Assembly (NCBI GenBank): GCA_965222075.1
Contig: OZ244937.1
Location: 4,832,001-4,896,000, forward strand
From: Candidatus Latescibacterota bacterium
GTDB taxonomy: Bacteria; Latescibacterota; UBA2968; GCA-2709665
Reading direction: 5' to 3'
Length of the DNA: 64,000 nt
Positions 1-64,000 of this stretch are shown piece by piece. Position 1 is the stretch's first letter, and the number at the start of each line of letters is the position of its first letter. Under the pieces are notes generated by a model, which saw only the letters and a program-made list of their open reading frames with translations, made no database searches and had not been told where the DNA came from. A program made the translations under genes and the position numbers.

Positions 1-1378
1 TGAGGAAGAGATAGTCGTCAGGTTCGTTCTTTTCAAAGAGGAGCAGTTTGGAATGCTGGATCAGGCGCCGGTAGTCTTTTCGGGGGTCGTAAATCCGGAT
101 TAGAAAGCGGAGCAGCAGTTCCCGAGTTTCGTCGTGTTCGAAAGATATATGGAGATCGTCGTTTTCCGTTCGTTTCAGAGCGGCTTGCGCGATTTTAATG
201 GCTTCGGTTCGCTTTTTCACTTCCATCAATTTTTCCGCGAGAGGCAGGGCCAGATGGGGGTGCCGATGGATGGCGTTTTTTCCTACTCGTATGAAGCGGT
301 CTGTGTCCCCGCTCAGGTTGAGGAGGTGGAGGAGGGCGCCGGCTTTTTCCGAGTCCTGGTTGAGGCGTTTGACCTTCAGGCCTTTCAGGTGGGAGAGGGC
401 GATTTTGGCTTCACTGGCTGTACGGACCGCCGCCTTAAACGCCTCCTCCCAGTTCTTAGATCCAAGCGAGTAGAGGTCTTTGGCAAATATCTCTACGAAT
501 CGTTTCAACACCCGTTGCTTGTCTTTTTTTGGCGTGGCTTCGGAGAGCGTTTCCGCCCAGTGCGCAAGGGCTTGTTGAGCTTCTCTGCGGCATTCGGATT
601 CCAGATAGTCCTCGTAGATTTCATCGTAGTCATCATAGTCTTGATCGTCTTCATCGATTCTTTCCGCAGCAGCCATCTTGGTGCAGGCCTGGACAATGGC
701 TTCGTGGATTTTGGCGCTTTCGATCCAGTTGCCCTGGGCCTGATACTTGCTTGCGGTATCACGATAGGGCCTCAGGATACCATCTACAGTATCGCTATCG
801 TCTTCCGCATCGTAATCATCGTCGTAGCGATCGTAATAGTTGTACTCGTAATCGTGCGGCCCCTTGAAGTCACCCGCTTCCAGGTCAGCGGTGATTTCGG
901 CATCGTAGGCTTCGACGGTTTTGTCCGTTTCAGCCCTGCCCTGAGAGAAGATCTTGAGGTTTTCGGCCAGTTTTGGGTATTCGGAGATTTGGAGGCGCAC
1001 AAAGGACCGCAGTTGCTCGGCGGAGAGAGAGGCCAGGATGTCGTCAACCGGAACCGATTCTTCAGGTTCGGAAACGGAAATGCGTTTCGGGGCCTGCCCT
1101 CCTTCGGGTTGGTCGAGGATGGCGAGCATGGTCGCCACGATGTGTTTGCAGATGCCGCCCCAGTCGTACGGGCAGGTGCAGGAGGCATCGAGGTCGTCTC
1201 CGCTACCCCGGATTCTGACGGTGTAGCGGCGGGTACCGTGGACATGCGCCCGGTAGGCGTCGCCTTCAAGGACCAGGTTGCGCACGGCGCCGATTTCGTA
1301 GTAGTCCTCTCCACGGTAGTAGGAGCTGTCGGTTGCATATGCGCGGATCGTAGATTCTTCAAAGTCTGGAAGGGCCAT
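1..1378 (-). CDS. SWIM zinc-finger domain protein (3' end outside window)
   Basis: Absent from the ORF track because no stop lies in the window. Manual translation from ATG 1378 (GGAG upstream): MALPDFEESTIRAYATDSSYYRGEDYY...ASCTCPYDWGGICKHIVATMLA, a CxC..CxH SWIM motif, then acidic D/Y-rich stretches and a helical region. Confidence 0.85.
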   Translation of the reverse strand, partial: MALPDFEESTIRAYATDSSYYRGEDYYEIGAVRNLVLEGDAYRAHVHGTRRYTVRIRGSGDDLDASCTCPYDWGGICKHIVATMLAILDQPEGGQAPKRISVSEPEESVPVDDILASLSAEQLRSFVRLQISEYPKLAENLKIFSQGRAETDKTVEAYDAEITADLEAGDFKGPHDYEYNYYDRYDDDYDAEDDSDTVDGILRPYRDTASKYQAQGNWIESAKIHEAIVQACTKMAAAERIDEDDQDYDDYDEIYEDYLESECRREAQQALAHWAETLSEATPKKDKQRVLKRFVEIFAKDLYSLGSKNWEEAFKAAVRTASEAKIALSHLKGLKVKRLNQDSEKAGALLHLLNLSGDTDRFIRVGKNAIHRHPHLALPLAEKLMEVKKRTEAIKIAQAALKRTENDDLHISFEHDETRELLLRFLIRIYDPRKDYRRLIQHSKLLLFEKNEPDDYLFL

Positions 1379-1480
1379 CAAGATCTCCTTCTGAAAAGCG
1401 GGCTGCCTCTTCTGTCCCAATCGTTTATATATGACTGTACCTTGTTATGGTCTGGTACGAATGCTATATTTTGCATTGGG

Positions 1481-1660
1481 TTTACAACAACTCGCCGGAC
1501 TGGATGGGCTGATTATCCCCGGCGGGGAAAGTACGACCCTGATCCAGCTGATGGATGCCAGCAGCTTCTGGAAGCCGCTTGGGGCGTTTGTCGAGGCGGG
1601 TAAGTCGATTAGGGGCACCTGCGCCGGTCTGATCCTGCTGGCGAGAGACGTGTTCAATCC
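1481..1660 (+). pseudogene. pdxT: Internal fragment of PLP synthase glutaminase subunit PdxT
   Basis: LDGLIIPGGESTT and GTCAGLILLA are PdxT signature motifs; N-terminus and C-terminal FHPE region are missing. Confidence 0.8.
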
Positions 1661-1752
1661 GTTTCGGAAATCCCTCACCGGTATTTTCTGGAAATGACTG
1701 AAAATATGCCATTTCTTTCGAGATCAGATCCGTAGGAGATAGAGATCCATCT

Positions 1753-2926
1753 ATGACACGACAGCCATATCTGAGGGTTAATTTCAGTACACAAAACCCA
1801 GGACGGTCTTTGTCTGTAAACCAGATTGTATCCGGGGTAAAGGATCAACTTCTGGTTGATAACGTTGCCCCAGGCTGTCGGCTACCGCCGGTTCGGGTGC
1901 TGGCCCACCAGTTGGGAATTTCGAAGAATACGGTTCAGACAGCTTACGACGAGCTGGTGGCGCAGGGCGTGGTTGAAAGTAGAAAACGCGTCGGGCTGTT
2001 TGTCGCACCGCACCCACCAGCCGTTGATGTGGTTCCCGAGACGAAGGTTCCGGTTCCCGACCTCGTTTCACTACCGTTGGACCGTGTCCCCGGCCGTAGA
2101 AAGAAAAAATCGATTGATCCGGTCCATCTGAGTAATGTTTTTATCGATCCGGATTTGCTGCCCAGAGAGAGGCTTGCGGCCTGTTTTCGAGCAGTTTTGA
2201 AGCAGCCTGGATTGGAAACGGCCTATCACGCACAGGGGTTTTTGCCTTTAAGGCGGAAGATTGCCGCGCGCCTGAGAAAACGGGGAATCGAAGTTAGGGC
2301 CGAAGACGTCGTAACGACCGTGGGGTCGCAGCAGGCGCTGGATGTTCTGTGCCGGGCGCTGACCAGCAAGACGATTGCAACCGAAGATCCCGCCTATGCA
2401 ATCGGAAAACGGCTTTTTGAGATGAACAACATGACGCCGGTCGGGCTGCCCCTGAACCCCTTCCAGGGTATTGGCGCTCAAAAATGGGAGCGCCGGATTG
2501 CCAGGGCGAAGCCGGGGATTGTCTATCTGACGACGAATTTCCACAATCCGACGGGATATTCTTACTCGACTTCAGAGTTGAACCAGATCCTCGCGTGGTC
2601 TCAACAGTACGGTTTTGGTATTATTGAGGATGACTGGGGATCGGATATGCTGTCCTTTTCGGAATTCAGGCCTTCGTTGCGGGCCAGAGGAGTGGACCTC
2701 TCCCGGGGGCGGTCCGATCCTCTGGCTGGAGGTCCCCGAGGGGATTGACCTCGAAGATATAAGCGTTAGGTTGGAATCGAAAGAGGTGATGATCAATTTA
2801 TCCCATGAAGCCTTTTTCGGCAAGCCCCATCTCAACGGGTTCAGGATCGGCTACGCGTTTCTCCCCACAGAGAGGATGCAGCAGGGGGTTGAGATTTTGG
2901 CCGACGAACTGAAGAAAGCACTTTAA
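1753..2926 (+). pseudogene. MocR/PdxR-type GntR regulator with PLP aminotransferase domain, internally deleted and frameshifted
   Basis: GntR HTH (LPPVRVLAHQLGISKNTVQTAYDELVAQG) and NFHNPTG...IIEDD, then a jump near 2690 into another frame (WTSPGGGPILWL...FRIGYAFLP). The SFSK PLP-lysine segment is missing. Confidence 0.8.
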
Positions 2927-2945
2927 CGATGAGGAGACCTGTAAG

Positions 2946-3674
2946 ATGACCCAACTCAGTGTAAATGTCAACAAGGTTGCGCTGTTGCGAAATACCCGCA
3001 CAATCGGGATTCCCAGCGTGACGCGGGCGGCGCAGATCTGTATCGAGGCCGGGGCGCACGGGATTACGGTGCACCCGCGGCCGGACCAACGGCACATCCG
3101 GCCTTCGGATGTTTACGATCTGGCCGAGATCGTGACGGGCGTGGAGTTCAACATCGAAGGGAATCCGTTTGAAACCGGGTACATGGAGATCGTACGGAAG
3201 GTGAAGCCGACGCAGTGCACGCTGGTGCCCGATTCACCGGAGACGTTCACGTCGGACCACGGGTGGGACCTCTCAAAGGACGGTGAGCGCCTCAGCCCGG
3301 TCATCCAGGAGATGGTGGACCTGGGAAGCCGGGTGAGCCTGTTTATGGATTACGACTCGGATGAGATCCCGCGCGCAAAGCGAGTCGGCGCGGACCGGGT
3401 CGAGCTGTATACCGAGCCGTATGCGGAGGCGTTCCGGGAAGGGAAGGACCTGGAGGGCGTTTTCGAGGGCTATGCAAAGGCGGCGAAGATCGCACAGGAA
3501 GCGGGCCTGGGCGTGAACGCCGGACACGATCTGAATTTGCAGAATCTCGGCAAGTTCTGCTCGATTCCAGGCGTCCTGGAGGTGTCCATCGGCCACGCGC
3601 TGATCGGCGAGGCGCTGGAGATGGGGCTGGCCAATACGGTGAAGGCGTATCTGGAGATTCTGGCAAAGACCTGA
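2946..3674 (+). CDS. pdxJ: Pyridoxine 5'-phosphate synthase
   Basis: LSVNVNKVALLRN, GITVHPRPDQRHIR, VELYTEPYA, VNAGHDL, EVSIGHALI. Confidence 0.95.
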   Translation: MTQLSVNVNKVALLRNTRTIGIPSVTRAAQICIEAGAHGITVHPRPDQRHIRPSDVYDLAEIVTGVEFNIEGNPFETGYMEIVRKVKPTQCTLVPDSPETFTSDHGWDLSKDGERLSPVIQEMVDLGSRVSLFMDYDSDEIPRAKRVGADRVELYTEPYAEAFREGKDLEGVFEGYAKAAKIAQEAGLGVNAGHDLNLQNLGKFCSIPGVLEVSIGHALIGEALEMGLANTVKAYLEILAKT

Positions 3675-3710
3675 AATACATCACGGCACGGAAAGTCCTG
3701 GTTTTTGTTC

Positions 3711-4064
3711 GGAAGCTGTTTGGAAAATAACCTTTCGGTAGATACCCGGGTTCAACTGTTTTTTTACTTTGGCCTTTTTCTTGTTCGCCCAAGAAAAAGG
3801 CCGAAAAAGAAGGGCGCCTGCCTGCGCGGCGCACCGCGCTGCAGGCAGGCCGCTCAGACGCCGCGGGGGCTGCTTTTCCGCGAATAGCCCCTGTGGTGGA
3901 AGCGGAAGCTTCTGCCCTGCGGACCTTTGAGGCGTTTCTGGGCGATGGCGCTGGACGGAACCGCGCGGAAAAGCCCCTTCCCCCCGCCCCAAAGCGGTCT
4001 TCGCCTTGACCGATACCTTTTCGCTCGTGCTCGGGAACTCACCAGGAATTTTAAAACAACTGCT
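3711..4064. repeat. Non-coding MITE-like element with nested palindromes (copy 1)
   Basis: Shares GAAxCTGyTTGGAAAATAA, TTACTTT(T)GGCCTTTTTCTTG..CGCCCAAGAAAAAGGCCG and CTCAGACGCCGC with 46444-46523; ends form imperfect inverted repeats. Confidence 0.7.
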
Positions 4065-4875
4065 AAGCTGTCTCCTTACAGCGGTAGATCATGGGGCAGT
4101 ACGCTGGATTGTCGATGTAGGCCATATGCCCTTCCCTGGACCGGGTCGCCGGGCTGGATTTCTCCGTGCGCATGTGGATCGCAAAACTCCGCCTCGGTTC
4201 TGCTGACCGGTTGGGGCCGCTGCCGTGGTAGGTCAGGTTGTGGTGGAAGCTGACGCCTCCGGGCGGCAGGATGACGTTGACCTCTTCCCAGGTCTGGCCG
4301 GGGGGGATGGCAATTCCATCGCGCAGGGCTTCGAGGTCTTGCTCGTAGAAGAAGCCCTGGTCGAGCAGGCCCCATTTGTTTGACCCACGCACGAGCCTCA
4401 TGGGGCCGGAATCCGGGGTGACGTTGCTCAGGGCGACCCAGGCAGTGAAGAGTTCGCTTCCTTCCTCCCAGTCCTTCCAGTACTGTGCGTCTTGATGCCA
4501 GCCAACGTTTTGGCTCCCTTCCGTATCCCGGGCAAGAGGGGGCTTGTGGAGCAACTGGCCCCACCAGGCCTGGATCCATTTTGCGCCCGTGATCGCCGCG
4601 GCCAGCTCCGCAATGGCCGGATGGGTGAACAGGTCCATGATTGCGCGGTTGGACCCCTGGGGCACGTCGATTTTGCCGAGTTTTTGAGGGTCGTCTCCCG
4701 GCTTCCAATAGCATTTGTGGGGCGGTAGGCCGGTTTCGTAGCGGCCGAATCTGACGGCATCCATGCCTGCAATTGCGCGCTGAATGAGGTCGTCGGGGAT
4801 GACCGGCTGTGCGCAGATGTAAAAGCCGTCCGATTCAAATTGGGCGCGGGCTGTTGCGAGTTCCCGGGTGTGCAT
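4063..4875 (-). CDS. Phytanoyl-CoA dioxygenase (PhyH) family Fe(II)/2OG oxygenase
   Basis: WHQD, TAWVAL, HHNLTYHGSGPNRS..RRS. Confidence 0.9.
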   Translation of the reverse strand: MHTRELATARAQFESDGFYICAQPVIPDDLIQRAIAGMDAVRFGRYETGLPPHKCYWKPGDDPQKLGKIDVPQGSNRAIMDLFTHPAIAELAAAITGAKWIQAWWGQLLHKPPLARDTEGSQNVGWHQDAQYWKDWEEGSELFTAWVALSNVTPDSGPMRLVRGSNKWGLLDQGFFYEQDLEALRDGIAIPPGQTWEEVNVILPPGGVSFHHNLTYHGSGPNRSAEPRRSFAIHMRTEKSSPATRSREGHMAYIDNPAYCPMIYRCKETA

Positions 4876-4895
4876 CGGTCTATTCCTCCGAGGGT

Positions 4896-4970
4896 TTAAT
4901 CTGCGTCGGTGTGATAGATCACGGGGCAGTAGGACGGGCTGGATTTCTGCGTGCGCATGTGGAGACTTCC
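4896..4970 (-). pseudogene. C-terminal remnant of a second PhyH paralogue
   Basis: Reads GSLHMRTQKSSP-SYCPVIYHTDAD*, versus HMRTEKSSP(15 aa)AYCPMIY in the adjacent gene. Confidence 0.75.
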
Positions 4971-4986
4971 TCAGGGTGTATGATTT

Positions 4987-6624
4987 CTACCACCCGACCG
5001 CATATCCGTCCCGCCTCGGATCCGAGCCGCCGATAAGGGCGCTGGATTCGGGGTCAATGAGTATGGCCTGCGCACTGCCGGGACCGTCCCAGTCTCTTAG
5101 GATCTGGAGTTCATGCCCTTTTTGGGCGAGTCCTTCACGGACATCTCCGGGGAACCGGCCTTCCAGCTGCAGGACGTCCGCACAGGTGTGGGGGATCGTG
5201 GATTCCATCGGGTTTTGCAGGTTGCGCCAGCGGGGGGCCTCAACAGCCTCCTGGGGGGTCATGCCGAAGTCGAGGATGTGCGTGATGAGCTGGAGGTTGG
5301 TTTGCACCTGCGTGTCCGCGCCCGGGGTGCCGCAGACGAGGAGGGGTTTGTTGTCTTTTGTTACGATGACGGGATTCATGGTGTGGCGCACCCGCTTGCC
5401 GGGCATGAGGCAGTTGGGGTGATCGGCGTCCAGGTGCCAATAGGTCATCCGGTTGTTGAGCAGGATGCCGGTGTTTCCCGCAATGAGGCTCGAGCCGAAC
5501 CCGGACTGGATGCTTTGCAGGACACAGATGGCGTTTCCCCACCGGTCGGCGACGCAGAAACAGGTGGTGTCTTCAAACGATTCGGGCGAACCGGAGGGGA
5601 CGTCGGTGAGCGCCCGGTTGGGGTCGATGCGTTCGGTTTGCCGGGTGGCGTAGGCTTTGGAGAGCATGCCTTTGAGGGGGATGTCGCCCCACCTGGGATC
5701 GGCCATGTATTTTTCCCGGTCTGCAAAGGAGAGTTTTTTGGCTTCGACCATAATGTGGATGCTTTCGGCGGTGTTGCAGCCCAGGGACCGCAGGTCGAAG
5801 TTTTCGACGATGTTCAGTTCCTGCAGGAGAATGTGGCCGCTGGAGTTGGGGGGCGTTTCGTAGACACGGTGGCCCCGGTAGGTTGTGTGGATGGGATCGT
5901 CCCAGTGGGCGTGGTGGTCGGCGAGGTCTTTTTTGGTGAGCAGCCCTTCATAGGCCTCGCTGAATTTGACGATTTCGCGGGCGATTTCTCCTTCGTAGAG
6001 GGTGCCGCGTCCTTCTGCTGCGATTTTTTGCAGGGTTCTGCCGAGGTCTTTTTGATACAGGATTTCTCCGGGGTTAAGCGGCCGGCCGTCGCGGGTGAAT
6101 ACGGCGCGGGTGTAGGGGTCGGAGGCGAAGCGCTCGTTTTCGTTTTTGAGCGATGCGGCGAATTTGTGGCTGACGGGGAAGCCGTTTTCGCACAGCGATA
6201 CGGCAGGGTCGAATACCCGATCGAGGCTGAGTACGCCGTAACGCTCGTGGGCGATGAGCCAGCCGTCCACCAGCCCGGGGACCGAGACGCTGCGGATGCC
6301 TTTCATCGGGATGCCGCCGCTTTCGATGTAGAGGTCGCGGGTTGCCGCAGAGGGGGCGGCGCCGGTGGCGTTCACACAGGTTAAGGCGCCTGTTTCCGCC
6401 CAGTGAATGAGGAGGAATCCGTCGCCGCCAACGCCGGAGCTGGCCGGTTCGACCACGCCCAGCGCAGCGGCGGTTGCGATGGCGGCGTCTATGGCATTGC
6501 CACCGGCCATCAGGATCTGGATGCCGGCCTGAGAGGCGAGCAGGTGGCCGGATGTGACCATGCCGTTTCTACCCATAACCGGGGGACGATATGCTGAAAA
6601 ATGAACACCGTGTGGAGATTGCAT
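4987..6624 (-). CDS. ggt: Gamma-glutamyltransferase family protein
   Basis: GGNAIDAAIA, SGVGGDGF, nucleophile EDTTCFCVADRWGN, GSDPRRDG. Start placed at MQSPHG because the upstream extension runs over repeats. Confidence 0.9.
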   Translation of the reverse strand: MQSPHGVHFSAYRPPVMGRNGMVTSGHLLASQAGIQILMAGGNAIDAAIATAAALGVVEPASSGVGGDGFLLIHWAETGALTCVNATGAAPSAATRDLYIESGGIPMKGIRSVSVPGLVDGWLIAHERYGVLSLDRVFDPAVSLCENGFPVSHKFAASLKNENERFASDPYTRAVFTRDGRPLNPGEILYQKDLGRTLQKIAAEGRGTLYEGEIAREIVKFSEAYEGLLTKKDLADHHAHWDDPIHTTYRGHRVYETPPNSSGHILLQELNIVENFDLRSLGCNTAESIHIMVEAKKLSFADREKYMADPRWGDIPLKGMLSKAYATRQTERIDPNRALTDVPSGSPESFEDTTCFCVADRWGNAICVLQSIQSGFGSSLIAGNTGILLNNRMTYWHLDADHPNCLMPGKRVRHTMNPVIVTKDNKPLLVCGTPGADTQVQTNLQLITHILDFGMTPQEAVEAPRWRNLQNPMESTIPHTCADVLQLEGRFPGDVREGLAQKGHELQILRDWDGPGSAQAILIDPESSALIGGSDPRRDGYAVGW

Positions 6625-6638
6625 AGCGTTTCCTGACT

Positions 6639-6664
6639 GTAGGGGCGATGCTTGTGATCGCCCT
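6639..6664 (+). repeat. GTAG-type REP palindrome
   Basis: GTAGGGGCGATGCTTGTGATCGCCCT; near-identical copy at 43398-43422. Confidence 0.7.
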
Positions 6665-6713
6665 TTACGGTTTGATTGTTCGCGGTGGGGGTTTGACTCC
6701 GCGCCTCTGTGGT

Positions 6714-7994
6714 TCAAAAAGATCGAAACAGCTTCGCATAGGGCATCGGGTCTGAGAAGATGCCGCCGCTTTGACGGTAGTACTCATTGTCTAAGACAAA
6801 AGCGCCGGATCGGGGTTTGAGCCAGGTCGCGTCCGGGATGGGGTATGCCGCGAGAAGGTCGGGCCAGGTGGCGTAGGTTTCGGGGCCGTTGGATTCCAGG
6901 ATGCCGCCCCTGACACCGGGGAATGCGGGCAGGCGGGCGATGACGTTTTTGTTCCATTCCACAAGGGTGGGCACACAGGCGTTGTCCGCCACAAAACAGT
7001 AAGCCCCGGCCTCGGCGGCGGCGGCGACCATCTGAAAGGTGAGGGAGAGGGTCTTGCCGGCCGGTTTGAGGGCGACAGCCCCGTATCCCTGCTGGATTTT
7101 GGCGTTGATGTCCCGGACGCTGTGGAGGCTCTCGTCTGCGGCGAATCTGGCCGGGAGGTCCGTGACGTCGACTTCCAGGGTTTCGTCAAAGGGTTCTTCG
7201 AGGAGGATGATGCGGTCGAGCATGCCGATTTTTTGGGCGTGGTCGAGCAGCCGGGCGATGTTTTCTTTTTTCTTATACCGGCCGTTGGCGTCCAGGTAAT
7301 AGAGGACCTTTCCGGAGTCGGTCATCGGGGTCTCGCAGGCGCGGGCGGCCTTGTGGATTCGGGTCAGGCAGTCCATGTCTTTGCACAGCATTTCGGATTC
7401 GCTTCCAGGCTGGCCGATCTTTATCTTCAGGATACAGGCGCCGCCGTCTAAGACGCTCTGGACGACGTCCATAGGGAGGGCGTAGGAAACCAGGGGGACG
7501 CCGGCAAGATGGGTCTGGCGGTGGGAGAGATAGGGGCGATAGGGCAAAGGGATGAGGTCATCGAAGGTGTCGATGCCGTTTTCCTTAGCGTAGAGCATCC
7601 AGGCGGCGTTGTCCAGGGCGACGAGGGAGATGAGAGAGAAGGTGAGCCGCAGGTTGGGGTTGTGGGTCACGGTCTTGCCATAATCGTGCACCTGCGGGAG
7701 GAGATCGGCCAGGATGGCCATGGGGTCTGTATAGTTTCGGCGTTTGACCTGCTGCAGGGCGTATTCCAAAAGGGCGGTCATCAAGACGTTGCCGCCGACT
7801 TCGGTATGCGCTAAGAAGACGTCCCCATCGGCCCACAGGACGGCCAGGCCGCCCAGGCCGAAGGCCTCGTGTTCGGCATCGTCCCGCAGGCGGACGGCAA
7901 GGTTCCATTTTTCGTGGAAGGCGGCGCCTTTGAAGCCGAAGGGGCGCGCAAAGGGTTCGCGCTGGATTTCGAGGTCGGTGTGAACGATATGCAT
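6714..7994 (-). CDS. Enolase superfamily (mandelate racemase / Ala-Glu epimerase-like) protein
   Basis: KIKIG, LDANG, LEEP, ADES metal-ligand pattern; true start MHIVHTD at 7994. Confidence 0.85.
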   Translation of the reverse strand: MHIVHTDLEIQREPFARPFGFKGAAFHEKWNLAVRLRDDAEHEAFGLGGLAVLWADGDVFLAHTEVGGNVLMTALLEYALQQVKRRNYTDPMAILADLLPQVHDYGKTVTHNPNLRLTFSLISLVALDNAAWMLYAKENGIDTFDDLIPLPYRPYLSHRQTHLAGVPLVSYALPMDVVQSVLDGGACILKIKIGQPGSESEMLCKDMDCLTRIHKAARACETPMTDSGKVLYYLDANGRYKKKENIARLLDHAQKIGMLDRIILLEEPFDETLEVDVTDLPARFAADESLHSVRDINAKIQQGYGAVALKPAGKTLSLTFQMVAAAAEAGAYCFVADNACVPTLVEWNKNVIARLPAFPGVRGGILESNGPETYATWPDLLAAYPIPDATWLKPRSGAFVLDNEYYRQSGGIFSDPMPYAKLFRSF

Positions 7995-8008
7995 TCGGTC
8001 TGTTCCTT

Positions 8009-9361
8009 TTAATGTCCAAGTCCATCCCCGGTGAGACACCCCGTTCCCAGGGTTCCGTCCTGGGTCTGGAAGATGGAGGGGAACCGTTCCGCCCACCCGG
8101 TGTTGGCCTCGGGGCAGTACTGCCGCGCGTTGCCTTCGATTGCGGTTACCGTAGGCACACGCGCGGCCAGCCCGGCCGAGTGGAGGAAGGACGCGCCGGG
8201 ACAGGTGAGGTCCTGCACACAGAGGAACATGCCGTATTTCTGCGCGGCCGCGCCCAAAAGCAGGGATTCGGACTGCCCTTTGCAGGCTTTCAGCGCCACG
8301 CCCGAATAGCCGAGTTCGCGGGCGAGGAGCAGGCTTTCGAAGTCGTCTAAGGATTCGTCGATGACGACGGGCCGGATCTGCGCGGCCCGGTGCATTTTGT
8401 TTTCCGGGTTGGCTTTGAGGTCCCGCGCGGTGGGCTGTTCGATGTAGGCGACCCGCTCGAAGGCGCCCGGGCTCTTTTCCTGGATCTGGGCGAGGAAGTC
8501 GAGGAGGTAATCGACGCTCTGGCACTTTTCGTTGAAGTCCAGGGAATAGGCCCAGTTCTCCACACCCCGGGCGGCCTGCGCCCCGGAGGCGACCCGGTCT
8601 ACGCTGCCGACCCGGTCCACGTCCCAGGCCAGGTCGTCCCCGTTGAGTTTGATTTTGAGGTGGGTGAGCCCGTCGGCGGAGATCCACTCGGGGAGGGTTT
8701 CGGGAAGGCCGTCGTCGATGCGTCGGTCGATGTCGGCGTCGGTGAGGGGGTCAAGCGCGCCGACGAGGTGGTAAAGCGGCATCCGGGGCCTGGGCTGCCG
8801 CGAGGTGTACCGGTCTAAGTATTCGCCCTGAAAGTCATCGTTGAGGTAGTGGGCAAGGTCGTGGGTCATGGAGTCGCTGCCGAGTCCGTCGTAGCTGTTG
8901 ATGCCGTTCACTTTTCCGAAGGCATCGTGGAGGGCGGCGTCTATGGGGCTGGCGGTGACCAGGGTGCAAAGTTTGGGGATGGGATCGGCAAGGTCGAGCT
9001 CTTTTCCGACTTCCACCGCCAGGTCGAGAAACCGGTGTTCCAGATCGACCATCAGGTCAATGGGGTGCCCGCTGTCCCGGAGTTGCCGGGTAATTTCGAC
9101 CATTCGGTTGCCCAGGCGCCTCATGGCCGCCATCGATTCGTCGAAGCTGACGCGCTGGGAAGGGAATGACCAGGCGTTTCCCAGGGGCATCGACCCGAAT
9201 CCCCCGGACTGCTTCCCCCCACCGTTTTCAAGCTGGAGGGTGATGTTCATCAGCACACAGTGGGTGGTGATAACCCCGCCGAATTTCAGGGGGGTGCGGT
9301 AGGGATAGTCTTCAAATCCGATTTCGACTTCACAGATCCGGATGTCTGTCTGTTTTGACAT
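8009..9361 (-). CDS. Enolase superfamily (mandelate racemase / muconate lactonizing-like) protein
   Basis: YRTPLKFGG, HLKIKL, LDFNE, YIEQP, IDES, ALKACKG. Confidence 0.85.
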   Translation of the reverse strand: MSKQTDIRICEVEIGFEDYPYRTPLKFGGVITTHCVLMNITLQLENGGGKQSGGFGSMPLGNAWSFPSQRVSFDESMAAMRRLGNRMVEITRQLRDSGHPIDLMVDLEHRFLDLAVEVGKELDLADPIPKLCTLVTASPIDAALHDAFGKVNGINSYDGLGSDSMTHDLAHYLNDDFQGEYLDRYTSRQPRPRMPLYHLVGALDPLTDADIDRRIDDGLPETLPEWISADGLTHLKIKLNGDDLAWDVDRVGSVDRVASGAQAARGVENWAYSLDFNEKCQSVDYLLDFLAQIQEKSPGAFERVAYIEQPTARDLKANPENKMHRAAQIRPVVIDESLDDFESLLLARELGYSGVALKACKGQSESLLLGAAAQKYGMFLCVQDLTCPGASFLHSAGLAARVPTVTAIEGNARQYCPEANTGWAERFPSIFQTQDGTLGTGCLTGDGLGH

Positions 9362-9417
9362 GGAGGAGCGCCTCCTCTGCATATTTTGGTGTTGAAGATT
9401 TGGAATGGGGACGTTCT

Positions 9418-9446
9418 ATGATAGCATTTGGATAAGGTGGTGTCAA
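9418..9446 (-). promoter_or_regulatory. Sigma70-type promoter for the enolase-enolase-ggt-phyH run
   Basis: Minus strand TTGACA-17 nt-TATCAT about 57 bp upstream of the start codon. Confidence 0.65.
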
Positions 9447-9505
9447 GAAGCGTCAGGGGCAGGGTAGGGCGATATGACAGAGAGGATGTAAATTGGGGAG
9501 AGGAG

Positions 9506-9595
9506 GTGCGCGACCTGGCTGTTTATGTTGTTGGTATTGCGGGCGGTACGGGATCGGGGAAGACGAGGCTGGCGAGGGCGATTCTGTCGGGGTGA
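9506..9595 (+). pseudogene. N-terminal remnant of uridine kinase-like P-loop protein
   Basis: GGAG-rich RBS, then VRDLAVYVVGIAGGTGSGKTRLARAILSG*. Confidence 0.65.
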
Positions 9596-9604
9596 CTGGT
9601 TCTG

Positions 9605-12292
9605 TCATTCTCCCAATCGCCGTACAATTCCGGCCTTTAACGCGGCGTTGATGCGGGCTGCGGTCTCGTCTAAGTGCGCCCGTGTGTGGGTGTCGGGACC
9701 GGGGGTTGAAAGCGTTTTGTCGATGGCGGCCTTAAGGGCGACCAGGTCGGCGCGGGCCAGGGTGGACGCGTCTTCGGGGGCGCCCCTGACGGGGTTGACC
9801 ACAAGCCGGATGAGCCGGTTCAGATGCGCCCGCTGAAGATTCCTGCGGAAGCTGTTGATGTTTTTTGCGTTCTCCAGTTCGACCCAGATGGCGTTGCGGA
9901 CGTCTTCGAACAGTTCCGGCATGGTGAAGGGGGTTTCGTTTTTGCCGTATCGGAGCTCGAGGTCGAGCAGGCGGCTGAGGCGGATGGCATCATAGAGGCT
10001 GTACAGAGATCCCCGCTGGATGGAGAGGACGACGTCGTGGATGGGGTAGTCGATGCGGCGCATTCTCCAGACGGCGCCGGTGAAGTCCCAGAACCGCTCC
10101 GGGGCGAGCTTGTTGAGAAGGGAGCGCGGGAAGTTGAAGGCGTCCGGGTCGAAGATGTTCGACGTAAGGAACTTGAGCGCTTCCCGCTGTTTTTCCGCCG
10201 GAACCGGTACGAAGGGGAGGCGGCCGCCGGGGTCTCCCACGTGGTCCCGGTGGTGGTAGATGCCCCCGATGTATTTGGTCACATTGGACGCGGCAATCCA
10301 GTACTCCCGGAAACCGCGGGCGAATACCTGCCGCAGCTTCTGGTACCGGTTGCCACTTTTCTCGAATTCCGCTTCTGTTTTGCTCCAGAGTTCCCGGGAA
10401 AGGTCCAGACGGTTTCGGTGGTAGAGAATCGGATCGGATCCCAGGTCCCAGGCGCTGGCGGCCGGGTCGATGCCGCGTGCGTCCCGGAAGGCGTCTTCGT
10501 CCGTGCCGTAGGGTATTTTCGGGTCGGCACCCCGGGCGGCGATTTTTGCCAGCGCTTCCGCTTCTTTTTCCGGGCTGTCGGCGTTGACGGGTGTGTACGC
10601 GTATTCAATCGCCCAGTAGTCGTAGGGGCCCAGGCTTGTCTGGAAATAGTGGCCCTGTTTCTGGCCTTCGGGCGCGATGTTGACCGGGTTGTAATCCATG
10701 ACCGAACTGGTTATCCCCTGTTTTGCGGTCAGTTTTTTGTCCTGAAGCCGGTCGACCGGATGGAGGGTGCTGGCTTTGAAGTTGTGACGCAGGCCCAGGG
10801 TGTGGCCGACTTCGTGGGCAAGCAGCTCGATGAGAAGTTCGTCGACGTATTTTTTGACATCGGCTTTTGTGCGGCTTACCAGGCCCCGAGCGGAAAGGAG
10901 ACTCCAGCCGAAAGCGGCCTGCCGCGAGGCGCCGGTCGCGTGATCGCAGAAGCCCCGGCGAACGTTATTGATAAGCCCCAGAGATGCGGCAATAGAATCG
11001 CCGATGGCCACCGGTCTGACAAATTCTTCGTGTTGCCGAAAGATGTAGCGGAGGTAGTCGGCGCTGATGCGGATGTCCGCATCGTAGATCTCTCCGGTAA
11101 AGGGATTGGCGCGTGAGGGACCCACGGCGTAGCCCCCGCCGGGTGTGACGATCCAGCGCACCGTGTTGTAGCGTACGTCGGCGGGGTTCCAGTCCGCGTC
11201 GTCGGGCTGCTGTTTGACGAGGATGGCGTCTTTGAAGCCGATACGCGCGAAGGCTTTGTTCCAGAGAAGAATGCCCTTCTTCACAGCGTCCCGGTATTCC
11301 ACCGGGATGGTGTTTTCCAGCCAGAAGACAATCTGTTTTCTGGGCAGGGAGCGCCCGGCTTTGGGATCGGCCTTTTCCAGGTGCCAGCGGTTGACGTAGC
11401 GGTTGTAGGGCGAGTCCCGCAGCACCGTGGTGTAGTCCTGGTACATGGTGAGGAAGTGGCCCACGCGGTCGTCCGCAAGCCTGGGCCGGTAGGTGGTTTT
11501 GGGCAGGGTGGAGAGGCTGTAGTGGTAGACATGCTGGAAGGACCGCGCGTCGGGAACCGTGGGGAACAGTTTCGGGTTGTCGCTTTTGAAGTGGAGGACG
11601 ACTTCGATTTCCGTGTTGCGGAGGAACGACTTCAACAGCCCGAAGTAGCTGTTGTCCTTGTCGAAGCTGTACCTGGTCTTTTTGATGTATTCGCTGAAGA
11701 TATAGCCGACCATCCCGATGTCCTGGATGAAGAACTCGCCGGGATCGACCAGGATGCTGCCCCGTTCCGGATGGGTCTGGCTTTCAACGATTTTGGCCGT
11801 TCCCACGATGGAGTTGGACACGCCCCGGCCAATGGCCCGGTGGATGGCCGATTCCCTGTCGGCGCGATAGTAGACATTTTTGTGGATGAACTGGACCTTT
11901 TTTCCAATGCGTTTGAGGATGAAGGGGAAGTAATACATCATGGCGGAGGAGTCGAAGTAGTAGCCATCGGCCGCCTCGCGGGTGATGGAGCAGAGGTAAA
12001 TTTTGTCAAACTGGTCCGGCTTGATCTCCATGTAGACCTTTGCCTCGTCGTCCTTCCGGTAGAGCGTGAACAGCCCTTCGATGATTTCGAAGTCTTCGAC
12101 GACTTCCTCAAAGGTCTTCTTTTTTTTCTTTTTGTCCTCGGCCTTGCTGGTGTCCTGTGCGGCCCCTTTGGCTGCGACTTGAGATGTGTCCTGAGCAGTG
12201 GTGTCGGGGTTGGCCTCTTCCGCGCTGGCAGGTGTGACAGGCGTTCCAACGGGTAACAGCAGGAAGAGAAAGACAAGAATGAACCAGCGCAT
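9605..12292 (-). CDS. Secreted zinc-dependent metalloprotease (DUF5117/DUF4953, EcxA-like)
   Basis: Signal peptide; PRLADDRVGHF, HEVGHTLGLRHNF zincin motif, SSVMDY Met-turn, LGPYDYWAIEYAY. Confidence 0.9.
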   Translation of the reverse strand: MRWFILVFLFLLLPVGTPVTPASAEEANPDTTAQDTSQVAAKGAAQDTSKAEDKKKKKKTFEEVVEDFEIIEGLFTLYRKDDEAKVYMEIKPDQFDKIYLCSITREAADGYYFDSSAMMYYFPFILKRIGKKVQFIHKNVYYRADRESAIHRAIGRGVSNSIVGTAKIVESQTHPERGSILVDPGEFFIQDIGMVGYIFSEYIKKTRYSFDKDNSYFGLLKSFLRNTEIEVVLHFKSDNPKLFPTVPDARSFQHVYHYSLSTLPKTTYRPRLADDRVGHFLTMYQDYTTVLRDSPYNRYVNRWHLEKADPKAGRSLPRKQIVFWLENTIPVEYRDAVKKGILLWNKAFARIGFKDAILVKQQPDDADWNPADVRYNTVRWIVTPGGGYAVGPSRANPFTGEIYDADIRISADYLRYIFRQHEEFVRPVAIGDSIAASLGLINNVRRGFCDHATGASRQAAFGWSLLSARGLVSRTKADVKKYVDELLIELLAHEVGHTLGLRHNFKASTLHPVDRLQDKKLTAKQGITSSVMDYNPVNIAPEGQKQGHYFQTSLGPYDYWAIEYAYTPVNADSPEKEAEALAKIAARGADPKIPYGTDEDAFRDARGIDPAASAWDLGSDPILYHRNRLDLSRELWSKTEAEFEKSGNRYQKLRQVFARGFREYWIAASNVTKYIGGIYHHRDHVGDPGGRLPFVPVPAEKQREALKFLTSNIFDPDAFNFPRSLLNKLAPERFWDFTGAVWRMRRIDYPIHDVVLSIQRGSLYSLYDAIRLSRLLDLELRYGKNETPFTMPELFEDVRNAIWVELENAKNINSFRRNLQRAHLNRLIRLVVNPVRGAPEDASTLARADLVALKAAIDKTLSTPGPDTHTRAHLDETAARINAALKAGIVRRLGE

Positions 12293-12408
12293 AGCGTCCT
12301 CCTTATTTCTTCATACAGGTTCCAAATTTGAGATTATCGACCGGGTAACAGTATAAGCAACCAAGGGTGTGCACGCAATTCCCACATTGAAGACGCGTAG
12401 AGATATTC

Positions 12409-12441
12409 AAAAGCCCCGTTCCAGACGAAGGAGACGGGGCT
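12409..12441 (-). terminator. Intrinsic terminator-like hairpin
   Basis: Minus strand AGCCCCGTCTCC-loop-GGAACGGGGCT followed by TTT. Confidence 0.5.
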
Positions 12442-12559
12442 GGTGATTTTGCGTGATGTTCAGGGCACCTTGTCCACCAATAACACCGGCAGGACCTGCT
12501 CTCGCTCGGCGGCTGCCCTCCGGCTTCCTTCCGCACAACATGGTCTTTTTGTACTCCAA

Positions 12560-12886
12560 CTATATCGCGATGACCTTTTTGGCACCTTCACTCTCCGGCC
12601 AATCAATATGAATGCTCACCTCGCAATCGAGGCGTTCAAGGAACCGCATCAGCCGTTCGACGCTGTAATAGGAGAACTTACCGCTTTTAAGCCGGGAGAT
12701 TTCCGGTTGCTTAACTTCCAGAATCCTCGCGGCCTTTGTCTGAGTCAGCTTGCGGTGTTCGAGAATCCGAAAAATCTCCGCACCAAGTTGGGCTTTGAGC
12801 AACTCTTCTTTGGCTTCCTCGTCACTGAATCCCAGATCAGAGAAGATGTTGCCGCTGCTCTGTTCGATTTTAATATCCTCGCCCAT
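12560..12886 (-). CDS. XRE/HigA-like HTH antitoxin
   Basis: SSGNIFSDLGF..AKEELLKAQL..LTQTKAARILEVKQPEISRL..YSVERLMRFL. Confidence 0.85.
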   Translation of the reverse strand: MGEDIKIEQSSGNIFSDLGFSDEEAKEELLKAQLGAEIFRILEHRKLTQTKAARILEVKQPEISRLKSGKFSYYSVERLMRFLERLDCEVSIHIDWPESEGAKKVIAI

Positions 12887-12931
12887 GGTCTTCCTCCTCC
12901 TGTCTGGCCAACTCTCCGGTCGCGTGTGACG

Positions 12932-13369
12932 TCATCGAAAACAACCGTTGACGCCCATTGCAACTGGCTCATACTCTATCTCCTCGCAACTCTGTCGGGT
13001 ATCGCATGACTTCAACAAAATCGCCGGCAACCGTTTCAATTCCTGGTTGCGTGGGTCCACCTCGAAGCCGCCGGACTCCAGTGCCGTTACGCCAAGCAGC
13101 GGTTCGGCACCTTCCTCGCCATATACGATTGTGCCGCCCACGACCTCTCCCTCGAATTCCAGGTCGGCCGTCGTGATCTCCAGGCTGATTTTGTTCCCAT
13201 CCGCAAGGGTGTACTCCCGGCGGCCTTTCGGTTTGAGTCCGATGGCTTCCAGGTGCGCCCTGGGTACGAGCGAGTCGAACGCGCCGGTGTCCACCAGGAA
13301 TGTGCCGGTCCAGCTTCGCTGCAGATCGGCGGGATTGCGGATTGTTACATCAACGTAGGTCGCGCCCAT
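12932..13369 (-). CDS. Clan AA (retropepsin-like) aspartic protease
   Basis: FLVDTGA, YTLADG, EPLLGVTALE..EVDP; start MGATY at 13369. Confidence 0.85.
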   Translation of the reverse strand: MGATYVDVTIRNPADLQRSWTGTFLVDTGAFDSLVPRAHLEAIGLKPKGRREYTLADGNKISLEITTADLEFEGEVVGGTIVYGEEGAEPLLGVTALESGGFEVDPRNQELKRLPAILLKSCDTRQSCEEIEYEPVAMGVNGCFR

Positions 13370-13449
13370 TATGGTTCTCATTTCGACTGGCTTTTCGCCA
13401 GCACCATTGTGATTTCGGCGGAAAGGGTTTAGTGAGCAACCCTGCCCGC

Positions 13450-13725
13450 TCACCGCGCCAGCCAGGCGCTGAAGCGTTCGTTCATTTCGTCTGCGTAGTC
13501 GCTCCACCATTCCCAGTTGTTGTGCAGGGCACGCTTCGCATTCTGCGGGCTGGTGGGCATGTGCGGATTCATCTCGACACCCTTCTCGGCGTGCGTCGAG
13601 ATCAGCGGCATCGCGGAGCGGCGTGTGGGGCTGTAGGAAATGTAGCGACCGACGCCGGCCATGGACTGCGCGGTCGTGGCAAATTCGACAAACTTGCGAG
13701 CGGCCCCGAGGTTGCGCGTGCCTGG
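13450..13725 (-). pseudogene. C-terminal fragment of polyamine-type ABC substrate-binding protein
   Basis: PGTRNLGAARKFVEFA...HMPTSPQN...WEWWSDYADEMNERFSAWLAR*; no start, signal peptide or ABC partners. Confidence 0.65.
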
Positions 13726-13744
13726 CGTAGCGCTTCGATGGTCA

Positions 13745-13943
13745 AAGTTGCCTGGGGCAGAGGCTTCCCGTCCTTCCGATAAAGCACAATCGCCTCCTCG
13801 ACAATCTGGCATAGATCATCAAAGACGACCCTTTCATCTTCTCCGTGACAGCCTGCGTAAATCAGGCCGGGCGCACTGCCCACGTAGCACTGATCCTCTT
13901 CGGACCATTCAACGATCTTCGCGTACTTGGCACTGTCTCTCAT
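13745..13943 (-). CDS. HicB-like antitoxin domain, 3' end fused to foreign sequence
   Basis: YAKIVEWSEEDQCYVGSAPGL..GCHGEDE..VEEAIVLYRKDGKPLP; frame runs on to 13602 across the SBP fragment. Confidence 0.7.
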
Positions 13944-14236
13944 TTGGTTCGACTGCCTGGCGACGAATCCGGATTCATCCATGCCGGAAGAGCGGTCCCT
14001 GTAGCTTCCGCATACAAGGTCTCCGGTGCTATGTCGATCTCGTTGCCCCACGTCAGAACCCCAAGCTCCTCGTTGATAGCAAAGCTCCGGAAGAACTCGA
14101 GATCTCTAAATCGCTCAAATACACCTCGCCTCTCCAAATACTTTGCGAAATCAACGGTTCCGCATCGACCGTCATCGAATTCTATCTCGATGAGGTAGGC
14201 ACCTCGATAGATAGCTGAAACAACATCGTGTAGCAT
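13940..14236 (-). CDS. DUF2442 domain protein
   Basis: IEIEFDDG..VDF..GVFERFRD..F..GVLTWGNEIDIAPETLY. Confidence 0.85.
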   Translation of the reverse strand: MLHDVVSAIYRGAYLIEIEFDDGRCGTVDFAKYLERRGVFERFRDLEFFRSFAINEELGVLTWGNEIDIAPETLYAEATGTALPAWMNPDSSPGSRTK

Positions 14237-14251
14237 ACATCTCTCTCCTTG

Positions 14252-14380
14252 CTATTGAAGAGGTGGTATCTTTCTGGGAGGCCTGTCGCTTCGCGCTTTA
14301 TCCCAGTTGTCCATCAACTCCGGCTGATGTTGAGACGCCCACTCCACGACCAAACCCAGCACCCGGGGAGGCAGTTTTCC
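14252..14380 (-). pseudogene. 5'-truncated DUF4160 protein
   Basis: Manual translation GKLPPRVLGLVVEWASQHQPELMDNWDKARSDRPPRKIPPLQ*, directly upstream of DUF2442; the N-terminal H..PH half is absent. Confidence 0.75.
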
Positions 14381-14407
14381 GTATGGTCCTGACCTCTGGC
14401 GGTGCCC

Positions 14408-15154
14408 CTACCCGGCGGTGATTTCCAGACGGACGACGCCTTTGACGTTGGCGCACCGGTCGTCGAGGCCGGGGATGAGGAGGCGCAGGGGGCCGCCCAG
14501 GCTTGCGGGGAGGGGCTGCCCGTTGATCTGGTAGATGAGGAATCCTTTTTCCGAGACGTCGGCAAGGGAGACGCGGGCAGAGAAACCATCCTCTGTCGCG
14601 TGGAAGACGGCGTGTGTGGCGCCGGGTTTGACCGCTGTCAGAAGGGTTCGCACCCAGACGCCGGCGCCCTGCCGTTTTGGAGCGATCCGGCCGATGTCGG
14701 GGATCTGGTCCTGAAGCTCCTGAAAGTCCCGGTAGCTGAGGTCTGTTTGGGCCGCAACCTGGCCTTCTATTTTCAATATCGGCACGTCGGCGCTTCCGTC
14801 CGGTTCCACCTGTTCCATGCGGTCTTGGACGATGTCCACCAGGCGCCGGTCGAATCCGATGGGGGGGGCGATGAGGCATTGTACGTTGGGATAGGCCTTC
14901 CGAACGGCCTCCGCCCTTTCAGAAAGTTCGCGGCGGACCCGGTCCTCCAGGTGGAGGAGGTAGGGAACGACCACGATTTGTGCTGCGCCTTTTTCAACAC
15001 AGGATCGGAGGGCGTCCTCAAAGGAGGGATGCCCGCGCAGGGAGGCTGCTTCCACGACTTCGCCGGTTCCCTCCCTGCAGAGGATGTCGGCAGTCCGCCT
15101 GAGGCCGTCTCCGGCCCCACCCATGTGTCCTATCAGGATGGTTGCCCGCACCAT
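14408..15154 (-). CDS. CbiX/SirB-like domain fused to molybdopterin-oxidoreductase-like domain
   Basis: N: ILIGH..PSFEDAL..GAAQIVVVPYLL..PPIGFD..LVDIVQDR. C: LKIEGQV..GV..LL..DGFS..YQINGQPLPASLGGPLRLLIPG..NVKGVVRLEI. Confidence 0.75.
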   Translation of the reverse strand: MVRATILIGHMGGAGDGLRRTADILCREGTGEVVEAASLRGHPSFEDALRSCVEKGAAQIVVVPYLLHLEDRVRRELSERAEAVRKAYPNVQCLIAPPIGFDRRLVDIVQDRMEQVEPDGSADVPILKIEGQVAAQTDLSYRDFQELQDQIPDIGRIAPKRQGAGVWVRTLLTAVKPGATHAVFHATEDGFSARVSLADVSEKGFLIYQINGQPLPASLGGPLRLLIPGLDDRCANVKGVVRLEITAG

Positions 15155-15248
15155 TGAGCGATCTTCTCCCCTGTGATAAGGATATTGTATTTTTCCATAA
15201 CTGCCTTATATTTGTAGACCGTGTCCCCCCATTGCTGAGGATGATTTT

Positions 15249-15383
15249 ATGCCCCCTTTTGAAGAACTTCCGGTCTTTATTCAGGTGGTGCTTACGCTTT
15301 CGTCGGCGTTGATTCTGCTGATTGGCGGACACCTGATCTGGCGGATAGTCCGGGCGGTTCTCAGGCGTGACAACTCCAGGTAG
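15249..15383 (+). CDS. 44-aa single-pass membrane protein
   Basis: GAGGA RBS; MPPFEELPVFIQVVLTLSSALILLIGGHLIWRIVRAVLRRDNSR*; TTGTAT-16-TATATT at 15185-15212. Below the ORF-track cutoff. Confidence 0.6.
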   Translation: MPPFEELPVFIQVVLTLSSALILLIGGHLIWRIVRAVLRRDNSR

Positions 15384-15390
15384 TGCGCCC

Positions 15391-15657
15391 CTACCTTTTG
15401 CGTTTCATCTCCTGTTTGGCGTAGGTGATCGCCATAACTTCCAGGGCGTTTATGAGGTAGACGTCGCGGATGTCGCGTTCGAGGGCCTCTACCATCTGGC
15501 GGGCGAGTTTGGGGATCTCCTCTTCCAGGGGTCCTTTCATCCGGTTCCAGTTGTCCTGGCGCCCATGCTTTTTATCACAGGTTTCCCGGGCGGCGCGGAA
15601 AATGGCCATGGCCATTTTCCGCGGATCGCCGTCGAGCTGGATTTCATCTTTCGCCAT
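15391..15657 (-). CDS. Hypothetical helical protein (88 aa)
   Basis: AGGAG RBS, 8 bp after the upstream gene's stop. Confidence 0.65.
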   Translation of the reverse strand: MAKDEIQLDGDPRKMAMAIFRAARETCDKKHGRQDNWNRMKGPLEEEIPKLARQMVEALERDIRDVYLINALEVMAITYAKQEMKRKR

Positions 15658-15665
15658 GGGGTTGA

Positions 15666-18600
15666 TTAACTCCTGTATATCGGCTCAAAGAGGACCGTAT
15701 CTCCCACCACATAGTCCACAATTCGGACCCAGGCTCCCTCCTGAAGTTTCAGAATTCTCTCCACATTTCCTCTGCTTTCGTCCACACGAAGGGACGTGCG
15801 GCCCTCTCCCGGTGGTTGGGGCCACAACCTCGGGTTTGCGGCTTCGGCAATTTCCGCCCAGGCGCCGTCGGCTTCAGACTGCAGGCGGGTTTTGTGCAGG
15901 TTGCCGGTTCTGGCCAGGATGGGAAAGCCAAGGTCGATCCGATCGCGGTCTACTGAGACAACTTTTGCCCGACCCAGCACAGAGCTGACATCGAGTTTGA
16001 GATGAACCATGTTCGGACCGGAGGGTTCGACGGCCTCCACTTTGTAGGTGTGGCCGCGGCCCTCCGGGTTGATCCGGATCCGATCCCCCGGCTCGATCTT
16101 CACAAGCCCCTCCACGTCGATGGCGCAGGTCTGACGGTCGATGGCGACGATGCAGCCGGTCTGATGGGCGTTCTCAAAGTGGAAGGTTTTGCCTTGATGG
16201 TGGAGGCCGGATGCGCCTGCGGCGACAACGGTTCCGTCGATGACGGCGGCGAGGGCACCTTCAAGACGGGTGCCGTCATCGAATTGGGTGGGAACATCCG
16301 GGTTGGCCTCGGGAGCCCAGTAAAGGGCGATGCGTCTGCCCCGGCGGGTGGTGAGGCCGATGCCGCTTGCGGTTGTAGCGCCTGTGTGGACGGCGATCGG
16401 TTTTGCCTCTGCGAGGGTGGGGTCTCCCACGCGGGGTTCGAAGACGAGGTCGATGCAGGTCGGCTCCTGCTCGTGGAGGGGGGAGCGCCTCCAGAGGAGG
16501 GTGCGGTACCGGTATTTGGACAGATCGGGTTCACCCATCACGGCCGTGGCGCGGGCGGTGAGGAGTTCGGTGTTGGGACCGGTCCTGAGCTGGTGGAGGT
16601 CGAGGCATACGGCAGGCTCGGCTTCGGACTGCCAGGACCCCTTCCAGACCGGCAGGGCCTCTGCTGCGGCCACGTCGTCCATGTAGGCGAGGGCTGTGTG
16701 GTCGGGGTGAGACAGGGTTTCCATATTTCCCCTGTTTCCCCTGGGGTCTGCCACGGTTCCCGGCCGGGGCGTGAATCCGGCGCCGGGAGATTGACAGGCG
16801 CCTTCCATGCCTTTGCAGGCGCGCCAGTGTTCGGTTCCTCCACGGATTCTGGACAGGTCGATGAGGGCGACGCCATCCCCATCTGTTTCAACAAGCGCAA
16901 TGAGGCGGCGGAAGGTGACGCCGGATTTGTACCACCGGTTCCGGGCGCTGTCCCATGCCCAGCGGTCGGCTTCGACATCGAGGACCTGGAGGCCGTCTGC
17001 AAACAGGGTGCGGATGAGGCTGCCCCGGCCGGCGACCCCGGGATCGGCCGGGCCGGGCAGGGTTGCCCAGACCGTGTTGTGGGTTGCCCAGTGGCCTTCC
17101 CATACCGGGCGGCTGGCCCAGGACTGGGGGTAGCCCAGGTCGGTGAGGAAGGGCCTGCCAAAGGCGAAGAGCTGGACATCTAAGAGGTCCCGGTGCCGGT
17201 GCCCGGGGGTGTCGCCGTAGACGATGCCAACGGCCGCCCGTTCGGGGGCTTCGGGAGTCCGGAGGATGGCGATTCCGACGCCGTCGTGGACGGTGGGGCC
17301 GATGGCCCTGTGCCGGCCGGTCTGCACGGCGGTCCGGATTTCGCAAACGGTTGGATCTTCGGTAAATTCAACGGCCCATTCGAGGATGTCGGCGGAGTTG
17401 TAGACGTAGATACAGTCGGCCTCAAGGGGGGCCGCGCCCTTTCCGTGGACGCCGGACCCTGGCGAAGCGCCGTCGCCGAACTGGAACCAGGATTTGCCGA
17501 TCATGGTGATTTCATGCGGCTGCCGGGCAATGCGGGAGGCCCTGGGGTCGCTGAGCAGGGGGGGATAACGGGACTCGGGATAGGCTTCGGGGTGCTGTTT
17601 GCGAAGCTGCCGGAGCTGGTGTTCGAGGATGAAAAGCCCGTTGGTGTGGATGCTGTTGTAATTGCCTGTGGCCTCCGGGGGGGTGCCGTCGGGGAAAAAG
17701 TCATTGGTGGTGAAAACGCGGAGGGTGTCGGGGCCCTCGTCGTAGAGCCAGTCCAGGGCGTTCCGGGCGTCTGGACGGTCCAGGCCCCGGAGGAGGGTCA
17801 GCGCGCCCAGGCTCTCCCGGGGCTGGTTGCTGCGAGCGCCCCAGTCCAGGATGCACTGGAGGTGGACGGCCAGCATTTCTTCGATGAAGGCAGCGACATC
17901 ACCGGGCGTCCGGACGTTGAGGCCAAGCGCCTGCGCCCGCCTGACCAGTTCCGGATCTTCGCGGACGAGGGGCCAGATGGTGTCGTAGGCTAAAGCGAGG
18001 ATTTCACCGATGTAGGGAATGTCGATGGCATAGCGGAGCAGGCCCTTGGCGGACAGCGCGGCCACCGTGTCGGGCTCGCCGGCCCAGTCGGGCTGCCCCC
18101 ATTCCCAGGGTTGCTCCACTTCTTTGGACGGTCCGTGGCGGTACTGGGGAGCCGATGCGGCATAACATTCTTCTGCTGCATAACGCAGGAGCATGAGGCC
18201 AAGCTGACGGGCGGTGTCCTCATCAAAGCCGTTTGTGCGCAAATGGGCGGTGAGCGCCCCGATGGCGCCGCCGTAGTTCTGGATCAGGTCCCTGGTATAG
18301 CTGGCGGCAAAGAGGAAGATGTGGCCTTCGGAATCGAAATAACCAAAGCCGTCGTCTACATACGCTCCGGAGGTGAAGTCTTCTGCGATCAGGTCGTTGC
18401 TGGGAAAGGTGGTCCCGCAGGAGGGACACTCGGAGCGAAAATCGGCCGGGAGGTGATTGCGCACCCAGGGGTAGAATCCGCCGAATTTGAAGATGGCGGT
18501 GCCGCACTGGGGACAGCCCTGGTGGACGTTGGTATAATGGGCTTTGGGGAGTTCCGCCGGGGGAAACTGGCGCCAGAGCACACCGTCTGGCTGCGCGGTC

Positions 18601-19001
18601 CACCAGGAGACCAGGTCATCGTTGATCCTGGAGGGTTCACGCGTGTCCTGGAGCGTCTGACGGGTTTTGGTGGACCGATAGGGCCGACTTAAAGGCCACC
18701 TGCGGGGCCACCAGGCGCCGTTGTAGGTGTGGGGACGGCGCAGCTCGTCTAAGGTGCGTACCTGGAGCGCGATTTGCGCGGTGCGCCCGTTCCTGTGGGC
18801 GGTGATGGTGTAGTCCCCGGACTGCTGCGGGGTACGGAGGTAGTGGTAGAGGGCAGAATCGGCCTGTACCCACCGGGCGGCGATTGGCTGGAAGCCGTCG
18901 GCTTCCAGGGCGATATTACCGTCGGGCGCCTGGACCGGCAGGCGGAAGGCGCGTCCGGTTAAGATGACGCGGGGCGCCCAGGGGATGCGGAGGTTCGGCA
19001 T
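15666..19001 (-). CDS. Large heparinase II/III-like protein
   Basis: GHRHRDLLDVQLFAFGRPFLTDLGYP and ATHNTV motifs; N-terminal CPQCG...CPSCG and VDDGFGY. Confidence 0.75.
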   Translation of the reverse strand: MPNLRIPWAPRVILTGRAFRLPVQAPDGNIALEADGFQPIAARWVQADSALYHYLRTPQQSGDYTITAHRNGRTAQIALQVRTLDELRRPHTYNGAWWPRRWPLSRPYRSTKTRQTLQDTREPSRINDDLVSWWTAQPDGVLWRQFPPAELPKAHYTNVHQGCPQCGTAIFKFGGFYPWVRNHLPADFRSECPSCGTTFPSNDLIAEDFTSGAYVDDGFGYFDSEGHIFLFAASYTRDLIQNYGGAIGALTAHLRTNGFDEDTARQLGLMLLRYAAEECYAASAPQYRHGPSKEVEQPWEWGQPDWAGEPDTVAALSAKGLLRYAIDIPYIGEILALAYDTIWPLVREDPELVRRAQALGLNVRTPGDVAAFIEEMLAVHLQCILDWGARSNQPRESLGALTLLRGLDRPDARNALDWLYDEGPDTLRVFTTNDFFPDGTPPEATGNYNSIHTNGLFILEHQLRQLRKQHPEAYPESRYPPLLSDPRASRIARQPHEITMIGKSWFQFGDGASPGSGVHGKGAAPLEADCIYVYNSADILEWAVEFTEDPTVCEIRTAVQTGRHRAIGPTVHDGVGIAILRTPEAPERAAVGIVYGDTPGHRHRDLLDVQLFAFGRPFLTDLGYPQSWASRPVWEGHWATHNTVWATLPGPADPGVAGRGSLIRTLFADGLQVLDVEADRWAWDSARNRWYKSGVTFRRLIALVETDGDGVALIDLSRIRGGTEHWRACKGMEGACQSPGAGFTPRPGTVADPRGNRGNMETLSHPDHTALAYMDDVAAAEALPVWKGSWQSEAEPAVCLDLHQLRTGPNTELLTARATAVMGEPDLSKYRYRTLLWRRSPLHEQEPTCIDLVFEPRVGDPTLAEAKPIAVHTGATTASGIGLTTRRGRRIALYWAPEANPDVPTQFDDGTRLEGALAAVIDGTVVAAGASGLHHQGKTFHFENAHQTGCIVAIDRQTCAIDVEGLVKIEPGDRIRINPEGRGHTYKVEAVEPSGPNMVHLKLDVSSVLGRAKVVSVDRDRIDLGFPILARTGNLHKTRLQSEADGAWAEIAEAANPRLWPQPPGEGRTSLRVDESRGNVERILKLQEGAWVRIVDYVVGDTVLFEPIYRS

Positions 19002-19011
19002 GGGGTGTCCT

Positions 19012-19848
19012 CTATACTGCCATCTCTGCTTTGATCGCCGGGTGATGCTTGTAGTCGATCAGTTTGAAATCACCATAGACGAAATCGTCGATCGTTTTCT
19101 GCCCCCTGTCTTCGATGTGGAGCCGGGGGAGCGGATAGGGCGTTCGACTCAGCTGCTCGCGCACTGCGTTGATGTGATTCAGATAGATGTGCACGTCTCC
19201 CAGGGTGTGGATGAATTCATAAGGCTCCAGATGGGTGAGTTGGGCCACCATGTGGAGCAGGAGCGAATAGGAGGCGATGTTCAACGGGACGCCTAAGAAC
19301 ATGTCGCAGGAGCGCTGGTACATCTGGAGAGAAAGCCGGTTCCCCGCTACATAAAACTGGAAGAAAGTATGGCAGGGAGGCAAGGCAACGTCTTGGGGGC
19401 CGACTTCGGCGGCGTTCCAGGCGTTGACCATGATCCTGCGGGAGTCGGAATCGGTTTTAATGGTGTCGATCGCTTCTTGAAGTTGATCAACGGTTCTGTC
19501 CACGCCCCGCCAGTTCCTCCACTGCGCGCCGTAGATTCTGCCCATTGACCCATCGTTTTCCGGTTGTCCGGTTCTTTTCAGGTAGTCCTGATAGTTGCCA
19601 TCCCACAGACTGTTGTTGGGGTAAAGGCTTTTGAGGTCGTAGATGTTGTCGGACCCGGAGATAAACCAGAGGAGTTCGGTGACCATGGACCTCCAGACGA
19701 GCCGTTTGGTGGTGACCGCCGGGAATCCGTCGACCATTCCGTACCTGGCCTGAAGCCCGAAGCCTGAAATGGTTCCGACCCCTGTTCTATCTTTTTTTTG
19801 CGTGCCGTGGCTCAGGATGTACTGGAGCTGGTCCAAGTATTGTTTCAT
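19012..19848 (-). CDS. thyA: Thymidylate synthase
   Basis: DRTGVGT, ELLWFI, YGAQWR, ALPPCH, YQRSCDMFLGVP.NIASY. Confidence 0.97.
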   Translation of the reverse strand: MKQYLDQLQYILSHGTQKKDRTGVGTISGFGLQARYGMVDGFPAVTTKRLVWRSMVTELLWFISGSDNIYDLKSLYPNNSLWDGNYQDYLKRTGQPENDGSMGRIYGAQWRNWRGVDRTVDQLQEAIDTIKTDSDSRRIMVNAWNAAEVGPQDVALPPCHTFFQFYVAGNRLSLQMYQRSCDMFLGVPLNIASYSLLLHMVAQLTHLEPYEFIHTLGDVHIYLNHINAVREQLSRTPYPLPRLHIEDRGQKTIDDFVYGDFKLIDYKHHPAIKAEMAV

Positions 19849-19905
19849 TTCAGGCTCTTCGTAAGGCTGATGACCACCGATGACCACGGGTAGGGGCCAA
19901 AAGCT

Positions 19906-20382
19906 TTAGCGGTTAGCGGGCGTTTTTCTTTTGTATACCACGAAAACGAACTCGGGGTGGTCTTTCTCTTTTGTGATTTCCCACTCGGTCTGGTCGAATT
20001 CGGGGAAGTAGGTGTCTCCGTCGTAGTCTTTTTTGATGTAGGAGAGGTACATTTTGTCCGCAAGGGGGAGGGCCTGGCGGTAGACCTCGCTGCCGCCGAA
20101 GATGAAGCTTTCTTTTTCGCAGGACCGGGCTTTCTGGATGGCGTCTTCGAAGGTTTTGCAGACGTGGATGCCTTCGGTTTCGGGGAGGGTGCGGCTGATG
20201 ACGATGTTTTTTCTCCCGGGGAGGGGACGGCTGCCCAGAGATTCGAAGGTTTTGCGGCCCATGATAAGGGTGTTGCCCATGGTGAGCCTCCGTAACTGTC
20301 TGCTTTCTTCGGAGATGTGCCAGGGCATGGCATTGTTATTGCCGACCACCCGATTCCTGGTCATGGCTGCGATGATGATCAT
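19906..20382 (-). CDS. folA: Dihydrofolate reductase
   Basis: MPWH, IMGRKTFES, PLPGRKNIVISR, FGGSEVY, GDTYFP. Confidence 0.95.
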   Translation of the reverse strand: MIIIAAMTRNRVVGNNNAMPWHISEESRQLRRLTMGNTLIMGRKTFESLGSRPLPGRKNIVISRTLPETEGIHVCKTFEDAIQKARSCEKESFIFGGSEVYRQALPLADKMYLSYIKKDYDGDTYFPEFDQTEWEITKEKDHPEFVFVVYKRKTPANR

Positions 20383-21734
20383 GGCCTGACCTCGTTTTTC
20401 AGCGGGGGCGCGATGTGAAGGAGCGGTGGGGGAGAGGTTGTCCGGCCGATGAGGTCGTATTCGAGGGCACCGGTGATTTCGACCTCTGCGAACTCGCCGA
20501 TTTGCGCCGGGCCGGTGAGGGTGACTTCCCCGTCGATTTCGGGTGCGTCCATTCGGGTGCGTCCGATGAGGTCGAAGGCGGGGTCTTCGGAGACTCTGTC
20601 GACCAGGACCTGGAAGGTTTGTCCGACAAATCCCTGGTTGATTTCAGCAGAGATGGCCGCCTGAAGGTCCAGAATGCGGTCGAGGCGTTCCCGCTTTTCC
20701 TCCTCGAATACGTCGTCGATCATGAGCCCTGCGGATGTGCCCTCTTCGTGGGAGTAGAGGAAGCCCACGAGGCGGTTGAACCGGATTTCGTCGATGAAGT
20801 CCAGCAGTTCCCGGACGTGTTCTTCCCGTTCGCCGGGGAATCCGGCGATGACGGACGTCCGGACCGTGAGATTGGGCACACGCTCCCGGAGCGTTCGGAT
20901 GAGTTTTCGGATGCCGGCCTTTGTGGTGCTTCGGTTCATGGCCTTGAGGATGGGATCGGAGGCGTGCTGGATGGGCATATCGACATAGGCACAGAGCTTC
21001 TCTTCGGCCGCCAGCAGGTCGATCAGGTCCTCACGCCAGCCGGTGGGGTAGGTGTAGAGGAGGCGGACCCATTTGAGGCCGTCGATTTTGACAAGCTCCC
21101 GGACCAGGTCCACAAGCCGGGGCCGCCCGTAGATGTCGGCGCCGTAGCGCATGGTGTCCTGGGCGACCAGGGCGATTTCTTTGACCCCGCCGGCGACCAT
21201 CCGGAAGGCTTCTGCGACGAGTACTTCGATAGACTCACTCCGGTTGGGGCCCTTGAAGCCGGGGATGGCGCAGAAGGCGCAGGTCCGGTCGCAGCCGTCG
21301 GAGATCCGGAGGTAGGCCCAGTGGTTCGGGGTGAGGAGGAAGCGCGACGCATCGCCTCTGAGTGTCTGCGCCCGGGATACCCCCAAAAGCCGGTCGCAGT
21401 GGGCCACGATGTCCCGCTCGCCGGCCAGGCCGACGATCAGGTCGGCTTCGGTGAGTTCCGCCTCGAGTTCATCCCGGTAGCGCTCGGCCAGGCAGCCCGT
21501 GACGATCAGGCCTTTGCAGTTTCCGCTTTCTTTGTAATCTGCGGCCTCCAGGGCCGTGGCGATGGATTCTTCTTTTGCAGGTTGAATAAACCCGCAGGTG
21601 TTGACGACGATCAGGTCGGCGTCTTCTGAAGACTCGGTAAGGGCATAGCCGTTGCGTTCCAGCAGCCGGTGCATCCGTTCGGAGTCTACGGTGTTTTTGG
21701 GACATCCGAGGGTGATGAGGTTGACTTTGTGCAT
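20379..21734 (-). CDS. rimO: Ribosomal protein S12 methylthiotransferase
   Basis: LGCPKNTVDSE, NTCGFI, CDRTCAFC radical-SAM motif, DAPEIDG TRAM domain. Confidence 0.93.
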   Translation of the reverse strand: MHKVNLITLGCPKNTVDSERMHRLLERNGYALTESSEDADLIVVNTCGFIQPAKEESIATALEAADYKESGNCKGLIVTGCLAERYRDELEAELTEADLIVGLAGERDIVAHCDRLLGVSRAQTLRGDASRFLLTPNHWAYLRISDGCDRTCAFCAIPGFKGPNRSESIEVLVAEAFRMVAGGVKEIALVAQDTMRYGADIYGRPRLVDLVRELVKIDGLKWVRLLYTYPTGWREDLIDLLAAEEKLCAYVDMPIQHASDPILKAMNRSTTKAGIRKLIRTLRERVPNLTVRTSVIAGFPGEREEHVRELLDFIDEIRFNRLVGFLYSHEEGTSAGLMIDDVFEEEKRERLDRILDLQAAISAEINQGFVGQTFQVLVDRVSEDPAFDLIGRTRMDAPEIDGEVTLTGPAQIGEFAEVEITGALEYDLIGRTTSPPPLLHIAPPLKNEVRP

Positions 21735-21934
21735 ATGCTTGAAGTGTCCGTAGATTTTTTTATCGACTGCTCTCGCCGGATTTGACATTCCAGGTCAAGC
21801 GGAGATTTCTGATGCCGGTGTGTCTGCACGGTACTGGAGAAATGATCGGATAAGAAGCCCTTTTTGTCAAGCCTGAAGATCCCGGGGCAAAGTCCACAGC
21901 AGGGACGGCGGCCGATATTTGGGCCAAAAAACCC

Positions 21935-21962
21935 TTGCCTTTTTGACCCGACCCTGTATATT
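21935..21962 (+). promoter_or_regulatory. Putative rpmB promoter
   Basis: TTGCCT-16-TATATT upstream of the AGGAGG RBS. Confidence 0.45.
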
Positions 21963-22007
21963 TTACGTCTCTGCATAGTGTTCAGGGTTTAACAGGAGGC
22001 GATCAGG

Positions 22008-22199
22008 ATGGCAGCCAGGTGTGAAATCTGCGGGAAGGGGTCGATGGTTGGGAATCACGTCAGCCACGCGAACAACAAAGTGAAGCGCCGGTTCAACCCC
22101 AATCTGAGACGCGTGCGTGCGGTTGTGGATGGGTCGCCCAAACGGATTAAGGTCTGCACAACGTGTATCAAGCTGGGTCTCGTGGTGAAAGCCGCATAG
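22008..22199 (+). CDS. rpmB: 50S ribosomal protein L28 (Zn-binding form)
   Basis: [32 protein letters not shown]. Confidence 0.97.
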
Positions 22200-22229
22200 G
22201 GAATGGGCCGATCACGATGGTTCGGTGTG

Positions 22230-22261
22230 AAAACTCACCTTGAGTGAAAGGTGAGTTTTTT
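22230..22261 (+). terminator. Intrinsic terminator after rpmB
   Basis: AAAACTCACCTT-GAGTGA-AAGGTGAGTTTTTT. Confidence 0.8.
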
Positions 22262-22300
22262 CGTTGGGCATGGGTGGGTTTATTAACCGGAAAGTGACCT

Positions 22301-24493
22301 ATGGACTATTTTCACAGCAAGCGGTTCTTAGACACGCTGCAGGACTGGGAGCGGGGGGGCGCGCCCCTGGGCCCTCTGGAGGACTATTTGCCCCGCATGA
22401 GGGCGCTGCTGAGCCGCTTAGACGATCCGCAGGCGCAATATACCTCCATTATTGTGGGGGGGACGGACGGCAAGGGGACGGTGGGCAGCCTGCTGGCGGC
22501 GCTTTTGCACGCGGCAGGCCGGGGGGTCGGGCTTTATATCTCACCCGATCTGCATACCATACGGGAGCGGGTGCAGGTGGATGGAAAGGTGGTGGCGAAG
22601 GATCTCTGGGCCGAGGGGGTGACCCACCTGTATGAGAAGAGCAGGGATTTCGAACGGGAGGGGTACGGCGCGTTCAGCAGGTTTGAGGCCCTCACGGCCC
22701 TGGGGGCCCATCTGTTTGCCCGGGAGGGCGTGGACTACGGGATTTTCGAAGTGGGGTTGGGCGGACGGTACGACGCTACAAATGCCTGGGATTCCGATCT
22801 GGCGGTCCTCACGCCGATTCACCTGGACCACACGGATGTGCTGGGAGAGAGGCTGGAGGAGATCGCCGCGGATAAGTTTACCATTGCCCGGCCGAAGCGG
22901 CCGCTGTTTACCACAGCGTCTCAGGCGCCGGAGGTCTTAGCATACCTCCGGCGGCAGAGCGAGCGGAGCGGGGTGGACCTCTACGTTGTGGGCGCCGGGG
23001 GTGTGGACGCTCCTGCGGGGCGGGCAGGCCTTGTCCTCCCTTCGATTACAGAGGCGTTGCCGGATCGCGCTTCCACCTACATCCGGAATGTCCGCCTGGC
23101 CACAGCCGCCGGGCGCTACCTTCTGGGGGAGGCGCTTGGGGAGGCGCTTGTCCGGGAGACAGTGGAGGCCCACCAGTGGCCGGGGCGGTTCGAGGTGGTG
23201 CGAAAGGATCCCTGGATTCTGCTGGATGGGGCGCACAACCCTGCGGCCGCTGCCGCACTGGTGGAAGACCTTCGAGGTATTTCGCAGCAGTGGACGTTTG
23301 TCGTAGGGGTAAATGCAGGACACGATGCGGCCGGTATTTTGCAGGCCATCCGGCCGATTGCAAAGGAAGTTATCCTGACGGAGTCAGGCCATCCAAAGGC
23401 GATTCCGGCCAGGGTGCTGCGGCAATACCTGCACGGAGGGATTTCCGCCCGGTGTGCGTCTGACCGCCTGGAGGCCCTCAAACGGGAGGTGTCCGGTTTA
23501 AAGGCGGGCGATTGTCTCTGCGTGATCGGATCGCTTTACCTGGTTGCCCAGGCGCGAGATGTGCTCAACCTCCCGGGCGAGCGGGACGGGTTCAGTGAAG
23601 ACGTGATCCTGGAGAGCCTGAGATGCGTAGAAGCGGCCTGTCAGAATCTGGGAGTGGCATATACGGCGGTTTCGGAAGACGGAAATGTGCTGCGCCTCAT
23701 CCGGAACGGCAGGCCCGTTTACTTTTTACGCAATAAGCACCCGTTTAACGATTACGTCGGGGCGCGTCTGGCAGAGGATAAGGCGTATCAGTACGAACTG
23801 TTTCTGCAGGCAGGCCTTCGGGTTCCTTATACGCTGAAGGTCTTCAATCCCCTTGCAGCCCCCCGATTTGACCGCTATAAGACCCATTCCTCTGTGGATG
23901 CTATTGTGGAGGATGTCGAGCGGCAGTTTACCTATCCGGTGGTGGTGAAGCGAAAGCGGGGCTCTATGGGGCAGGGGGTGTACCTGGAGACGAACCGCTT
24001 TGGTCTGAAGCAGCGCCTGCAGGCGTTGTGTGAAAACAGCGGCTACTTAGATAATGTCTTTCTGGTCCAGGCCGTTGTGAGCGGTCCGGAGTACCGTATT
24101 GTGGCCAGCCAGGGGGATCTACTTCTGGCCTATGAAAAGAGAAACGACCTGGGCGGGGAATCGGAGGATTTAAATCCTCTGCACCGGGCCGGCGGACGTG
24201 CGGTGCGGGTCGCCGACCCCGGCCTGCACAGTTCGATGGAGGAGGTTGTAAAGGGGATTGCACAGGTTATTGACCTGGGATTTTACGCCATCGATCTGAT
24301 TCTGGCCGAAGATGGGTTCTCCGTTCTGGAGATCAATCCCAACCCGATCTGCTATTTTTACAATTCGCACAACAGCCGTTCGGATTTTGTGCGTATTTAC
24401 GAGTGGTTGATCCGCAAGTATCTGATGGAAGGGGACCGGAGCGAGTTGGAGCGGCCGGATATCGGGCTGGCGGTTGCAGCAAGGGGCGATTGA
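22301..24493 (+). CDS. folC: Folylpolyglutamate/dihydrofolate synthase fused to C-terminal ATP-grasp domain
   Basis: FolC: GGTDGKGTV, EVGLGGRYDATN, DHTDVLG, WPGRFE, LDGAHNP, IGSLYLV. ATP-grasp: AEDK..AGLRVP, YPVVVK..GSMGQGV, EYRIV, AIDLI, VLEINPNP. Confidence 0.9.
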   Translation: MDYFHSKRFLDTLQDWERGGAPLGPLEDYLPRMRALLSRLDDPQAQYTSIIVGGTDGKGTVGSLLAALLHAAGRGVGLYISPDLHTIRERVQVDGKVVAKDLWAEGVTHLYEKSRDFEREGYGAFSRFEALTALGAHLFAREGVDYGIFEVGLGGRYDATNAWDSDLAVLTPIHLDHTDVLGERLEEIAADKFTIARPKRPLFTTASQAPEVLAYLRRQSERSGVDLYVVGAGGVDAPAGRAGLVLPSITEALPDRASTYIRNVRLATAAGRYLLGEALGEALVRETVEAHQWPGRFEVVRKDPWILLDGAHNPAAAAALVEDLRGISQQWTFVVGVNAGHDAAGILQAIRPIAKEVILTESGHPKAIPARVLRQYLHGGISARCASDRLEALKREVSGLKAGDCLCVIGSLYLVAQARDVLNLPGERDGFSEDVILESLRCVEAACQNLGVAYTAVSEDGNVLRLIRNGRPVYFLRNKHPFNDYVGARLAEDKAYQYELFLQAGLRVPYTLKVFNPLAAPRFDRYKTHSSVDAIVEDVERQFTYPVVVKRKRGSMGQGVYLETNRFGLKQRLQALCENSGYLDNVFLVQAVVSGPEYRIVASQGDLLLAYEKRNDLGGESEDLNPLHRAGGRAVRVADPGLHSSMEEVVKGIAQVIDLGFYAIDLILAEDGFSVLEINPNPICYFYNSHNSRSDFVRIYEWLIRKYLMEGDRSELERPDIGLAVAARGD

Positions 24494-24564
24494 GTTGGAA
24501 AAAGGGATAAAGACTGGCCCACCAGGGTCCGCATCGAGTTCGGGTTTTTACCGTGTCCTCCGTG

Positions 24565-27500
24565 TTAAACCTTCACCGGAACCATGCGGTGTGCTTTGGG
24601 CTGGAATTCGCAGCCGGTGAGCAGGCGAGTCAGGGTGTTGGTGATTCGGAGGGTGACCCGGTTTTTCCCCTGCTTCAACCAGGTGGTCTCACCCGTCCAG
24701 TGGTAGGGCGCCCAGGCCCGCACGCCGAGCGAATGGCCGTTGATCTGGACTTCGACGATATCCGAAACGTCTTTGAACGCCTTTTCCAGGGAGATGACAA
24801 AGTGTCTGGTTTTGGGGCACTCCGGGAAGACCACATGCCGCGTATAGGCCACTGTGCCGGCGTAGAAGGGCATCCTCAGATCATCTAAGCGGCCTAAAGG
24901 CCCCTTCTCAACCGGAGCGGTCAGGCGCAGATAGTGGCTTCGCCAGTGATTTACCCCAAAACGCCCGAAGAGGTAGAAGGCGTCCACAAGCCCTTCCGTG
25001 AGTTCGCCCGCCTCCACGCGGACGGCGAGCACGTTCTTGCCCTTTGACACGCGGCGCCCCAGGGCAGAGGTGACATTGGCGTGATCGTACCGAAAGGTGG
25101 GGCGGAAGGTATTGCTGGGCATCTGAGAGCCGTTGAGGTAGATCTGATGGTTTCCAAGAATCGCACTCCGGTCCATCACCAGGGCCAGTTTGCCGGGCGT
25201 CGTATCGGCCAAAAATGCCGTTCGGAACCAGCAGACCAGCGGCAGCTCAATCTCGGTTTTGAGCGGCAGGCCGGGGCCGTCCGAAGCCAGGCTGATGGGC
25301 AGATTGGAAAAGGTAGAGAGTTCCCGGATCTGTTCTACAAGGGGCTTGGGCTCCACAATCAGCCAGCGGCTGTCCCTGTAGTCCGGTTCGTGCCATCCCT
25401 GCTTTATGCCTCTGTTCTGAGGGTCAATCTGCATCCGGAAGCGGTCCAACCGCAGGGCATTGTCTTCTTCGGGATCGACTTTCCAGGGACCACTCAGATC
25501 GAGGGGGAGCTGCTCGGGGGCTTCCAGCCTGCAGGACGTTTGCGCTTTGCCTTCTGAAACCACAATGAGATGGGACTGCAAGCGCTCGAAGGAGAGATCG
25601 ATTGTGAGCCGATTTCCCTCCCTCACAGCGGGCAGGGACGCACGCCGACCGGTTTCGAGGTCCCACCGCTCTACCTTGTTCTGTTTGGAGGGGACCTGCA
25701 GGCCGATCCGGGAATTGAAAGCAACCTGGGAGGTGTTGGTCAGGAAGTAGATCTGTTCCTTTCCGTCCTGCCGTTGATGGCACAGAAGCGTCAATGCGCC
25801 CTTTTTGTCGGTCTCCACGATGACCCGCCGGGGTAGAATCTGGTCGAGGAGGTCGCCCATCGCCCTTGCCCCCAGGTTTTTCTCCACAGATCCCCCCGTC
25901 CGGATCAGATAGAGATTCCCCCGCTGTACAACGTGCACGCCGAATTCGTGCCCGATGTAGTCCCGGATCATCCGGGCCGGTTCCATGTCGGTCATCCGGG
26001 ATAGGGCCTCGACCACCGAGGGGCCATCCTGGATATCTTCGATGGGCAACAGGCCCAGACAGATCACTTTCCCCCCGGCGTTGATAAATTCTCGGAGGCG
26101 TTCAAATGCGCCCCGTTCCAGGTTGGTGATGGGGGGAATGACCAGGACATCGTAGCGGCCGTTGCCCACATGGAGGCGTCCACCGACCACCCTGGCCTGT
26201 TGCAGCATTTCCGGGTCGAGGCAGTCGTAATCGCGCTGCATATAGCTGAGGGACGCCTTCAGGTAGGCCCAGTCTGCGACCAGCCGCGCCGTCAGTTTTT
26301 CTTCATCGGGATCGTAACCCACATAACGCCAGCCCAGGCCTGGGTGTCCCAGGTGGGCCCAGAGGCTTGTGGCCGGATCGAGCAGGGCAAGGTCGGCCAC
26401 GTGCCGTCCCCGGCTGAGCGTATAAGAGATCCGCCCCACATAGTCGGCCAGGAGCCGGAAGTGTTTCCAGTAGGGATTCTGGTGGAACTGGGAGGGGGGA
26501 GCATCGTGTTTGCGCAGGCCGTCCAGGGTGTAGAAAAAGGCGTGGAAGTTAAACAGGTTACACCCCAGGGCCCCCAGCCGGTCGATGGTCCATTTCATGT
26601 CCTGCAGGGTCAGGGACCAGCCCGTGCCGTGAAAGCAGGTGTTGAATACCCGCTGTTTGTCCCTCTGATGCATCAGGGAGGAGGGGAATTTGGGATTCCA
26701 GCGGAATACCGCCGCGTGGTTTTCCCAACCCCTTATCTCTGAGGCGCCGACCTTCTCACGGCCTCCGCTTGTGCCGGGGATATGGACGTCGCTCTGGTGG
26801 GCGTTCCTGAAAACCGGCGCATCGGCTGCGTAGTGCACCCCCCGTTGGGCGCACCAGTCTGCGCAGGCCCTGTGGAAGTTGTCCCGCAGCAGTTCACTGA
26901 GGGTCTGGAAATAGTCGTAGCGAATACGCGTTGTGTGGGGCCCAAAACCGGCGATCAAGGCGGGGAGGCAGTCGAGGAGGTCGTATCCGTTGCGCTCCCG
27001 AAAGGCTTGGGGCAGAAAGGGAGACCAGGGCAACGGGCTTCTCTTGTAAGGGGGTGTCGTCGTTAGAATACCCGGGATTACGCTGCCGAAGTGCGCTCCC
27101 AGATGTGTTGCGTAGAGCTCGTATGTGGTTTCTATAAAATGTTCGACGGCCTTGGGGTTAAACGGGTCGAAATGGGTAGGCGCTTCAAACGCCTGCTGGA
27201 GAAAGACCAGCACCCGCCACCGACCCGTCGGCGCCTTCCAGAAGAGGCGATGCACCGGTTGCTGAGCAAAATACTGCTTGGGATGGTACTCCTTTCTGTC
27301 TGTGGATTCCCTGTAGACCTCCTGGCAGTGGTTGGAGCCGATGTAGCCGTTGATGTCTTCTGCATCTTCCCAGAGGCACCGGTCCCGTCTGAGGGGGACC
27401 GCAATCGCGCGCAATACCGTGGCCCACGGCAGTTCCATATCGACCTGCTGGCCTCCCTGAACCGTGGTTTCTCGGAAGGTAAGGTATTGCGCACGGTACT

Positions 27501-27819
27501 GCGGATATCCCAGGGTAATCCGTTCCCCACTCATCTCGCCCGGGTAGGGGTATCCATCCTGAAGCCAGACCTGGAGGCCGTGGGCCTGAGCGGTTTCTAT
27601 AGCCAGTTTGACCCGTTCGAACCAGACTTTGGAGAGGTATGGAATGTGCAGACCCGGGCGTGCGGAGAGACAAAAACCGCCGATCCCTTTCTCGCTCATC
27701 TCGCGGATCTGCCGGATGATTTCGCCCTCATCTATGGCGCTGTTCCAGAACCAGAAGGGGACGATCCGATACGCGGCCGGGGGGTTGACAAAGGCATTGG
27801 CGTTCATGGGGCGCTTCAC
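24565..27819 (-). CDS. GH106 (alpha-L-rhamnosidase)-like protein, possibly inactive
   Basis: PFWFWN, YLSKVWF, RIRYDY, HAFFYTL..RKHDAPPS, QNPYW, PFYAGTVAY, GVRAWAPY. Confidence 0.75.
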   Translation of the reverse strand: MKRPMNANAFVNPPAAYRIVPFWFWNSAIDEGEIIRQIREMSEKGIGGFCLSARPGLHIPYLSKVWFERVKLAIETAQAHGLQVWLQDGYPYPGEMSGERITLGYPQYRAQYLTFRETTVQGGQQVDMELPWATVLRAIAVPLRRDRCLWEDAEDINGYIGSNHCQEVYRESTDRKEYHPKQYFAQQPVHRLFWKAPTGRWRVLVFLQQAFEAPTHFDPFNPKAVEHFIETTYELYATHLGAHFGSVIPGILTTTPPYKRSPLPWSPFLPQAFRERNGYDLLDCLPALIAGFGPHTTRIRYDYFQTLSELLRDNFHRACADWCAQRGVHYAADAPVFRNAHQSDVHIPGTSGGREKVGASEIRGWENHAAVFRWNPKFPSSLMHQRDKQRVFNTCFHGTGWSLTLQDMKWTIDRLGALGCNLFNFHAFFYTLDGLRKHDAPPSQFHQNPYWKHFRLLADYVGRISYTLSRGRHVADLALLDPATSLWAHLGHPGLGWRYVGYDPDEEKLTARLVADWAYLKASLSYMQRDYDCLDPEMLQQARVVGGRLHVGNGRYDVLVIPPITNLERGAFERLREFINAGGKVICLGLLPIEDIQDGPSVVEALSRMTDMEPARMIRDYIGHEFGVHVVQRGNLYLIRTGGSVEKNLGARAMGDLLDQILPRRVIVETDKKGALTLLCHQRQDGKEQIYFLTNTSQVAFNSRIGLQVPSKQNKVERWDLETGRRASLPAVREGNRLTIDLSFERLQSHLIVVSEGKAQTSCRLEAPEQLPLDLSGPWKVDPEEDNALRLDRFRMQIDPQNRGIKQGWHEPDYRDSRWLIVEPKPLVEQIRELSTFSNLPISLASDGPGLPLKTEIELPLVCWFRTAFLADTTPGKLALVMDRSAILGNHQIYLNGSQMPSNTFRPTFRYDHANVTSALGRRVSKGKNVLAVRVEAGELTEGLVDAFYLFGRFGVNHWRSHYLRLTAPVEKGPLGRLDDLRMPFYAGTVAYTRHVVFPECPKTRHFVISLEKAFKDVSDIVEVQINGHSLGVRAWAPYHWTGETTWLKQGKNRVTLRITNTLTRLLTGCEFQPKAHRMVPVKV

Positions 27820-27831
27820 CTGACAGCAGGC

Positions 27832-28536
27832 CTATTTAACCTGTTCTTTTGCTGGTAGGATATCGAAGCCTAAGAAATCGGCATCAACCAGGGTTTTCTT
27901 TGCAGTCCAGAGAAGGATCGCGATCAGTACAAAGAGGATGAAGGCCAGGATATAGTTTCGGATTTGTCTGAGGCGTCTTCCCCGCCGCTGAGACCGCCCC
28001 CTGCGGGCCGTCTCCTCTCGTTCTCGCTGCAGGGCCTCTGCTTCTGCGCTGGGTGAAACTTGAGTGGGAAGAGGTTCGGGTAGCGCCTCCGGCGATGTGG
28101 CGGGAGGGGACGCGTGCGGACCCTGTTCGTTTTTAAGGCCTGCGACTGTCTCCCCCGAGACCACAGCCTGTTCCGCCAGCACCTGCTCCACGACGACCAG
28201 CAGGTCGTCCGTTTCAAAGGGTTTCTGGAGAAAGCCGTTGGCCCCCAGCCTGCTCAGATGCTCCATTTTCCCGGCGTCGATGTCAGAGGAGATCATGACG
28301 ACCGGCAGGTCTTTATTCAGTTCCCGGATAAACGCCAGGAGGGCTTCGCCCTGGACGGTGGGAAGGTAAAGGTCGAGGAGGACGAGATCGGGAGGCGTTT
28401 CCTGAAATTGGGCAATCGCCTCTGTCCACCGGGAGGCGGTGACGACCTGGAATCCCTGTTGGGAGAGGTAGGAGGTAACGGTTTCTAAGACATCCTGTTC
28501 GTCGTCCACAAGCAGAATAGTCCGGATGTTTTCCAC
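27832..28536 (-). CDS. Response-regulator receiver with Pro-rich linker and C-terminal TM helix
   Basis: LLVDDE, LVLLDLYLP, MISS, QKPF; Arg-rich stretch, then YILAFILFVLIAILLW. Confidence 0.85.
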   Translation of the reverse strand: MENIRTILLVDDEQDVLETVTSYLSQQGFQVVTASRWTEAIAQFQETPPDLVLLDLYLPTVQGEALLAFIRELNKDLPVVMISSDIDAGKMEHLSRLGANGFLQKPFETDDLLVVVEQVLAEQAVVSGETVAGLKNEQGPHASPPATSPEALPEPLPTQVSPSAEAEALQREREETARRGRSQRRGRRLRQIRNYILAFILFVLIAILLWTAKKTLVDADFLGFDILPAKEQVK

Positions 28537-28679
28537 TGTCCACCTCCCAAACTGTGGACCCCATCAGAAAAAGATCAGGGCGGTCCACTTCGGAAGCTTG
28601 GTTTGGATAGTTGAGATGATCGCCTTGCGGTCACCCGGAATGGGGCCCCTGTGTTGTTTTTCACATGGTATTCTGAGCA

Positions 28680-28925
28680 CTAACGCTGGCCCGCACAGAC
28701 TTCACAGAGATATACTACCGTCCGGTATCGATCTTGAAGACGTGTCAATTTGATCCGCCCTTCCCGTTCTCCACACTGGTCGCAGGGGCGTTCCAGTGGA
28801 GGGTTCACAGCCCCTTCCTGCGGTTCTGCACAGGCATCGCATTGATAGAGGCTCTGCTTTTGTCCATTGACGATTCGCGTTAAAACGCGCGTTACAGGGC
28901 GAGTACCACAGCATTCGCAGAGCAA
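28680..28925 (-). CDS. Small tandem zinc-finger protein resembling the McsA N-terminus
   Basis: CECC..RP..LTRIVNGQK..CDAC, repeated as CDQC..LTRL..LCEVC. Confidence 0.7.
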   Translation of the reverse strand: MLCECCGTRPVTRVLTRIVNGQKQSLYQCDACAEPQEGAVNPPLERPCDQCGEREGRIKLTRLQDRYRTVVYLCEVCAGQR

Positions 28926-29274
28926 GGCGTTCTTCCTGTGCAGGCCCGGGCTCTTTCCCGGACCAAATGACCGATGAATCCCGGCAAAAATTTAACGTTT
29001 AGATTCAAAAAGTCAAGATAAATGCGGTATATATATGTTTCAAATATATAATTTTATTTATTTTATGGAAAACAGGCCCCCGATGGCCCCGGTTGGTCCT
29101 GTATGAGCGGACGGGGAGTACACAGACCGCTGGTAAAAAAGAATATTTTGTTGTAAATATTACCCTTATCTTATATTCCCCCTGTCTATCACAGCGCTCC
29201 TTTTTAGTGGTTTACGCGTTCCTTTTTTATTATACTTGAGACATTGTCGATCACTTTTACGGAATTGTCCTCAG

Positions 29275-29895
29275 ATGTCCAAACAGGTCTATGCAATTGT
29301 ACCTGCCGCAGGGATGTCCACCCGGATGGGATCGCCCAAGCAGCTGCTCCCATTTGGGGACAAGACCGTTCTGCAGACGGTTGTAGATACCCTCTTAGAG
29401 GCAGAGCTGGACGGGGTTATGGTGGTTCTGGGGCACTATGCGGAGGCGGTTCGGGAGAGCTTGGGGGAACGACCGGTGGATTTCTATGTTAACAGTAACT
29501 ATCGGAAAGGTATGTTTTCCAGCATCTTATGTGGAATCTGCGCACTGCCCGGTTCGGCCAATGCGGCCCTCATCGTCCTGGGCGACCAGCCCCAGATCGC
29601 TGGAGAGGTGGTTCGCCGTGTGGTGGCGGCCTACCGGGAGGGGAAAAAGGGGATCGTGATCCCGACGGTTGCGGGCGAACGGGGGCATCCGGCGCTGGTG
29701 GACCTGCAGAAGTACGGAGCCGAGATTGCCGGGCTTTCTGGGGAGGCGGGGCTGAAACCGGTGATGCGCGGCCACCCGGGCGATACGCTGGAGCTTCCGG
29801 TGGACGACGCGCGGATTTTGCGGGATATCGATACGCCGGAGGACTACCGGGCGGAGCTGGAAAGACAGGAGGCAGAAGGCCGAAAACAGAAGTAA
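29275..29895 (+). CDS. MocA/MobA-like nucleotidyltransferase
   Basis: AAGMSTRMGSPKQLL, GMFSSI, LGDQP, RGHP, DIDTPEDY. Confidence 0.9.
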   Translation: MSKQVYAIVPAAGMSTRMGSPKQLLPFGDKTVLQTVVDTLLEAELDGVMVVLGHYAEAVRESLGERPVDFYVNSNYRKGMFSSILCGICALPGSANAALIVLGDQPQIAGEVVRRVVAAYREGKKGIVIPTVAGERGHPALVDLQKYGAEIAGLSGEAGLKPVMRGHPGDTLELPVDDARILRDIDTPEDYRAELERQEAEGRKQK

Positions 29896-29915
29896 ATTTT
29901 ACAGGTGATAAATAT

Positions 29916-31376
29916 ATGATATACAAAAACTTACAGGAATTCATCGCGGATATTGACCGCGCCGGCGAATTGGTGCGGATTGGCTTAGAGGTGGATGCCT
30001 ATCTGGAGGTAACCGAGATCGCCGATCGGGCGATGAAAAGCCCGGGCGGTGGGCCGGCGCTGCTGTTTGAAAACGTCAAAGACAGCGCCATCCCCCTGGG
30101 GATCAACCTCTTCGGTTCCCGGCAGCGGATGTCGATGGCCCTGGGCGTGGCGGACTTGGATGAGATCGGCGACCGCTTAGCCGAGATGCTCAGGCTGGAG
30201 GTGCCCGATTCCCTGATGGGCAAGCTGGCAATGCTGCCAATGCTCAAGGAGATGGCGGGCTACCCCCCCCGGCAGGTCCGGTCCGGTCCCTGCCAGGAGG
30301 TGGTGCTTTTGGGGGACGAGGTGGACCTGGGCCGGCTGCCGGTGGCCACCTGCTGGCCCGAAGACGGCGGGCCTTATATTACGATGCCGCTGGTGATTAC
30401 CAGAGATCCGGAGAGTGGGGTGCGCAACGTGGGGATGTATCGGATGCAGGTGTTCGACCGGAAGACCACGGCGATGCACTGGCAGCGGCACAAGGTGGGC
30501 GCACGGCATTTTGAGCTGGCCAGGCAGCGGAATCAGCGGTTGGAGGTGGCGGTTGCGCTGGGGGGAGATCCGGCCACGATCTACAGCGCGACGGCCCCGC
30601 TGCCCCCGGCGATCGACGAGTTTATTTTTACCGGGTTTCTCCGCCGCCGCCCCATGGAACTGGTCAGGGGGGTGACGGTGGACTTAGAGGTGCCGGCCGA
30701 GGCGGAGGTGGTGCTGGAGGGGTACGTGGATCCGTCCGAGGCGATGCTCCGGGAGGGCCCCTTTGGAGACCATACGGGGTTTTACTCCTTAGCAGATAAT
30801 TACCCCGCATTTTACATCACGGCGATGACGATGCGGCACAGCCCGGTCTACCAGACGACGATCGTGGGCCGCCCGCCGATGGAGGATTTCTGGATGGGGC
30901 ACGCCACGGAGCGGATTTTTCTGCCGCTTACGCGGCTGGTGCTGCCCGAAATTGTGGATTATCACATGCCGGCGGAGGGGATTTTCCACAATCTGGTGTT
31001 TGTGGCGATCGATAAGCACTTCCCCGGACACGCCTACAAGGTGATGAACGGGCTGTGGGGGTTGGGTCAGATGATGCTGGCGAAGGTGATCGTGGTTGTG
31101 GATAAAGATGTAAATGTGCAGGATCCGCAGGAGGCCTGGTGGGTGGCCCTCAACAATATTGACCCGAAACGGGACGTGCATTTTACCCCAGGACCGGTGG
31201 ACGTGCTGGACCACGCGAGTGCGTCGTTTACGTTTGGATCCAAGATGGGGATCGACGCGACCCGGAAATGGCCGGAGGAGGGATTTACCCGGGAGTGGCC
31301 GGAGCGGATCGTGATGAGCGATGAGGTGAAGCAGAGGGTGGATGAGATGTGGGGCGAGCTGGGAACAGGGATTTGA
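29916..31376 (+). CDS. UbiD-family decarboxylase (menaquinone/MqnL-like)
   Basis: GPALLFEN, NVGMYRMQ, EGPFGDHTGFY, GRPPMED, GSKMGIDATRK; start MIYKNL. Confidence 0.9.
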   Translation: MIYKNLQEFIADIDRAGELVRIGLEVDAYLEVTEIADRAMKSPGGGPALLFENVKDSAIPLGINLFGSRQRMSMALGVADLDEIGDRLAEMLRLEVPDSLMGKLAMLPMLKEMAGYPPRQVRSGPCQEVVLLGDEVDLGRLPVATCWPEDGGPYITMPLVITRDPESGVRNVGMYRMQVFDRKTTAMHWQRHKVGARHFELARQRNQRLEVAVALGGDPATIYSATAPLPPAIDEFIFTGFLRRRPMELVRGVTVDLEVPAEAEVVLEGYVDPSEAMLREGPFGDHTGFYSLADNYPAFYITAMTMRHSPVYQTTIVGRPPMEDFWMGHATERIFLPLTRLVLPEIVDYHMPAEGIFHNLVFVAIDKHFPGHAYKVMNGLWGLGQMMLAKVIVVVDKDVNVQDPQEAWWVALNNIDPKRDVHFTPGPVDVLDHASASFTFGSKMGIDATRKWPEEGFTREWPERIVMSDEVKQRVDEMWGELGTGI

Positions 31377-31422
31377 ATTGTGGATTTCGGATTTCGGAAT
31401 GCGGGTTGGAATTAGATTTGGA
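31371..31422. repeat. Degenerate heptamer tandem repeat (GATTTCG-like)
   Basis: ATTTGA ATTGTGG ATTTCGG ATTTCGG AATGCGG. Confidence 0.55.
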
Positions 31423-31468
31423 TCGGTAAAATTCCTGAAGTATATTCTGTACTGCAGAAGCGTATTGG

Positions 31469-31530
31469 ACCTGTCTGCCGTGCCGGGCACCTGCTTGCGC
31501 GCTGCGCGCAGGCAAGCGGCACAGGCAGGT
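31469..31530. repeat. CCTGyCTG...CAGGCAGG palindromic element (nested)
   Basis: Related to GCCTGCCTGC..GCAGGCAGGC at 3816-3850. Confidence 0.55.
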
Positions 31531-31564
31531 GCGAATAACAGATCGATTGTGGGGGGGCACGACT

Positions 31565-32605
31565 ATGGGCGGAAAAACCGTGGGGTTCGGGATCGTCGGC
31601 AGCGGTATTGTGGCAGATTACCACATCGGCGCCGTGCTGGATACCGAGGGTGCGGAACTCGTTTCGGTATACAGCAGGAGCGAGGGACGGGCCCGGCAGA
31701 CGGGTGAGCAGCACGGCGTTGCATGGTATACCGACCACCGGGAGATGCTGCAATCTCCGGATATTGACGTGGTATGCATCTGCACCCCAAGCGGCGTTCG
31801 CATCCCGATGGTTACGGATGCCGCAGCCGCAGGCAAGCACCTGATTATTGAGAAACCCCTTGACGTGACCCTGGAGAACATCGACCGAATCATCCAGGCC
31901 GCACAGGATGCCGGGGTGAAGCTGATGGGGATCTTCCAACTCCGCTATGGAGAGGCGATCAACCGGGTGCGGGAGGCCGTTCGGAGGGGGAAGCTGGGGA
32001 GGATGGTCCTGGGCGACGCCTACATCAAGTGGTTCCGCCCTCAGGCGTATTATGACAGCGCAGATTGGCGGGGCAACTGGGCACTGGAGGGCGGTGGGGC
32101 GCTAATGACCCAGGGCAGCCACAACGTAGACCTGCTCCAGTGGATTATGGGACCGATCAAGCGGGTTTACGCGCGGATGGGGACGCTTGTGCACGATATC
32201 GAAGTGGAAGATACCCTTGTGGCTGCCCTCGAATACGAGAGCGGCGCGTTGGGCGTGATTGAGGCCACGACGTCGTCCCACCCCGGCCTGCCCGCAAAGT
32301 TAGAGTTCTCCGGGAGCGAGGGGACGGTTGTGATGGAGGCCGATCAGATTACCGTGTGGGATATCAAAGGGGAAGCTTCCGAAGCCGCGGATGCCCAGTT
32401 GACCGATCTGGCGAAGGCCGCCTCGGACTCGAAGACCTTCGGCACTGAGGGGCACAAGGCCCAGATCGCCGAGATGGTCCGGATTCTAAATGAGGGCGGC
32501 GAACCGGCGATCGACGGTCTGGAGTCGCGCAGTGCCATTGAACTCATCCTGGCCATTTACAAGTCGGCCAGGACCGGAAAGCCTGTGGACCTTCCGCTGG
32601 GTTGA
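31565..32605 (+). CDS. Gfo/Idh/MocA oxidoreductase
   Basis: GIVGSG, IEKPL, GGGALMTQGSH..D, EVEDT. Confidence 0.9.
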   Translation: MGGKTVGFGIVGSGIVADYHIGAVLDTEGAELVSVYSRSEGRARQTGEQHGVAWYTDHREMLQSPDIDVVCICTPSGVRIPMVTDAAAAGKHLIIEKPLDVTLENIDRIIQAAQDAGVKLMGIFQLRYGEAINRVREAVRRGKLGRMVLGDAYIKWFRPQAYYDSADWRGNWALEGGGALMTQGSHNVDLLQWIMGPIKRVYARMGTLVHDIEVEDTLVAALEYESGALGVIEATTSSHPGLPAKLEFSGSEGTVVMEADQITVWDIKGEASEAADAQLTDLAKAASDSKTFGTEGHKAQIAEMVRILNEGGEPAIDGLESRSAIELILAIYKSARTGKPVDLPLG

Positions 32606-32641
32606 CGGCCCGGGCGTTTTTGTTATGTGAAGGAGCGTTTT

Positions 32642-33631
32642 ATGCAACCGACCAGGATCTTCGTGACCGATTATATAGAACCGGATTTGAAGTGGGAGGA
32701 AGAGCAACTTGCCAAATACGCGCATGTGACGTTCAAGTACGATCAGCTGAAATTCAAGCCGGAAGAGGAACTGGTTGCCGCGATCGGGGATGCGGACATG
32801 GTCCTTGTGAATATGGTGAAGATGACGGAGAACGTGATCAACCGGCTGGAGAAGTGCAAGCTCATTCTCCGGCACGGGGTGGGGTACGACAATGTGGATG
32901 TTGAGGCGGCTACGGCCAGGGGCATCCGGGTGGCCTACGAACCGGATTACTGTATGGACGAGGTGGCCGAGCATGCGATTACACTGATGCTGGCCGGCTG
33001 GCGGAAGCTCAATGTGGGGCGAAAGATTCTGGAGGCGTCAAGCGAGAACGGGATCTGGGATTTTAACGCGATTTATCCGGTCTATTCCGTGAAGGGGAAG
33101 ACGGTCGGCATTATCGGCTGCGGCCGGATCGGCAGTTTAACGCTGAAAAAGCTGAGCGGGTTCGATGTGGATATTCTGGTCTGCGATCCGTATCTGACCG
33201 AGGAGCGGCAGGCGGAGTTGGGTATCGAGACCGTGGATCTGGAACCGCTGCTGAAAGCGTCGGATATGATCACCCTTCATTCCACCCTCAACGACGAGAC
33301 GTACCACATCATCGGTGAGGAACAGCTCCAGCTGATGAAGCCGACAGTCTACCTGGTCAACACGGCCCGGGGGGGGCTTATCGATACCGAGGCTTTAAGC
33401 CGGGCGCTTAAGGAGAACCGAATTGCCGGTGCCGCCATCGATGTATATGACAAGGAGCCGCCCGATCCGAATTTTGAGCTTTTCAAACTTGAAAACGCCC
33501 TGCTTTCACCGCATCTGTCCTGGTATTCCGAAGAGGCGAACTGGAGCATGCGGGAGAAGGTGATGGAGGACTTCGTCCGTTTTATCGAGGGGCGCCCGCC
33601 CCGGTTTCTGATTAACAAGGAACTGGCGTAG
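32642..33631 (+). CDS. D-isomer 2-hydroxyacid dehydrogenase (CtBP/SerA-like)
   Basis: GVGYDNVD, GIIGCGRIG, VNTARGGL, DVYDKEP, SPHLSWYS. Confidence 0.9.
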   Translation: MQPTRIFVTDYIEPDLKWEEEQLAKYAHVTFKYDQLKFKPEEELVAAIGDADMVLVNMVKMTENVINRLEKCKLILRHGVGYDNVDVEAATARGIRVAYEPDYCMDEVAEHAITLMLAGWRKLNVGRKILEASSENGIWDFNAIYPVYSVKGKTVGIIGCGRIGSLTLKKLSGFDVDILVCDPYLTEERQAELGIETVDLEPLLKASDMITLHSTLNDETYHIIGEEQLQLMKPTVYLVNTARGGLIDTEALSRALKENRIAGAAIDVYDKEPPDPNFELFKLENALLSPHLSWYSEEANWSMREKVMEDFVRFIEGRPPRFLINKELA

Positions 33632-33653
33632 TCGTCAGGATCTGGAGTCGGAT

Positions 33654-34970
33654 ATGAAAGCGTTGAAGAAGCGAGAGGTCCCGGGTCCCAAGTCGGCGGA
33701 GCTGCTTGCGCTTTCCAAACAGTACGAGCCTCCGTGTATGGCCGATCAACTGCCCGTGGTGTGGGACCACGGAGAGGGGGTCTGGGTGATCGATGTGGAC
33801 GGCAACGAGTACATCGATTTCACCTCGGGGGTGCTTGTGGCCAACCTGGGGCACGCGCATCCGCTCCACGTAGAGGCCATCCGGAATCAAGCCGGCCGCC
33901 TGATGAACTGCTATTCGTTCCCCACGCCCGAGCGGGTGACTTTCTCCAGGCGGCTGGTCGATTTGCTGCCCGAGAACCTGGACCAGGCCTTTCTGCTGAC
34001 CACTGGCGCGGAGGCCACGGAGGCGGCCCTGCGCATTGCTAAGCGATACACCGGCAAGCACGAGATTCTGTCGTTTTACGGCGGCTTCCACGGGCGGACC
34101 TATGGGCCGATCAGCGTGGCGGGGAGTATGAAGACGAAGCGCCAGTTCGGGCCTCAACTGCCGGGCGCGGTTCTGGCGCCCTTCCCCTATTTCTACCGAG
34201 ATTTTTACAACAGTAAGACCGAGGAGGAGTGCGGAGAGCGGTGTATTGAGCGTCTGGACCGCATCATCGAGTCGGCCTCCACGGGGGATCTGGGGGCGGT
34301 GATTACCGAGCCCTACCAGGGTGGGGCGGGGTTTATCTTTCCGCCGGACGGGTGGCTGAAGAAGCTGGAAAAGTGGGCCTACGATCGCGGTCTTCTCTTT
34401 ATCTTAGATGAGGTTCAGTCTTCTTTCGGCAGGACGGGGAGGATGTTTGCCTTAGAGTGGGAAGACCTGCGGCCCAGCATGGTCTGCCTGGGCAAGGGGA
34501 TCGGCAGCGGGATGCCCGCCTCTGCGCTGGTGGGCGAGCGCCGGATTTTTGAGTGCATGGGGGTCGGAGAGATGTCCAGTACCTGCGGGGGGAATCCCTT
34601 AGCCAGCGCTGCTTCGCATGCGGTGCTGGACGTGATGGCGCAGGAAAAGCTGCCGGAGAACGCCCTGCGGATCGGGGAGTATATGATGGCCCGGTTCAAG
34701 GAGCTTCAGAAGAAGCATGAGCGCCTGGGCGACGTGCGGGGAAAAGGCCTCGTGTTGGGGCTGGAGTTTGTGGAAGACAGGCAGAGCCGGACGCCCGCGC
34801 CCGAGCTGACCGGAAAGATGATGCTGAAGGCAGGCGAATACGGCCTGCTCCTGGGCCGCGTTGGCATTTACGGGAATGTGGTGCGCATTGCGCCCCCGCT
34901 GGTGGTCACCGAGGAGGAGGCGGGGATGGGGATCGATATTATCGACCGGGCGTTGACCGAAATGACCTGA
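33654..34970 (+). CDS. Class III aminotransferase (GabT-like)
   Basis: DVDGNEYIDF, GFHGRT, LDEVQSSFGRTG, GKGIGSG. Confidence 0.9.
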   Translation: MKALKKREVPGPKSAELLALSKQYEPPCMADQLPVVWDHGEGVWVIDVDGNEYIDFTSGVLVANLGHAHPLHVEAIRNQAGRLMNCYSFPTPERVTFSRRLVDLLPENLDQAFLLTTGAEATEAALRIAKRYTGKHEILSFYGGFHGRTYGPISVAGSMKTKRQFGPQLPGAVLAPFPYFYRDFYNSKTEEECGERCIERLDRIIESASTGDLGAVITEPYQGGAGFIFPPDGWLKKLEKWAYDRGLLFILDEVQSSFGRTGRMFALEWEDLRPSMVCLGKGIGSGMPASALVGERRIFECMGVGEMSSTCGGNPLASAASHAVLDVMAQEKLPENALRIGEYMMARFKELQKKHERLGDVRGKGLVLGLEFVEDRQSRTPAPELTGKMMLKAGEYGLLLGRVGIYGNVVRIAPPLVVTEEEAGMGIDIIDRALTEMT

Positions 34971-35008
34971 CCCCCCCGGCCCTTTTTCCCGCGCCGGAAA
35001 GGGGGGAG
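34971..35008 (+). repeat. C-rich/G-rich REP-like hairpin
   Basis: CCCCCCCGGCCCTTTTTCCC..GGAAAGGGGGG; similar element at 37466-37505; both follow stop codons directly. Confidence 0.5.
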
Positions 35009-35053
35009 AAAATCGCCTGTCGACGGACTGGGGGATTAACGGAGAAATCCGCT

Positions 35054-36325
35054 TTGGAACTGGACAGCCAACAACTCAGGGCCGCGCTTGATGCGCATCA
35101 AGATGCGGCAGTTGCCCTGCTGCGCGACCTGATCGGATTTTCCTCCACGCGAGGCGAGGAAGGCCCTGTGGTGCGCTGCCTTCACGACAGGATGGAGGCA
35201 GTGGCTGAGACAAGTGAGCTCGTTCAGATTTCCGATGAGATTCAGGACGATCCCGATTATTCGTTTAAGCTGGAGGATTGTACGTACGCAGATCGGCCCA
35301 ACCTCCGGGTTGTGAAGCGCGGGTCCGGGGGTGGGAAGTCGTTGATTATCAATACGCATTTAGATGTTGTGCCTCCGTCTCCGGGACAGGAGAAGCCGTT
35401 TGAGGCACAGGTTAAAGACGGGGTTGTGTACGGGCGGGGGGCGTGCGACTGCAAGGGGCAGGCCGCGATGTTCTATCTGTCTCTGGCGGCGCTCAAGGAA
35501 ATGGGGGTGGGCCTGAAGGGGGACGTGACCGGGCACCTGGTGATCGAAGAGGAGTGCGGGGGCAACGGTACGCTGGCCTTCGTTCGGGGGGAGGACCGGG
35601 CCGATGCCGCGATTGTCTTAGAGCCGTCCGAGTTGAAAATCCTGCCTTCGATTCGGGGCGCGGTCTGGTTTACAGTGAATTGTTACGGACGCGCCGGACA
35701 CAGCGGGCAGGCCGGGCGGACGGTGAGCGCGCTGAAGGAGGCGATCCGGGCGATCGAGATCTTAGAGGGCTACCACGCACGTCTGCTGGCGGCCTCTAAA
35801 GGATATCCGCTTTACGATCAATACGAGAACCCGATGCCGATTACGTTTGGTACGATGGAGGCGGGGGACTGGCCGGCGATGGCGCCCAACAGGGCGACGT
35901 TTGAGGGGGTGCTGGGGTTTTTGCCCAATAAGGTCAAGGAAGAGATTATGCAGGAGATGGGAGAGGCGCTGAAGGCGGAGGGGGGGGACTGGCTGTCGGA
36001 CCACTTCGATATCGATTTTATGTACCGGCACGACTGCAACGAGGTTCCGGTTGACCACCCGCTGGTGCAGACGATGGCGTCCGCCTGCCGGGACAGCGGA
36101 CACGATCCTGAGGTTTCGGCCATGCCGGCCTCCTGCGACGCCTGGTTTTATACCAACCTCCTGCACATCCCGACGGTGGTGATCGGCTCGGGCAGCCTGG
36201 GCGTGGCGCATTCGAGCCAGGAGCAGATTCCGGTTGAGAGCCTGGTAAAGGGGGCGGAAATCTTAGCGCGGACGATTGCTTCGTGGTGTGGGACCACCCT
36301 AAACTCCGGTTATCGTCCAAGATGA
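35054..36325 (+). CDS. M20 family deacylase (ArgE/DapE-like)
   Basis: NTHLDVVP, YGRGACDCKG, EEECGG, EP, AHS..E. Confidence 0.9.
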   Translation: MELDSQQLRAALDAHQDAAVALLRDLIGFSSTRGEEGPVVRCLHDRMEAVAETSELVQISDEIQDDPDYSFKLEDCTYADRPNLRVVKRGSGGGKSLIINTHLDVVPPSPGQEKPFEAQVKDGVVYGRGACDCKGQAAMFYLSLAALKEMGVGLKGDVTGHLVIEEECGGNGTLAFVRGEDRADAAIVLEPSELKILPSIRGAVWFTVNCYGRAGHSGQAGRTVSALKEAIRAIEILEGYHARLLAASKGYPLYDQYENPMPITFGTMEAGDWPAMAPNRATFEGVLGFLPNKVKEEIMQEMGEALKAEGGDWLSDHFDIDFMYRHDCNEVPVDHPLVQTMASACRDSGHDPEVSAMPASCDAWFYTNLLHIPTVVIGSGSLGVAHSSQEQIPVESLVKGAEILARTIASWCGTTLNSGYRPR

Positions 36326-36403
36326 GAAGAAGGGGTCGGCTGTCTGACCTGATGTGACAATTCTCAACCTCTATTGTGAAGGGAAAAAGGAGAATCCGAA
36401 TCC

Positions 36404-37465
36404 ATGCAGACGCTCGGCGTCGGAATCATCGGTCTGCATCACCTCCATCCGGTCGATTACCTGCCCCACTTCGAGGCGATTCCCCAGACGGAGGTGCGGG
36501 CGATTGCGGAGGCGGACGGAGCGTACCTGGATCGGGTCTGCGGGGAGACCGGCCTTCCGGGGTATGCCGATTACAAGGCGCTTCTGGAGCGGGACGATAT
36601 CGGCCTGGTGGTGATCTTTCTGCCGCACTCGGAATGCCCGGAGGCTGTGGAGCGGGCGGCGAATGCGGGGGTGCATACGGTTGTGGAGAAGCCGATGGCG
36701 GACACGTCGGACGGCATCCGCCGGATGATCGCCGCGACAGAGAAGGCCGGTGTTCTTCTGTCCTCCCCCTATACCTGGCGCGCCCATCCAGTCGCTCGAC
36801 AGATCAAACGGCTCATTGACGACGGTGTTTTGGGCGAGATCGTTGCCTTAGAGGGCCGGTGCGCGGCCGGGTCTCCAATGCGCTATCTGGAGAACGGGAT
36901 TTCCCCCTGGCTGGTCCGGAAGGCGGCGGCAGGCGGGGGACCGCTGCACAACTTAGGGGTGCACTGGATTGACCTGTTCCGATGGTTCCTGAAGGAGGAG
37001 GTAGCGTCGGTGACGGGGATGGTAAGCCATATTCAGCATCGTCTGGATGTGGAGGACAACAGCTTCGGGATTCTGCGGTTTACAGGCGGTGCGACCGCTG
37101 CACTGGATATCAGCTATTCTGTACCACAATTCTTCCCCGCAGGTCGGGACCTGTTCATCAGCGTTCGGGGTACGCAGGGCGCCCTGTCCTGGAGTCCTGC
37201 GTGGGGGGGCACCGCGGATGAGGTGTTCATTGTCAGCGACCATCCCGATTATATTGACGGGCCGGTGAGCACACTGCAGATCGGCTCCCGGGCCGTGCCG
37301 GGCTACGGCGGAATCTCGGGCCTGGCTTACCTGCGCGAGACAGCCGAGGCGATCCTTGCCGGCCGCCGGCCTGAAGTGACCGGCATTGATGGGCTGCGGG
37401 CCCTGGAGGTCGTCGAAGCACTCTATGAATCGTCAGAGACGGGGCGGGCGGTGAGCGTGGGCTGA
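36404..37465 (+). CDS. Gfo/Idh/MocA oxidoreductase
   Basis: VEKPMA, GGGPLHNLGVHWID, VED. Confidence 0.9.
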   Translation: MQTLGVGIIGLHHLHPVDYLPHFEAIPQTEVRAIAEADGAYLDRVCGETGLPGYADYKALLERDDIGLVVIFLPHSECPEAVERAANAGVHTVVEKPMADTSDGIRRMIAATEKAGVLLSSPYTWRAHPVARQIKRLIDDGVLGEIVALEGRCAAGSPMRYLENGISPWLVRKAAAGGGPLHNLGVHWIDLFRWFLKEEVASVTGMVSHIQHRLDVEDNSFGILRFTGGATAALDISYSVPQFFPAGRDLFISVRGTQGALSWSPAWGGTADEVFIVSDHPDYIDGPVSTLQIGSRAVPGYGGISGLAYLRETAEAILAGRRPEVTGIDGLRALEVVEALYESSETGRAVSVG

Positions 37466-37507
37466 CCTACCCCCCCTCCCCCCTTCCCTGCGAGGGAAAG
37501 GGGGAAC

Positions 37508-37546
37508 AAAAACCGTAGGTGAAAGCGGCCTACCTCCGGTTTTTTT
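37508..37546. terminator. Bidirectional terminator between convergent genes
   Basis: AAAAACCGTAGGT..ACCTCCGGTTTTTT. Confidence 0.65.
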
Positions 37547-37568
37547 ATTTCTGATGTCGTTTTCAGCC

Positions 37569-38627
37569 TTACCACTCGTCGAGCAGGATTTCCTGTCCGG
37601 TCTTTGCGGATTCATAGATGGCCAGGATGAGGTCCACGGCTTTGCGGGCGCTTTCGCCGGGGATGTAGGGGGCGCGGTCTTCCCTGATAGCGCTGACCAT
37701 GTCGTTGACCAGGTAGATGTGGCCGGCGCTGCTGATGGCCTTTGGGTCGGCTACGGAGCCAGCGACCTCGAAGGATTTGGGGGGAAATCTGTCCTGGGCG
37801 AGGCCGTCCTCTTCATCGGTGACGGCCCAGCGGGTGGTCTGCGCGTCGCTGATGGTGATGGTGCCATACTTGCCGTGCAGTTCGATGCGGGAGGACTCGC
37901 CGGGGTTGCAGGAGGTGGTGCCGATGATGGTCCCGAAAGCGCCGCTTTTGTATTTGAGACAGGCGACCGCCGTGTCTTCGACTTCGATGTCGCGGACCTT
38001 GTGGTCGGCACGGGCGAAAACGGATTCCACGTCGTCGTTCATCAGCCAAAGGAGGAGGTCCACGCCGTGGACGCCCTGATTCATGAGGGCGCCGCCGCCG
38101 TCTAAGGCCAGGGTGCCTTTCCAGCCGGCCTCATTGTAGTAAGCCTGGGAGCGGTAGGTTTTCAGAAAGGCGTCGCCCAGGACCATTTTGCCCAGTTCGC
38201 CGCTTTGAATGGCGCTGTGGATCTTGATCATGTCTTCCTTCGTGCGGCTCTGGAAGACACAGCCGAGCTTGACGTTGGCCTCCCGGCAGGCCCGGATCAT
38301 AGCGGTCATCTTCTCGCGGGAGATGTCTAAGGGCTTTTCGCAGAAGGAATGTTTGCCGGCCTGTGCCGCGGCAATGACGTTGTGGGCATGCAGGCCGGAG
38401 GGGGTGGTCACGCCCACGATGTCGACGTCGGGGTCTTTGACCAGCTTTTCGTAGTCGCTGTAGAATTTGACGCTGCCGGATTCTTCGGCAAACCGCCTGC
38501 CCTTCTCTTCGGTGCGGTTGCAAACGGCGACGAGTTCCGCATCCTTACAGGCTTCGATGCCTGCTCGAAAGTGGGCAGCGATCATGCCGGTGCCGATGAT
38601 GCCCCAGCCGAATTTTCCGTCTTTCAT
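37569..38627 (-). CDS. Gfo/Idh/MocA oxidoreductase (paralogue of 31565-32605)
   Basis: GIIGTG, CEKPL, GGGALMNQGVHGVD; start MKDGK. Confidence 0.9.
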   Translation of the reverse strand: MKDGKFGWGIIGTGMIAAHFRAGIEACKDAELVAVCNRTEEKGRRFAEESGSVKFYSDYEKLVKDPDVDIVGVTTPSGLHAHNVIAAAQAGKHSFCEKPLDISREKMTAMIRACREANVKLGCVFQSRTKEDMIKIHSAIQSGELGKMVLGDAFLKTYRSQAYYNEAGWKGTLALDGGGALMNQGVHGVDLLLWLMNDDVESVFARADHKVRDIEVEDTAVACLKYKSGAFGTIIGTTSCNPGESSRIELHGKYGTITISDAQTTRWAVTDEEDGLAQDRFPPKSFEVAGSVADPKAISSAGHIYLVNDMVSAIREDRAPYIPGESARKAVDLILAIYESAKTGQEILLDEW

Positions 38628-38697
38628 GGGATGTCCTCCTGTTCTGCGCGTTTGCCGGCGCAGGTGAGGCTGCGCCATTTCGGGTGTATTTTCGACG

Positions 38698-38793
38698 TTA
38701 CTTGTAGGAAAGTTGCTGGCGAATCGTCCCAAACGTCCACTGGTGGCGCTTCTGGTTCATCTTCTTGCCGTAGTCCAGGTCCGTATCCCGGGT
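38698..38793 (-). mobile_element. Short remnant of IS200/IS605 TnpB
   Basis: TRDTDLDYGKKMNQKRHQWTFGTIRQQLSYK* resembles the TnpB N..LH.W.F...L.YK segment. Confidence 0.55.
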
Positions 38794-38812
38794 CAAAAAA
38801 GGGCGTTCATCC

Positions 38813-40036
38813 TCACACCAGATTCCCTTCCGCGCGGCTGTTCCTGCCCACAGTGACCACCGCCTCTTCCGTCCCCACGCAGAGGTTTCCGCTGATCAGG
38901 TTGTAATCGCTCGTCCCGCTCTCGACAATGCCCTTCTTCTGCGTGGGCGTATCCTGATCGTCGGCGCAGCGGTTGCCCTGCACGATCGCCCGCTGAAGGT
39001 CGTCGAGGCGGATGCCCGGCCATCTGCCCGGCGCTTCCTGGGAGTTGCCCAGCAGCAGGTTGCCGGTAATCACCTGCTCCTCCCCCCGGTTGGCATCGAT
39101 CCCACAGCGGCCGTTGTACGAACAGACGTTGTCGCTGATGATATTGTGGTGGTCGCCCCCGTTCGCCACGCCCCCGATCCCGTGCTGCACATTCTCCGAA
39201 AAAACACTGTCGCTGCACACCGTATGGTGCACCCGGGCGCAGAAGAAGAACCCGTCGCCCCCGTTTCCCCTGCCAATATTGTGCGACCAGACGCTCCTGC
39301 CCAGTCCGGTACCCGGATGAAAACCGTGCCCGCGACACCCGTGCGCCTGGCACTGTATCACCTGCGCATCGCATCCCCTCTGCACCCCGATGCCGTCGCT
39401 GGGCCACTCGATCAGCGTACAGTTGATCACGCGCACCCGTGCACAACTCACTAAGTGGATGCCCGAATACGTAAAGTCCCACCAGGGGCCGTCGTAGTCC
39501 ACAGGCCCCTGAACCGTAAGATCACGAACCTCGATATCGGCCTCGTCCTGCGCCCAGATCGCCGGGAACAGGCTGACCGCTCTGGCCTGCCGCTCGACCT
39601 TGAGCCCGCGGTTGAACGGCACGCTTATCCACACCCGGCGTCCCTCAATACGCTCAACAATACCGTGCGTGCCCCACCACCCCCTCCGCTTCTCATCGCT
39701 CACCCCGATCTCGTCCCCCACCTTGAAGGGAGGACATCCCGAACATTCCAGAACACGACGCCCTTTTCGCAGATCCCGTTTAAGCGGAACCACACGCGGC
39801 TCGTGAACCGTAAGCACCGTGGCGGGCCCCTCTCCGACCAGGCTGACACGGCTGGGCACATAGACCGACCGGCGCAGCAAATAGGTCCCGGCGGGCACCC
39901 GCACCCGGCCTCCTCCCGGTGGAAGCGAAGCAATCGCCTCGGCAATGCCGCATGTCGGCAGCTCGGGATCGTAAAAATCGCCGGCATTCGCCTCATAGCT
40001 GGAAGTGGTGAGAATAGGCATCGCGGTCGCAGGCAT
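38813..40036 (-). CDS. Right-handed beta-helix (pectin lyase-like) protein
   Basis: AIASLPPGGGRVRVPAGTY followed by repeated GI...I.GN strands. Confidence 0.8.
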   Translation of the reverse strand: MPATAMPILTTSSYEANAGDFYDPELPTCGIAEAIASLPPGGGRVRVPAGTYLLRRSVYVPSRVSLVGEGPATVLTVHEPRVVPLKRDLRKGRRVLECSGCPPFKVGDEIGVSDEKRRGWWGTHGIVERIEGRRVWISVPFNRGLKVERQARAVSLFPAIWAQDEADIEVRDLTVQGPVDYDGPWWDFTYSGIHLVSCARVRVINCTLIEWPSDGIGVQRGCDAQVIQCQAHGCRGHGFHPGTGLGRSVWSHNIGRGNGGDGFFFCARVHHTVCSDSVFSENVQHGIGGVANGGDHHNIISDNVCSYNGRCGIDANRGEEQVITGNLLLGNSQEAPGRWPGIRLDDLQRAIVQGNRCADDQDTPTQKKGIVESGTSDYNLISGNLCVGTEEAVVTVGRNSRAEGNLV

Positions 40037-40158
40037 GGGAACTTCCTTTCTTAACTTACCAGAATAATATGGGGATTTTGACCCTTTCTTAGAAGCTGTC
40101 TGCGCCCTCTGCGTCTCTGCGGTGAACGATCTGAAGCGCTACGGAAGATCCAACTGTT

Positions 40159-41424
40159 TTATCGCCCCTGTCCCTCACCCTCCTTCTCCGATACCTCCAC
40201 CAGCTCCCTGGCATGGTCACGGACCTTCTCAAAGGCCCGCGCCACATCCCGCATCCGTTCCTCGGAGGCCAGCATCACCGTTTGAGACAGGCTGATCCGC
40301 TCCTTACAGTACTGCTCCACCCCGGGCAGGTACAGGTCCCGGTAATCGGGCGCGTCTTCCCATGCAAAGGGCTTGTAAGGGTTCGCCTTCCAGTCCTGCT
40401 GAAAAACGGGATTCCGGTACACCGGTTCGGAATATCCCCCGCCCACCGAAACCCCTTCGGCACGCAGCGCCTTCATAAACAGATCCCGCGAAACCCCCTC
40501 GAATTCCTCCTGGACAAACCGGGCCCCGTAGATGTGCCAGCTCACCCGTGTCGCCTCCGGCAGGCGCCTGATCGGCTTGATCCCCTCAAGCCGCGAAAGC
40601 GTCCGGGTTAGCATCGCCGCATTTTGTTCCCGAATCTCCGTCTGCTCTACCACGCGCTCCAGCTGACACAGGAGGACCGCCGCTGTCAAATCGTTCATCC
40701 GGTGATTCGCCCCCCAGCGCAGGTGCTCCGGCGCCCTGTCGTAGCGCGAACGCCCGGCGTAGAGCGCGCAGTGGATGATATCGGCCACCGTCTCGTCGTT
40801 CGTCAGCGCGATACCTCCCTCCCCGCTGGTCATATTCTTGCTCTGCTGGAAACTGACCCCGGACGCCAGCCCCCAGCTCCCCAGCCCCCGCCCCGCATAC
40901 TGGGCGCCCCAGCCGTGGCACGCGTCCTCCAAGACGGCCAGCCCGTGCCGGTCGGCAATCTCCTGGATACGCGCCATATCGCAGGCCAGCCCCCCGAAAT
41001 GCACCACCATAACCGCCTTCGTCCGGGGCGTAATTGCCGCCTCGATCTCATCCGGATCGATATTGTTCGTCTCCGGATCGATATCGGCAAATGTCACCAC
41101 AGCCCCCGCCCTCAGAATGCCCAGGCATGTGGCGTGGAACGTGTACGGACTGGTAATCACCTCGTCTCCCACACCAATCTGCGCGCCCCGGCAAACCGCC
41201 TCCAGCGCCGACGTTCCCCCGCTGCAAACCACCCCGTATTTCGCATCCTGAAACCGGGCGAATTCCTCTTCAAACTCCTGGCACTTCGGCCCGTAATTCC
41301 ACACCCGGCTCTCCAGCACCTCCATCAGCGCCTCCGCCTCCGTCTCATCGTAGTGCGGCCACGGCTCGGCCACGGGCCCTTCCACAACCGGCCTGCCGCC
41401 CATCAGCGCAAGTTTGTCGGCCAT
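40159..41424 (-). CDS. DegT/DnrJ/EryC1/StrS aminotransferase
   Basis: GDEVI, EDACHGWGA, SFQQSKNMTSGEGG, NHRM. Confidence 0.9.
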   Translation of the reverse strand: MADKLALMGGRPVVEGPVAEPWPHYDETEAEALMEVLESRVWNYGPKCQEFEEEFARFQDAKYGVVCSGGTSALEAVCRGAQIGVGDEVITSPYTFHATCLGILRAGAVVTFADIDPETNNIDPDEIEAAITPRTKAVMVVHFGGLACDMARIQEIADRHGLAVLEDACHGWGAQYAGRGLGSWGLASGVSFQQSKNMTSGEGGIALTNDETVADIIHCALYAGRSRYDRAPEHLRWGANHRMNDLTAAVLLCQLERVVEQTEIREQNAAMLTRTLSRLEGIKPIRRLPEATRVSWHIYGARFVQEEFEGVSRDLFMKALRAEGVSVGGGYSEPVYRNPVFQQDWKANPYKPFAWEDAPDYRDLYLPGVEQYCKERISLSQTVMLASEERMRDVARAFEKVRDHARELVEVSEKEGEGQGR

Positions 41425-41465
41425 ATAAGCTCCCTTTTTTCGAATAACCCACCAGCATCGTCAGC

Positions 41466-42338
41466 TTAAGCGCCGCGCACATCCTCAACTTCCTCTCTCT
41501 TCCTCACAATACCGCCCTCCGGCCACCGGATCTCCCGGTCCCAATCGGCCAGATAGGGCGCCGCCGTCTCCCGCCATCGGGGCGCCAGGGAAAGATCGAC
41601 CTCTGCAACCGCCACCCCTTCGCCTGAGGGGATCTCCGCCAAGATCTCCCCCCAGGGCGCAATCACCGCCGACTGTCCGACCCCCCGCAAATACCCGTCC
41701 GGATCGCAGATCCCGCAGTGGTTGGACGAGGCGAAATAGACCGAATTCTCCAGCGCCCGCGTCAGGCACTGCGCCCGGTACGCCTGGGGCGAATAGTGCC
41801 ACTCCTCGCAGTCGTCCGTGGTCACCCAGGCCGTGGGGTGCAGCAGCAATTCCGCCCCCCGCTCGACCAGTCCATGGATGTAGTGCGCGAAGATATAATC
41901 GTAACAGATCGCCACCCCCGCCCGGGCAAACCCCAGGTCCACCAGACAGGCCTCGTCCCCCCGGCTCAGCACATCCCGTTCTCCCAGGTAGAGGTAGACC
42001 TTCCGGTAGCGGGACACCAACGCCCTGTCGGGCCCCATAACCACAGCCGCATTGTACATCGCCCCCGTCTGGGGATCGACCTCCGCCATCCCCGCAACCA
42101 CATAAATCCCGTGCTCGGCCGCTACCGCGCCGAAGCGCTCCGTGGTTGGCCCCGGGATCGGCTCGGCCAACCGGTCCATCTCATCCAGCGCAAACCCCGT
42201 GGTAAACACTTCCGGCAGCAGGATCAGGTCCGCCCCCTGCCCGGCCGCCTCCGCAACCATCTCGCAGGCCCTGGAGACGTTGGCGTCCACATTCCCCACC
42301 GCGCACTCGATCTGAGTAATCGCAAGCTTTGGCATCAT
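41466..42338 (-). CDS. Carbon-nitrogen hydrolase (nitrilase superfamily)
   Basis: Catalytic triad in LPEVF, YRK and ICYD. Confidence 0.9.
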   Translation of the reverse strand: MMPKLAITQIECAVGNVDANVSRACEMVAEAAGQGADLILLPEVFTTGFALDEMDRLAEPIPGPTTERFGAVAAEHGIYVVAGMAEVDPQTGAMYNAAVVMGPDRALVSRYRKVYLYLGERDVLSRGDEACLVDLGFARAGVAICYDYIFAHYIHGLVERGAELLLHPTAWVTTDDCEEWHYSPQAYRAQCLTRALENSVYFASSNHCGICDPDGYLRGVGQSAVIAPWGEILAEIPSGEGVAVAEVDLSLAPRWRETAAPYLADWDREIRWPEGGIVRKREEVEDVRGA

Positions 42339-42349
42339 CCTGCCCTCCT

Positions 42350-43366
42350 TCACTCCTCTAAGACCTCATCCGCATACGCAAACAGCGCGGGTGTCCCTCC
42401 CGTATGCACGAACACCACCGCCTGATCCTTTGTAAACTGTCCCTTCCGGATGTGGTCGACCATCCCGCTAAAGGCCTTGCCCGTATAGACCGGATCCAGC
42501 ACCAGCCCCTCCGTCCGAGCCGCCAGCACCAGCCCCTCCCGGCTCTCTGGTGTTACCACCCCGTATGCCTCCCCACCGTACTCCCCGTAGCTCTCAAAAT
42601 CCTCCGCCGAAAAACTTAGCTTCAATCCGAGTAGCCCGGCGACCTCATTCGCCGCCCCGGCCAACATTGCATTCGCCGTCGCATTGTCTCGGGGGCTCGG
42701 GCTCACCCCCACAATCCGCACCGGGATGCCCAATACCCGGGCGCCCACCGCCAACCCCACGTGCGTGTGCAGCCCCGAACAGACGTAGAGCGCATCCGGC
42801 CGGATGCCCCGCTCCTGGAGCTGTCCCCACAGTTCTAAAAACCCGTCCACGTAGGACACCCCCCGCAGGTAGTACCCATCGCTGCTCGTATTGTAGACCC
42901 TGTGCCCCTCCGCCTTCAGCCGCTCGATCACCGCCTCCTTCTCCTCCGGGCCCTCCACCAGGTGTACCTCTGCACCAAACAGGTGAGCAAGCAGCAGGTT
43001 CCCGTTTACCGGCTCGGATTGTGCGTCCTTCCGCCCCACCATCACCGACTTCAGCCCCAGTCTGGCCGCCAAGGCTGCCGTTAGCCGCGACTGGTTCGAC
43101 TGCGACGCCGCCCCATGCAGCAGCACATCGTAGCCCTCCTCCACCGCCGGCGCCACCGAATACTCAAACTCCCGCACCTTGTTCCCCCCAAACGCCATCC
43201 CCGTCTGGTCCTCTCGCTTCACCAGGAGCCGGGGTCCCCCCAAGGCCTCGGAAAGCCGGGGACAGTCCAGCAGCGGCGTCGGCAGATCTGCCAGCGAAAG
43301 CCGCGAAAACCGGTCAAGACGCGCCCGCAGCTCATCCACGGTCACAACAGGTTTCAGGTCTGACAT
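42350..43366 (-). CDS. D-cysteine desulfhydrase / ACC deaminase family PLP enzyme
   Basis: KREDQTG..FGGNKVR, QSNQ, LDPVYTGKA, HTGG. Confidence 0.9.
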   Translation of the reverse strand: MSDLKPVVTVDELRARLDRFSRLSLADLPTPLLDCPRLSEALGGPRLLVKREDQTGMAFGGNKVREFEYSVAPAVEEGYDVLLHGAASQSNQSRLTAALAARLGLKSVMVGRKDAQSEPVNGNLLLAHLFGAEVHLVEGPEEKEAVIERLKAEGHRVYNTSSDGYYLRGVSYVDGFLELWGQLQERGIRPDALYVCSGLHTHVGLAVGARVLGIPVRIVGVSPSPRDNATANAMLAGAANEVAGLLGLKLSFSAEDFESYGEYGGEAYGVVTPESREGLVLAARTEGLVLDPVYTGKAFSGMVDHIRKGQFTKDQAVVFVHTGGTPALFAYADEVLEE

Positions 43367-43397
43367 CGAAACTCCTTTCATCAATGCGGAATGCGGA

Positions 43398-43422
43398 GCA
43401 GGGGCGATCTTTGTGATCGCCC
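43398..43422 (+). repeat. GTAG-type REP palindrome (copy 2)
   Basis: GCAGGGGCGATCTTTGTGATCGCCC. Confidence 0.65.
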
Positions 43423-43446
43423 ATTTTTTGTGATGAGAGGGGCATC

Positions 43447-45183
43447 TTACACTTGGCTGCGCTGGCCTCTGAGGGCCTCGGTCCGGTCGCGGTCGACGGT
43501 CCAGGTCCGGGGGTCGATGGCGACGCCGTAGTCGCGTTCGGCGGCAGCGAGGGTGAGTTTTTCATTTCGGACGTCTTCCAAGACGCGCTCCGGGCCGCGT
43601 TCCAGGGGGTCGCCCCATCCGCCGGCACCGGCAAGAACGTGGTGGAGGACATCGCCTTTGCGGATGGTGAGGAGGGTTTTAGAGGGGAGGATGCGGGCCT
43701 CGCCGTCGGGATTCAGGATGTTCCGGGACAGGGTGCCGGGACTGCCGCCGGAGAGGCCGTAGGGACGGGACCGGTGGCGGTCGGAGCGGATCTGGAGGGT
43801 GCCTTCTGCCTCGGTGAAGCGGTATTCACGGACAAGGGCGAGGCCTCCACGGTGTTTGCCCGGGCCGCCGGTGTCGGGGAGGAAGCCGTAGCGGAGGATC
43901 TGGAGGGGGTATTCGGCCTCGATGACTTCGGCGGGGTTGTTGGAGAAGTTGACGACGATGCTGGTGCAGGCGTCCACGGCCTCCTGGGTGGGCCGTCCGC
44001 CCCAGCTGCCGTAGAGGAATTCTAAGAAGACGAAGGGGGTGCGGTCGGCCCGGTAGCCGCCTATGGAGATGCCGGTGTCGCCGCCGACTTCGCAGGCGGG
44101 GACGACGTTTGGAGCCATCTGCGCCAGAGCGCCCATGATAGCGTTGGCCAGGCGGAAGCCGGTGAGGCCGCGGGCGGCCACAGGGGCAGGGGGGACGGGG
44201 TTGGCCAGGGTGGCGGGAGGGATCACGATGTTTAAGGCGCGGAAGAATCCGGAGTTGGTGGGGATGCTGGCGCGCATGAGGCAGCGGAGGCAGGCGTAGA
44301 CGGCCGATTTGGTGAAGGCGAGGGCGCAGTTGAGGGCGCCTTTGACCTGGGGGGCGGTGCCTTCGAAGTCGGCAACGAAGCGGTCGCCCGAAACGGTGAT
44401 ATTGACGGCGATAGGGATGGGGTCGGGGTCTATGCCGTCGTCGTCGAGGACGTCAGTGAAGCGGTAGACGCCGTCGGGGAAGGCGGCGATTTCGGACTTT
44501 GTGAGGCGCTCGGCGTAGTCCAAGAGCTGTGCGAAGCCGGACTGGAGGCGGGAGACGCCGTGGCTGCTGGCGAGTTTGTGGAGTTCGCGCTCACAGATGT
44601 GGCAGGCGGCAAGCTGGGCGCGGAGGTCGCCCAGGGCGTTTCGGGGCACGCGGACATTGCGTTCGATGAGGTCGAAAATGGCAGCCACCGGTCGGCCGGC
44701 TTCGTAGAGTTTGAGGGGGGGAATGCGCAGACCTTCCTGGTAGATTTCGGTGGAGTCGCAGGCATTGCCCCCCGCAACCCGGCCGCCGATGTCGGTGTGG
44801 TGGGCGATGGCGGCGGCAAAGCCGAGGAGGCCGCCGTTGACGAAGACGGGTTTGTAGAGGTAGATGTCGGGCAGGTGGGTGCCGCCTTCGTAGGGGTCGT
44901 TGAGGATGAAGAGGTCACCGTCATCGATCCGGTCCCGATATCGGTTGAGGATTGCCGCCATGCCATTGGGCAGGCTGCCCAGGTGGAGGGGAATACAGAG
45001 GCCCTGGGCGACGAGGGCGCCCCCGGCATCGCAGAACCCGGTGGAGAAATCCATGGAGTTTCTCAGGTTCGTGGAGTAGGCGGTTCTCACGACAGTGAGT
45101 GCCATTTCGTCCACGATGGATTCGAGAGTATTTTTTAAGAGCTCAAGTTCGATGGGGCTGTAGGCTGGCATAGGATCATCCAT
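43447..45183 (-). CDS. Hydantoinase B / oxoprolinase family protein
   Basis: NDPYEGGTHLPD, HHTDIGG, EIYQEGL, DTGGPGKHRGG, GGWGDP. Confidence 0.9.
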   Translation of the reverse strand: MDDPMPAYSPIELELLKNTLESIVDEMALTVVRTAYSTNLRNSMDFSTGFCDAGGALVAQGLCIPLHLGSLPNGMAAILNRYRDRIDDGDLFILNDPYEGGTHLPDIYLYKPVFVNGGLLGFAAAIAHHTDIGGRVAGGNACDSTEIYQEGLRIPPLKLYEAGRPVAAIFDLIERNVRVPRNALGDLRAQLAACHICERELHKLASSHGVSRLQSGFAQLLDYAERLTKSEIAAFPDGVYRFTDVLDDDGIDPDPIPIAVNITVSGDRFVADFEGTAPQVKGALNCALAFTKSAVYACLRCLMRASIPTNSGFFRALNIVIPPATLANPVPPAPVAARGLTGFRLANAIMGALAQMAPNVVPACEVGGDTGISIGGYRADRTPFVFLEFLYGSWGGRPTQEAVDACTSIVVNFSNNPAEVIEAEYPLQILRYGFLPDTGGPGKHRGGLALVREYRFTEAEGTLQIRSDRHRSRPYGLSGGSPGTLSRNILNPDGEARILPSKTLLTIRKGDVLHHVLAGAGGWGDPLERGPERVLEDVRNEKLTLAAAERDYGVAIDPRTWTVDRDRTEALRGQRSQV

Positions 45184-45230
45184 AGCAGGGGCACGGTATG
45201 CACGGAGGCGGATCGCGGTCGCATGTTCGT

Positions 45231-46418
45231 TTACAGGGGCGGCCTGTACGGTACAGGCTTCGGGTCGGTTTCGGGCAGGCCGATGGTTTCCCAGAAGGTG
45301 GTACCAGTATAGGGCGTCCGGCGCAGGTCGGGGATGGCAATGGGGGCACCGCCCAGGTCGGCGGAGCGGGCGGCGAGGATGCCCGGGAGCGCGTATTCGA
45401 TGGCGCGGTAGACGTCGATGGGAGAGGGCCTGCCCTCGATCAGGGTGCCGGCAAAGTGGCGGGCGAGTTTCATGTCGGTGCCGCCGTGGCCGCCGGTTGG
45501 ATCGTCGTCTACGGCGGACCTGCTGGCGGGGAGGACCTTCCATCCGTCCCTGTGGTCGTCGTTTCGATCAAAGACGCGGGTGCATCCTTCGTATGAGAAC
45601 ATTTCGGTGCTGCCTCCAGTTCCGAAGAGGCGGTAGCGGTGTTCGGAGGGCCGACGGGTGTTGAGGGTGACCATGATCTTGATGAGGGCGCCCCCGGCAG
45701 TGTGGAAGAGGGCGATCTGGCCGTCGGACCTCAAGGGTGCCTCAGTGCAGCGCCAGGGGGCGCTGAGGCAGGTGACGGATACGCAGCGGTCGTCCAGGAC
45801 TTCCAGGAGGGGCCCCAGGTCGTGGGTGAGATACTGGATGGGGGGCTGGTCGGCCCGCCAGATCGGTTTGACGCCGTGGGTGCGTCCGGAGGCTTCGCTG
45901 GGGGAGAGGCGCACGCCGTTGGAGAGGCAGAGCGTCTGGGGCAGGTAGTGGAGGTACTCGGCCTCGGCGATGGAGATGGGGCCGAAGCGGTTTTCCAGGA
46001 TCCACTTTCGCCAGTAGCCAAGGAAGCCAGAATAACAGGAGTTCTCGCCCAGCATATAGGTTTTGCCGGTGCGTTCGACGGTGTCCCGCAGGCGGATCAG
46101 TTCCTCCTGGGTGTCGGCACCGGGGATTTCGGAGAGGACGTGGCACCCGGCCTCCATCGCCTGGCAGGCGTGGTCGACCTGGCGCTTGCCGTTGCTGGCG
46201 ATGACGACGGCGTCGGGGTTCATTTCCAGGAGGTCGCCGAATTCGGGGATGCATTTTGTTTGTGCGCCCGCAGCGGCGATGTGCTCTTCGGCCCGTTCGC
46301 GGCAGAGCGGGAAACGGTCGCACGCGCCGATAACTTCGACCTCATCCATGGCCAGGAAGTTTCGCAGGTGGGAGAGGCCGCGGCGGAGGCCGAGGACGCC
46401 GATTTTGAGCTTTTCCAT
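45231..46418 (-). CDS. Gfo/Idh/MocA oxidoreductase
   Basis: IGVLGLRRG, VLSEIP, AEYLH, YLTHDLGP, GGHGGTD. Confidence 0.85.
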   Translation of the reverse strand: MEKLKIGVLGLRRGLSHLRNFLAMDEVEVIGACDRFPLCRERAEEHIAAAGAQTKCIPEFGDLLEMNPDAVVIASNGKRQVDHACQAMEAGCHVLSEIPGADTQEELIRLRDTVERTGKTYMLGENSCYSGFLGYWRKWILENRFGPISIAEAEYLHYLPQTLCLSNGVRLSPSEASGRTHGVKPIWRADQPPIQYLTHDLGPLLEVLDDRCVSVTCLSAPWRCTEAPLRSDGQIALFHTAGGALIKIMVTLNTRRPSEHRYRLFGTGGSTEMFSYEGCTRVFDRNDDHRDGWKVLPASRSAVDDDPTGGHGGTDMKLARHFAGTLIEGRPSPIDVYRAIEYALPGILAARSADLGGAPIAIPDLRRTPYTGTTFWETIGLPETDPKPVPYRPPL

Positions 46419-46443
46419 CGTTCCTTTTCCTTGAGGGACTTAA

Positions 46444-46582
46444 GAAACTGCTTGGAAAATAAGCTTTCTTTTACTTTTGGCCTTTTTCTTGCACGCCCAA
46501 GAAAAAGGCCGCTCAGACGCCGCCTGTCTGCGTGCGTGTTAGGCGGGTTCTCCCGTCGGCGCTGCGCGCCCCTCGCGCTCCT
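46444..46582. repeat. MITE-like element (shorter copy 2)
   Basis: Homologous to 3711-3865. Confidence 0.65.
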
Positions 46583-46656
46583 TGTGTGAGATGTAGAAGG
46601 TGAAAGTAAATAAGATACTAAAAAGTCTGGTATACCGTAGGGAAATTTGTAAGGGC

Positions 46657-47658
46657 TTAAACCGCGGGGACCTCGACCCATTGGCCCGTTTTGTTCGATT
46701 CGTAGCAGGCCTCGACGATGGAGACGGCGTCGGCGGCGCAGACGAGGTCCTGTTCAAGCTCATCGGGGCTGAGGTTGCCTTCGATGGCGGTGACGAGGCG
46801 GTCGATGCGGGTGGGGCGGGCCTCTGCTCCGGGAACGGGTTGGGGATCACCACGGGGGGCGGCGGTGACATAGCCCAGGTGCGGGTGCTCGTAGAGGGTG
46901 GTGTTGCTGCCGGTGATTTCCAGGCCACCCGGGCCGCCGGTCTGCACCCAGGAGGCCTCGATTGTGGCCAGGGCGCCGTTTTTGAACCGGAAGAGGGCGA
47001 CGCCGTTGTCGTCCACCCCGGGGTAGATGCCCGAGGCGTTGCCGATGGCGGCGGTGACCCGGTCGACCGGACCGAGCAGGGTGCGGAGGAGATGGACGGC
47101 GTGGGTGCCCATGTCCATGAAGGCGCCGCCGCCGGCGAGGTCGGGATCGGTGAACCAGGCGACGTCGGGAGCATCGAACCAGCGGCCGTAGGCGGCGTGG
47201 TGGGCGTTGCGGTACCGGGCGTGGGTGATGGTTCCAAGCGCGCCGGCGGCCAGGTGGGCGATCACGCCCTGCATCTGTGCGGAGAAGGGCTGGGAGTAGC
47301 CCATGTGGACGACCGTTCCGTGCTCCCGGATGAGGGCGAGGGCCTCGGCGGCCTCGGCGGTTGTGGTGGTGAAGGGTTTTTCGCAGAATATCGGTTTGCC
47401 TGTAGGGACCGAGGCCTTCAAGAGGGGGAGGTGTCGGGTGTTTTCGGCGCAGATGACGAAGCCGTCTATATCGCTGCGTGCGACGGTTGCGGCAAGGTCG
47501 CTGGAATAGTCGACGCCGTATTCGCCTGCGAACCGCTGCCCCCGGTCTGCGACATCGTCCCAGAGGACGGTGAGCGTGCAGGCGTCCTTCTCGGCGATGG
47601 TTTTGAGGAACCCACGGGTGTGGGTGTGGGCGGCGGAGAGGAGGGCGAGGTTGATCAT
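46657..47658 (-). CDS. Gfo/Idh/MocA oxidoreductase
   Basis: CEKPF, GGGAFMDMGTH, VDDNG. Confidence 0.9.
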   Translation of the reverse strand: MINLALLSAAHTHTRGFLKTIAEKDACTLTVLWDDVADRGQRFAGEYGVDYSSDLAATVARSDIDGFVICAENTRHLPLLKASVPTGKPIFCEKPFTTTTAEAAEALALIREHGTVVHMGYSQPFSAQMQGVIAHLAAGALGTITHARYRNAHHAAYGRWFDAPDVAWFTDPDLAGGGAFMDMGTHAVHLLRTLLGPVDRVTAAIGNASGIYPGVDDNGVALFRFKNGALATIEASWVQTGGPGGLEITGSNTTLYEHPHLGYVTAAPRGDPQPVPGAEARPTRIDRLVTAIEGNLSPDELEQDLVCAADAVSIVEACYESNKTGQWVEVPAV

Positions 47659-47669
47659 GGGGGTCTCCT

Positions 47670-48935
47670 TCAGATTTGGTTTGCAGATGGCTGCCGGGCA
47701 AATTCCCCTCGCGGGGTGCGGAAGTAGGCCCAGAAAATCAAGGTGCCGAGGGCGGTGAAAGCGGCGCCGGTCAAGAAGAGAGCACCATAGCCGACGGTGG
47801 TGATGGTGTAACCGCCGCCCAGGGCAATGAGGGAATAGCCGATGCCAGACATCATGGCGGAGGCGCCGGACATGGTTGCCCGCCAGCGTGCAGGTACGAT
47901 CTCCTGGTTATAGACGACGAAGGCCGGGCGCCGGACCGCGGCCAAGGCCATGATGCTCATAAAGCAGAAGCCGGCGGGACCCCAGTGCGGGAAGAAGGCC
48001 ATCGGCACGAGCATGAGGGGGGTGCCGGTCGCGCTGATGACGACGGTGTGGTGGTTGCCGAAGCGCCCCGTAAACAGGGGCACCGCCAGGGCGGCCGGTA
48101 CCGCCAGGAGCTGTCCGGTGGCTATCAAGGTGCCGATGAGGGATGTGGATACGTTCAGGCCGGCGTCCAGGTAGACATTGAAGAAGGTGCGAACGGCGCC
48201 CTCTCCGGCGACGTGCAGCAGGGAGACGAAAGCGGCCAGCGTAATGAGTTCCAGCGGGAACGGCGCATGATGATCGGCGGCGGTTTCCTGTTTTTGTTCG
48301 GTCTGAGGCTTCCGTGTGGCCGTCAGGATGAACAGAGCCGGAACAAGCAGGGCGGAGGCAATCAGCAGGGTGTAGCGGTAGGGCATGGGATGGTCCAGGG
48401 TGACGTTCATCAGATCGGCGAAGCGCCCGGGCAGGAATCCGCCAACCAGGCTGCCAAAAAATCCGGCCAGCGGGAAGAGGGCGCCCTGCATGGAAAAGAC
48501 GTGGTTGCGTTCCTGCGCTCCGGCAACACCCATCAGGTAGGGAGCGCCGTTGACAATGTAGAGGGCCACGCCGAACAGCCCCAGCGCGTTGGTGGCCAGG
48601 ATAAAGGCGTCTCTGGGGCCGGGCCGGATGAGTTCGGCCTGGGAGAGCAGGCCATTGCCGATGATGGCAATACCAATGCCCGTGATCATAAGACGTCGGC
48701 TATCCCAGCGGGCACCCAGGAGGCCGGCGGGCAGGCTGCAGATTGCAAAGGAAAAGGCGCCGGTCGCATTCACCCAGCCGACAAATGTGGGGCCGTATCC
48801 CATCCGCAGCAGATAGAGGTTGAGCAGCAAGGAGGAAATGCCGCCGAAGAGGTTGAAGCCGAACAGGATCGATGCAGCGAGATAAAGCCTTACATCGCGG
48901 TTGAATAGACGCAGGGTGTGCAGGTAGTTTTGCAT
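47670..48935 (-). CDS. MFS transporter
   Basis: About 12 hydrophobic segments; LLNLYLLRMGY, LPAGLLGAR, ERNHVFS. Confidence 0.85.
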   Translation of the reverse strand: MQNYLHTLRLFNRDVRLYLAASILFGFNLFGGISSLLLNLYLLRMGYGPTFVGWVNATGAFSFAICSLPAGLLGARWDSRRLMITGIGIAIIGNGLLSQAELIRPGPRDAFILATNALGLFGVALYIVNGAPYLMGVAGAQERNHVFSMQGALFPLAGFFGSLVGGFLPGRFADLMNVTLDHPMPYRYTLLIASALLVPALFILTATRKPQTEQKQETAADHHAPFPLELITLAAFVSLLHVAGEGAVRTFFNVYLDAGLNVSTSLIGTLIATGQLLAVPAALAVPLFTGRFGNHHTVVISATGTPLMLVPMAFFPHWGPAGFCFMSIMALAAVRRPAFVVYNQEIVPARWRATMSGASAMMSGIGYSLIALGGGYTITTVGYGALFLTGAAFTALGTLIFWAYFRTPRGEFARQPSANQI

Positions 48936-49156
48936 GGATTCAGGACTCGATGCCGGAGGCGTCAGCCTCTTCCGAAAAACGCGGTTCAACTGGGTGAAGG
49001 GCTTGAATGGGTTGTGTTTTGAGCTGCCGGTGTGTTAACCCCATATCGGCGATGATTCCCGACGGTGAGACTTATCAGGAGGGCAACACCCAGCAGGCCT
49101 ACGGCCTGTCGGATGCCGGGATAGTGCGTTTGGATGTCTGGGGACAAAAGATTCTC

Positions 49157-50227
49157 CTATTCAAGCAGGCGTTTTTTACGGGATTTGAAGGAGGCCGCCA
49201 AGCGTTTTTTCACAGGGCTTCGTGTTTCTCCGAACGGTGGGTTCAGGGCCAGCGCGGCGCAGAGGTCAACCATGCCGGCTGCATCAAAGGCGGAGATGTA
49301 TTCTTCGGCCGGCCAGCGTTTGCCAATGTTATGATAATTGCCCAGGGGGAAAGCGAGGGCGCCCACGGCCATGTCGTAGAGGATGTAGAGGGTGGCTTCG
49401 CAGACACCGCCACTCATGAGCTGGCGCTGGAATTTGAATTTTCGATTTTTTTCCCGCAGGCCCTGAGCAATGCTGTGGATGGTGTACTCAACCCGGGGGT
49501 CGAAGACGCTCATGGCATCACCCACACGGATGACGGGCCCGGCGCCGATTTCAGCGCCGGGCAGAGCTTTGCTGGTTTCCAGTACGATGATGGGTACCCG
49601 TTTGGGTACGGTTTGGGCCTGTACAATGCCGCCGGCGCCAAGCAGGCCAACCTCTTCGGCGCGGGTGAAAACACCCCACAGGTCGGCGCTGGCTTTTGTG
49701 CGATGAAGCCGGTCCAGCGCAGCCAGGATGGCGGCGCAGCTTGCCAGATTGTCCGCGCCCTTGGTTCGGATGAGGTCGCCGTCGAAGACAACCGGTTTGA
49801 GCCGCCAGTAGCCAAAGGCGCCTTCAGGTTGGGGCAGCGGGCGGGCGGCACGGACGGCAAAGGTTTTGTCATCGCTCAAGGGCGAGGCGGCTTTGCCGGG
49901 GATCTCTTCTTCACCGGAGATGAGGGTGATGCGGCCGCCGGGAAAATGGCGTGCATCACATGCGCCCAGCCAGCGGGCGGTGAGGTCGCGTCCGTTGGCG
50001 CCGAGGATTTCACAGCCGGGGTGGTCCATGTGGGCAGTCAAGGCAACCGATTTGGGACGGTTGCCGTTTTTGTAGCGGAAGACCATGTTGCCGTACGGGT
50101 CTGTTTTGATCGGGATGTTTCGTCGCTTGGCAAAGGCCCGGATAAAAGCGGCAACAGCGTCTTCATGATAGGGCGCAGTGGGGAGAGAGAGGACGTTCCG
50201 GAAGATTTTTTTGAGGGATTTGTTCAC
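49157..50227 (-). CDS. M28/M42-type metallopeptidase
   Basis: AHMDH, GADN, RAEEVG, YHN. Confidence 0.8.
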   Translation of the reverse strand: MNKSLKKIFRNVLSLPTAPYHEDAVAAFIRAFAKRRNIPIKTDPYGNMVFRYKNGNRPKSVALTAHMDHPGCEILGANGRDLTARWLGACDARHFPGGRITLISGEEEIPGKAASPLSDDKTFAVRAARPLPQPEGAFGYWRLKPVVFDGDLIRTKGADNLASCAAILAALDRLHRTKASADLWGVFTRAEEVGLLGAGGIVQAQTVPKRVPIIVLETSKALPGAEIGAGPVIRVGDAMSVFDPRVEYTIHSIAQGLREKNRKFKFQRQLMSGGVCEATLYILYDMAVGALAFPLGNYHNIGKRWPAEEYISAFDAAGMVDLCAALALNPPFGETRSPVKKRLAASFKSRKKRLLE

Positions 50228-50325
50228 TGAGAGATTCCTTTAGAGCGTGAGGCGGCAGACGTGTGCCGCATCCACCCCGCAGGCCTGGGCGGTTCTTCCC
50301 TTTACGCTTCGCCCACTGCCTGCTA

Positions 50326-51795
50326 TTAAGCGCTTTTGGTCCAGCGGGTGATGGTGACTTTTTGACGGGTGAAAAAGGAGATGCCTTCGTGGCCCTGGAC
50401 GTGCAGGTCGCCAAAAAAGGAGTTGTTCCAGCCGGAGAAGGGAAAAAAGGCCATGGGAGCTGGAACGCCGGTGTTGATGCCGACCATGCCGGCGTTGATG
50501 TTGTGGCGGAATTTGCGTGCGGCGCCTCCGCTTTCGGTAAAGACTACGGCGGCGTTGCCGTAGCCGCTGTTATTACAGTTTTGGATGGCGGCGTCCAGGT
50601 CATCGGCTCGCATGACCGAGAGGACGGGGCCAAAGATTTCGTCTCGGGCGACTTGCATTTGCGGTTGAACGTGGTCGAAGATGGTGGGGCCCAGGTAGAA
50701 GCCGTTCGGGCATGTGTGTACGACCACTTCCCGGCCGTCTACAATCAGATTGGCGCCTTCGGAGAGGCCGGTGTGGATGGAGGCGCGTACTTTTTCGAGG
50801 TGCTGGGGAGTGACGAGTGGACCCATCTGGGCATTGGGATCTCTGTCGGTGGGACCCACACGAAGACCGCGGGCGGCGTTGCTGAGGAGGGGGAGAAAGC
50901 GTTCGGCGGCATCGTGCGTGCAGACGAGGACACTGCCGGCCATGCAGCGTTCGCCGGCACAGCCATAAGCGGAGCCCATGACGGCGTCTACGGTGGCGTC
51001 CGGTTCGGCATCCGGCAGGACGATCATGTAATTTTTGGCACCCCCGGCAGATTGTACTCGTTTGCCGTTTCGGGTGGCGGTTTCGTAGATGTATTTGGCA
51101 ACGGGGGTGGAGCCGACAAAGGAGACGGTGCGTACGTCCGGATGGCTGAGCAGGGTATCGACGGCTTCACGGCCTCCGTGTACGAGGTTCAGAACACCAG
51201 GGGGCAGGCCGGCTTCGGATAAGAGTTGGACCATACGGATGGCGCTTAAGGGCACTTTTTCGGAGGGTTTGAGCACAAAGGTATTGCCACAGACGAGGGC
51301 GATCGGTAGGGTCCAGAGGGGGACCATGACGGGGAAGTTGAAGGGGGTGATGGCCACGGAGACGCCCAGGGGCTGGCGGATGGTGTCGCAGTCGATGTCC
51401 CGGGCGATGTTTTCCAGGGCTTCGCCCATCAGGAGGGAGGGCGCGCCGCAGGCGAATTCGACGACTTCGATGCCCCGGCGGACCGAGCCTCTGGATTCGT
51501 CCAGGGTTTTGCCGTGTTCGCGGGTGACGATTTGGGAAAGGTCTTCGTAGTGTTTCTCCAGAAGTTCTTTAAAGCGAAACATGAGCCGGGCGCGTTCGAG
51601 GGCGGGGGTTTCGGCCCAGGCCGGGAAGGCGGCGCTTGCGGCTTTGACGGCGCGGTCGATTTCACCGGCGCCGCACATGGGAGTGGCGGAGATCTGGACG
51701 CCTTCCGAGGGGTTGTAGACCGGTTCGGTTTCGGTTTGGGTGGAGGTGATCCATTCGCCGTTGATGAATAGAGGACAGGGTTCGAGTGTTGGCAT
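50326..51795 (-). CDS. mmsA: CoA-acylating methylmalonate-semialdehyde dehydrogenase
   Basis: ITPFNFP, KPSEKVP, GGAKN, GCAGERCMA, EIFGP, FPFSGW..SFFGDLH. Confidence 0.9.
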   Translation of the reverse strand: MPTLEPCPLFINGEWITSTQTETEPVYNPSEGVQISATPMCGAGEIDRAVKAASAAFPAWAETPALERARLMFRFKELLEKHYEDLSQIVTREHGKTLDESRGSVRRGIEVVEFACGAPSLLMGEALENIARDIDCDTIRQPLGVSVAITPFNFPVMVPLWTLPIALVCGNTFVLKPSEKVPLSAIRMVQLLSEAGLPPGVLNLVHGGREAVDTLLSHPDVRTVSFVGSTPVAKYIYETATRNGKRVQSAGGAKNYMIVLPDAEPDATVDAVMGSAYGCAGERCMAGSVLVCTHDAAERFLPLLSNAARGLRVGPTDRDPNAQMGPLVTPQHLEKVRASIHTGLSEGANLIVDGREVVVHTCPNGFYLGPTIFDHVQPQMQVARDEIFGPVLSVMRADDLDAAIQNCNNSGYGNAAVVFTESGGAARKFRHNINAGMVGINTGVPAPMAFFPFSGWNNSFFGDLHVQGHEGISFFTRQKVTITRWTKSA

Positions 51796-52011
51796 TGGAG
51801 TATCTCCTGCTTTATTACGAAAAGGAAAAAACGCCACGGAAGCACACAGAAAGGGCCTTCGGAGGATCATTCAGGCTCTGAGCCAGAGGATAGAAAAGGG
51901 CGGAATACGCGCCACTCACAACTCGCTACGGGTTTCAACCGTATCCGGACGGCTTCCCACGGAGGGTGGTGCCATGAGGCAAGGGACGGTTCCGTATCTG
52001 TTTTTCGTTCT

Positions 52012-53133
52012 TCAGTGTACTCGAAATGCCGGGACTTCGCCGGGAACCGGGGAGTTATCGAAGGCGCCCCGGTTTCGTACGGCTTCTTCGCCGCCGAAGG
52101 TTTCGATTCTGGCCTGCTGGCCGGCTTTTGCGCGGGCGTCCGTGGCTTCGGGGTTCAGAAGGTCGCGGAGCTGCCGGTCAAAATTTCTTAAGGTGGTTTG
52201 ATGGTCCGGTGAGGCCGAGAGGTCGTTTGTTTCATCCGGGTCGGTTTCGAGGTTGAAGAGCTGGTGTGGGTTATTGACATAATATATGTATTTGCAGGTT
52301 TGATTGCGAAGCATGTAGATGGCGTTTTGGGAGCCGACGGCGTGATATTCGCTGAAGACGGTTCGATCCGTTTCGGGCTGTTGGGCGATTTGCCAGAGGG
52401 AACTGCCGGGAAGGTTATGGCCTTCGGATTCGCCGGTGACGGATTCGAGTACGGTGGGAAAGCAGTCCACGAGGGATACGGGTGTGTTGACAATATGGCC
52501 CTGTGGAACGTCCGGGCCCGCAAGGATGAGGGGGATGGAAGCGGCTTCTTCGTACATCGTGAATTTGCCGAAGAGGCCACGGGCGCCCAGGGATTCGCCG
52601 TGGTCCGAGGTATAGAGGATGCGGGTGGTGTTGTCCAGGTTGTGTTCTGCGAGTGTGTTCAGGACACGGCCGATCTGGCGGTCCAGGTGGGTGCAAATGC
52701 CGTAATAGGCGGCGGTGAGGTTGCGCAGTTCGGTTTCGGTAAAGGGCTGATCGAAGTGGAAGAAGCGCCGGAAATAGTGGATGTCCGGATGGTCGGGCCA
52801 TGCGTCGGGCTGCCACTGGGCGGGTAGAGGGAGTTGATCTGGAGGATAGCTATCATAAAGATCGGGGGGGGAGATGTAGGGCGGATGGGGGCAGACGAAG
52901 GAGAGAAAGAGCACCCAGGGTTTGTGGTCGTTTTTATGCTCGGCCAGCCAGCGGCAGGCACGGTCGGCGTTGGAGATGTCGTACTGGAGATAGGTGGAGT
53001 CACTGGTGAAGCGTGTGCCGCGTTCGGCTAAGCGGTCGATGTTGGGCGTTTGGACAACCGGGTGGCCGTAGCAGCCGGTGATGTCGCGTGTGTGCTGGTC
53101 GGAGAGGATGAAGAGCAGGTTGGTGGGGTTCAT
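52012..53133 (-). pseudogene. Choline-sulfatase-like protein with in-frame internal deletion
   Basis: ILSDQH..TPNIDRLAERGTRFT joins directly to SDSTYLQYD. No CxPxR motif, while PHPP, TSDHGE, KFTMYE and DPDE are present. Confidence 0.8.
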
Positions 53134-53307
53134 CCGTTTTGTTCCTCAGTAGCATCCATTTCTAGCTCTCCCAACTATAATTTGGTTGTTATATAATGGC
53201 TCAGGAGTATGGTGTTCGAGTGTGTTCAGACCGGGGGCCGGTTTCTGGCACGCAGGTAAAAGAGAGGTATACACCCCGATGGACGGCGTGCGACAGTACG
53301 ACAGCCG

Positions 53308-53904
53308 TTATCGGGGGCCTCGCTCCCAGTGGTGGATGAATGTTTCCATGTCCACACCCAGCGCATCCGCTACCCGGTTGATGTAATTGAAATAGCCGAT
53401 AATCTGCGTGGCGTCGTGAATGGCGGCATCGTCAAAACCGTGGCGGCGCAATGTGGCGATATCCGCTTCGGCCATGGTTTCCGGATGCCTGGTCAGCTTT
53501 TCGGCATATGTGCACAAGGCCTGGTCGGCCGGGCTCAGGCCGGCCTGCCGCCAGTCGGTGGCGATCCGGTGTACGTACAGGTCCACGGCTGCCTCATCCT
53601 CCAATCCGAAATCGTGTACGGCCTCTGCCCGGAGGTCGTGTGCATGCGAGCGAATTCAGTAGACGCAGCAGTTTTGGGCCGAGACCACCACGGCCAGCAC
53701 CTCGCGCTGACCCCGGCTGAGCGGAGAGGGGCCGTGCATCAGGACACTGTAGAAATCCATTGACGCTTTCAGGGCACGTGGATTCTGGCTCATTGCACTG
53801 ACGATGTTCCAGACTCGACCCGCCCGTTTCAAGGCCGCGTCATACTGTTTCTTGAGAAACCCCGCTGCCTTGTTTATCGAAATGACTTCAATCCACATGG
53901 TCAT
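53308..53904 (-). CDS. AhpD/CMD peroxidase-related protein, putative selenoprotein (CxxU)
   Basis: Track ORFs 53656-53904 and 53308-53604 are one 199-codon frame with a single TGA: SAQNCCVY-U-IRSHAHDL...YAEKLT..GYFNYINRVADALG. Confidence 0.85.
53618..53639 (-). other. Candidate bacterial SECIS hairpin
   Basis: ACGACCTC-CGGGCA-GAGGCCGT starts 16 nt after the TGA; G at loop position 2. Confidence 0.55.
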
Positions 53905-54025
53905 ACCCGGTTTCAGGAACTTATGGCGGTTTGAGGTATCTAATCGGTTGGTTGCATAATATATGTCTCCAGTGCGTGTCAGACCAAAGACTTTTCAAGC
54001 CGGGCAATCCCATAGGAGGCAGCTG

Positions 54026-56263
54026 GTGAGGCGAACGCTGTTTGCCTTTATGGTGGCGCTGATGCCCTTACAGGTTTCGGCTGCAACGTTGAGCGGGTTT
54101 ATTACGGATAAAGGCAGTGGGGAGTCCCTGCCTTACTCCAATGTGGTTTTAAAGTGGGACGGCCCAATGCTGGGGGCTTTAAGCAATGTGGACGGATATT
54201 ATGCCATCAAGAACATACCGCCCGGCGTCTATACGCTGGTCGTCTTCTACATCGGTTATACAGATTTCCAGGATACCCTCAGGTTTGAGGGTCCCGAGGA
54301 GGTGCAGCTGGAGATTTCCCTGACGCCCGAACCGATTGTGACCGAGGAGATTGTGGTTGAGGCCGACCCATATGAAGAGGAGCGGGTCGTGCAGACGGGG
54401 TTTGTTGCGCTGGAGGCCCAGAAACTGCAGGAACTGCCGTCAATCGGGGAGCCCGATATTCTGCGCAGTTTGCAGTTGCTGCCGGGAATTCAATCAGCCT
54501 CGGATATCAGCACCGGGCTTTATATCCGCGGGGGAGGACCGGATCAGACTCTGATTTTGCTGGATCAGATCCCGCTTTACAATCCGTCTCACGCGTTCGG
54601 GTTTTTTTCCACGTTTAATCCGGATGCGATCAAGGATATGAGCCTGCACAAGGGGGCCTATCCGGCCCGGTACGGCGGACGGCTGGGGTCGGTGTTGGAC
54701 GTGCACAACCGGGACGGAAACCGGAAGGATTTTCAGGGTACGGGTGGGGTGAGCCTGATTTCAGCGCGGCTGACGCTGGAGGGGCCGGTTCGGAAGGGGT
54801 CCTGGATGGTGTCGGGCCGCCGGACCTATATGGAGCCGATTCTGTCATTGATTCGGAATGACAGCACGGATGTGCCGTCCTACTTTTTTTACGATTTGAA
54901 CGCCAAGCTCAATCAGGATCTGACCGAACGAGACAAGCTGATGTTGAGCGGGTATTTCGGCCGGGACGATCTGAATTTCGATCTGGACGAAGGGACTTTT
55001 TTCAACATCCGCTGGGGGAACTCGGCCTTTACGGGGCGGTGGACCCACGTTTTCTCTCCGGCGGTGTTCGGAAATTTTATGGTGGCCGGCAGCAAGTATA
55101 CCAGCACGACATCGCTGAGTATTTTCAAGACGCCCATCCTGTTTTTCAACAGCATCCGGGATGTGACGGTGAAGGGGGACCTGGACTATTTTGCCAGCAG
55201 CCGGCATGCGCTTACGGCCGGCGTTCTGGCTACGTGGTATGACTTTACGTTCAAACAGGTGTTCAACCAGGAACCCCTGCTCGACCTTCAGGAGCGGCCT
55301 TTTCTGTTCGCGTTCTACGCGCAGGATCTGTGGCAGCCTTATTCGCACACCAGCATCCGGCTGGGGGTGCGGTCCAACTATTTCAGCGAAGGAGAGCGTT
55401 TCCAGGTGGAGCCGCGTTTCTCCCTGAGCCATCAACTGAAGCCCGATATGAGGGTCAAGTTGGGCGGCGGGTTCTACCACCAGTACCTGCATCTGGTAAC
55501 GAGCGAAGGGTTCAGCGGGGGCGATTTCTGGGTGCCGCTGGACCATACGGTGCAGCCGGGGCGTTCCTGGCAGGGGGTGGCCGGTTTTGAGTGGGAGCCT
55601 TCCAAACGCTACCAGTTGTCTTTAGAGGGATATTATACGGACCTGGTAAATCTGGTTGTGCTGGACAACAGGGTCGCCGTAGACAGTCGGGATACGACCT
55701 CTGACGATGTTTTTGTATCCGGCGGGAAGGGCTTCGCCACCGGGGTGGAGGTCTTTCTGCAGCGGCGTACCGGGGCGCTGACCGGGTGGGTGGGGTATAC
55801 GCTGGGATGGACGCGGCGGACGTTTACAGAGCTGAACGGGGGACGCCGGTTTCCGCCCAAGTACGACCGGCGTCACGACCTCTCCTTTGTGACCAGCTAT
55901 AAGGTGGACCGGTGGTCCTTTGGCGCAAACCTGCTCTATGGCACCGGGCAGGCCTATACCCCGGCCTCGGTGCGGTATACGCTGCGTTCGCCGGCGACGG
56001 GGGCGTTTTTGAAGGACGATTTTGTGCTCCCCGCAGACCGCAACAGCGCCCGCCTGCTGCCCTACCACCGCGTCGATCTGAACATCAAGCGGCGGTTCCG
56101 GCTCTTCGGCAGCGAGGCCGAGGCATTTCTCCAGGTCTTTAATGTGTACAACCGCCGGAATGAGTGGTTTGTGCAGTACAATGCAGACGATCCGGAGACC
56201 GAGCCGGAGGTGATCAAGATGCTGCCGATTGTGCCGACGCTGGGGATCAATTTTGCGTTTTAG
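54026..56263 (+). CDS. TonB-dependent receptor
   Basis: GTG start after GGAGG; carboxypeptidase-like N domain, GEPDILRSLQLLPG plug, YGGRLGSVLD, C-terminal F. Confidence 0.92.
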   Translation: MRRTLFAFMVALMPLQVSAATLSGFITDKGSGESLPYSNVVLKWDGPMLGALSNVDGYYAIKNIPPGVYTLVVFYIGYTDFQDTLRFEGPEEVQLEISLTPEPIVTEEIVVEADPYEEERVVQTGFVALEAQKLQELPSIGEPDILRSLQLLPGIQSASDISTGLYIRGGGPDQTLILLDQIPLYNPSHAFGFFSTFNPDAIKDMSLHKGAYPARYGGRLGSVLDVHNRDGNRKDFQGTGGVSLISARLTLEGPVRKGSWMVSGRRTYMEPILSLIRNDSTDVPSYFFYDLNAKLNQDLTERDKLMLSGYFGRDDLNFDLDEGTFFNIRWGNSAFTGRWTHVFSPAVFGNFMVAGSKYTSTTSLSIFKTPILFFNSIRDVTVKGDLDYFASSRHALTAGVLATWYDFTFKQVFNQEPLLDLQERPFLFAFYAQDLWQPYSHTSIRLGVRSNYFSEGERFQVEPRFSLSHQLKPDMRVKLGGGFYHQYLHLVTSEGFSGGDFWVPLDHTVQPGRSWQGVAGFEWEPSKRYQLSLEGYYTDLVNLVVLDNRVAVDSRDTTSDDVFVSGGKGFATGVEVFLQRRTGALTGWVGYTLGWTRRTFTELNGGRRFPPKYDRRHDLSFVTSYKVDRWSFGANLLYGTGQAYTPASVRYTLRSPATGAFLKDDFVLPADRNSARLLPYHRVDLNIKRRFRLFGSEAEAFLQVFNVYNRRNEWFVQYNADDPETEPEVIKMLPIVPTLGINFAF

Positions 56264-56311
56264 CCTGGTTTTAAAAAGCGCTACGGAAAGACACGGAAGG
56301 TCAGGTATAGG

Positions 56312-57238
56312 ATGATGATGCGATGGGCACTTATGCTTTGCTGTTTGCTGGCGGCTGGCTGTGCGGCAAATCGGGAGCCGGGTGAACTTTTTGGGCCTTC
56401 GGAAGCCGGTACGCTGGTGGTGGATGCGCTGTTGATTGTGGACCATCCGCTGCCCGATCTGTTTGTGCGGCAGACGGTTGCGCCGGGGGTGAGGTATATC
56501 GATGCGGTCTCGGCGGTGACGGACGCCCAGGTAGAGGTCCGGCAGGGAGCGCAGGTGTTCCGGTACCGGGCCGATCCCGATTCCCTGGGGCGGTACCTGC
56601 CGCCGGAGGGTCCTCCGCCGGTGATGCCGAATACGGAGTATGAGCTGAGGGTTCGGTCGGAGGAACGGGAGGCGCGCGCAGCCACGCGAACGCCGGGTCG
56701 TTTTCAGATCCGGGAAGCGGTTTTGCTGGATGGGAAGCCCCTGGAGGTAAGGCGAAAATTCAAGACATTTATCGACGGGGCCGACCAGGTTTTCACGGCG
56801 CCCGAGAACCAGGTGATTTACCAGGACGGTCTGTTAGAGATCCGGTTCCAGCCGATTGATGTGCCCGGCTACCAGGTGGGGATTATCAGCTTAGACCGAA
56901 ATTCGGAACGCGTGCTTGAGGCGGATTTCTTAGAAGAGGAGGACTACGAGGATCTGGAGCGACAGGCAAGCTCCCCGGCGTTCGTGGCGCCGGACGGGAA
57001 GCTGCGCCTGCCCTGGTTCGCGGTCTTTTTTTTGGGCCGGCACATGATCAGGGTTTATGCGCTGGACAAAAACTGGTTTGACTTTGTGCGCTCCAGTCCG
57101 GAGAACCAGGAGGGCAATTTCGGCGGGCTGGCCGGGGACAATTTTGAACGGCCTCTGTTTCACGTAGAGGGAGGAATCGGCCTGTTCGGGTCGGCATCGA
57201 TGGATTCGCTGGGGTTTATGGTGGTGCCGAAAGAATGA
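56312..57238 (+). CDS. DUF4249-like lipoprotein
   Basis: Lipobox LAAGC; C-terminal HVEGGIGLFGS; directly follows the TBDR. Confidence 0.75.
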   Translation: MMMRWALMLCCLLAAGCAANREPGELFGPSEAGTLVVDALLIVDHPLPDLFVRQTVAPGVRYIDAVSAVTDAQVEVRQGAQVFRYRADPDSLGRYLPPEGPPPVMPNTEYELRVRSEEREARAATRTPGRFQIREAVLLDGKPLEVRRKFKTFIDGADQVFTAPENQVIYQDGLLEIRFQPIDVPGYQVGIISLDRNSERVLEADFLEEEDYEDLERQASSPAFVAPDGKLRLPWFAVFFLGRHMIRVYALDKNWFDFVRSSPENQEGNFGGLAGDNFERPLFHVEGGIGLFGSASMDSLGFMVVPKE

Positions 57239-57269
57239 GTAGGAGTCGCGAGTCCCCTGCCCCTCCGCC

Positions 57270-57307
57270 GCTTTTGACTTTGACTTGCGACTCACGACTT
57301 GTGACTG
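57270..57307. repeat. Degenerate 6-7 nt tandem repeat (TGACTT-like)
   Basis: TGACTT TGACTT GCGACTC ACGACTT GTGACT. Confidence 0.5.
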
Positions 57308-57330
57308 GGGTGGTGGAGAAAGGGGAGGCA

Positions 57331-59322
57331 TTATGCCCATCCGTGGACGCCGTGGCCGCTGCCGGGGAACCAGACGAGGTCGACGATGAAGGAGACGAGC
57401 ACACCGGCCGCGCGGCCGACGATGATGCCGAAGAAGAGGGGACAGAATTTGCGGTAAAGCCGGACCCCGCCCACCCGCATGACAATGGCTTTGAACATCC
57501 AGACGATGAACAGGGAGGTGATTTCGTGGAGGATGCTGGTGGTGGTAACGATGAAACCCACCGGGTGGATCGGCCACCGGGGGAGGCGATAGCGGAGTGC
57601 GGTGAAGATGACGATGAGGATGGCCCCAAACCCAAAGAGGGCCAGGCGTTCCCAGGAGGCGGGCTCGGGGGATTTGATGTTGGTGATGATGCTGTCGTAG
57701 CGTCTGGGGGCATAGCGGGTGAAGGGGTATTCGGTGAAGTTGAATGCGCCGTGGGTGTAGCCCAGGTAGAGGACTAAGCCGATGTTGACGACCAGGGCGG
57801 CGAGCAGACCCAGGAGGAGGGCCCAGAAGACGCGGCGCTTGCCGGTGGGGATGCCGTCGAGGGCCTTGGCCCCCTGGGAGAGGGCGGGCAGGAAGTACAT
57901 CCAGCGGACAGCGTGGGATGTGGTGGACGCGGTAATGGTTTGCGCCGAGAGGGTTTCGGTACCCAGGATCTGATATCCGACGTCAAGAGGGCTGGTGGGA
58001 ATGCCCAGATAGAGGGTGCCGGATTCACAGATGAAGCGGGCAAGGGCGATGTAGATGACGATGGAGGCGGGGATGGTGATGGCGATGAGCCGGGCTTCCA
58101 CCCCGGCCTGATGGAGCCACCCGACGATGTAGAGCGTGCCCAGAGTGAGTCCGACCACAGCGGTCCGATAGGAGAAGATCTCTCCGGCGTCGTCCACGTC
58201 CGGATCGCCGGTGACGGCCTTGCGGAAGACGGCTTTGAGGTGACGGCGCGTGATCCAGAGGCCCCAGCCCACGAAGGCGAAGAGGGCGCCAAGGCTTTGC
58301 CATTTGATGAGGGGGTCGCCCCAGCTCCCTCCCGACTTGTGCATCTGCCCAAGCTGGAAGCCGGTTTTGCGGATGAGGGCGATTTCAGACATCAAGAGGA
58401 AGTGGAAGAACCAGATGGAGAAGAGGATTTCGAGTTTGACGAAGTAGCCGAAGCCGATGGTGTAGGTGTTGATGTGCGTCAGCAGGGGGGGGAAGAGGCG
58501 GGCGAAGTAGAAGAGTCCGCGGTTGGGGCTTACGCTGATGCGGGGCCAGGTGGGCTGGAAGTAGGTGATGATGTTCCACCCGATGATGCCGAAGGCGAGG
58601 GCAAATCCGGTCCAGAAGAGCCGCCCCTTGAAGAGGTCCGGCCATTTGGGACGGCCGGAATCGTCCCGGGCGTCATCCTTCAGGTCGAGGATGGGGGCGA
58701 GGAGGGGGTAGTCGAGACGTTCGTGTTCGATCCACTGTTTGCGCAGGATGACCACAATGCAGGCGCACACAATGAAGCCGGCCAGGATGAGGGTGAGCCA
58801 CCAGAAGAGGGGAAAGAACCAGGCGTTCCAGGGGATGTTAGCCCCTGTGGGCAGGCCTTCGTAGAGAAAGGTGGTCTGGAGGCCCTCGTTTGTGGGGAAG
58901 AGATGGGATGGGAGGTGGGGGTAGACGTGTTCGATCCAGCCGTTTTCGGGGGTGCCCCGGTAGTAAGGCACGGCCATCAGGCCCAGCCAGATGCCGGTCA
59001 GACCCCGGGCCGGGATCATGGCGGCCGTCAGGCCCATGGCGAGGATGGTGGACAGCTCTGAAGGGGTAAGCCCCACCACACCGGGTCGGGTGCGAAGGAT
59101 GAGGTTGGCCGTGACGATGAGCATGAAGAGGACGAAGAAGGAGATGGGGAGGTGGGTGATGTTGATAGCCGAGGTATTCGCCGCGGTGCGCGAGTAGGTG
59201 ATCCAGGCGCTGATGAGGGCCGATGCCAGGATGCCGATGCCAACCCCTCGCAGGGTGATCCCCTGGCCCTCTGCCTGGGGAGTGGGCGCAGGCCGGGCCT
59301 CTGCAGATACTGAAAGTGCCAT
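57331..59322 (-). CDS. Polytopic membrane protein (DUF6785-like, putative transporter)
   Basis: IPWNAW..PL..W, LRKQWIEHERLDYPL, WPIHPVG, GGVRLYRK..PLFFG. Confidence 0.75.
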   Translation of the reverse strand: MALSVSAEARPAPTPQAEGQGITLRGVGIGILASALISAWITYSRTAANTSAINITHLPISFFVLFMLIVTANLILRTRPGVVGLTPSELSTILAMGLTAAMIPARGLTGIWLGLMAVPYYRGTPENGWIEHVYPHLPSHLFPTNEGLQTTFLYEGLPTGANIPWNAWFFPLFWWLTLILAGFIVCACIVVILRKQWIEHERLDYPLLAPILDLKDDARDDSGRPKWPDLFKGRLFWTGFALAFGIIGWNIITYFQPTWPRISVSPNRGLFYFARLFPPLLTHINTYTIGFGYFVKLEILFSIWFFHFLLMSEIALIRKTGFQLGQMHKSGGSWGDPLIKWQSLGALFAFVGWGLWITRRHLKAVFRKAVTGDPDVDDAGEIFSYRTAVVGLTLGTLYIVGWLHQAGVEARLIAITIPASIVIYIALARFICESGTLYLGIPTSPLDVGYQILGTETLSAQTITASTTSHAVRWMYFLPALSQGAKALDGIPTGKRRVFWALLLGLLAALVVNIGLVLYLGYTHGAFNFTEYPFTRYAPRRYDSIITNIKSPEPASWERLALFGFGAILIVIFTALRYRLPRWPIHPVGFIVTTTSILHEITSLFIVWMFKAIVMRVGGVRLYRKFCPLFFGIIVGRAAGVLVSFIVDLVWFPGSGHGVHGWA

Positions 59323-59615
59323 GGGGCAGGCGCTCCGTGGTTTTTTTGTGGGTGAAAGATCGGGTTTAAGGTTTTCCAACATATATAGATTGCTGTTCCC
59401 CGTCAAGGAAGGAAGAGAGCGGTGGTAAGCGACCCCAGGGGTGTTGTGGGCAGGTGACGCGGAAGGATAACCATAACTTTACAGAGGCAGAAAAGGAGTG
59501 TATATTATATCCAAGTTACGTTGTTTGGCCCATTCATATCCTAATCGTTAGCGTCTTTCACCCTGGCGATATCCCCGGCGAGTTTTCTTACCGACCTTAC
59601 AAAAGGAGGTCCGAG

Positions 59616-60842
59616 ATGAGATACATGCTTTCTCTGATTTGTGTGATTGCCGTGTCGTTCGCCCTCGCCGGCTGCGGCGGCAAAGGCGGGTCGCCTTCCG
59701 GGCCGTCGAACGGAGGCACGGGGAGTACAGGCGGCAGCACAGGTGAGAGCACAACAGGCAGCGGCAGTTCCGCCCGGGATGCGCAACAGGGTGGAAATTT
59801 CTTAGATGTTAACACGTTTCCCCAGAATCTCCTCATACAGGGCTGCCCCGGCGTGGACTGTATTCCGGCGCTGACCGATCCGACCTTTGTGGATGCATCT
59901 TCGGCGGACGCCGGCTATCTCAGAGATACCGACCTGGTGATGGGGGTGGTGGCCAACGGAGAGGCGAAGGCCTACCCCCACAACATCGGGTGGTGGCACG
60001 AGGTCGTGAACGACAAGGTGGGCGAGCAGCCGGTCGTGGTCAGCCTCTGTCCGCTGACAGGCACGGGCATGGTGTTCGACGGCAAGTGGGAGGACGGCGA
60101 GCGGCTTTACACCGGGGTGTCGGGTCTGCTGTTTAACAACAATCTGGTGATGTACGACCGGCCTTTGGAAGGGTCCTCGACCCTCTTCCCGCAGATGACC
60201 TATAAGGGAATCGTGGGCCCCCGGGAGGGGCAGGCGCTGAGGCTGATACCGGTGGTGGAGACGACCTGGGGCTACTGGAGGGCGCTTTATCCCAATACCA
60301 AGGTCATCAGCGGCAATACGGGGGTATATTCCGTGAACCAGTACACGGCGTACCCCTACATCCAGGGAGGGGCAGACTACCGGATTGTCGACGATTTTGT
60401 TATTTATCCCCTGTCTCCATCCTACGACGAGAATCAGACCAGCCGGTTCTTCAGGCCCAAGCATATGACCCTGGGCGTCCGGTTCGACGATTTGGCCAAG
60501 GCCTACCCCTTCCCGTCGCTGGGAACCGAGTCGGTGATTAACGACCGGTTGGCCGGGAATGACCTTGTGGTGGTCTATTACGCCCGGGAGGAGCTGGCCA
60601 TTCCCTACTACCGAAAGATTGTGGATAACAACACCGAACGCATCCTGACCTTTGAGAAGGTGGCTTCCAGCACGACTCTTTACCCCTTTATGATGAAAGA
60701 TAAGGAGACCGGGTCCACCTGGAACCTGAAGGGTGAGGCGGTGAGCGGAGCGCTCAGCGGAAAGCAGCTGACGCAGATTCCGGCACACAACGCCTTCTGG
60801 TTTGCCTGGTCGACCTTCTGGCGGAATACGGGCGTCTTTTAG
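59616..60842 (+). CDS. DUF3179 domain lipoprotein
   Basis: Lipobox LAGC, G/S/T linker, GCPGVDCIPAL, HEVVND, SLCPLTG, SGLL.NNNLVMYD, AFWFAW. Confidence 0.85.
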   Translation: MRYMLSLICVIAVSFALAGCGGKGGSPSGPSNGGTGSTGGSTGESTTGSGSSARDAQQGGNFLDVNTFPQNLLIQGCPGVDCIPALTDPTFVDASSADAGYLRDTDLVMGVVANGEAKAYPHNIGWWHEVVNDKVGEQPVVVSLCPLTGTGMVFDGKWEDGERLYTGVSGLLFNNNLVMYDRPLEGSSTLFPQMTYKGIVGPREGQALRLIPVVETTWGYWRALYPNTKVISGNTGVYSVNQYTAYPYIQGGADYRIVDDFVIYPLSPSYDENQTSRFFRPKHMTLGVRFDDLAKAYPFPSLGTESVINDRLAGNDLVVVYYAREELAIPYYRKIVDNNTERILTFEKVASSTTLYPFMMKDKETGSTWNLKGEAVSGALSGKQLTQIPAHNAFWFAWSTFWRNTGVF

Positions 60843-60892
60843 AGTATTGAAGATTGCAAATTGGTCCCGCCATCTCTATTGTGAGGTGAAGG

Positions 60893-62704
60893 ATGCTTGA
60901 CAGGTCGCACCGGGGAATCGCCGTGTTGACTGGCGCGCTGGGGCTTTTGTGGCTGGGGTGTTTTTCGTCTGCAAGCCAGGGCGCTTCCAGGGCCGAGGTA
61001 GACATAGAGCCTGATCCAAAAATCAGGGCGCTGCTGGAGCGGATCGTATGGCTCGCCTGGCGCAACGGGGAAGAGGCGACACGGTTGATTGAGGAGGCGC
61101 TTGAACAGGCGGAGCAGCTCCCCACAGAGGAGGATCGAACGGTTTCCCGTATGCGCGTCCTGGCGCTTAAGAGGCACGTTGCGAGGGACCGGAAAGGGCA
61201 GGTTCAGGCGTATGAGGAGGCGCTGAAGCTGGCCCGTAAACTGGGGGGGCGCCGGCTGGAAGCCCGCATGGTCAAGGAGATCGGCTTTGCAGGGTATCGC
61301 GCAAGAAGGCTGGAGGACGCTGTTTTGATACTCGACGAGGCGGCCCGGCGGCTTCGGCGCGTTGGCAATGGACAGGGGGCAGGGGAGGCGCTTCAGTGGA
61401 AGGGCAGCGCACTCCTGAGTATGGGGCAGTTTGCCGAGGCAAGGGAGGCGTATCTGCGGGCCCGGGACCTGCTGGTCAAATCGAAGTCCTTTTCGTGGGT
61501 TGCCATGTGCGACGCCGCACTCGGGTTCATCGGCCGCGTTGACCATGCCAGGGTGCCCGTTTTTATGACCAGCCACAGCTGGGCCTGTGAGATGGTCCAG
61601 GAGGTGGACGGGGTGCTGACCTATACGGGGCGTACACGGGCGGGGGGCTATGCCGCCCGGGGGGAAGAACGGGTGTTTCGGACCCTGCTGTTCGACGAGG
61701 CCGGATATATGGAAGAACTGGTGAATGCGTCCAGGCAGGCGGGGGAGGTATGGGAGGAGGACACCCGGTCCTTCGGCCGGCATCCGCTTCGAACCGTGGG
61801 TACCATTGTTGGTGATCGGGAACGCGTGACGGTGCCCGTCGGGACGTTCACAAACTGCCGCGTGATCCGCACGGTGACCCGGGAGACGGAGCAGACGCTG
61901 TCTGAGAGTGCCAGGACGCGCCGGTTGAACCGACGGTACTGCGGGGTAAGGGAGGTGTGCTATGCGCCGGGTGTGGGCATTGTTCGCGTGCGCGTTGCGC
62001 GAAAAGACGGCATCAACACGGCCCTTGTACTGAAAGATTACTCGATCCACGGCAAGACAAAGGATTACCTGCCTTTGGATGTGGGCAACCGGTGGGTTTA
62101 CGGCTGGCAGGGGACAGACGGGGAGGACCACTCTGCCGAACAGGTCTTTGAGGTCCGTTTCAACGTCGCCAACAGGGTAAGCTACCTGTCTTTCTACGCT
62201 TATGCGCACCGCATGGATGCCCCCCCCAGGTTCAGAGCCGATTCGCGGGCGGTCCAGGCGGGGTATACGCCGCAGGATCTGCCGTTGGGCGAACCGTCCT
62301 ATGTGGTCGCCCACGAACGGTTTGCGCAGTGGACCGATCACACCCGGTTTATCGCTCGAAGCGGCGAGATGGTGCGGGTGCTTGTGGGGGAGAACAATGC
62401 GGGGGTTCACGCGGTTCAGGTGACGCCCACGGTCAGGGGCGAGAGGGTGGATTTCAGGTTTGAGGCGATCGACAGGGGACAGCGTGTGGTGGCGGCATGG
62501 CACCTTGACGATGCAAGGCCGGGAAAGGGGGTTACCACTTCGGCCCGGTCCGTGTTTCGGCTTGAATATATGATCAAATTGCAGGTGAAACCCACGGTGA
62601 CGCCCGTAGGAGAGGTGGACATCGAATTCAGTGCGCTGGTTGCCATCCCCCCCACGCGAGAGGAGGCGAGACAGTGGAGGGCCGCCTCGAGGCGTGAAGG
62701 ATGA
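60893..62704 (+). CDS. Exported TPR-containing hypothetical protein
   Basis: Signal-like N-terminus, TPR-like helices, then a beta-rich region (VTVPVGTF, YAPGVGIV, YLPLDVGNRWVY). Confidence 0.65.
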   Translation: MLDRSHRGIAVLTGALGLLWLGCFSSASQGASRAEVDIEPDPKIRALLERIVWLAWRNGEEATRLIEEALEQAEQLPTEEDRTVSRMRVLALKRHVARDRKGQVQAYEEALKLARKLGGRRLEARMVKEIGFAGYRARRLEDAVLILDEAARRLRRVGNGQGAGEALQWKGSALLSMGQFAEAREAYLRARDLLVKSKSFSWVAMCDAALGFIGRVDHARVPVFMTSHSWACEMVQEVDGVLTYTGRTRAGGYAARGEERVFRTLLFDEAGYMEELVNASRQAGEVWEEDTRSFGRHPLRTVGTIVGDRERVTVPVGTFTNCRVIRTVTRETEQTLSESARTRRLNRRYCGVREVCYAPGVGIVRVRVARKDGINTALVLKDYSIHGKTKDYLPLDVGNRWVYGWQGTDGEDHSAEQVFEVRFNVANRVSYLSFYAYAHRMDAPPRFRADSRAVQAGYTPQDLPLGEPSYVVAHERFAQWTDHTRFIARSGEMVRVLVGENNAGVHAVQVTPTVRGERVDFRFEAIDRGQRVVAAWHLDDARPGKGVTTSARSVFRLEYMIKLQVKPTVTPVGEVDIEFSALVAIPPTREEARQWRAASRREG

Positions 62705-62760
62705 AGTGTGTTTTTTCAATATTCATCCTGGCAATATTATAACTTAAGGAGGAGATTGCT

Positions 62761-64000
62761 TTGGGAGATGCACCGTTTGATCAGAAGGCGCTGGTGGCCG
62801 CGTTTACACGGTTCGACAACGGGCAGAACGGGGGCCGCGGTTCGTCGGATAATCCGGACTCGGGGGCCCTGGGATGGGGGGAGAGCGGGGTGCTGGACGC
62901 GTATGTCAAGCTCTACGAGGCGACCGGAAACAGCAGGTGGTTGAATAAAATCGTGGCGCATTTTGACCGGATGGTCGCCAATATGGAGGATCACTTCAAA
63001 GACGGGTACGGCACCTGGGTGACGAAGACGTATTCGGTGGCCCTGGTGCGGACGGGGCGAATGCTCAACCGGGGGACGGCGCGGATTGTCCCGGAAGAGG
63101 AGCGCATCTGGACAACCCGGGGCGGCGATGCAATTGAAGACCGGGAGTGGATTGTTGAGTTTCAACCGGGGCGGCAGTACCGGGTGTTTGAGTACGGGAC
63201 CCGAAGGCCGGTGGGGAAAGGGACCTACCGGTCGGGGGCACCGATTGAGACGTTCGCGCCGTTTAAGGTCTCGATTGAGGGGAAGCCGCAGCCGGGCGAC
63301 CGGTTCTGGGTGCAGACGTTTGGGGGAGAGTTGATGGAGTACATTATCCACCAGGGCATGTTTCTGCATCCGGTGAGCCGGTTTGTGGCGTGTGTGCTGA
63401 GAGACCGGAAGCTGAAGGTCCGGTACGGGAAAAAAGCCAGGGAGTACCTGGATCTGATCGGGAAGATTGCCGGGAAGCACGAGCGGGATTGGGTGGATAT
63501 GACGCGTACGGCCGGGGGCTACCGGTTTCCGCCGTTGAAGACGGACCGCTTCCCCAACCGGATCCTGCCGCACAACCAGTACCTGGCCATCGGACGCGCC
63601 TATCTGTATCTGCAGTCGGTTTCCCGAAAGCGGCTTTTTGCAGACCGCGCAGAGCGGATGGCGCGGAATTTCAAGCGGCATCTGTGGAAGACGGGCCGGG
63701 CCTATACCTGGCACTACTGGGACTGGATCGAGGAGGGCGAGCCCGGGCACAGCGGGGTAGAGGATACGAGCCACGGGCACATCGACATCGGGTTCGCCGT
63801 GGATGCCTGCCGGAGGGGCGTGGTGTTCACCAACAGCGATCTGAAGCGGTTTGCGCATACGCTGCTGGACCAGATGTGGAACGGGTCGCTGGAGGATCCG
63901 GTGATCGGGGGCCGGGTGGACACCCGGGAGGGGGATGCGATGAACCCGGGGGACTGGATTGATCTGTGCCAGTGGCACCCGAAGGTGTGGGATGTGCTGT
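62761..64000 (+). CDS. Hypothetical alpha/alpha-toroid-like protein (runs off window)
   Basis: AGGAGG RBS, TTG start, open to the window end: LGWGES..AYVKLYEATG..WL...LPHNQYLA...YTWHYW..EDTSHG.ID. Confidence 0.7.
   Translation, partial: MGDAPFDQKALVAAFTRFDNGQNGGRGSSDNPDSGALGWGESGVLDAYVKLYEATGNSRWLNKIVAHFDRMVANMEDHFKDGYGTWVTKTYSVALVRTGRMLNRGTARIVPEEERIWTTRGGDAIEDREWIVEFQPGRQYRVFEYGTRRPVGKGTYRSGAPIETFAPFKVSIEGKPQPGDRFWVQTFGGELMEYIIHQGMFLHPVSRFVACVLRDRKLKVRYGKKAREYLDLIGKIAGKHERDWVDMTRTAGGYRFPPLKTDRFPNRILPHNQYLAIGRAYLYLQSVSRKRLFADRAERMARNFKRHLWKTGRAYTWHYWDWIEEGEPGHSGVEDTSHGHIDIGFAVDACRRGVVFTNSDLKRFAHTLLDQMWNGSLEDPVIGGRVDTREGDAMNPGDWIDLCQWHPKVWDVL

Follow-up and report, generated by a model that had tools for sequence, protein, structure and literature searches.

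FolC enzymes ligate free L-glutamate, via an acyl-phosphate, onto dihydropteroate and onto the gamma-carboxyl of the folate tail, and folate tails are generally taken to be gamma-linked. Among ATP-grasp ligases, CofF caps the gamma-glutamyl tail of F420 and MptN adds glutamate to tetrahydromethanopterin. In the cyanophycin synthetase CphA1, two ligase sites act alternately on one growing chain. Alpha-linked distal glutamates were reportedly found in Escherichia coli folate by Ferone et al. in 1986. The relevant excerpt of a 2007 comparative genomics paper (PMC1971073) reports that the E. coli folate tail has alpha linkages in its distal part and names no gene for them, and no gene for the folylpoly-alpha-glutamate-type activity of 1986 was found in the literature searched. 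A further paper (PMC8141765) describes MyfB, a RimK homologue, as lengthening the polyglutamate chain of methylofuran. Here, we report a bacterial gene in which a FolC is fused to a short RimK-like ATP-grasp ligase, an architecture for which we found no paper in the literature searched.

The gene lies in a 64,000-nt stretch (the window, to which all coordinates refer) of contig OZ244937.1 from Candidatus Latescibacterota bacterium. It occupies 22301..24493 on the forward strand (730 aa plus stop, from the open reading frame list and the stop-free translation), opens with ATG and has 0 internal stops, so that the uninterrupted 730-aa frame read by the first-pass annotation stands. The FolC half (22301..23584, +; aa 1-428) has the Mur-ligase fold of the dihydrofolate synthase/folylpolyglutamate synthase type. 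It is followed by the ATP-grasp half (23600..24493, +; aa 434-730), a short RimK-like carboxylate-amine ligase whose N-terminal subdomain is reduced. The conserved junction (23570..23626, +; aa 424-442) reads LPGERDGFSEDVILESLRC. The full-length structural model had a pLDDT of 85.5 and a pTM of 0.70. The product predicted from the sequence is a single polypeptide that unites two intact ATP-dependent amide ligases. In public records the protein goes under the names "cyanophycin synthetase," "Mur ligase family protein," "ATP-grasp domain-containing protein," and "hypothetical."

The fusion was compared across 80 related genome loci, mostly labelled Latescibacterota (81 sequences with the window). 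Both halves lay in one uninterrupted frame of at least 650 aa in 80/80 loci; the same architecture does recur in related genomes, and no split genes were seen. Full-length relatives were 680-766 aa long with 53-94% identity, and protein clusters in this length range numbered at least 120 (query coverage, 93-100%). Four short close relatives (P0122, P0123, P0129, and P0135) start with the end of FolC and, because that end is still present, look like truncated gene calls. Neither the window nor the 10-kb flanks of the 80 loci contained a second FolC or ATP-grasp copy. The ligase-motif positions checked numbered 20 (9 in FolC and 11 in the ATP-grasp half) and were unchanged in 81/81 sequences, with one of them (K58) in 80/81, and on that basis both halves look active. 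Mean identity was 59.9% for the ATP-grasp half versus 54.8% for the FolC half (79 loci), and the ATP-grasp half was the higher of the two in 78/80. Since its conservation exceeds that of the FolC half, the ATP-grasp half is presumably under selection.

A complete FolC had been claimed for the N-terminus, and the curated model agrees: NCBIfam TIGR01499 (folC) scored 268 bits against a cut-off of 162.65, with aa 30-421 covering profile positions 1-399 of 400. Pfam returned Mur_ligase_C (61.6 bits, aa 295-411) and Mur_ligase_M (25.6 bits). Solved FolC/FPGS structures (2vor, 1o5z, 1w78, and 1fgs) were matched by phmmer with E-values of 2.8e-41 to 3e-34; the alignment with E. coli FolC (1w78) pairs fusion aa 49-423 with chain residues 51-415, and that with Thermotoga maritima (1o5z) covers fusion aa 5-422. 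FolC structures also headed the Foldseek search (TM about 0.74-0.82, target-normalised; MurE, about 0.52). The P-loop (22457..22480, +; aa 53-60, GGTDGKGT) aligns to AGTNGKGT of E. coli FolC; its residue 56 is D in the window and in one other locus only (L001) and N in 78/81 sequences, and its K58 is kept in 80/81, the remaining sequence being N-truncated. E150, D158, N161, H177, K192, D309, H312, and N313 were unchanged in 81/81 sequences. We take these residues to be the P-loop, Mg ligands, conserved lysine, and DxAHN motif of the enzyme. Curated cut-off, full-length sequence and fold likeness, and motifs all place this half within FolC, and among the public-record names and FolC, the evidence supports FolC.

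The nearest stand-alone FolCs shared only 36-42% identity with the fusion (search with aa 30-410; proteins of 209-667 aa) and were mostly unnamed; the best matches ahead of them were fragments of the fusion itself. A precomputed domain on relatives of the fusion, PF27239 (FOL3_C), was considered as a linker-specific domain and rejected because ordinary stand-alone FolCs carry it, and its Atlas name is FOL3_C.

The ATP-grasp motifs noticed earlier in the C-terminal part (YPVVVK..GSMGQGV, EYRI, AIDL, and LEINPNP) are all present in the translation, and Pfam RimK (PF08443) exceeded its gathering cut-off over aa 493-682 (31.7 bits versus 21). The kinship to the RimK family that had been proposed alongside them fared less evenly. 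Its best match in both sequence (E = 7e-4 among solved structures) and fold (5zct_C, E = 1.5e-13, TM about 0.6) was RimK, but TIGR00768 (the RimK/CofF/MptN alpha-L-glutamate ligase family) reached only 50.9 bits against a cut-off of 143.4, and the CofF (TIGR04443) and MptN (NF040720) models gave no match to the fusion at E <= 0.1. NCBIfam names all three models as alpha-L-glutamate ligases, and by these names and PMC8141765 such enzymes add glutamate to cofactor tails or to the C-termini of proteins. The TIGR00768 match spans profile positions 76-255 of 276, and because it begins at position 76, the ATP-grasp half must be without most of the usual N-terminal domain; the full three-domain ATP-grasp body, N-terminal domain included, is not present. 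In the model of this half (pLDDT 87.7, pTM 0.85), the central domain is preceded by a single helix and three short strands, and confidence is low in the tail that starts near aa 722. Other fold matches were structures of ArgX/LysX, Ddl, and CphA1.

Alignment with E. coli RimK and invariance among relatives together identify the nucleotide- and metal-binding residues of an ATP-grasp enzyme: D493, K494, K550, Q590, E597, R599, K613, H628, D665, E677, and N679 were unchanged in 81/81 sequences. The AIDL...LEINPNP segment (24293..24346, +; aa 665-682) aligns with GVDIL...VMEVNASP of E. coli RimK, and D665, E677, and N679 within it were kept in 81/81 fused sequences and in all 121 stand-alone relatives compared. 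These three pair with the corresponding residues of the E. coli enzyme and are presumably metal-binding.

Searched as a profile, the C-terminal half brought to light a large family of short ATP-grasp ligases that has no NCBIfam name. There were 3151 matches at E <= 0.001, and 123 of the best 150 representatives were stand-alone proteins of 255-300 aa (about 275 aa being typical). Their matches extend over the entire C-terminal profile (positions about 5-275), reaching E-values as low as 1e-80, and in one of them (P0154, 286 aa) the alignment begins at the first residues of the ATP-grasp segment. In the searches, stand-alone copies reached about 36% identity at most. Pfam assigned RimK to the family, with weak YheC/D-like and ATPgrasp_ST matches; NCBIfam, run on 27 stand-alone relatives, gave sub-threshold rimK_fam matches only for 26 and none for the one fragment. 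Look-alikes also occur in the Atlas. A tblastn search of plasmid and phage collections, with the C-terminal half as query, returned only RimK-type genes (25-27% identity).

In a tree with 126 stand-alone relatives, the fused C-terminal halves formed one clade (18/18 sampled, SH-like support 100). Residues invariant in the fused clade only were RNKH, Y485, R522, R525, H529, R572, N625, C684, N688, and R693. The first of them belong to the clade-specific motif RNKHPFNDY (23729..23755, +; aa 477-485), which did not vary among the 18 fused sequences sampled; the 121 stand-alone relatives do not conserve R477, N478, K479, H480, and Y485. Many of the clade-only invariants are basic (among them R477, K479, H480, R522, R525, H529, R572, and R693), which would suit a poly-carboxylate substrate. 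The spacing from aa 405 to aa 485 was 81 residues in 68 sequences and 82 in 13 (n = 81), so that the junction, with the consensus LP.ErDg..ED..lEsL.C, contains no variable linker. Judged by the single frame in 80/80 loci, the fixed junction, and the single clade, the coupling of the two halves is apparently obligate.

The reading that we prefer, tentatively and at somewhat below even chances, is a two-site enzyme whose ATP-grasp site further modifies the glutamate tail of folate. The FolC site would make glutamylated folate, as an ordinary FolC does; the ATP-grasp site would take this product, activate a free carboxyl of its tail, and append at least one further amino acid. Most of the ATP-grasp N-terminal domain would have given way to the fixed-length, conserved join to FolC. 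By analogy with CofF, MptN, and MyfB, the added residue would most plausibly be L-glutamate, attached via the alpha-carboxyl. This alpha-glutamate specificity is an inference, since the ATP-grasp half falls below the RimK-family cut-off and its relatives are an unnamed stand-alone family. The stricter version, a self-contained two-linkage folate tailoring enzyme in which FolC builds a gamma tail and the ATP-grasp site caps or extends it through the alpha-carboxyl, is possible, and we hold it more loosely.

We consider it rather unlikely that the ATP-grasp half works on something other than folate, joining an amino acid to, for instance, a protein C-terminus, a peptide, or another carboxylate metabolite, with the fusion to FolC serving only co-expression or a shared supply of glutamate and ATP. 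Such a role would accord with the nearest relatives, which as stand-alone proteins need no FolC, and with the best solved matches, since RimK and ArgX/LysX act on protein C-termini (RimK on S6). Were co-expression all that is at stake, neither the fixed-length conserved junction (81/81) nor the loss of most of the N-terminal domain would be expected, and a stand-alone copy above the roughly 36% identity ceiling is also missing from the searches. The neighbourhood bears on this reading as well, the immediate neighbours in the window being ribosomal genes. Directly upstream is rpmB (ribosomal protein L28; 22008-22199, +; TIGR00009, 86.3 bits versus 48.3), which is followed by a terminator-like hairpin with a 13-bp stem and a U run (about 22229-22261, +; -20.5 kcal/mol, z = -3.99, 0/200 shuffles folding as well) that the consensus terminator scan did not list. 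Beyond it, rimO (20379-21788, -; TIGR01125, 468 bits versus 357) is transcribed away from the fusion. An L28 gene stood upstream of the fusion in only 17/80 loci, however, which weakens the ribosomal link.

The first-pass annotation had also drawn attention to folA-thyA about 2 kb away. In the window this is accurate: folA (19906-20382, -; Pfam, 170.2 bits) starts 1.9 kb from the start of the fusion, next to thyA (19012-19887, -; Pfam, 343.5 bits), both transcribed away from it. As a link to folate it did not generalise. Within the window rimO, rpmB, and the hairpin intervene, and within 10 kb of the fusion thyA was present in 19/80 loci, folA in 18/80, and rimO in 20/80. The loci bearing thyA/folA fall on either side of the midpoint root, and folate genes close by in part of the family speak for the tail-modifying reading; folA-thyA was discarded as a general partner, given 18-19/80 loci and a clade-bound distribution. 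The commonest neighbour was moaA (36/80 loci); in the loci inspected it shared the strand of the fusion and lay some 20 nt upstream of it. With one exception, the 36 moaA loci form a single 37-row clade, and because the adjacency is confined to essentially one clade it represents roughly one evolutionary event. We know of no glutamylated molybdopterin, and for both reasons moaA was dropped as a functional clue. Rfam models, run over the entire window at their gathering cut-offs, had 0 matches, hence no folate or ZTP riboswitch upstream of the fusion.

The order of the two reactions might also be the reverse of the one that we prefer, with the ATP-grasp site first making, out of free amino acids, a dipeptide or short oligo-glutamate that FolC attaches to pteroate or folate, by the logic of Ddl feeding MurF; we regard this as improbable. 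A precedent for a Mur ligase followed by an ATP-grasp domain is the bifunctional MurC/Ddl (NF011171), and Ddl structures are among the fold matches of the ATP-grasp half. According to PMC8141765, free glutamate is joined into polyglutamates in vitro by MyfB and, in work cited in that paper, by RimK. The match of the fusion to NF011171 is negligible, however (11.4 bits against a cut-off of 1015). The FolC half, moreover, shows no departure from ordinary FolC motifs, and FolC enzymes use the free amino acid.

Less probable again is a cyanophycin-synthetase-like enzyme with its domains reversed, making a non-ribosomal amino-acid polymer unrelated to folate. Two relatives (P0007 and P0061) are named "cyanophycin synthetase" in their sources, CphA1 is among the fold matches of both halves, and the models TIGR02068 and NF010623 give weak matches of 40.9 and 38.5 bits. 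Both fall far short of the respective cut-offs (850 and 877), and the Mur-like half, which passes the FolC cut-off, has a TM of 0.82 to FolC versus 0.3-0.5 to MurE/CphA1 in the fold search. That cyanophycin synthetase pairs the same two folds in the opposite order, as had been remarked of this gene, is confirmed by profile positions: the ATP-grasp stretch aa 533-608 corresponds to positions 238-309 of 862, and the Mur-like stretch aa 277-402 to positions 705-835 of 871. Both this reversal and the CphA1 N-terminal domain, for which the NCBIfam scan gave no match in the fusion, tell against the polymer.

There is very little chance that the ATP-grasp half is a non-catalytic regulatory, oligomerisation, or nucleotide-sensing module for FolC. 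The canonical N-terminal domain is absent, and the arginine of the FRSNLHRGG motif of E. coli RimK aligns with a leucine in the fusion, both as might be expected of such a module; the leucine also counts against the reading that we prefer. Against it, all 11 checked ATP-grasp positions are unchanged in 81/81 sequences, most of them are common to the 121 stand-alone relatives (H628, which is partly conserved there, being the exception), and this half is better conserved than FolC. The possibility that an error of assembly or sequencing joined two neighbouring genes into one frame is refuted by the 80/80 independent loci that are contiguous and in frame and by the full-length protein clusters.

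The fusion occurs in all related genomes examined, and the motif residues checked in both sites do not change. It is a concrete candidate for alpha-linked tail chemistry, and it hints at an unusual folate tail in a little-known bacterial group. If the two-linkage reading is true, it would be the first gene assigned to an activity of the folylpoly-alpha-glutamate type, and the stand-alone relatives of about 275 aa would become candidate enzymes for this orphan step, or for comparable modifications of cofactor tails, in other bacteria. The name "cyanophycin synthetase" could mislead metabolic reconstructions of Latescibacterota.

The fusion resembles several known systems. The MurC-Ddl fusion likewise places a Mur ligase before an ATP-grasp domain in one protein, but it belongs to the peptidoglycan pathway and draws on other subfamilies of both folds. 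CphA1 (7lgj, 7wac) also unites ATP-grasp and Mur-ligase-like ligases in one polypeptide, whereas here the domain order is reversed and the Mur-like half is of the FolC type. The stand-alone ATP-grasp family has the same reduced N-terminal subdomain and catalytic set but carries no FolC and lacks the residues invariant in the fused clade only. With RimK, CofF, and MptN, the fusion shares the ATP-grasp fold and the DK, K550, E597/R599, LHR, and D665/E677/N679 positions; it differs in its sub-cut-off TIGR00768 score and its missing N-terminal domain. With FolC (TIGR01499) it has in common the P-loop, EVGLGGRxDATN, LDHTDxLG, the K192 position, and DxAHNP, to which it adds about 300 residues that constitute a second ligase domain.

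The gene product comprises two ligase domains that are rigidly joined, keep their motif residues unchanged, and are conserved together. Its gene (22301 to 24493, + strand) starts with ATG and translates without a stop into 730 amino acids (aa), bearing out the uninterrupted frame read in the first-pass annotation, and its surroundings show no compositional break (window G+C content, 60%). A whole-protein search returned at least 120 clusters of full-length relatives (680 to 766 aa; identity, 53 to 94%; query coverage, 93 to 100%), and 464 proteins had an E value of ≤0.001 (8,000 candidates scored). One genome per species was scanned with an alignment of the C-terminal half as the query; 105 loci encoded a relative, and 80 were kept (NCBI labels: 62 Latescibacterota, 13 Gemmatimonadota, 1 Handelsmaniibacteriota, and 4 unlabelled). 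The near-twin locus L001 was 94 to 95% identical to the window, with the same gene order. The architecture recurred in 80/80 loci, where the FolC half ended exactly at the start of the ATP-grasp half within a single open frame of 654 to 866 aa (upper lengths inflated by taking the earliest possible start codon, a crude choice); none of these loci had a stop at the junction or the two halves as separate genes. The span equivalent to aa 405 to 485 was 81 or 82 residues long in all 81 aligned sequences (window included), with a conserved pattern particular to the junction. Short close look-alikes of the C-terminal half lay mostly on short contigs, and where these extended upstream, the FolC end was still there.

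Several loci carried Gemmatimonadota, Gemmatimonas phototrophica, or Handelsmanbacteria titles (L013, L028, L032, L034, L044, L057, L060, L061, L063, L065, L076, L077, L079, and L080). In the fusion tree, the differently labelled rows fell among Latescibacterota rows (e.g., L034 beside L029 and L044 beside L045), and because they sit there at short distances, the odd titles look like inconsistent labelling of metagenome-assembled genomes, not gene transfer.

The complete FolC proposed for the N-terminal half was recovered by HMM scan: the NCBIfam FolC model TIGR01499 matched aa 30 to 421 at 268 bits (cut-off, 162.65) over profile positions 1 to 399 of 400, and Pfam identified Mur_ligase_M and Mur_ligase_C. 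This half aligned over its whole length with FolC of Escherichia coli, Thermotoga maritima, and Mycobacterium tuberculosis. A full-length AlphaFold model (pLDDT, 85.5; pTM, 0.70) matched FolC structures at a target-normalised TM score of ∼0.82, versus ∼0.52 for MurE. The P-loop, EVGLGGRYDATN, LDHTDVLG, K192, and DGAHNP, whose functional roles are taken from the FolC literature, aligned with their E. coli FolC counterparts, with motifs unchanged across the 81 sequences. PF27239 (Atlas name, FOL3_C) was found on relatives of the fusion, and ordinary FolCs carry it too. Given the passed cut-off, whole-length alignment, fold, motifs, and FOL3_C, the N-terminal half is filed as a predicted FolC. 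The P-loop (22457 to 22480, + strand; aa 53 to 60) has the sequence GGTDGKGT, in which D56 is confined to the window and L001; the usual N stands at this position in 78/81 sequences.

The ATP-grasp unit begins at about aa 434, the point from which the stand-alone protein P0154 (286 aa) aligns. Its motifs quoted in the first-pass annotation are present in the translation, and the Pfam RimK-like ATP-grasp domain matched aa 493 to 682 (31.7 bits; cut-off, 21). In the model of this half (pLDDT, 87.7; pTM, 0.85), a single helix and three short strands precede the central and C-terminal domains usual for ATP-grasp enzymes. Positions aligned to the nucleotide- and metal-binding residues of RimK are invariant, and mean identity was 59.9% for the ATP-grasp half versus 54.8% for the FolC half (higher in 78/80 loci); judged from sequence, the half is almost certainly an active ligase.

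A profile search with the ATP-grasp half against 1.84 billion representatives gave 3,151 matches at an E value of ≤0.001 (595 at ≤1e−10 and 150 at ≤1e−30), placing it in a large family. Among the best 150 matches, 123 were 255 to 300 aa long and spanned the whole profile, and Atlas feature-based look-alikes were short proteins of the same kind. The proteins P0286 to P0427 make up a large family of such stand-alone proteins (∼255 to 300 aa) with a reduced N-terminal subdomain. None of 27 stand-alone relatives scanned matched an NCBIfam model above its cut-off; 26 had only sub-threshold rimK_fam matches (33.8 to 75.1 bits), and one 110-aa fragment had no match. Pfam assigned RimK; YheC/D-like and ATPgrasp_ST were also matched, but weakly. 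Genuine stand-alone relatives were at most about 36% identical to the C-terminal half. The fused C-terminal halves formed one branch among 126 of them (18/18 sampled; FastTree SH-like support, 100), so a single ancient fusion event is likely. Residues invariant in the fused clade, and not in 121 stand-alone relatives, were RNKH 477 to 480, Y485, R522, R525, H529, R572, N625, C684, N688, and R693; because many are basic, we infer a specialised, probably polyanionic substrate. An Atlas cluster from Bacillota (53 members; ∼742 aa; Mur_ligase_M, Mur_ligase_C, and ATPgrasp_YheCD; score, 0.87) may be another Mur-ligase/ATP-grasp fusion family, and is given as a lead only.

In the window, thyA (19012 to 19887), folA (19906 to 20382), and rimO lie on the − strand, rpmB and the fusion on the + strand, and a GH106-like glycosidase gene on the − strand. 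Domain scans confirmed thyA and folA, and the starts of folA and the fusion are 1.9 kb apart, in line with the ∼2 kb first annotated; rimO and rpmB exceeded their NCBIfam cut-offs. Directly upstream of the fusion, rpmB (L28) and a strong hairpin with a U run occupy 22008 to 22261 (+ strand); the 13-bp hairpin gave a folding z score of −3.99 and was absent from the consensus terminator scan list. Given the intervening rimO/rpmB order and the hairpin, the fusion shares neither an operon nor a divergent promoter with folA-thyA. No Rfam elements were found across the whole window, nor further recognised folate-synthesis genes within it. Directly downstream of thyA is a 1,111-aa open reading frame (15666 to 19001, − strand) without a Pfam or NCBIfam match, conserved beside thyA in 15/80 related loci (identity, 58 to 94%). 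A gamma-glutamyltransferase gene (4987 to 6717, − strand; TIGR00066, 481 bits; cut-off, 358) lies 15 kb from the fusion.

Across the family, three neighbourhood types each track the fusion-protein tree. The folate neighbourhood first noted holds in the window, but thyA, folA, and rimO were present in only 19, 18, and 20 of the 80 loci, respectively (rpmB in 17), spread over lineages to either side of the midpoint root; since only a minority of loci have folate genes nearby, the neighbourhood link to folate is real, partial, and loose. In 36 loci (L024 to L034, L042, L047, L049, and L055 to L080; e.g., L055:7694-8743), moaA (radical SAM plus Mob_synth_C) lies upstream on the same strand, ∼20 nt away in inspected loci, often preceded by XdhC, CoxE-type VWA, and AAA genes; in 28/80, the gene after the fusion encodes a Cys/Met-metabolism PLP enzyme. 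With one exception, the moaA loci constitute a single 37-row clade, and moaA is essentially the mark of that one clade. A GH106-like gene is downstream in 27/80 loci and the sole recognised neighbour in 21 tree rows.

In FolC catalysis, a carboxyl is activated as an acyl-phosphate, and L-glutamate is joined to the gamma-carboxyl. RimK-kind ATP-grasp ligases likewise couple an amino acid to a carboxyl that they have activated; for several, the substrates are glutamate tails of cofactors. Alpha links in the distal E. coli folate tail were reportedly described in two 1986 papers by Ferone. TIGR04443 and NF040720 carry NCBIfam names that state ligase action on cofactor glutamate tails. PMC8141765 describes MyfB as a RimK-kind ligase acting on such a tail, and PMC1971073 reports that E. 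coli folates have alpha links distally in their tails. By analogy, the ATP-grasp site would take the FolC-site product as its substrate and extend it by at least one residue, the simplest case being L-glutamate on an alpha-carboxyl, a reading that we hold tentatively, at somewhat under even odds. Action of the ATP-grasp half on a non-folate substrate is unlikely, though a serious competitor; a reversed order, with a dipeptide made before the FolC step, is improbable, and a cyanophycin-like polymer as the product is more doubtful still. A non-catalytic module is very hard to credit against invariant nucleotide- and metal-binding positions in the more conserved half, and an artefactual single frame, with 80/80 loci contiguous, is negligible and was excluded as an assembly error.

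The architecture is already in public databases, named variously "cyanophycin synthetase," "Mur ligase family protein," "dihydrofolate synthase/folylpolyglutamate synthase," "ATP-grasp domain-containing protein," or "hypothetical," yet a literature search, with subscription-journal papers outside its coverage, found no publication on it, only unrelated or general matches. Among known systems, the fused half has its ATP-grasp fold in common with RimK, its best match by sequence (E value, 7e−4) and by structure (E value, 1.5e−13; TM score, ∼0.6), followed structurally by the ATP-grasp domain of cyanophycin synthetase, ArgX/LysX, the ATP-grasp part of GshAB, and Ddl. The first-pass description as RimK-like stands for the fold, but by the NCBIfam definition the half is no member of the RimK/CofF/MptN family: the CofF and MptN models gave no match at an E value of ≤0.1, and the half fell below the family cut-off (50.9 versus 143.4 bits), matching only from profile position 76 of 276.
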